Source: an uncultured Chthonomonas sp. (GTDB lineage Bacteria; Armatimonadota; Chthonomonadetes; Chthonomonadales; CAJBBX01). Taken from it: 26,972 nt of DNA. The stretch is taken from assembly GCA_903886985.1 (NCBI GenBank), contig CAISOI010000670.1:1-26972 (forward strand), read 5' to 3'. The translations under genes were made by a program, and so were the position numbers. Shown here one piece after another: positions 1-26,972 of this stretch (position 1 is the stretch's first letter; every line of letters begins with the position of its first letter). Below the pieces are notes generated by a model. The model saw only the letters and a list, made by a program, of their open reading frames with translations, was not told the origin of the DNA and made no database searches.

Positions 1-291
1 GACAAAGGTGGCGTTGCCCAACCCATTTGGGTAGTTGGTTGCGTCGTATCCGCTATGGGTAACCATATCGAGTCGATTAAACTTTTTGGCGCTGTTTCTG
101 GCCATAGGGATCGCCACTCAGTCTCTCTAAACACCTATTATATGCGGCTCTTTGACGCAGACGTAAAAAGGGCCAAAGCCTTTGTCTCAGAAGAGGACTT
201 CGACGTTGCATGGGATGCTGGATATTCCATGTCTACAGAAGAAGTCCTCGCCCTCGCCGAACCTTTTAAACCAAAATCACACCGTCAATAA
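1..291 (+). CDS. C-terminal fragment (5'-partial) of a TPR-containing predicted ATPase / transcriptional-regulator protein
   Basis: Frame is open from base 1 (DKGGVAQPIWVVGCVVSAMGNH...), so the ATG at 55 is probably internal. The ...IKLFGAVSGHRDRH...FDVAWDAGYSMSTEEVLALA tail resembles the A-RLFGAA--LR...AAWAEGRAMS-EEA-A-AL end of ATPase/TPR(/LuxR) regulators. Confidence 0.65.
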   Translation, partial: DKGGVAQPIWVVGCVVSAMGNHIESIKLFGAVSGHRDRHSVSLNTYYMRLFDADVKRAKAFVSEEDFDVAWDAGYSMSTEEVLALAEPFKPKSHRQ

Positions 292-316
292 TTGAAATTG
301 CAATAAACTTATTGCT

Positions 317-344
317 GGTCACACATATTATATGTGACCTTTTT
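317..344 (+). terminator. Possible Rho-independent terminator of the 1..291 gene (overlaps the CRP-like box)
   Basis: Inverted repeat GGTCACA(317-323)/TGTGACC(333-339) with inner ACATAT/ATATGT pairing, followed by TTTTT(340-344), about 25 nt after the stop codon. Confidence 0.35.
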
Positions 345-348
345 CACA
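333..348. promoter_or_regulatory. CRP/FNR-family-type operator TGTGA-N6-TCACA
   Basis: TGTGA CCTTTT TCACA is an exact match to the CRP core consensus, in AT-rich intergenic DNA about 100 nt upstream of the 452 ATG. Confidence 0.45.
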
Positions 349-372
349 AAAGACCAATTATGGAATTATACT
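343..372 (+). promoter_or_regulatory. Candidate sigma70 promoter for 452..892
   Basis: TTCACA(343-348)-N18-TATACT(367-372). Confidence 0.35.
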
Positions 373-451
373 GACAATTCTTTCACCGTCCATTTTCTAC
401 GATATTACGCGGTTACACGGACCGCAATATTATCGATGAACGGAGAATCAA

Positions 452-892
452 ATGTCAGCAACAAAAAGAGTCTTTAAATGCACGAGCCTCGTTGCATTGT
501 CCGCTATGATCGCGGTTGCAGCTTGGTCGGGTTCAAAACCCGCAACCGCAAACACTCGATCTCGATACAAGGTTGCTTCTCACGTCCTCACGGAGGGGCT
601 GCCGAACTTTCTCGCGGTGAATAGCAACTCAGTAGTTGGTGGAACCGATTCCATTACTCTTACTGTAGGGATCGCGTCCTCCACATCCGCCGACACGCAA
701 ATCACTGTAAATTGCAGTGCGCCGTCATTGGTGAATGCATCGGGTGGATGGCCCCTTGTTATTAACATTCCCGCTGGTCAAACTTCTGCTTCCATAACTC
801 TATCAACAAACGCATGTCCAAACGGAGCGGCGGTAAACTTCACGTCGCATGATTTGACCACCGGAGTGCTGTTTCAGCCCGATACAAAATAG
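452..892 (+). CDS. Small secreted protein with a Ser/Thr-rich beta-sandwich (Ig-like) module
   Basis: GGAG SD 6 nt before the ATG. Signal-peptide-like N-terminus (KR..K, hydrophobic stretch, ATA). Mature part has an alternating beta-strand pattern (ITLTVGI, TQITVNC, INIPAGQTSASITLST). Confidence 0.7.
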   Translation: MSATKRVFKCTSLVALSAMIAVAAWSGSKPATANTRSRYKVASHVLTEGLPNFLAVNSNSVVGGTDSITLTVGIASSTSADTQITVNCSAPSLVNASGGWPLVINIPAGQTSASITLSTNACPNGAAVNFTSHDLTTGVLFQPDTK

Positions 893-912
893 TTGGCAAA
901 CAACACAATTTC

Positions 913-945
913 GGGCTGGCTTGAATCCTATTTTCAATCCGGCCC
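913..945. terminator. Hairpin between convergent genes, probable (bidirectional) terminator
   Basis: GGGCTGG-C-TTGAA ... TTCAA-T-CCGGCCC inverted repeat between the stops at 892 (+) and 970 (-). U-tracts are weak on both strands. Confidence 0.5.
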
Positions 946-969
946 AAATCCCCTATACTTAAAGGCTAA

Positions 970-1566
970 TTACTGTTCACCGAAATATGTGGGTATATCC
1001 AGCGCCAAATCGAGTCTTTCCATGTACTGTTCATGAGGTATCTCGACGGCCCCGAGACTTACAAGGTGAGGGGTTAGGTACTGGACATCAAGAAGAATAA
1101 ATCCTTTATTACGTAGGTGCTGAACTAAATGAGCTAACGCAACTTTAGATGCATCTGTAATATAGTGAAACATACTCTCCGCCATAAACGCCCCGCCAAG
1201 AGCGACACCGTACACGCCACCTACAAGTCGCCTTTCATACCAAACCTCAACGCTATGGCAGTCGCATCTTGCATGGAGCTCTCCAAATACACGAAAAAAT
1301 TCCTCGGATATCCAGGTGCCTTCGGGTCTGTCCGCACACCCCTTCATAACACCTTCAAAGTCTCTGTCGAACGTCACCTCGAACTTATTTGATTTCAATG
1401 TCTTCGCAAGTGATCGGGAAATGTAGAATCCATCCAGAGGGATAACAGCTCGGGGATCGGGCTGATACCACCCAATATCGTCCACGGACGAAATATACAT
1501 GGGAAATATGCCCTGAATATAGGCACTTATGACGAGGTCGGGCGAAAGTTTAGTCTTGGGTCTCAT
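970..1566 (-). CDS. aat: Leucyl/phenylalanyl-tRNA--protein transferase
   Basis: Motifs AYIQGIFPM, WYQPDPRAVIP, FDRDFEGVMKGCA, TWISEEF, HSVEVW, LVGGVYGV, AESMFH, ASKVAL, LLDVQYLTPHLVSLGA. Confidence 0.95.
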   Translation of the reverse strand: MRPKTKLSPDLVISAYIQGIFPMYISSVDDIGWYQPDPRAVIPLDGFYISRSLAKTLKSNKFEVTFDRDFEGVMKGCADRPEGTWISEEFFRVFGELHARCDCHSVEVWYERRLVGGVYGVALGGAFMAESMFHYITDASKVALAHLVQHLRNKGFILLDVQYLTPHLVSLGAVEIPHEQYMERLDLALDIPTYFGEQ

Positions 1567-1587
1567 ACACGCGGAGTAATAACCACA

Positions 1588-2505
1588 TCAATCGAGGTTT
1601 TCGTTCTGATTTTCTTGAAGCTGCATTACCATCATCCGTACAGCCTTAAAGTGCGTGGTTCGATTTCTTCCAATGTTTTTTGACATGTAGAGAGCCTGAT
1701 CGGCTTCACCCACCAGTTGGTCAGCCGATGAGGTTGTATTTTGGAGAGTTGAAGCACCAATGCTCACAGTTACTGGTCGATATTGCCATTTTACATCTCG
1801 AATCAATACGCGAATTCTCTCCGCAACATCGATAGCCACCTGTTCATCACAAAACGGTAATACGACGAGAAATTCTTCACCACCGAACCGTACTGCCTGG
1901 TCATCCGTACGCAGAGTATCTTTTAGGATTTGGGATATCTGCCGTAGTACTTGATCGCCAGCAGGGTGACCAAAGTTGTCATTGTATTCCTTAAACTGAT
2001 CGACGTCGATCATCAGTACCGACAGGCCGCTGTGCATTCGAGTGGCCGCATCGAAGTATCGACTAAGAGCTGCATCCCCACCCGCACGGTTTGATAATCC
2101 AGTCAATGCATCCGTTGACGCAAGATTGGTCAACAGATTGTTGCTTTGAAGCAGTTCCAGTTTTTCCTGACTTATTTCACCGATGTCCTCGGTGAGCCGC
2201 GCCAATTGAAATCTATCATTCCTCATGACTGCCAGCGATTGACTCAATGAAACCAAAAGAAAAGCCAGAACTACAGCGCCTAATGCAGAAATGATAAAAA
2301 TTGCTTGGGTTAGATGCTGTAAGTTGGTGAGAGCAGGTTTTGTTGCATCCGTTGCACTCACTTCCATTGCATTCATTTGGAGGTAATAGCACAAACTCCC
2401 AATTATACTGGCGAACAGAATAATGAACAACACCAAGAACTTAAATCGGAACTCAGGACTTCGGAAGTTAATTGATGATTTTTCTGATTGCATGGAGTGT
2501 TTCAA
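1588..2505 (-). CDS. Membrane-anchored diguanylate cyclase (2 TM + GGDEF domain)
   Basis: Two hydrophobic helices, TDALTGLSNR, DVDQFKEYNDNFGHPAGDQVL, active site RFGGEEF, RxxD I-site (RTDD) five residues upstream, ADQALYMSKNIGRN. Start is TTG 2505 or ATG 2493. Confidence 0.93.
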   Translation of the reverse strand: MKHSMQSEKSSINFRSPEFRFKFLVLFIILFASIIGSLCYYLQMNAMEVSATDATKPALTNLQHLTQAIFIISALGAVVLAFLLVSLSQSLAVMRNDRFQLARLTEDIGEISQEKLELLQSNNLLTNLASTDALTGLSNRAGGDAALSRYFDAATRMHSGLSVLMIDVDQFKEYNDNFGHPAGDQVLRQISQILKDTLRTDDQAVRFGGEEFLVVLPFCDEQVAIDVAERIRVLIRDVKWQYRPVTVSIGASTLQNTTSSADQLVGEADQALYMSKNIGRNRTTHFKAVRMMVMQLQENQNENLD

Positions 2506-2523
2506 TTTAGTGAGTTACAGTTA

Positions 2524-2532
2524 TTTATAGCA
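2524..2532 (-). promoter_or_regulatory. Candidate extended -10 promoter for the diguanylate cyclase
   Basis: TG-C-TATAAA on the minus strand in the AT-rich 2506-2631 gap. No -35 hexamer at canonical spacing. Confidence 0.3.
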
Positions 2533-2631
2533 CATAAAAACTTGTTTTGGTTTCAATGGTACTCAGCAAGAGTAGAAGGGTATTTGGTTTGACTGCGATA
2601 CTCTGCATAATGTTCGGCTATGCGCGCAGAA

Positions 2632-3717
2632 TTAAAGAACTACGAGCGAATCCAGTGCCATCTTGCAAGTTGAAACGACTTCATCAACATGTACAGCAGA
2701 AAGGCAAGCGGGTGGAGGCGCTAGACACTTCTGCTTACTGTTTATAGGGGCAGTATCGTGGAACTTCCTACATATGTCAGAACACAGTTCTCGATGATGT
2801 AGAGCGAATTGTCCCTGTCCATAGGGAGCTAACCTGTCCGGATTACTGCGACCGAAGATGGATACAACGCGAGTATTTAGCGCAGCAGCAATATGCGCAG
2901 ACCCCGTGTCGCCACAAAGATGAAGCCTAGCACCCCCGAGGATAGCAATTAATTCTCCAAGATCGGTTCTTCCGGAGAGGTTGGTTATCGGTACATTCAC
3001 CCCTTCTTGGATCGCGTGGCATATTGGTGCATCGCCCTTTGAACCAACAAGAACTATTGGAAATCCGGGATCCTTTGCCAGACGATCTATTGCCAAAATG
3101 TAGTTCGCAACGCTCCAGCCTTTGTTTCCGCCACCGCCGGAGGAAGGATTGATTACGATAAAGTCCTCATTCATTTTGAGACCGAATTCGCAAAACAGCT
3201 TGGAGGCCGAAGCTTTTTTCTCCTCAGAAATGACGAGCGGAAACTTCACCGTCTCAACGGGAGCCCCAAGAAATCTGGCAACATCCAAGAACTGATCTAC
3301 AACATGTAACGATTCGGTTCTGCGCGGTACACGGGTAATCAGCCGGGGTGCAAGTTCGCGCATCCAATCGTAACCATAACGATACTTAGCACCGGAGCCC
3401 CATGCCACCAGAGCACTTTTGCTTAAACCCTGAAGGTCGATCGCCATATCGAACTCGCGCCGTCGGATTTCTGACCGAATAGCCGAAAATCGATGGAGGG
3501 CACTAATGGATCCGCGACTACGCCATTCCGATGGTAGAACAATCACCTCTTTAAGATAGGGATTGTCCTTAACAATAGGTGCAGACATCTGCTCTACTAC
3601 CCATGATATTTCGATATTCGGGAAAGCGTCGCCCAATGCAGCGGAAACTGGCAGAGCGTGGACAACATCACCAATAGAACTGAGTTTGACAATGAGAATC
3701 TTCTTGATAGTGCTCAT
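2632..3717 (-). CDS. Lipopolysaccharide heptosyltransferase, GT9 family (WaaC/WaaF-like)
   Basis: KILIVKLSSIGDVVHALP, DLQGLSKS, DTGSAHIAAA, FGRSNP. Start moved to ATG 3717 (MSTIKK) to avoid overlap with lpxL. WaaC and WaaF cannot be told apart by eye. Confidence 0.9.
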   Translation of the reverse strand: MSTIKKILIVKLSSIGDVVHALPVSAALGDAFPNIEISWVVEQMSAPIVKDNPYLKEVIVLPSEWRSRGSISALHRFSAIRSEIRRREFDMAIDLQGLSKSALVAWGSGAKYRYGYDWMRELAPRLITRVPRRTESLHVVDQFLDVARFLGAPVETVKFPLVISEEKKASASKLFCEFGLKMNEDFIVINPSSGGGGNKGWSVANYILAIDRLAKDPGFPIVLVGSKGDAPICHAIQEGVNVPITNLSGRTDLGELIAILGGARLHLCGDTGSAHIAAALNTRVVSIFGRSNPDRLAPYGQGQFALHHRELCSDICRKFHDTAPINSKQKCLAPPPACLSAVHVDEVVSTCKMALDSLVVL

Positions 3718-3740
3718 ATCCGGGGGAGTTATGTTGTGGT

Positions 3741-4655
3741 TCACGGATTCACTCCCGGTGAAGATTTCCAACGATCGTGGAACCACAGCCACTGTTCGGG
3801 ATATAGCCGAATAATCTCTTCCAATCTCTTATTGACCTCTGTCATTGCGGTTTCGATATCTGCCGCTTCATTACCGGTTGAAACTGGAACATAGTGCCCG
3901 TGTGAACGAATTCGATATCCGCCTTTGCCATCACGAACGCAATAAAAGAAGAGGAGTGGAGCTCCCATCTTGAGCGCAATTCGAGCAGGACCATCCACGG
4001 TTCCAGTTGGATGTCCAAAGAAAGGTACAAAAACATCGGCCGCATTTTGGTCACACACGATTGCTATCGATGCATTACGACGCAATCCCGCTATAATCGG
4101 TTTCAGTGACATTCCGAGAGTAATGATCCTTACCCCGGACCTCTCTCTCAGTTTGGTCATCATCTCAGTAGTGCCGCGATCACGCGACTCGCGCGCTAAA
4201 GCAATAATCTCATAACCACGTGGAACTATCCAGCGTCCTGCAATTTCAAAATTTCCCAAGTGACCGGTTATCAGGAGACAACCTTTTTTTTCGGCCATGA
4301 GCTTTTCATACTCTTCAAATGAACCTTCATCCACTTCGAGTCGCTGTTCAACCTCGCTCTGGGTCATCGACGAAAATTTGATTACCTCAATTGCAAACAT
4401 TCCGAAGTGCTTGAACGATTGTTTGGCAATTCTAATCCGCTCTGCTTCTGTTAGTGTATCGCCATAAGCAATTCGCAGATTTTTGAGGGCAACTCTGTAA
4501 CGCTTGCGAGCACAAAAGCGCATAAAATTACCAAATCCGCGCCCAAAAGCCAATCCAACAGACAATGGCACCGCCTGAATCACCACAATCAGGACGCGTA
4601 GGATCTCTCGTCCCACACGTCTCCCGATCTTTTTCGTCAACGTTGCCTTAGCCAA
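3741..4655 (-). CDS. lpxL: Lipid A late acyltransferase, LpxL/HtrB/MsbB family
   Basis: Catalytic HX4E motif (GHLGNFE), CDQNA, VPFFGHPT, YPEQWLWFHDRWK, N-terminal membrane helix. TTG start overlaps the lpxK stop, with GAGGT SD. Symbol given at family level. Confidence 0.88.
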   Translation of the reverse strand: MAKATLTKKIGRRVGREILRVLIVVIQAVPLSVGLAFGRGFGNFMRFCARKRYRVALKNLRIAYGDTLTEAERIRIAKQSFKHFGMFAIEVIKFSSMTQSEVEQRLEVDEGSFEEYEKLMAEKKGCLLITGHLGNFEIAGRWIVPRGYEIIALARESRDRGTTEMMTKLRERSGVRIITLGMSLKPIIAGLRRNASIAIVCDQNAADVFVPFFGHPTGTVDGPARIALKMGAPLLFFYCVRDGKGGYRIRSHGHYVPVSTGNEAADIETAMTEVNKRLEEIIRLYPEQWLWFHDRWKSSPGVNP

Positions 4656-5757
4656 TTGAACCTCGAACCTCAGCTTTTTCTAACAGAAGTCGTATAAACT
4701 CATCCTGCTCATCAACAATCATATCTACTTGCAATTTGTAAAACGGCAGTGGACGCATCACAGGAGGGAGCTTTACCGCGTCTTTATCGGTAACCACAAT
4801 TGCTTCTGCTCCTGCGTTAACTGCCGCACTCATTATTTCACTCAACTCAGCCATTGTCGCGTCATGGTGATCACGGGGAGTCACCCAGTGGACAATCTCC
4901 GCCCCTGCCCGCTCCAACTGTGATCTAAATCCATCTGGCTTCCCAAGTGCGCAATATCCACAAATCTTGCGACCAGCCAACCATTCTAAAGGAAAGGTTT
5001 CTCGCCCGTCCAGGCCCTTTAGATCAATGGCCAGATACCGAGCGGTAAAAACAGGCACTGCTGGGGCAATTCGGTTAATTCGTACCTTTAGATTAGATAG
5101 TGCCTCAGTCGACACTCTATCCGCATTCGTGACCACCGCACACTGCCCCCTGCGAAGGTGTGTGACAGGCTCCCTCAACAGCCCCCGAGGAAAGGTCCAA
5201 CCATTATGAAACGGACGCTCAGAGTCAATCAAAATGATGTCGCAATTTCGATGGAGCTGATAGAACTGCATACCGTCATCCAACACCAACACATCGGGAT
5301 GGAAGGTATCGATCGCCATCTGTCCCGTTATCCGTCGATCTTTTCCTGCAACCACTGGCACTTTTGGCATTAAACTTGCAAGCATATTTGCTTCGTCGCC
5401 GGCCGCTTTCGCAGAGAGCAACACCCTTTTGCCGTCAGAGACAATGGCAGCTCCAAATTCATTTTCACCCCGATATCCTCGGGTCAAAACAACCGGCTTA
5501 ATATTATGTTCGCGCAGGAGGCCACAAACCCTCTGTGTCATTGGAGTTTTGCCTGTTCCACCCACCGTAAGATTTCCCACACTGATTACCGGAATCGGAA
5601 ACCGCTTTCTCTTCCGCAACCCGACACTGTAAATACCCAAATAGATCTTAAGACCCAGATTGTATGTCCATGACAGAAGGCAGAATAGTCCGCGCAAAAA
5701 AAATGCTACAGGTCCCTTCTTCTCCCCTTCGATAATGCTTAGTAGATAATCTTGCAC
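4648..5757 (-). CDS. lpxK: Tetraacyldisaccharide 4'-kinase
   Basis: ISVGNLTVGGTGKTP P-loop, LTRGY, GDEA, LDDGMQ, PRGLLREP, DHH, TDKDAVK. Probable GTG start at 5757, just after the waaA stop. Confidence 0.95.
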   Translation of the reverse strand: MQDYLLSIIEGEKKGPVAFFLRGLFCLLSWTYNLGLKIYLGIYSVGLRKRKRFPIPVISVGNLTVGGTGKTPMTQRVCGLLREHNIKPVVLTRGYRGENEFGAAIVSDGKRVLLSAKAAGDEANMLASLMPKVPVVAGKDRRITGQMAIDTFHPDVLVLDDGMQFYQLHRNCDIILIDSERPFHNGWTFPRGLLREPVTHLRRGQCAVVTNADRVSTEALSNLKVRINRIAPAVPVFTARYLAIDLKGLDGRETFPLEWLAGRKICGYCALGKPDGFRSQLERAGAEIVHWVTPRDHHDATMAELSEIMSAAVNAGAEAIVVTDKDAVKLPPVMRPLPFYKLQVDMIVDEQDEFIRLLLEKAEVRGSIG

Positions 5758-5761
5758 CGTA

Positions 5762-7048
5762 TCACTGAAGCCCCACGACTTTTGCGATCTCAGCAGCGTA
5801 TCTTGCGGCGACGCCACGGTTGCTGTCGATTAACGAACGCGCGCGAATCGCCAGAGCTTCCGTCTCTTCTTTCTGTTCCAAAAGGTCTTCCAATTTAGCC
5901 GTCAACTCATCGGGGTTATAAACTTTGAATCCGACATTGCTCTTTTCCGCCATCGCGATAGAGTCTCTGAAGTTTTGCATCTTTGGACCATAGACGACTG
6001 GCTTGCCTTGCGCAAGTGGTTGCAAGATATTCTGTCCGCCGCCCGGCTCCGTCAAACTGTTGCCAATAAATACAACGGTTGCAAGCGCGTATACGTTTGC
6101 AAGTTCTCCAAAAGTGTCGAGCACTACTTGGTCTGATTTGGGTCCATATGGTCCCATTTCGGATCTTCGCACTACGTCGTATCCCGCTTCTTTCCACAAC
6201 GTTTTGACGGCTTCTGCCCGATCCACGTGCCTCGGTGCATGGATCACTGCTAATCGGGGATATCTTGCATGCAAAGTCTTATATGCACTTATTAGAATGC
6301 GTTCTTCATCCTCCTGGCGGGTACTGCCGAATACTAGGACAGGGGCCGCTTCGTCAATACCAAAACTCGCCCTCAATTGGGCTTTTGAACTCTCATTTAG
6401 TCCTTCGGGAGCCTGGTCGAACTTAGCGTTGCCGATCACAGAGGTCCGTTCGGGCGCTGCCCCTAATGCAATAAACCGATCCATATCAATTTGGGATTGT
6501 ACAAGTATGGATTGAAAGCTGCTCAGACACCAACGAACAAAAGGTTTGATCTGCAAATAACGCCCGATACTCTTATCAGAAATTCTACCATTCACGATGA
6601 TAGCGGGTACCCGATTTTTGGAAAGGCAATATGCGATATTGGGCCAGAGTTCCGTCTCGAGATTCATGTAAAGATCTGGCTGAATAGTTCTCACCGAACG
6701 CCTAACAATCCAAGGCACATCAAACGGACTGTACACCACAGCCATTACACCTTTGCCTATCATTGCAGACGCAACTTCGTAGCCACCCGGAGTTATCACA
6801 CTTACGATCACTTCCCAATCTGGACCGAGTTTTGAAAACTCTTTCAGTATTGGAGTTGCAGCCATCACCTCACCAACACTTGCGGCATGTACCCACATTC
6901 GTTTTGTGATACCAGCTTTGGGGCTTAGGTTGTTATCATAGCGTCCACATCGTTCGCCCCATCCTTCCCGCGATTTACCGGAAAGCAAGCGAACCGCAAG
7001 AAAAATTGCAATGATGGGCGACAGTAGAACGAGAATGGCATTGTACAA
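5762..7048 (-). CDS. waaA: 3-deoxy-D-manno-octulosonic acid (Kdo) transferase
   Basis: WVHAASVGE, ETELWPN, NGRISDKS, GNAKFD, APRHVDR, DTFGEL, GGQNILQP. Start is TTG 7048 or possibly ATT 7057 (see findings). Confidence 0.95.
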   Translation of the reverse strand: MYNAILVLLSPIIAIFLAVRLLSGKSREGWGERCGRYDNNLSPKAGITKRMWVHAASVGEVMAATPILKEFSKLGPDWEVIVSVITPGGYEVASAMIGKGVMAVVYSPFDVPWIVRRSVRTIQPDLYMNLETELWPNIAYCLSKNRVPAIIVNGRISDKSIGRYLQIKPFVRWCLSSFQSILVQSQIDMDRFIALGAAPERTSVIGNAKFDQAPEGLNESSKAQLRASFGIDEAAPVLVFGSTRQEDEERILISAYKTLHARYPRLAVIHAPRHVDRAEAVKTLWKEAGYDVVRRSEMGPYGPKSDQVVLDTFGELANVYALATVVFIGNSLTEPGGGQNILQPLAQGKPVVYGPKMQNFRDSIAMAEKSNVGFKVYNPDELTAKLEDLLEQKEETEALAIRARSLIDSNRGVAARYAAEIAKVVGLQ

Positions 7049-7121
7049 CAGAAAAATTGGACGATCCCCTGAAAGACTTGGTTATTGTTCTTATTGGTTC
7101 AGACTAATCTGCGATGCAAAC

Positions 7122-7802
7122 TCATGCCGTCAATCCAACCATGTTTTCCGCTTCGCGCTCGCAGGCGTTCAACGCTGCCTCTAACTGAATTGCAATTGCG
7201 GTCTTTTCTTCATCGGTGGCAGTTGGGGAGACAAAAATGGGATCACCAACCACAAATGCCGCTTTGGCAAAGGGACGTGGAATCATGTAGCTGTCCCAGG
7301 ACTTCAAGAGTTTACGCGGATTTGCCGACAGCCCCAAAGGAATGATTGGGCGCCCTGAACGTTGAGCAAAAAATATTGTACCTTCTTGAACCTTATGTGT
7401 GGGACCACGGGGACCATCCGGCGTAAACGCAAGTACACCGCCCTCGTTAACCTTCTTGGCAAGCATCAATGCAGCCTTGACGCCACCACGGCCGGTAGAG
7501 CCTCTTATTGTTTGATAGCCATACCGCCGAAAGACATAATTCTGCGCTTCACCATCCTTTGAGAGCGAGATGAGCGCCCAAAATCCACGGCCCTTAAAGA
7601 CATTGGCGGGAATAAGGGTGCGACCATGCCAGGTGACCAATATCCCACCGTTATTAGCCTTTACAATCTCGTCGACGCGCTCAATGTTCTTATATTTGAT
7701 CCGCAACGTTAAGCCGATAAAACGAGAGACTGCATATCCGACTAAACCTATCACCTTTGCTCGGCGATCCCGTTTTTTGATATCCGTGTCTGTTTCGCTC
7801 AA
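7122..7802 (-). CDS. DUF374 lysophospholipid-acyltransferase-family protein (LpxJ-like)
   Basis: TWHGR, LISLSKDGE, IRGSTGRGG, FTPDGPRGP, LKSWDSYMIPRPF. TTG start 3 nt after the msbA stop, with AGGG SD. Confidence 0.88.
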   Translation of the reverse strand: MSETDTDIKKRDRRAKVIGLVGYAVSRFIGLTLRIKYKNIERVDEIVKANNGGILVTWHGRTLIPANVFKGRGFWALISLSKDGEAQNYVFRRYGYQTIRGSTGRGGVKAALMLAKKVNEGGVLAFTPDGPRGPTHKVQEGTIFFAQRSGRPIIPLGLSANPRKLLKSWDSYMIPRPFAKAAFVVGDPIFVSPTATDEEKTAIAIQLEAALNACEREAENMVGLTA

Positions 7803-7805
7803 AAG

Positions 7806-9620
7806 TTAGCCCTGCAGTTCAGCCCGGAACTGTCGCTCGTAAAGGTGGGCATAACTGCCGCCCTTTAGTAAAAGTTCGGCATGGGATCCCGACTCAACAA
7901 CGCGACCTTTTTCCATTACAATGATTTTGTCAGCTTCAAGAATGGTTGAAAGGCGATGCGCAATAACGATGGTCGTTCGCCCTTTCATAAGTTGATCAAG
8001 CGCTTCCTGCACCAACGACTCGCTCGAAGCGTCAAGCGATGAAGTCGCTTCATCCAAAATAAGTAATCGGGGATCCATCAAAATAGCACGTGCGATTGCA
8101 ATTCTCTGTCGTTCACCACCTGAGAGTCTGACACCGCGCTCGCCAACGATTGTGTCAAATTTGTCCGGCATACCCTCTACGAAATAGGCATTTGCAGCAT
8201 AGGCTGCTGTCTTAATCTGCTCATCGGTAGCACCACGATTTCCATAAGCAATGTTGTCACGCAAGGTACCCGCAAATAGCCAGGTCTCTTGAGGCACAAT
8301 ACCAATCTGCCTTCGCAGCGATTGAATGTCCACATCCCGAATATCGATTCCATCTATCTTGATAGAACCGGCAGTGACATCATAGAACCGAGGAATTAAG
8401 TCCACGACGGTACTCTTGCCTGCCCCACTCTGCCCGACTAGTGCCACAACTTGCCCGGGTAATACTTCAAAGGAGATATCCGTCAGAACCGATTCGCCCT
8501 CGTTGTAATCAAAACTGACGTTCTCAAAACTAACCTTACCAACCAGTTGCGACATTACGATTGCGTCCGGTTTCTGCTGTACATCCGATTTCTGATCGAG
8601 CACTTCTGTAAATATTCGGTTAGAGGCCGAAAGGGTCTGTTGATAGGTTGTGTTTATGCCGCCAAAATCGCTAATGGCTCTCGCAAGCTGTTGGAGCAGC
8701 ATGATAAACATAACCAGTCCACCAGCATCCATCTTACTCTCGAGGGGCAGGTGAAGGTCAGAAAGGTGCTGATTGCGAGCCACTTCGTTTCCACCTAGGA
8801 AGAGCACAAGCGCAATACCAAATGCACCCAGGAATTCTATGATCGGTCTCAATTGGGCTCGTTTCTTTTCGCCCTTAATTACTGCGTGAAATGTTTTCTC
8901 GTTTTCCACACTGAAACGACGTATTTCATGATCCTCGGCGGCAAACGACTTGATAATTCGCACACCCGCAACGGTCTCTTCCGTAATAGTAGAAATATCG
9001 GCTAGCTTGCCCTGGACCAGATCCGAGATACCGCGGATCCGCTTTCCAATTCTGGAAATCACAATTCCCATGAACGGTACAAATATAATGGCGGCGAGGG
9101 TAAGTCTCCAACTGGTATAAAACAGCAGTCCAAAACAGGCAATTACAGAGAGCGGAGCAGTCACGATGTCCCGAACGGACATGGTTGCATTCTGAATAAC
9201 CACCACGTCATTTGTAAGGGTAGACATTATCGCGCCAGTTCTGCGGCGATTGAAAAACGACAGGGACAGCGAATGAAGGTGGGAGAATATCTCATCACGT
9301 AGGCGGGTGGTTACACGTTGGGAGACGAGAGATAAGAAGTAAGTCTGACCGTAACTCAGGATACCCTTGACAATAAAGACGACCACGACAATGATACAGA
9401 TAAGATTAAGAGTGCCAACGTTACCCTTTGCCATGGCGTTCACCGTGAGGCGTGTCGCCACCGCAAGTAAGGCAGTAATCCCTGATACACCGGCTGCACA
9501 GAGCATTCCTGCAATGAGTGTTTTGCGGTGCGGCATCAAGTAAGCGATAAGTCTTTGCCGAATCTCGGCTTCTCTTGCTGGGTCTAAATCAGTCGTTTTC
9601 TTATTCTTAAATAACTGCAT
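7806..9620 (-). CDS. msbA: Lipid A/LPS flippase, MsbA-type ABC transporter (TMD + NBD)
   Basis: Six-TM domain, Walker A GQSGAGKST, Q-loop VPQE, signature LSGGERQR, Walker B LILDEATSSLD, H-loop IAHRLST. The MsbA assignment rests on position between lpxB and waaA. Confidence 0.88.
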   Translation of the reverse strand: MQLFKNKKTTDLDPAREAEIRQRLIAYLMPHRKTLIAGMLCAAGVSGITALLAVATRLTVNAMAKGNVGTLNLICIIVVVVFIVKGILSYGQTYFLSLVSQRVTTRLRDEIFSHLHSLSLSFFNRRRTGAIMSTLTNDVVVIQNATMSVRDIVTAPLSVIACFGLLFYTSWRLTLAAIIFVPFMGIVISRIGKRIRGISDLVQGKLADISTITEETVAGVRIIKSFAAEDHEIRRFSVENEKTFHAVIKGEKKRAQLRPIIEFLGAFGIALVLFLGGNEVARNQHLSDLHLPLESKMDAGGLVMFIMLLQQLARAISDFGGINTTYQQTLSASNRIFTEVLDQKSDVQQKPDAIVMSQLVGKVSFENVSFDYNEGESVLTDISFEVLPGQVVALVGQSGAGKSTVVDLIPRFYDVTAGSIKIDGIDIRDVDIQSLRRQIGIVPQETWLFAGTLRDNIAYGNRGATDEQIKTAAYAANAYFVEGMPDKFDTIVGERGVRLSGGERQRIAIARAILMDPRLLILDEATSSLDASSESLVQEALDQLMKGRTTIVIAHRLSTILEADKIIVMEKGRVVESGSHAELLLKGGSYAHLYERQFRAELQG

Positions 9621-9661
9621 TTTCTTTTCCAGATACTTGCATCACAAACATTTTAATCATT

Positions 9662-11020
9662 TTACGCTAAATGAGCCACTCTTAGCACCAATTCTGCAGT
9701 TCGTTCACTTGCTGTCTTACTATTTTCCCCATCGGTAGTCCCAGGAGGCATCAATTTCTTACGCACGTCTCTCAACTCCTCTTTGCAGCTCAGCCTCAGA
9801 TCAACGTTCAATAGATAGTCGACGGCCGTCGCCGAAAGAGCTTCAGGAGATGCTTCTTCCTGAATAAACTCAGGCACAATACGTCTTCCAGCAATTATAT
9901 TCGGCATACCAATATGCTCGGGTCTTATTCGCCGTATCTTCGATTCCAGATACATTAGCGAAGATCCACAGTAGAGTATTAACATCGGAGTATTTAGGAT
10001 AGCAGCCTCCAATGTCGCTGTACCCGAACAGATCATCAAGAAGTCTGAATGAGCCATCACATCATAGGTATGACCCTGTGTTATAACAAACGCCGGAATT
10101 GTATTCTTTCGAACCGCATAAGTCTCCGCAGCTGTATTTGTCAGCCTTTCCTTGAATGCATCCTGAGAAACTGGCACGCCTTCGGCCGGAACCATCAAGG
10201 GTAGTTGTTTCGAGGAGGTGAGCTTTTTCTCATTGAAGGAGTTGATATCTCGCTCACGGTTCGCTTTATGAAGCAGATCGTTGGTGTAATCCGTAACCAT
10301 TCTCTCTATAGCTTTGCGTGCAGAGTCCGACGCGGCACCTATCACAAACTGCACATTGGGAATGGAAACGGTAATCCGCTGAGCGGCGCGCAGGAGCGCC
10401 ATCGTATTAAACTGCACTTCAAATCCACGGCTTCCGGGCAACAACCCGATCGTAGGGCGGTCAGTGAAAAGCCCGAATTTACTGGCAAACTCTGTGGAAG
10501 TCATTGTCGGTTTTGTCAGCTCAAGAAGTGGATGCCCTACAAACTCGGCATCGGATCCAATGGATTTTAACCGCTCCTCCGACCACGGAAATGGCGTCGC
10601 AATCTTAGTCGTCACCTGTGCGAGCTCAGGCCCGACCGTGCCCTTTTGCCGCCATGAACCCGGTGGAAAGTACCACACAACTGGTATTCCTAATCGCTTG
10701 CAATCCCGCGCGACTTTCATATTGAACACGCCAAAGTCAACCAGAATCACTACTGCGGGTTTTCGGGATTCTATTTTTTTAACTATCGAAGGGTAGGCAC
10801 TCCAACGTAGTTTTGGATAGACTTTCAACACCTCAATGACGCCGATAGCACTCCATTCAGAGCTATCATATTCCAAAGAAACACCGGCAGCCGCCGAATG
10901 GCGACTGCCGATACCCCAAAACTCTATGCCAGGATGAATGCGATTAATCTCAGAAACAAGTGCACCGGCGACTAAATCTCCAGATATTTCGCCCGATATG
11001 ATCGCAATGTTTTGTCCCAT
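9662..11020 (-). CDS. lpxB: Lipid-A-disaccharide synthase (with internal insertion)
   Basis: SGEISGD, VDFGVFN, WYFPPGSW, FVGHPL, LLPGSR, SGTATLE, IGMPNIIAG, VPEFIQ. Start is ATG 11020 or TTG 11041. Confidence 0.95.
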   Translation of the reverse strand: MGQNIAIISGEISGDLVAGALVSEINRIHPGIEFWGIGSRHSAAAGVSLEYDSSEWSAIGVIEVLKVYPKLRWSAYPSIVKKIESRKPAVVILVDFGVFNMKVARDCKRLGIPVVWYFPPGSWRQKGTVGPELAQVTTKIATPFPWSEERLKSIGSDAEFVGHPLLELTKPTMTSTEFASKFGLFTDRPTIGLLPGSRGFEVQFNTMALLRAAQRITVSIPNVQFVIGAASDSARKAIERMVTDYTNDLLHKANRERDINSFNEKKLTSSKQLPLMVPAEGVPVSQDAFKERLTNTAAETYAVRKNTIPAFVITQGHTYDVMAHSDFLMICSGTATLEAAILNTPMLILYCGSSLMYLESKIRRIRPEHIGMPNIIAGRRIVPEFIQEEASPEALSATAVDYLLNVDLRLSCKEELRDVRKKLMPPGTTDGENSKTASERTAELVLRVAHLA

Positions 11021-11062
11021 TGTTTTGTTTCTTTGAACCAATAATTTCTAGGTCGAGAACTT

Positions 11063-11860
11063 CTAACGCTTGGGAACGTTGCCGCGTCCAGAGGAGCCCC
11101 CCTGAGTACCGCGCAGGAATTCAATCAAATACTCCAACTCCTCACAGGTTTCCAATTCATCCTCAATCCTCTCCAATGCCTGCGAAAGGTTAAGATTACT
11201 ACGATAGATTAACTTGTAAGCCTGTCTCAGAATTGATCTGACATGCGGTGGGACGCCGTATCTTCGCAGCCCAATCTTATTGATCTCAATAACGCGGGCT
11301 GGATTGCCGTCCGCCAGCATGTACGGGGGAACATCAATGTTTACTTTCCCAAATCCACCTACCATCGACATCTTGCCGATTCGGCAAAATTGGTGTACAC
11401 CCACCATACCGCCGAAGACAACATTATCTTCTATAAGCACGTGCCCGCTCAATCCGACATAGCTGGAGATTGTATTGGCATTTCCAATCTCGCAATTGTG
11501 ACCTACGTGAACGTATGCCATGAGCATATTGTCGTTGCCCAACCGAGTGGCAACACCTTCGCCTACTGCCCTGTGCAGAGTACAGCATTCCCGAATAATA
11601 TTATTATCACCGAGGATGAGAAGACTTCGTTCCCCTTTATACTTGTGATCCTGAGGTGCCCCACCAAGAACTGCTCCTGGCCAAACTCGGCAATTCTTGC
11701 CGATACGTGTACCGCTCTCAACGATGACATGTGATTCCAAGATTGTGCCCGACGCAATTTGGACGTCGCTGTGGACCACACTGTAGGGACCAATGGTTAC
11801 GTTATCCGCAATACCAGCAGAAGGGTCTACGATAGAAGTTGGATGAATGTTTGCTGGCAT
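11063..11860 (-). CDS. lpxA: UDP-N-acetylglucosamine O-acyltransferase
   Basis: Hexapeptide repeats from IHPTSIVD, PQDHKYKGE, IRECCTLHR, LMAYVHVGHNC, VHQFCRIG, DVPPY, INKIGLRR. Confidence 0.97.
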   Translation of the reverse strand: MPANIHPTSIVDPSAGIADNVTIGPYSVVHSDVQIASGTILESHVIVESGTRIGKNCRVWPGAVLGGAPQDHKYKGERSLLILGDNNIIRECCTLHRAVGEGVATRLGNDNMLMAYVHVGHNCEIGNANTISSYVGLSGHVLIEDNVVFGGMVGVHQFCRIGKMSMVGGFGKVNIDVPPYMLADGNPARVIEINKIGLRRYGVPPHVRSILRQAYKLIYRSNLNLSQALERIEDELETCEELEYLIEFLRGTQGGSSGRGNVPKR

Positions 11861-12322
11861 TTATGCGGCTCCACCTTGCGATTCCCGCGGTTCCCGCGGA
11901 TCCACTAATCCGAAAATCATATCGCATGATGCGACGACTTCATTATCCACTCGCGCACTCATGGAGACCTTGCCGAATGATTTTCGAACACTAGTCACTT
12001 CCACGGTGGTGATCATGGCATCGCCCGGCACGACAGGCTTACGAAATCGCACATTCTCAAGACTCGCTATGACTGCCAACTTGTGTGCTCTTTCCGGATC
12101 GGAAAGTAGCAGCACGCCGCCAACCTGCGCCATTGCTTCGATAATCAAAACACCCGGCATCATAGGTTGACCGGGAAAGTGACCAACAAAGAACTGTTCG
12201 TTAATCGTAACATTTTTTAAGCCGACAGCGCGCTTACCCGGTTCCATCTCCAAAATGCGATCGACAAGCAACATAGGGTAACGATGTGGCAAAATCTTCA
12301 GAATCTGCTCAATATCCAGCAT
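11861..12322 (-). CDS. fabZ: 3-hydroxyacyl-ACP dehydratase
   Basis: LPHRYPMLLVD, GHFPGQPMMPGV, EAMAQ, FRKPVVPGD. AAGGAG SD places the start at ATG 12322 rather than 12421. Confidence 0.97.
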   Translation of the reverse strand: MLDIEQILKILPHRYPMLLVDRILEMEPGKRAVGLKNVTINEQFFVGHFPGQPMMPGVLIIEAMAQVGGVLLLSDPERAHKLAVIASLENVRFRKPVVPGDAMITTVEVTSVRKSFGKVSMSARVDNEVVASCDMIFGLVDPREPRESQGGAA

Positions 12323-13247
12323 GCAACACTCCTTGTGTGTCCGTAACTTCCTGTTCGCGATCCAATGGCATTTCAAACTCGGAGATCGACGGCAACGCGT
12401 TTTTGGCGAGTAGACCGGCAAACTCCGTATTAATTTTGTGGCCCGGGCGAATAGCAGTTATTGATGCAATAATCCGCCCACCGGCAAGGGACAAATCCCC
12501 AAAGAGATCCAAGATTTTGTGGTGTAAACACTCATTACGAACGCGTAGGTCACTAGAAAACCGATCTTGATAGACGATCAAAGCATTATCGAAATTGCCA
12601 CCCAGAGCCAATCCTTGACTTAGCAGCTTTTCGACTTCTTCCTGGAAACCAAAGGTTCTGGCGGGCGCAATTTGTGTTCTATATGTTTCAGCATCATCGT
12701 AAACGGTTTCGACCTGAGTGCCGAGCATAGGGTGGTCAAAATGAGTGATACAAGTTAGAGAAAATTCCTCCGCAGGAGTTGCAACAAGGTAGGAGTCGCC
12801 TCGTTTCAAAACTACTGTCTCCGCAAGCCGTATCAATTTAGAGGTGATTTCATACTGACATATTCCAGACTCCATGATCGCTTCCACCCACGGGCCGGCG
12901 CTGCCATCAAGTATCGGAAGCTCACTACCTTGAACTTCAATTAGGGCGTTGGTTACATTTAGTCCGTTTAATGCGGACAAAATGTGCTCTACCGTGGATA
13001 GATAGACTCCATCTACACCGATACAGGTTGCCCTGTCCGTGTGCAATACATTCTCATGACTTGCCGCAAATTCCGTGCTGCCAACCTTAAATCGGATACC
13101 AGAGTTCGCAGGTGCAGGCGACAAATGTACGACAGAATTCGTGCCGGAATGAATCCCTACTCCCGCCCGCTCTATACGATTGCAAAGGGTCGTCTGAAAG
13201 TACTTTTCGTGGGGATGAATATCGTAATCAAGCCTATGGAATGTCAT
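12309..13247 (-). CDS. lpxC: UDP-3-O-acyl-N-acetylglucosamine deacetylase
   Basis: QTTL, GVGIHSG, TVEHILSAL, PILDGSA, IAPARTFGF, ALGGNFDNA, HKILDLFGDL (Zn ligands), GHKIN. ATGA overlap with the lpxD stop. Confidence 0.97.
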   Translation of the reverse strand: MTFHRLDYDIHPHEKYFQTTLCNRIERAGVGIHSGTNSVVHLSPAPANSGIRFKVGSTEFAASHENVLHTDRATCIGVDGVYLSTVEHILSALNGLNVTNALIEVQGSELPILDGSAGPWVEAIMESGICQYEITSKLIRLAETVVLKRGDSYLVATPAEEFSLTCITHFDHPMLGTQVETVYDDAETYRTQIAPARTFGFQEEVEKLLSQGLALGGNFDNALIVYQDRFSSDLRVRNECLHHKILDLFGDLSLAGGRIIASITAIRPGHKINTEFAGLLAKNALPSISEFEMPLDREQEVTDTQGVLHAGY

Positions 13248-14386
13248 TCTGTTCCCGGGGGATCAAGTTTGCTCGCCAACTGGGCGACCAACTCTTGCAG
13301 TTTTTCGTTTTGTTCTTGTTGAAGAGCAACGACCTTTTCCAGCGCCAGCAGCCTTTTGCGGGTCTCTGGCATCTTATCCATCGCGGCCTCAACTCGCATC
13401 CGTTGCATATGCGGTCTTGCAGGATATCCCGAAACGACCTGTCCAGGCTCTATATCCCCAAAAACGGCCCCGCGCCCCATCACGACCACATTGTCACCTA
13501 TCGTAACGTGGTCCTTTGCACCCGATTGCCCTGCCATAATTACACTGTTTCCCAGCACTGAGCTGCCCGCAATTCCAACCTGAGCAACAATCACGCAGTC
13601 AGTCCCAATTTTAACATTATGAGCTATATGCACAAGGTTATCAATTTTTGTGCGTGCGCCGATCTTTGTACTGCCCGTCTTAGCGCGATCAATTGTGCTG
13701 CCCGCGCCCACTTCAACGTCGTCTTCAAGGACTACGATCCCGACCTGCGGAACCTTAACCCGGCGATTATCCATCAATAGATATCCGAAACCATCCGAAC
13801 CGATCACACATCCAGAATGCAAGATCACTCGGTCTCCAATCAACGCCCCGTGATTAACAGTGACGTTCGCATGGATCAAACACTCTTCGCCAATAACCGT
13901 GCCCTCGCCAATAAACGAGCCCCCCATGATCGTAGTTCCGTCGCCCACATTGACAAAATCGGCCAAAACTACGTTGGGACCAACACGAACACCTTCGCCT
14001 AAAACAATCTCTCGACCCAAAACTGCTGATGGGTGAACTCCAGGACCAATAGAAAGGGGGACATTAAATCGTTCCAGGATCTTCAGGAATGCAAACCGGG
14101 CGTTTTCCACTTTGATAAGGGGCTTGGACGATGAAATCTCGGCATTAGGAATAACTATAGCGATACAGTGCGATTTCTCAGCCTTAGCCAGAAACCGCTC
14201 ATTTTCAGCAAATACAATGTCCCCGTCGACAGCGTCTTCAATACTGGCGATGCCGCGAACTTTAGCATCTGAATCTCCAACTACTTCTCCGCCGACTAAA
14301 TCACCAATCTGCTGCAAGGTGAAAATGGGGGCGTGCCATTGAACAAACTCGGTTTCATCGCGCGTCTGTTCGGTCGGTTTGTTCAT
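13244..14386 (-). CDS. lpxD: UDP-3-O-(3-hydroxyacyl)glucosamine N-acyltransferase
   Basis: N-terminal uridine-binding domain, hexapeptide repeats, GSDGFGY, DRAKTG, KIDNLVHIAHN, GYPARP, C-terminal helical tail. Confidence 0.97.
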   Translation of the reverse strand: MNKPTEQTRDETEFVQWHAPIFTLQQIGDLVGGEVVGDSDAKVRGIASIEDAVDGDIVFAENERFLAKAEKSHCIAIVIPNAEISSSKPLIKVENARFAFLKILERFNVPLSIGPGVHPSAVLGREIVLGEGVRVGPNVVLADFVNVGDGTTIMGGSFIGEGTVIGEECLIHANVTVNHGALIGDRVILHSGCVIGSDGFGYLLMDNRRVKVPQVGIVVLEDDVEVGAGSTIDRAKTGSTKIGARTKIDNLVHIAHNVKIGTDCVIVAQVGIAGSSVLGNSVIMAGQSGAKDHVTIGDNVVVMGRGAVFGDIEPGQVVSGYPARPHMQRMRVEAAMDKMPETRKRLLALEKVVALQQEQNEKLQELVAQLASKLDPPGTE

Positions 14387-14474
14387 ACTGCTTCATTAAT
14401 CCTGTATTGCTGCACTGGCAACAACTCTTCGAGAATTTTGGTTGCACCAACTTATCCAATAGCCTTTATACCTT

Positions 14475-15611
14475 TTATTCCGCCAAATCTCTCCCCGAGA
14501 AATCTGCTGACAGCATGGAGACAACCTTGTCCGTAAAGTCGTTGCCTTTGTTAACTTCTACGTACGTCACCTTCCAATGATTCTTCAGGGCGATTCTATC
14601 CACGCGCCGCTGTAGGTCGCTCTTGATGAAAGCCAACATCTGGTCTCGCATCGCACTTCTTGAAGTTGTAGACGAATCAATTTTGGTGCTTTGCTTGAGG
14701 CTGGGACCCGTAATCTTCAAAGGCATTTGCGATACTTGTCGCATGTTCATCGGAGGACTTACATCCACGGGGTTCACCCTCTTGATTGCTGATGCACTTC
14801 CCAACATTCTTGATCTCACTGATTCCAACAGGACATCGCCCTCACGTCGAAGGGTTATCGAACGTTGTGTAAGAGTTTGCTCGATCACTGACTCCTTGGT
14901 CTGTTTATATTTCGCCAGGTTTTCGTCGAGCTGCGTGTTTTCTGCGAGTATTTGGCTCGGACGCAGTTTCTGTCTTAGGGAATCTATCTCTAAGTTAATT
15001 GCCGTCAATCGTTCAGTAATCGGTATTATCCCTGGAACAGTCAGTACCCTTGCGTTACTCTCTAAAGCAATCTGTTCTACAACCAATTTCCTCAACCTAT
15101 TTCTGATATCGGTGAAATCTTTCGATGGTACGTTCGGTGGTGGAATTGCAAGGAGCCTTACCCGCTCCTGCGCTAGATCTGTGACCAGCCTCTGCTGAAG
15201 GGTATGTCGCTCCCGATCTAATATTCGGCGGATGTGCTCTCGGTTTGAGTTTTCCAAAGTCGTAAGTCCGGCATTGTCTCCGATTGCGACAGACTCCGTA
15301 CCGATTGCTCCCTCCAATGTAGCTGGTTTTACTGGGGGCATAATGTCAGGAAAATTCAGCTTAACCTGAGTGTCGGTCAATTTCGTTCCCGATGAAGTTA
15401 GAGGGACTAAATCGCGCTTATCCATCGCTGTCACATCTGCGTATGCAGGATGAAGCGGCACCAATGCATTGAGTCTTACTTCGACAACAGTCAACCCAGC
15501 AGTATTTCTGGACGACGTAGCACGACATCCAGTAAGAAGAAGCAACGAGGCAAACCCGACGACGAAATGGGGAGCGCATGCGAATGCGCTCCCCATTTTT
15601 GACTTCAACAT
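14475..15611 (-). CDS. Uncharacterised putative lipoprotein with Skp/OmpH-like termini and long helical core
   Basis: ATG 4 nt after the skp stop gives MLKSK...FASLLLLTG/C (lipobox; Cys codon 15525-15527). C-terminal ...IALKNHWKV...DFTDKVV resembles the adjacent Skp ...VAESKNVAV...DITEAVL. Confidence refers to the ORF; function is inferred. Confidence 0.75.
   Translation of the reverse strand: MLKSKMGSAFACAPHFVVGFASLLLLTGCRATSSRNTAGLTVVEVRLNALVPLHPAYADVTAMDKRDLVPLTSSGTKLTDTQVKLNFPDIMPPVKPATLEGAIGTESVAIGDNAGLTTLENSNREHIRRILDRERHTLQQRLVTDLAQERVRLLAIPPPNVPSKDFTDIRNRLRKLVVEQIALESNARVLTVPGIIPITERLTAINLEIDSLRQKLRPSQILAENTQLDENLAKYKQTKESVIEQTLTQRSITLRREGDVLLESVRSRMLGSASAIKRVNPVDVSPPMNMRQVSQMPLKITGPSLKQSTKIDSSTTSRSAMRDQMLAFIKSDLQRRVDRIALKNHWKVTYVEVNKGNDFTDKVVSMLSADFSGRDLAE
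15565..15598. other. Perfect 15-bp inverted repeat (RNA hairpin) in the lipoprotein 5' coding region
   Basis: AAATGGGGAGCGCAT-GCGA-ATGCGCTCCCCATTT. Confidence 0.85.
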
Positions 15612-15615
15612 CAAA

Positions 15616-16263
15616 CTACTTTTTGTTAAGTTCTGCAAGTACGGCTTCTGTAATGTCGGTACCAGCATAAAGTGCAACTTCGCTGTTGAACACAACCGCG
15701 ACGTTTTTGGACTCTGCAACTTTACCAATAGTAGCGCGCACTTTCTTCATGAGGTCTTCCGATTTGCTATTGCCATACTGGGAAAGTTGGTTTGCAAGAT
15801 CTTCTTTAAGACTGGCAAATTTGCCCTGTGCTTCCTGAAAGATCTTGTCGGCTGCAGCCAATGTCGCTTTGTCAGCCGCATTCAAATCCTTCTCCGGTTT
15901 TTGCCGAATTGCTTGAATTTCGTCAGACTTCGTCTTTGCTTTACTTTCAATCGCGGTGATCTTCGCTTTGTCGGCATCGGTTTGCGGAGTCTTCTCGTAG
16001 ATCAAATCCAACTGCTTCTGCTCTTCTTCGGTCAAAAAAGGCATATTGTTTCGACGTTGGAGCTTGTCTTCATATTGCTTCTGCATCACTCGCAATTCCG
16101 CATCCACGGATTCCCTTGCTTTATATCCCGTGGATAACTTCTTGAAATCCACCGTTGCAAAAGTGCCGCCCGACTTACCCTGACCTGAAGCGCCAATAGC
16201 AACCGCAAGGCTCGTCACTATTGTCAACAGGGCCAGTAAGCGGACCCAGTTATTTTTCTGCAT
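15616..16263 (-). CDS. skp: Periplasmic OMP chaperone Skp/OmpH
   Basis: AAGGAG SD, signal peptide, FATVDFKKL, long K/E/Q helical region, KVAESKNVAVVF...GTDITEAVLAEL. Directly downstream of bamA. Confidence 0.92.
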   Translation of the reverse strand: MQKNNWVRLLALLTIVTSLAVAIGASGQGKSGGTFATVDFKKLSTGYKARESVDAELRVMQKQYEDKLQRRNNMPFLTEEEQKQLDLIYEKTPQTDADKAKITAIESKAKTKSDEIQAIRQKPEKDLNAADKATLAAADKIFQEAQGKFASLKEDLANQLSQYGNSKSEDLMKKVRATIGKVAESKNVAVVFNSEVALYAGTDITEAVLAELNKK

Positions 16264-16341
16264 GTAAGGCTCCTTATCTTATCTCGTGAATCAAAATTAC
16301 AAATTTTAATTATCGTGTTTCATCAGCGGTTAAATAGGAAA

Positions 16342-18210
16342 TCAAAACACATGTCCTATGCTGAAGTGTAGGTGTGCACCTTCACGCCCAAAACCTTCAT
16401 CAATTCGAATGGGCCCAATAGGTGTTACGACTCTTAGACCCACTCCAATACCGACCGAGGGACTAAATCCACTATGTTGTCGGAAGCCGTTAAAGGCCAC
16501 CTGCTCATAGTTACCACCCCAAGCATCTCCAACGTCAGTAAAGAGTACACCGGTTAGAGAGTTCGCAAGTGGATGCCGGAATTCAAAAGAGCCGAGCATC
16601 ATGTTGTTGCCCCAGAATCGGTCTTCGTTGTATCCACGAAGCGACTCCGCGCCACCAACAAAGAACTGTTCCGAGAAGGGAAGGCGACCATTTGCACTTC
16701 CCGCCATCAGCCTCAACGCAAATACCGTTCTCTTTTCCTTCGGGCTGGTCCTACGACCCTTTGGACTAAAGTAGGTACGCGTATCAAGGGATAGCTTCTC
16801 ATAAGTTAGATTGCCGTAGATACCGTTTGGTGTCACACCGTTGACAAGCACAGGGCTCAACTTCGCATGACCGAAATCGGTCGAGATTGTATCATAACGT
16901 CCGGCTGCAGGATCTTGATTGTAGTCTCTGGTATCACTGGCACCACGGATCGTAAGTACCTGAAGTGGACCATTCTGCAGGACCGCAGCATCCTGAATGT
17001 TCAAGCTGACAGACGGCACTCGGATATTGTCGTAACGCAATCCCGTGTAGAGTCTGAATGTATCTGTGATCGGTCGGCTAAGTGTCAGCTGGCCGCCCTG
17101 ATGAGTTTCGTAATAGTCGGTATTGTTTCCCGCCGTCGGAAGACCACCACTGCTCGAAATACTGTTTCCAAAACGATACACAACTTTGTCGTAAATGCTT
17201 ACAGAGAGCGTCGTGTGTTTCTTGTCGACCCATGGTTCTGTGAAATCGAGTTCAAGACTGTTTCTGTTTGCAAGACCGCCCGCTTCCCACATGAGGCTGA
17301 TCTGTTGGCCAAGACCCATCAAGTTGTTTTCGCCAACTTCCATTCGCCCAACAAGGTGGTTTCTGCTGCTATAGCCCACGGATGCACTGACGGTGCCAGT
17401 TCGCTTCTCTTCTACATTGAGTGTCAAGTCCACAACTCCCAAGGTAGGAGTCAGAATAGCAGGCTGAATGTCACTGAAGAGATCCGTATTGAACACACGC
17501 GTATAGGCTCGTTGCAACTTGGTAAGATTGTAATAGTCGCCCTGTTTGGTGTCGTAAAGTTCTCGTAGGATGACCTTAGGTTTTGTCTTTTTAAGCCCAT
17601 TCAACTTGATATTGCGAATTTTAGCGACAACTACGGGAACGTCCAGAATGCCATTTGTAACTCCAAAACCTTCTGGCGCGATTGCAGCCTGGAATCCTTT
17701 GGTCTTGTAGTAGTCTGTAATTCTCTCAATGTCTGCACGTAGAATGTTTAGGTTGAGAACCCGGTCGACCTTCGTCTGGAGTAAATCCTGAAGAACCTTT
17801 GGTTGAATGGGACCTGAACCCGTAATGTTGAAACCTTTTACGATATCGTTTTCGTCCACTTGAATAGTGACGACCGCTTCGTTGGTGGCTCTGTCGACAT
17901 CCGCAGCAATTTTGACTGCTTCATCAGGATTGTCGATGTGTCGCATACCAAAGTTTCCGGTGGAGACCAAGTTGCGCGCAGCGGTCTCAAGATCGGTCTT
18001 TGTGATTCCTTGACCCACTTTAAGTCCCGAAGCACCAAGGATTCCTTCACGGTTAAGTGCGCGGTTTCCCTTAACAACAATTTCTTTGATCTTGGGGGTT
18101 ATCTGCTGGGCACTGGCTCCCACCTGCAAGATAGAGATTGCCGTTATACCAAACAAAAATGATCTCAATATGTTAGAGCCAATACCGACTCTTGTTAAAG
18201 TGCAATTCAA
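16342..18210 (-). CDS. bamA: Omp85-family outer-membrane protein assembly factor with three POTRA domains
   Basis: Signal peptide, three POTRA-like repeats (IKEIVVKGN, VKGFNITGS, IRNIKLNGL), barrel from EKRTGTV, FFVGGAESLRGY lid motif, GVGLRVVTPIGPIRID, C-terminal Phe. GAGGTG SD with TTG start. Confidence 0.93.
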   Translation of the reverse strand: MNCTLTRVGIGSNILRSFLFGITAISILQVGASAQQITPKIKEIVVKGNRALNREGILGASGLKVGQGITKTDLETAARNLVSTGNFGMRHIDNPDEAVKIAADVDRATNEAVVTIQVDENDIVKGFNITGSGPIQPKVLQDLLQTKVDRVLNLNILRADIERITDYYKTKGFQAAIAPEGFGVTNGILDVPVVVAKIRNIKLNGLKKTKPKVILRELYDTKQGDYYNLTKLQRAYTRVFNTDLFSDIQPAILTPTLGVVDLTLNVEEKRTGTVSASVGYSSRNHLVGRMEVGENNLMGLGQQISLMWEAGGLANRNSLELDFTEPWVDKKHTTLSVSIYDKVVYRFGNSISSSGGLPTAGNNTDYYETHQGGQLTLSRPITDTFRLYTGLRYDNIRVPSVSLNIQDAAVLQNGPLQVLTIRGASDTRDYNQDPAAGRYDTISTDFGHAKLSPVLVNGVTPNGIYGNLTYEKLSLDTRTYFSPKGRRTSPKEKRTVFALRLMAGSANGRLPFSEQFFVGGAESLRGYNEDRFWGNNMMLGSFEFRHPLANSLTGVLFTDVGDAWGGNYEQVAFNGFRQHSGFSPSVGIGVGLRVVTPIGPIRIDEGFGREGAHLHFSIGHVF

Positions 18211-18222
18211 AATTCACCTCAT

Positions 18223-18261
18223 AAAAACGGAAGCTCGTTCTATCGAAGCTCCCTCGGTTTT
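18223..18261 (-). terminator. Possible weak terminator/attenuator between the sigma gene and bamA
   Basis: Minus strand GGGAGCTTCG-ATAGAA-CGAGCTTCC (9 bp with bulge and G-U), then GTTTTT, ending 2 nt before the bamA SD. Confidence 0.35.
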
Positions 18262-18317
18262 CAAACTTCTTATCTAAAAACTACCAACAGGTTTAGCGAA
18301 CAGATCGACTATCACGG

Positions 18318-18896
18318 TTAATCTTGTCTGTAGTAAGGCTCGAGCTTGCGTCGGAGCATACCCCGCGCTCTGGAAAGACGCGTTTTGACATTATCTAACG
18401 AGAGACCCGTTACATCTGCAATTTCGTTGTAGGACAACCCTTGCAATTCACGCAAGACAACAACGGTTCTGTAGTCTGGAGCAAGGGATTGAACCGCATC
18501 CATAATTCGCTCGTGAAGCTCTTTTTCTTCGAGCAAAACGTGCGGGGCATAGCTGAGATCTGCTATTTCACGCTGCTGACCACTCTCCTCATTTTCCCAT
18601 GCCTTAGGCTGGTCCAACGAATCGACCGGAATTCGCCGCGCTCTGCTTCTCTGCCTGAGCCGATTTCTACAGTGATTAATCGCTATCTGGTAAATCCAAG
18701 TGTAAATCTGGGAATCACCCCGAAATCGAGAGAAGCCCTTAAATGCACTGATGAAAGTCTCTTGCGTTAGATCGGCCGCCTCCTCATAGTCCCCGAGAAT
18801 ACGGTAGATCACATTGAATATCTTCTTTTCATACATCACAACCAATTCGTCAAAAGCTATTGGCTGCTCAGAACCGCCTGCCGACGGATCGATCAT
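18318..18896 (-). CDS. ECF (group 4) RNA polymerase sigma factor, RpoE/SigW-like
   Basis: Region 2 (FDELVVMYEKKIF, AADLTQETF, FRGDSQIYTWIYQIAINHC) and region 4 (LAPDYRTVVVLRELQGLSYNEIA...VKTRLSRAR). 192 aa, no C-terminal extension. GAGGA SD. Confidence 0.95.
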   Translation of the reverse strand: MIDPSAGGSEQPIAFDELVVMYEKKIFNVIYRILGDYEEAADLTQETFISAFKGFSRFRGDSQIYTWIYQIAINHCRNRLRQRSRARRIPVDSLDQPKAWENEESGQQREIADLSYAPHVLLEEKELHERIMDAVQSLAPDYRTVVVLRELQGLSYNEIADVTGLSLDNVKTRLSRARGMLRRKLEPYYRQD

Positions 18897-18940
18897 CGGC
18901 TGGTCCTCGCCGCATTCCGGACAATTTTAAACCACTTCAT
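18893..18940 (-). CDS. Possible 15-aa upstream ORF (MKWFKIVRNAARTSR) coupled to the sigma start
   Basis: GGAGTGAG upstream of ATG 18940. Its TGA overlaps the sigma ATG (ATGA). Confidence 0.25.
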   Translation of the reverse strand: MKWFKIVRNAARTSR

Positions 18941-19004
18941 ATCGAGCTCACTCCACGCAAAAGTGGTTCTATATGAGTAGCCAAAATCATCGGTTTGGTG
19001 ACAT

Positions 19005-22000
19005 CTAATATCTGAAGACGCCCTCGATGAGGTATGCGTTCGTTCTTTGATCATTAGATGTAAATGAAAATTGCAATTGGGGTCTAAATCTATAACTTAA
19101 TTTAAACTCCCATGCTGCGTCTGCAGCCGTTGAAGAGATTCCGTTAGCGCCAAAACGTCTCCAATAACCTGCGTACAGAGGTCCCTTTATCTGCCTCGTA
19201 GCACGTAGTGTAAATTCACTAAACTGACTCACATCCACTGTCAGTTCTTCAAATCCTAATGCTGAACTAAGTCCTAATTGATCCAAAAATTCAGGGAATA
19301 GACTTGCAGAGACGATCTCTGAAGCCTGTTGTCGCACCACGCGACCAAGGTCTGGATGGCTGTTAAACAGCCCTTGAATGGCACTCTCCCCGCCGAGTAT
19401 GCCCGTGACACGCCTCTGTAAGTCGGCTGTCCCAAATGCAAAATCAGGTGGGTCAGATCGGAAAGTTAATTTCAAGTTGCGTTCGCCGATGAGATTATTT
19501 GAAAACTGCCCACTATCGGCAAACTGTACTGGTCCAGAACTATTCAATGGACCATTTGCTTCCACCGTGATAGTATACCTTTTCTGCGATTTGGGGTCGC
19601 CCGAAGGGGATGCTGTGATTCTCGTTATTGCCGTGAGGTTCACAATCACTCCAAGAGTCGGGTCCGTCAAAGTGGCAACTGCACTGAACGGATAACGTAG
19701 GGTTACGGTCCCGCCCCGTTGGATGGTAAATCGTGAGGTCGGGAATGCTAGGACACCACTATCAATTGCCAGTGAACCGTTTATCTTTAACCTTCGGACG
19801 TCGCCACCTGCGAGGTCGCCCTGAAGCATGACGGGCTGACCTGGAACAGTGTGAATTGTTGCCGTAACCGGGGAAGCAACTATACGTACTTTATCTCCAA
19901 GATTAAAACGTACATCAAATGAAGGTTGAATGACTGCCGTAACGCCGGGAGTGCCGTTCCCAAAACTATCTGGAAGTCGCACATCAGCCTGCATAATGTC
20001 GATAGAACCCGCAATATGCGGATGAGTCAAACTACCGGTGATTACGATATCCGCGGACGTATCATTGGTGATAAATCGCGCTCCTACCAGACTTGGCAGA
20101 TCCTTCTCTGCAAACTGCAACTGCTTCGCTTGGATCCGGAGTGAAGTCTCTTCCGTACGTAATCGCGGTGGCCAAAAATGGATTGTGCTCGGGTCGTTTT
20201 CAAAAGACAGTTCGCCAGTAACGCGAATCGGCTCTTTGGTCCGAACGAGTTTTCGAGATTTAGAGTCAAGTATCTCCGTGAACGCCGTTGCATTCCGAAC
20301 TCGTACGCGATCCCCCGCGAAGTCCAAAGCCACATTGATTGCCCGCAGCTGGGTCGCCCGGTCTGGCAATCGAATCAAATCTGCATCTACAAGTGCTTCG
20401 CCATTAATGGAGGGTTGAAGCAGCGTGCCGGTGACAGTTACGTTCGCGGAAACCGTACCTTTTGCGTCTTCTTCACTTACCGTTAAGCCGTTCTTGTTCG
20501 GAATGACTGCAATGAGGTCAGTCAATTTCTGTTTTGGTACGCGAACAACAGCGTTCATTTCCGCGCCACCCGTATCCGCGGATGATTCTGGATCGAGCGT
20601 TATGTCTCCAGATGCATAGATCTGAAATTGTCGAGGATTCACTACGTGCTCACGGGGCCTAGTAAAATCAAGTTGTAGGGGGTCCGGCTCACGCATTGTA
20701 ATGCGTATGTCGCCCGCTTTGACGACCGCCTTACCATCCTGTAGTTGAATCTTAACCCGTGAAGTCTCTGCATTGGAAAGCCACAGCTCTCTTCCAGTTA
20801 CCACAGAATCGAAAGATACTCCCGAACTGTCCAGCCGTTTAACAGTCTGCTTTTGAGCTGCGCCTGCAATAAGCGGGTTGGTAATCCTTGGAGTTGTCGC
20901 AGCTGTGGTTGCAACGGTGGTAGCTAAAGTGGTCGATGCACTTACTGTGTTAGGGGGAGTATCCGCCGCAATGCGATTTGCCCGACGTTCGGGTCGTGGC
21001 AATTCTGTCTCGATCCATACGAGGTCCTTGACAGAAGCAGAAGCTGTTAGTGTTGGGTTGGCAATATCGCCTTCTGCTTCAATATGAAGACTCTCTGCAA
21101 CTCCAGAGACATCTCTCAAATAGGCTCTCCCAGGGAACCAACGCCCCAGCAACTCCAACGAAAGGTTATTGGTGTCAAAACTGGCAGTTACACTCTTCTG
21201 ATCCACAACAGAACCAATAGCACTAAAACTTGCCTCCCCCGAGCGAAGGATTGCGTTCTTGAGTGCGATTACATTAGTATTCCGATCAAAAGTGACATCG
21301 CCGTCAAACTGCTCAATTACATTTCCTTGAACCCGCGCATTGCGACTAGTCCAATTCAGATGCGTGAACAAGGAATCTATGAGACCACTCGTCTCAAAGT
21401 TCGCATTAACCACACCGTCCAACGGATCAGTAATCGGTTTCAACCATTCGGATGCCGTACCGGTTGGATTGCCGATGACATACGGGCTGTTTGCCAGAGC
21501 TAATCGCAATTCCTCAAATTGCAGACCAGCAATATTTCCATGGAGGTTGAGCCTTCGCGAGTTGAATTCATATTCAACGGCCGGCTCTCCGGTAGCAATG
21601 GAGGACGCAAGAATTTTGGAACCAAACCCGAATCCGTCAGAAGTCGCTTGATTGTTCTGAATGGAGAATATTGCCGGCGTATTTACCGAGAGTCCGTGCA
21701 GATCGCCAATCACAACCTTATTTAAAGTAAGTCCGTTGGTTGTTGCCTGAACTTCACCAGACAAACCTTGGACCTTTCCATCTACCATTTGCCCGGAAAT
21801 CTTTGCCGACACATCTACTTTTCCTTCCAGAAAGACATATTCCGAAACCGAAGGCTCGAACTCCGAAAGGTCTATCGTACTAATTGCGGTCTTGCCTTCG
21901 AATCGCAGATCTTTGGTGATATAACCGTTGCCGGTGATTCTCGACGGATTTTCAGTCACAGCGGAGTCTGCGTATCTAAGTGCAGAGATAGAATCGACAA

Positions 22001-24380
22001 AAAGCGTTCCATTTGCCGGCTGGGATTCATATCTCACGGAGATCAATAAATTTTTCAGATCGAAATCAGCGACTCTGGCAGCGTCAATCGAGATATTTGG
22101 CAGGGCAACAGATAGATTCGGCAAATATCCCGTAATGCGAATATCGCTTTTGGCAATTCCCTGAACATCTGCGTCAGAACCCAACAGATGCGCCACTTCG
22201 CCGATGCTGACATCCTTTAGTTGACCGCTCAGATCCAACATGGGTGAACGCCCCAATGGATTCCCAATCAATCCAGCCAAACTCAATGTCGACGGGAAGC
22301 GATAAGCAGATCCATCACTAACCTCAACACGGTCTCTGTTACCCTTTATCGTTAAAGCAGCATAATCAAAATGTAAATCCGGTGTCCCCAGCCCAAAGCC
22401 GGCAACCTTGCCATAGATCTGTGGGTCGGAAATAACTCCCGTAATATGTCCATCTCTGAGATAAACAGCACCTTCCAACTTCTTACTGCCGTTGGCACTC
22501 TGGATTTCCAACGGAAGCTCTATCATAGAGATGTTATCAGCATTGACGTTGAGATCCACTGTCTTATCATCAAGATCGTAGGTCCCCGTAATAACTGCGC
22601 GGCCCTTAGTGTCTTCAATGGAAACTGGTTGGACAGAGACTACGCCGTCCGCCAAATGCATGCGACCCTGAATCTTGGCAATTTGGTATTCCCCAAGTAC
22701 AAAATCATTCACAAATATTTGAGTATCGAGATCAGGTATCGAATCGTCAAAGTGCCCGCTCATATTTACATCTGCTGAAATATCACCGGACAACGAACTG
22801 GCAACTGCACTTCTATTTTTGACCGAACTTTTGCTTCCTTTTTGTGCCCAGTCCAAAACTTCTTGCTTAACTTTGGCAGGTAGGTCCGCTAACTGAAGGT
22901 GGTGGCTTCGAACAGCCATGGAATATGAAGACTTATCTCCTGCGAGTTTCAGGATTGTCTTTGCTTCTAAATCACCTCCATACGCCGGAGAATTAAAGTC
23001 CAGAGCAAGGTTCCCAGTCCGGTACACAGCATTCAAACGCACTTTCTTCAGTTGCCATTCGTGGTAGACCACTGCTGGCAAAACCCCCGATGCCGTGATC
23101 ATTGGGTCGCTAAAGGAACCCTCTCCGTGAATCTTTAAACTTGAAGAAAGGGCGGAGGAGATTCCATTTTTCAGGAATCCATGAACGAAAGCGTTGCTGT
23201 TCAATTCAAATGTCGGGTCAAGAAGGGATCCATGAAGCTGACCGTCAACGTCACCAACCGCCTCTACTTGTTTCGCTATTTCCGCTCGTTTTTCAAATCG
23301 CAGCAATTTGATAACACGCGTTAACGGAACCTGTTTTCCGCTAACATTTGCCTCGATCGCAGGATTTTTGAAATCTGTTACTATTCCGTCCGACTTAACC
23401 GCCGTTCCAGCAACCGTTGCCGATGCGGAATATTCGACCCTCTGATTAGAAACTCGGGTAGTTCCCTCTATATCTCTGATCGAATCGGTCATCTGCGGCA
23501 ACCTATATACCCCGCCGTTTATCCTTACAACGGTGTCGTACCAAGCAGAAACCTTCCTGTCCTTCGACACGGACCGTAACAAAGTGAAATGCCCATTTCC
23601 AATTCCTGCTTCAATGGATTGTTGCGGAGTAATAAATCGATTGAGCCCAGTCAAAGATAGATCATCTGCTTGAACTCGGAGAAAGAGCCGTTTAAGAGGC
23701 GGTTCATACGTGCCGAGGGCTTTGACAATTCGGACATGGTCCTTATCTCCCTTAGCAGTAACTTCCCAGGTGGTACTTCGATCACTGTCGAGATGTATAT
23801 GGCCATCAATCTGCTTTACATGTTCCGTAAATCGATCTGCAGGTCGTTTTACGTGGTGGGGCATCAGGTCATCTACGTAAGTCAAATCGCCGTTACGAAT
23901 ATTAACCGTCCCGACAGTAGGACGTCCTGGCTTTTGGGGCTTGGAGACAAATATATCGCCGAAATTCCAGTTGCCCGCTCTATCGCGCCGAATGCGCGCG
24001 ACGGGATCGATCACATCTATTACCCCAAAGACTGGCAGCTTCTTATCTTCTGAAAAGAGAATGCGCCGGATATCGAAGTCAAGGACGACTTGATGCGCTC
24101 GGATCAATTCCCCGCGATCTTCAAATTGTTTTCCTTCGGCAATGCGCACGTCTTCTATGAAGACATGTCCACCTGCGAATGTCACTTTGCCGATAGCGAC
24201 TTGACGACCGAGTGCGCGAGTAGCCTCTGCTTGCAGGATGAGGCCCATTTTTGATTCCGTTGATCGCCAGAAACGGTAAAGCATCCTGCCCGACAAAACC
24301 GTGATGGCCAACAGCGGAATAATCATTATTAGAAGCGATAAAATTCTTCGGGTAATTCTCATAAATAAAAAGGGCGACAA
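19005..24380 (-). CDS. tamB: TamB / AsmA-like envelope-spanning protein (DUF490-type C-terminus)
   Basis: 1791 aa with a single N-terminal TM helix, long amphipathic beta-strand repeats, and C-terminal beta-strands ending ...YLIEGVFRY. Lies upstream of bamA. Start is TTG 24380 (AGAGGAG SD) or ATG 24362. Confidence 0.85.
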   Translation of the reverse strand: MSPFLFMRITRRILSLLIMIIPLLAITVLSGRMLYRFWRSTESKMGLILQAEATRALGRQVAIGKVTFAGGHVFIEDVRIAEGKQFEDRGELIRAHQVVLDFDIRRILFSEDKKLPVFGVIDVIDPVARIRRDRAGNWNFGDIFVSKPQKPGRPTVGTVNIRNGDLTYVDDLMPHHVKRPADRFTEHVKQIDGHIHLDSDRSTTWEVTAKGDKDHVRIVKALGTYEPPLKRLFLRVQADDLSLTGLNRFITPQQSIEAGIGNGHFTLLRSVSKDRKVSAWYDTVVRINGGVYRLPQMTDSIRDIEGTTRVSNQRVEYSASATVAGTAVKSDGIVTDFKNPAIEANVSGKQVPLTRVIKLLRFEKRAEIAKQVEAVGDVDGQLHGSLLDPTFELNSNAFVHGFLKNGISSALSSSLKIHGEGSFSDPMITASGVLPAVVYHEWQLKKVRLNAVYRTGNLALDFNSPAYGGDLEAKTILKLAGDKSSYSMAVRSHHLQLADLPAKVKQEVLDWAQKGSKSSVKNRSAVASSLSGDISADVNMSGHFDDSIPDLDTQIFVNDFVLGEYQIAKIQGRMHLADGVVSVQPVSIEDTKGRAVITGTYDLDDKTVDLNVNADNISMIELPLEIQSANGSKKLEGAVYLRDGHITGVISDPQIYGKVAGFGLGTPDLHFDYAALTIKGNRDRVEVSDGSAYRFPSTLSLAGLIGNPLGRSPMLDLSGQLKDVSIGEVAHLLGSDADVQGIAKSDIRITGYLPNLSVALPNISIDAARVADFDLKNLLISVRYESQPANGTLFVDSISALRYADSAVTENPSRITGNGYITKDLRFEGKTAISTIDLSEFEPSVSEYVFLEGKVDVSAKISGQMVDGKVQGLSGEVQATTNGLTLNKVVIGDLHGLSVNTPAIFSIQNNQATSDGFGFGSKILASSIATGEPAVEYEFNSRRLNLHGNIAGLQFEELRLALANSPYVIGNPTGTASEWLKPITDPLDGVVNANFETSGLIDSLFTHLNWTSRNARVQGNVIEQFDGDVTFDRNTNVIALKNAILRSGEASFSAIGSVVDQKSVTASFDTNNLSLELLGRWFPGRAYLRDVSGVAESLHIEAEGDIANPTLTASASVKDLVWIETELPRPERRANRIAADTPPNTVSASTTLATTVATTAATTPRITNPLIAGAAQKQTVKRLDSSGVSFDSVVTGRELWLSNAETSRVKIQLQDGKAVVKAGDIRITMREPDPLQLDFTRPREHVVNPRQFQIYASGDITLDPESSADTGGAEMNAVVRVPKQKLTDLIAVIPNKNGLTVSEEDAKGTVSANVTVTGTLLQPSINGEALVDADLIRLPDRATQLRAINVALDFAGDRVRVRNATAFTEILDSKSRKLVRTKEPIRVTGELSFENDPSTIHFWPPRLRTEETSLRIQAKQLQFAEKDLPSLVGARFITNDTSADIVITGSLTHPHIAGSIDIMQADVRLPDSFGNGTPGVTAVIQPSFDVRFNLGDKVRIVASPVTATIHTVPGQPVMLQGDLAGGDVRRLKINGSLAIDSGVLAFPTSRFTIQRGGTVTLRYPFSAVATLTDPTLGVIVNLTAITRITASPSGDPKSQKRYTITVEANGPLNSSGPVQFADSGQFSNNLIGERNLKLTFRSDPPDFAFGTADLQRRVTGILGGESAIQGLFNSHPDLGRVVRQQASEIVSASLFPEFLDQLGLSSALGFEELTVDVSQFSEFTLRATRQIKGPLYAGYWRRFGANGISSTAADAAWEFKLSYRFRPQLQFSFTSNDQRTNAYLIEGVFRY

Positions 24381-24421
24381 ACTCTCCTCTTCTCTATTCG
24401 AGAAAACGAGGCCGTCGCCCT
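24363..24421 (-). promoter_or_regulatory. Structured tamB leader: long hairpin occluding SD and start, followed by U-tract
   Basis: Minus strand AGGGCGAC-GGC-CTCGTTTTCTC-GAATA-GAGAAGAGGAG-AGTTT-GTCGCCCT-TTTTATTT. Confidence 0.7.
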
Positions 24422-24463
24422 CTAATACGGCAAAACCAATACAATAGTCCCGTCAGGGATTTT

Positions 24464-25990
24464 CTATTTGGCTGCCTTTTGCTTTGAAATCATTCGGGAA
24501 GTGATCCAATCACCCATGATCGTCAAGGCAGCCGGACTGATTGTCTCTTCGATAGTGGCATATTCACTCGGCGCACCTGTTTTGCAGGTTTGGAAAAGGT
24601 GGTTAAGTCCAGAGAGGATCTTGGTTGTGTAATCCTTGTTTCCCGCCTCTTTCAGATACTTATTTATGGCATCAATATCTTGTTGTGGTGGAACCTGAAG
24701 ATCCTTTGAGCCGTTCAATGCCAAAACCGGACACTTTACCTTTTTCAATGCTGTTGACGGGTCAAGTGTAAAGAAATATCGAAACCACTTACTTCCAACC
24801 GATGCCATCTGCAATTTCACAAAGCTATCACGAGTACCGACCGCCTTCTTCTCAGTATCCGACAAGGCATCATAGATATTTGCCAACTTCTCGGTAATCT
24901 TTTCCGCGAATTTAGCATCATCCTTCTCTTCACGGATGATTTTATAAAGCGGTTCGCTCTTCTTTGCCTGCATCTCAATTGTGGATTCAGGAATGCCGGA
25001 AGCCTTCAAAATGAGTTTTGACTGAAGCTGAATAATCTGCTCACCGACGAGCCCAGGTCCCGCCATCATCACCACGAATGCAACATCCTTGCTCCGCGAT
25101 GCAGCCATAGGTCCAATCAACCCACCTTCGCTATGTCCGATGAGTCCAATTTTGTGCGGATCAATCTCTTTTTGCGTCTTGAGGAAGTTGACTCCGGTCA
25201 GAACATCGCCAACAAAATCCTCAGTCGTCGAATTTGGAGTATTTCCTGTGGAACCACCAACTCCTCGATCGTCAACGCGAAGGACAGCAACTCCTCGCCG
25301 TGTCAAATAGTCGGAGATAACAAGAAAGGGCTTATGCCCCAGAAGCTCTTCATTTCGGTCTTGTGCTCCAGAACCTGTGATCATCAACGCTACCGGAAAG
25401 GGACCTTTGCCCTTTGGGATAGTCAATGTACCAGCAAGCCTGATTCCCCCAGCGGCATTAAGATACGAGACTTCGCGTTGAGTATAAGGAAAAGGCGGTT
25501 TCGGCTCTTGGGGACGCTTTGGTTTTACAATTTCCGCGGCTTTCTGCACCCTCGCCATCTCGAGTGGAAGATCGGCTCCGTTTTGGGTGAATATACCTTC
25601 AATGGACTTTCCTGATTTTGCCAGTCTGCCCACATATCCCGCCTTCAATGCAGCCATGTCAATCTTAAGGGTTCGGTCTTCAAATGTTGTTGAGGTCGTG
25701 GGAATTCCCTTAGCACCCTGATCGGGGCTGTCCATCGTGGTAACGTATGTCCCATCCGCTTTCCTAGATATGTGAAAAACGACTCGCAACTTCGTCCCTT
25801 GTACTGCTATGGTGCCTTCAAAAATCCCCGTGACGTCCGAATCTTGAATTCCTGAAAGTGTGGCTGTGGAAGCATTTTCAAGTGTAAGTATCGGTATTGC
25901 CAACATCGGCGTTTGAACTACGATTTCTGTGAAAAGTGCGGCTACAATAACTGCTCCACCTTTAGCGATCTGCTTATTACGGCTTAACAT
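24464..25990 (-). CDS. Secreted alpha/beta-fold serine hydrolase (esterase/peptidase-like) with N-terminal beta domain
   Basis: AGGAG SD, signal-like N-terminus, LAGTLTIP, ITGSGAQDRNE, RVDDRGVGGS, nucleophile elbow GHSEGG, LNGSKDLQV (Asp), LNHLFQ (His). Confidence 0.92.
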   Translation of the reverse strand: MLSRNKQIAKGGAVIVAALFTEIVVQTPMLAIPILTLENASTATLSGIQDSDVTGIFEGTIAVQGTKLRVVFHISRKADGTYVTTMDSPDQGAKGIPTTSTTFEDRTLKIDMAALKAGYVGRLAKSGKSIEGIFTQNGADLPLEMARVQKAAEIVKPKRPQEPKPPFPYTQREVSYLNAAGGIRLAGTLTIPKGKGPFPVALMITGSGAQDRNEELLGHKPFLVISDYLTRRGVAVLRVDDRGVGGSTGNTPNSTTEDFVGDVLTGVNFLKTQKEIDPHKIGLIGHSEGGLIGPMAASRSKDVAFVVMMAGPGLVGEQIIQLQSKLILKASGIPESTIEMQAKKSEPLYKIIREEKDDAKFAEKITEKLANIYDALSDTEKKAVGTRDSFVKLQMASVGSKWFRYFFTLDPSTALKKVKCPVLALNGSKDLQVPPQQDIDAINKYLKEAGNKDYTTKILSGLNHLFQTCKTGAPSEYATIEETISPAALTIMGDWITSRMISKQKAAK

Positions 25991-26166
25991 TCTTATCTCC
26001 TGAATCTAAAATCTCAATCTTCTAAGTGCGTTTACGATGACGGATGGAACTCTAATCAGGTTTCGTGAAGTGGATACCTTAACAACATGCCTACAAATAG
26101 TTTCGACCGATCTTTTATATTTGCAAGGAATCTCATACTTGCATCATGGGTTGTTGTTCGCGACTC

Positions 26167-26201
26167 AAAAAAATGGTCCGACTCCCGAAGGGGATCGAAC
26201 C
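26167..26201 (-). terminator. Rho-independent terminator downstream of the cold-shock gene
   Basis: Minus strand GGTTCGATCCCC-TTC(G)-GGAGTCGGACC stem of about 11 bp, followed by ATTTTTTT. Confidence 0.75.
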
Positions 26202-26331
26202 TTTGATATTATTCGCCTCTTAGACAACTAAAGGATGCGTGAGAAAAGGGGGGAATCAGAAACTATATAAATGATTATTGCAATAAGAACTGAGGCACTC
26301 TCTCTTAGATTACTAAAACGAAAGAGTCGAA

Positions 26332-26535
26332 CTATGCTCCAAGTTGAACATTAGATGCTTGCGGACCTTTTGCGCCATCTACAACCTCGAACGTAACTGG
26401 CTGACCTTCGCTGAGAGATTTGAAGCCATCAGATTGGATCGCACTAAAGTGGACGAAGATGTCTTTACCATCTGAAGTCTCGATAAAGCCGTAACCCTTC
26501 GCGTCGTTAAACCACTTAACTTTTCCCGATGCCAT
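26332..26535 (-). CDS. cspA: Cold-shock protein (CSD domain), 67 aa
   Basis: [15 protein letters not shown] (RNP1), DIFVHFSAI (RNP2), [19 protein letters not shown] places the start at ATG 26535. Symbol given at family level. Confidence 0.96.
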
Positions 26536-26570
26536 TGCGGTATATCCTCCTTGCTTATTACCACTTGCAT

Positions 26571-26593
26571 CTCCAAACAATCGTTGTTTGGAG
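26571..26593 (-). other. Perfect 10-bp hairpin in the csp 5' UTR
   Basis: CTCCAAACAA-TCG-TTGTTTGGAG. Confidence 0.7.
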
Positions 26594-26624
26594 TTTCTGG
26601 AAGCTGAGTTAACTCAACCGCGCC

Positions 26625-26653
26625 ATTTTAACACGGCGACCTTAGATTGTCAA
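26625..26653 (-). promoter_or_regulatory. Near-consensus sigma70 promoter of the csp gene
   Basis: TTGACA(26653-26648)-N17-TAAAAT(26630-26625) with an extended -10 TG. Predicts a TSS near 26618 and a 5' UTR of about 83 nt. Confidence 0.8.
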
Positions 26654-26667
26654 TATAGCAATCTAAG
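26641..26667. promoter_or_regulatory. Perfect 9-9-9 inverted repeat overlapping the csp -35 element (candidate operator)
   Basis: CTTAGATTG-TCAATATAG-CAATCTAAG. Confidence 0.5.
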
Positions 26668-26972
26668 CGTGGCTAATATATGTGGATTCAACCGGCCAAC
26701 GAACTCCGGAACCGGGCTTATTCGCATCGGATGGCTTTAAAGGTTTGTCCGAAGGTTTTGGGTCCGAACCACTTTCGGGGGTTGGATTAGTAGTTTGGGT
26801 ATCGTCTTTAAGTTTGTCGGTGGCAGGAGTGGAGTTCGTATTTGTTTTAGGATGTTTTGGAGACTTCTGTCTCTTCTTTCCAGATACATTTTGTTCCCGC
26901 ATATGGTTAGGATCGGGAGTATTGATATTAAGAGCAACCCGCCTGTCTGCAAAGAACAATCGCTTGATCGTC
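26663..26972 (-). CDS. 3' end (5'-partial) of an unidentified protein with a low-complexity K/P/T/S/D-rich tail
   Basis: Frame stays open from the window edge (TIKRLFFADRRVALNINTPD...) to TAG at 26663-26665. No recognisable domain in the visible part. Confidence 0.55.
   Translation of the reverse strand, partial: TIKRLFFADRRVALNINTPDPNHMREQNVSGKKRQKSPKHPKTNTNSTPATDKLKDDTQTTNPTPESGSDPKPSDKPLKPSDANKPGSGVRWPVESTYISHA

Follow-up and report, generated by a model that had tools for sequence, protein, structure and literature searches.

The locus between skp and lpxD in an uncultured Chthonomonas sp. (Armatimonadota; GCA_903886985.1, contig CAISOI010000670.1) raises the question of what a 378-aa open reading frame, designated P0001 here, contributes to a gene cluster devoted to the outer membrane. 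Little is known about how outer-membrane proteins are assembled outside Proteobacteria, and many deep-branching diderms possess BamA, TamB and Skp and none of the BAM lipoproteins. The original prediction for this frame was an elongated, lipobox-bearing relative of Skp, and we analyzed gene, protein family and predicted structure in the window, i.e. the whole stretch of 26,972 nt, as well as in related genomes. The parts of the gene and its neighbors are as follows.

14475..15611, minus strand: whole gene of P0001, a predicted 378-aa long-armed Skp-like lipoprotein, an open frame without internal stops
14475-14477, minus strand: stop codon of P0001
15528..15611, minus strand: predicted lipoprotein signal peptide, residues 1-28 (MLKSKMGSAFACAPHFVVGFASLLLLTG), ending in the lipobox L-T-G-C
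15525..15527, minus strand: Cys29, the predicted lipid-modified first mature residue, with Arg at +2; a conserved alignment column
15408..15500, minus strand: N-terminal body segment, residues 38-68, with the strand 41-45 (VVEVR), an L..HP.W motif and a short helix
15300..15407, minus strand: proline-rich low-confidence linker 1, residues 69-104, with 5 Pro and poorly conserved
14787..15299, minus strand: helical arms, residues 105-275, assigned from AF2 helices
14682..14786, minus strand: proline-rich, basic, low-confidence linker 2, residues 276-310, with 5 Pro and a pI of 11.2
14478..14681, minus strand: Skp-homologous C-terminal body segment, residues 311-378, assigned by hhalign
15616..16263, minus strand: canonical skp, encoding 215 aa and presumed to be the parent paralogue (PF03938, E 1e-13, 52 bits, cut-off 32.4)
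16342..18210, minus strand: bamA, 622 aa, upstream, with BLASTP labels consistent across the loci of the phylum
13244..14386, minus strand: lpxD, 380 aa, downstream

Both the 378-aa frame with its lipobox (LLTG|C29) and its claimed location between skp and lpxD were borne out, the ATG following the skp stop (15616) by 4 nt and lpxD lying beyond a gap of 88 nt, with no terminator-like site found in 14200-16500. An alternative start at an upstream TTG (15728) was rejected, since it would overlap skp by 113 nt and the homologues start at the signal peptide. The mature protein of about 350 aa is basic (pI 9.75; family median 9.8), as is E. coli Skp.

P0001 is a real gene under selection that occupies a fixed place in its phylum. 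Across Armatimonadota its slot (X) lies in the order tamB-ECF sigma-bamA-skp-X-lpxD-lpxC-fabZ-lpxA-lpxB, and the survey of synteny that the original prediction had proposed found the gene kept in the cluster of its relatives, with the order skp-X-lpxD retained in 11 of 12 loci of its own order and in each of the 11 loci taken from other Armatimonadota families. Matches to the family were present in 143 of 301 Armatimonadota genomes, including nearly every genome of the order, and relatives of full length are spread over the phylum. Five loci missed by the profile carry an ORF of 233-490 aa in the same slot, and three of these (L039-L041) have ends that look Skp-like (e.g. VDITKDV..L). In the host genome no gene but the skp upstream of P0001 exceeds the OmpH cut-off; in some other Armatimonadota, two ordinary skp genes accompany the long form. 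The database entries found for the relatives read 'hypothetical protein', apart from one mislabelled as a phage Gam protein. The length of the family is conserved at about 360-430 aa around a fast-evolving middle, and dN/dS was about 0.24 for P0001 (two congeneric pairs) versus 0.05 for skp, i.e. an approximately 5-fold faster evolution. Such a difference in rate leaves room for a changed function.

The N-terminus carries a lipobox (L-T-G-C29) preceded by a K-rich n-region and a 16-residue hydrophobic stretch. Every one of the 29 aligned family sequences with a complete N-terminus retains its G-C column, no member has Asp at +2, and the host genome encodes lgt and lspA. Because the export signal is this family-conserved lipobox (LLTG|C), P0001 is predicted to be lipid-anchored rather than soluble. 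The lipobox is not universal, as a hydrophobic N-terminus of the non-lipobox type was found at 4 of 14 distant loci of the phylum. Canonical LolCE was not found in the five genomes searched and LolA was detected in only one of them, so the anchor may sit in either membrane.

Comparison of family profiles by hhalign established homology to Skp for the C-terminal segment. Residues 311-378 of the P0001 family matched the Skp C-terminus with 94.9% probability (P 4.8e-8, score 40.1), while the reversed control scored 10.8 and 59 column-shuffled controls reached at most 11.5. When the C-terminus was compared with the whole mature Skp it aligned to positions 127-197 of 199 (P 4.2e-7), and the whole mature family aligned to Skp in colinear fashion (78% probability, P 1.8e-5; reversed control 18.5), a probability that had climbed from 35% over 63% to 78% as more diverse members were included. 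The N-terminal strand region gave a weak match in register (score 13.5, P 0.005, only 7% probability; maximum of 60 shuffles, 8.3). Of the two echoes of Skp that had been read from the ends of the protein, the C-terminal one is thus statistically real, while the N-terminal one holds in register and above every one of the 60 shuffles but is weak.

This echo of Skp is visible solely at the profile level, since plain BLASTP of P0001 against the neighboring Skp found nothing (E 6.3). P0001 by itself did not match PF03938 at E values up to 10, and Pfam and NCBIfam scans of the protein returned nothing relevant. Within the family, PF03938 was the Pfam family matched by the most members, albeit by 6 of 34 and always below threshold (best 21.3 bits versus the cut-off of 32.4); in P0030, P0035, P0037 and P0040 the C-terminus aligned to the C-terminus of the model (E 3e-4 to 0.1). 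Closer examination of the alignment revealed invariant columns at L50, H54, P55 and T360 and nearly invariant ones at W57, D332, A341, W346 and D358. The arms resembled neither the arms of Skp nor each other (arm 1 versus arm 2) better than reversed controls, and the data therefore give no grounds for claiming homology of the arms or a duplication within the protein. A search for related loci returned no relatives with P0001 and only chance Sulfurimonas matches with BamA, and a profile search of a 5.8-billion set yielded too many candidates to be informative.

The predicted order of secondary structure in P0001 is Skp-like. The single-chain AF2 model (mean pLDDT 79.9) contains only two strands by DSSP, E41-45 and E346-350, which flank the long helices and, being the only two, must pair with each other. 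This predicted pair encloses about 240 residues, consisting of long helices and the two proline-rich linkers. Helices span residues 105-155, 164-189, 195-275 and 311-343 and are interrupted at proline-containing stretches (69-104, 156-163, 190-194 and 276-310), in agreement with the expected helical middle broken by Pro-rich linkers. The first two of the arm helices run outward and 195-275 returns, with breaks at IPPPNVPS and LTVPG. In the C-terminal segment, a helix (311-343; D..RRV.RIA) is followed by the strand 346-350 (KVTYV), a loop and a D-x-T helix (360-371). Confidence was high in the arms (pLDDT mostly 88-98) and in the N-terminal body segment (pLDDT about 97) and fell below 50 over residues 71-87 of linker 1 and 289-310 of linker 2; the strand was lost when the C-terminal fragment was modelled alone. 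Taken as it stands, the model suggests the layout of Skp at double size.

Together with the lipobox and the position right after skp, the AF2 model and the C-terminal hhalign match support the lipobox-bearing elongated relative of Skp that had been proposed. We consider it somewhat better than an even chance that P0001 is a divergent Skp paralogue of the OmpH superfamily that is tethered to a membrane and serves as a holdase for outer-membrane proteins. Its origin would most likely be a tandem duplication of skp that took place early in the history of Armatimonadota. The terminal segments that build the oligomerisation body of Skp, i.e. the N-terminal strand and the C-terminal unit of helix, strand and D-x-T helix, would have been retained, while a lipoprotein signal would have taken the place of the ordinary signal peptide. 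Between these ends, about 170 residues of long helices may form an out-and-back hairpin of about 80 residues, or about 12 nm if straight, which the two proline-rich linkers, presumably flexible, would connect to the body. We infer that P0001 would oligomerise via this Skp-like body, with the lipid at its N-terminus holding it to a membrane. Its long basic arms would form a holdase cage for, or reach out to, unfolded outer-membrane proteins on their way from Sec to BamA, and it would do so alongside the soluble Skp whose gene lies immediately upstream. A more specific version, in which the tethered protein has arms of about 12 nm that would span much of the periplasm and forms a fixed station for the hand-over from Sec to BamA/TamB, perhaps as a mixed oligomer that includes soluble Skp, is speculative and on present evidence rather unlikely; if true, it would represent a chaperone architecture without a studied counterpart in model diderms.

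P0001 could instead be an accessory lipoprotein of the BAM or TAM machinery, i.e. a membrane-bound partner of BamA (or TamB) in the place of BamD or BamB-E rather than a free holdase. The gene runs in the same orientation as tamB, bamA and skp, in a single unit uninterrupted by any terminator-like site, and a lipid anchor, as predicted for P0001, is common to all BAM accessory proteins. BamD was not detected over cut-off (PF13525, TIGR03302) in five genomes, four of which are at least 95% complete, which is an absence of detection only. On the other hand, neither P0001 nor any family member matched these BamD models, other BAM lipoprotein families showed no resemblance either, and the sparse Lol components described above make targeting to the outer membrane no more than putative. 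BAM lipoproteins are poorly conserved outside Proteobacteria and absent from diderm Firmicutes (PMC5007114); because the latter still assemble outer-membrane proteins, the absence of these lipoproteins needs no substitute. We therefore regard a role of this kind as improbable. A substitution for SurA/PpiD, which the original prediction had also considered, is rejected as unnecessary, since the host, outside this locus, and four relatives encode SurA_N_3 proteins of about 580 and 360 aa that exceed the Pfam cut-off.

A structural spacer or tether, in which an oligomeric lipid-anchored helical rod sets or bridges the periplasmic distance in the manner of E. coli Lpp and the Skp body serves only for oligomerisation, would also suit a protein that combines long helices with a predicted lipid anchor and oligomerisation body and whose middle evolves fast at a conserved overall length. 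Lpp (Braun's lipoprotein) is a short trimeric heptad coiled coil whose C-terminal Lys links peptidoglycan. P0001, unlike Lpp, is 350 aa long in its mature form and has neither a conserved C-terminal Lys nor a peptidoglycan-binding domain. Hydrophobic periodicity of 3.3-3.8 residues was not significant in any helix when compared with shuffles, which does not indicate a tight coiled-coil rod and leaves the description of the helices as 'heptad-like' unsupported. Furthermore, the modelled helices fold back as a hairpin to the body, and both ends of P0001 would thus be at the same membrane. Taken together, these features make a spacer quite improbable.

Handling of lipid is harder still to reconcile with the data. 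According to this explanation, amphipathic apolipoprotein-like helices would bind lipid A precursors, LPS or phospholipid. LPS binding has been reported for E. coli Skp, and the gene heads a series of lipid A genes (lpxD-lpxC-fabZ-lpxA-lpxB-msbA). Since ordinary skp adjoins lpxD in most diderms, this position is no argument for lipid handling. Searched against PDB sequences, the whole-family profile returned no Skp and only apolipoprotein and coiled-coil matches, which we read as compositional, while the C-terminal profile returned nothing. The match to apolipoprotein A-I chains (E 6e-5) covered only helices 200-280 and involves polar helical repeats only, for which composition is the simplest explanation, and the Apolipoprotein family PF01442 was matched by a single member at E 0.36. 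A function in lipid or LPS handling is very unlikely.

In structure searches with Foldseek and wide VIA-align, the full model as well as the C-terminal fragment model (best Z 4.9) returned only generic matches, to long helices and helical proteins, respectively, and no Skp structure. Such results, the missing PF03938 match of P0001 alone and arms unrelated to those of Skp would fit an unrelated helical lipoprotein with convergent or chance resemblance at its ends, yet we give this little credence, as the C-terminal match (P 5e-8) stands far above its reversed and shuffled controls in the right place and order, the OmpH matches of several members lend independent support, the ends of distant members look more Skp-like, and the gene sits exactly where other phyla have extra skp copies (PMC5007114).

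With the divergent, membrane-tethered Skp paralogue as the preferred reading, this phylum-wide unannotated gene becomes a concrete candidate for membrane-level chaperoning in lineages that lack BAM lipoproteins, and annotators gain a family to name. Cultured relatives appear to exist, as several complete, few-contig Armatimonadota genomes, G027 among them, carry the gene. Such relatives should make the idea testable.

Among known systems, the closest comparison is with Skp (HlpA/OmpH, PF03938; E. coli structures 1SG2 and 1U2M). Like Skp, P0001 is predicted to be exported to the periplasm, is encoded between bamA and lpxD and, in the model, would enclose long helical arms between a strand at the N-terminus and a helix-strand-helix unit at the C-terminus. 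The two differ in that mature Skp comprises about 140-190 aa and P0001 about 350 aa, with arms that are roughly twice as long, show no sequence similarity and are accompanied by two added proline-rich linkers. Moreover, P0001 has a lipobox in place of the signal-peptidase-I site and stays below the Pfam threshold. PpiD and YfgM are membrane-anchored periplasmic chaperones, and by analogy P0001 would resemble them as an N-terminally anchored holdase if its lipid stays in the cytoplasmic membrane. In contrast to this likeness, P0001 is related to them in neither fold nor family, and the genome has separate genes for PpiD-like SurA_N_3 proteins.

Multiplication of skp itself has been described in the diderm Firmicutes (Negativicutes and Halanaerobiales), which carry up to three copies after bamA (Antunes et al. 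2016, PMC5007114; PMC5491611, the latter on the outer-membrane proteome of Veillonella parvula). As in these organisms, P0001 represents an extra Skp-type gene within the tamB-bamA-skp cluster, in a lineage in which BamB-E are not recognisable. Unlike the Firmicutes copies, which are recognisable OmpH proteins as described, it is not recognised by Pfam, has double the length and is predicted to be lipidated. Similarly, a Skp-like lipoprotein of 198 aa (BF9343_2991) is listed in the outer-membrane proteome of Bacteroides fragilis (PMC4319957); compared by description, it shares with P0001 the character of a Skp-like predicted lipoprotein, while being of ordinary Skp size and from a different phylum. 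Since multiple Skp copies as well as a Skp-like lipoprotein are on record in these three reports, the term 'novel' in the original prediction was overstated, and P0001 is probably a membrane-tethered variant of Skp rather than a new kind of machine.

The gene for P0001, a long-armed Skp-like putative lipoprotein, lies in a single co-oriented block that extends from a tamB-like gene to msbA on the minus strand of the window:

19005-24380, minus strand, tamB-like gene
18318-18896, minus strand, ECF sigma factor
16342-18210, minus strand, bamA
15616-16263, minus strand, skp (PF03938, E 1e-13)
14475-15611, minus strand, long Skp-like putative lipoprotein gene (P0001), clean 378-aa translation
13244-14386, minus strand, lpxD
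beyond lpxD, minus strand, lpxC, fabZ, lpxA, lpxB and msbA, in that order

The ATG of the P0001 gene is located 4 nt past the skp stop, lpxD starts 88 nt past the P0001 stop, and no terminator-like sites were found in 14200-16500. The original prediction of a Skp paralogue between a true skp and lpxD agreed with the PF03938 match of the upstream neighbour and with the gene order in relatives, as the same placement was observed in 11 of 12 loci of its order (Chthonomonadales, phylum Armatimonadota) and the 11 loci that represent other families within the phylum had the skp-lpxD slot filled as well. Most of these other-family loci exhibited the full order tamB-sigma-bamA-skp-P0001-lpxD-lpxC-fabZ-lpxA-lpxB, the exceptions being L030 without a labelled sigma factor and L033 without a labelled skp. 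The ECF sigma factor gene between tamB and bamA was kept in place in nine of the 11 (L025-L035), which shows a fixed component of the outer-membrane cluster rather than something inserted locally.

Neither Pfam nor NCBIfam recognized P0001, and a BLASTP comparison with Skp gave no match. An exhaustive phmmer search of 1.84 billion representatives returned only 38 relatives, all full-length (327-410 aa). Family members carry NCBI names in Chthonomonadaceae and Chthonomonadales, and the source name was 'hypothetical protein' wherever one was seen, save for one stray phage Gam label. The IMG label of P0094 and P0095 (cluster of P0021), 'phage host-nuclease inhibitor protein Gam', is probably a spurious annotation prompted by coiled coils. 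A 34-member profile matched 143 of 301 genomes of the phylum, with nearly complete coverage of the order (16/16, 21/22 and 1/1 genomes in families f1, f3 and f2). The alignment contains three conserved blocks, namely the G-C lipobox, V-R-L-x-A-L-L-P-L-H-P-A-W directly after it, and a C-terminal block consisting of D-x-x-R-R-V-x-R-I-A-x-x-x-x-W, a short strand and D-x-T-x-x-x-A-x-x-L. For two congeneric pairs dN/dS was 0.24 and 0.25, versus 0.04-0.06 for the adjacent skp; the gene is thus real and under purifying selection, with an evolutionary rate about five times that of skp. One in-frame TAG was present in each of the profile matches G014:C116:53748-54794, G020:C201:25827-26876, G022:C187:10919-11965 and G028:C1:375500-376600, from the complete set of three genomes of one genus plus one other genome; it may merely reflect read-through of the skp stop at the match edge, or else a real interruption.

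Even in five families without a profile match, an ORF of 233-490 aa occupied the skp-lpxD slot. Three of these ORFs had weak family-HMM matches and plainly Skp-like ends (e.g. '...HGAVDITKDVARELKK'), and in two lineages (L040:3234-5919 and L041:3722-6086) two ordinary skp genes precede the long form, giving three Skp-type genes between bamA and lpxD. The ORFs of the two other families (L037:1916-2614, 233 aa; L038:1849-2598, 250 aa) displayed no detectable similarity to the P0001 family or Skp and may be degenerate or replaced versions of it.

As originally claimed, P0001 begins with a typical lipoprotein signal, MLKSKMGSAFACAPHFVVGFASLLLLTG followed by C29, and the lipobox G-C is conserved in all 29 N-terminally complete sequences of the family alignment. 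Among 14 distant loci the lipobox was clear in nine, ambiguous in one and replaced by a non-lipobox hydrophobic N-terminus in four. Lipoproteins can be made, since the genome has lgt and lspA next to each other (G000:C531:3370-4649, likewise side by side in four relatives). The lipid anchor may sit in either membrane: no family member has Asp at +2, but the sorting rules of E. coli may not hold for this organism.

AlphaFold2 with the 34-sequence alignment (mean pLDDT 79.9) predicted the following layout:

residues 41-45, strand
residues 47-53 and 57-68, short helices
after the 57-68 helix to residue 104, disordered proline-rich stretch
residues 105-155, 164-189 and 195-275, helices
residues 276-310, second disordered stretch, proline-rich and basic
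residues 311-343, helix
residues 346-350, strand
residues 360-371, helix

Because DSSP assigns strands only to residues with a hydrogen-bonded partner and the model contains only two strands, the N-terminal strand must pair with the C-terminal one, which in the model would join both ends in a small body with projecting helices, the layout of Skp at about double size. The strand was lost when the C-terminal 73 residues were modelled alone, as expected if it needs its N-terminal partner. Fold searches with the full model returned generic long-helix matches only and did not confirm a Skp-type fold, and those with the C-terminal fragment gave nothing above Z 4.9. The predicted proline-rich breaks amid long helices include the two disordered stretches. 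The 'heptad-like' description was not upheld, as heptad periodicity was not significant in these polar helices. With a pI of 9.75, close to the family median of 9.8, the mature protein is basic.

Profile-profile comparison by hhalign (family alignment n=47 versus n=68 Skp sequences from the phylum) supported the proposed echo of Skp firmly at one end of the protein and weakly at the other. Residues 311-378 matched the Skp C-terminus with 94.9% probability (P 4.8e-8, score 40.1), compared with 10.8 for the reversed Skp alignment and at most 11.5 for 59 column-shuffled versions; offered the whole mature Skp, this segment aligned to the last 70 positions (P 4.2e-7). Residues 30-72 aligned in register with the Skp N-terminus, 'V-R-L..L' on 'V-D-f.K.', at a low score (13.5, P 0.005) that was above all 60 shuffles. 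The whole mature proteins were colinear (78% probability, P 1.8e-5; reversed control 18.5), and support rose as more diverse family members were added, the behaviour of true remote homology. Pfam provides independent support, as PF03938 was the family with the most member matches (6/34). In four of these, all sub-threshold (E 3e-4 to 0.1), the C-terminus of the protein falls on that of the model. The helical middle was no more similar to the Skp arms than reversed controls, nor did it contain an internal duplication beyond such controls.

A single canonical OmpH match exceeded the cut-off in each genome examined, and in every case it was the gene next to that of P0001. Weak sub-threshold matches (20 and 25 bits) at G000:C794:9702-9959 and G027:C1:544273-544614, which lie within ORFs of 532 and 244 aa, may represent Skp-like proteins that have diverged further. 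The suggested substitution for SurA/PpiD is unneeded, as other loci of the genome encode proteins with SurA_N_3 domains that resemble PpiD and SurA in size. Across this genome (G000) and the near-complete genomes of four relatives (G027, G008, G006 and G201), no BamD was found over cut-off (PF13525 none; TIGR03302 best 35.9 bits versus 81.4) and LolCE had no match at cut-off, while LolA had one partial match in a single genome.

Most likely, the P0001 gene arose as a tandem duplicate of skp that kept the body-forming ends, while the arms would have lengthened to a helical hairpin that runs out and back over roughly 80 residues (a straight length of about 12 nm, by our estimate at 1.5 Å per residue), two flexible linkers were inserted and a lipid anchor was presumably acquired. 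The protein may oligomerise like Skp and, working alongside soluble Skp, would be a holdase that keeps unfolded outer-membrane proteins at a membrane. Alternatively, P0001 could be a fixed accessory subunit of BAM or TAM, or act as a spacer in the periplasm. Binding of lipid or LPS would be suggested by the strongest PDB match of the family profile, apolipoprotein A-I chains (E about 6e-5) at residues 200-280, over the return helix (about 14772-15014), but this match is probably compositional, reflecting polar amphipathic repeats. Chance resemblance to Skp is opposed by the C-terminal homology, which the alignments establish.

Additional Skp forms are known from diderm Firmicutes, which carry as many as three copies of skp downstream of bamA and also lack BamB-E (PMC5007114, PMC5491611), and one Skp-like protein of Bacteroides fragilis is listed as a lipoprotein (PMC4319957). 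In contrast to these, the P0001 family is invisible to Pfam, double-length, usually lipidated as predicted from the lipobox, and fixed phylum-wide in Armatimonadota.
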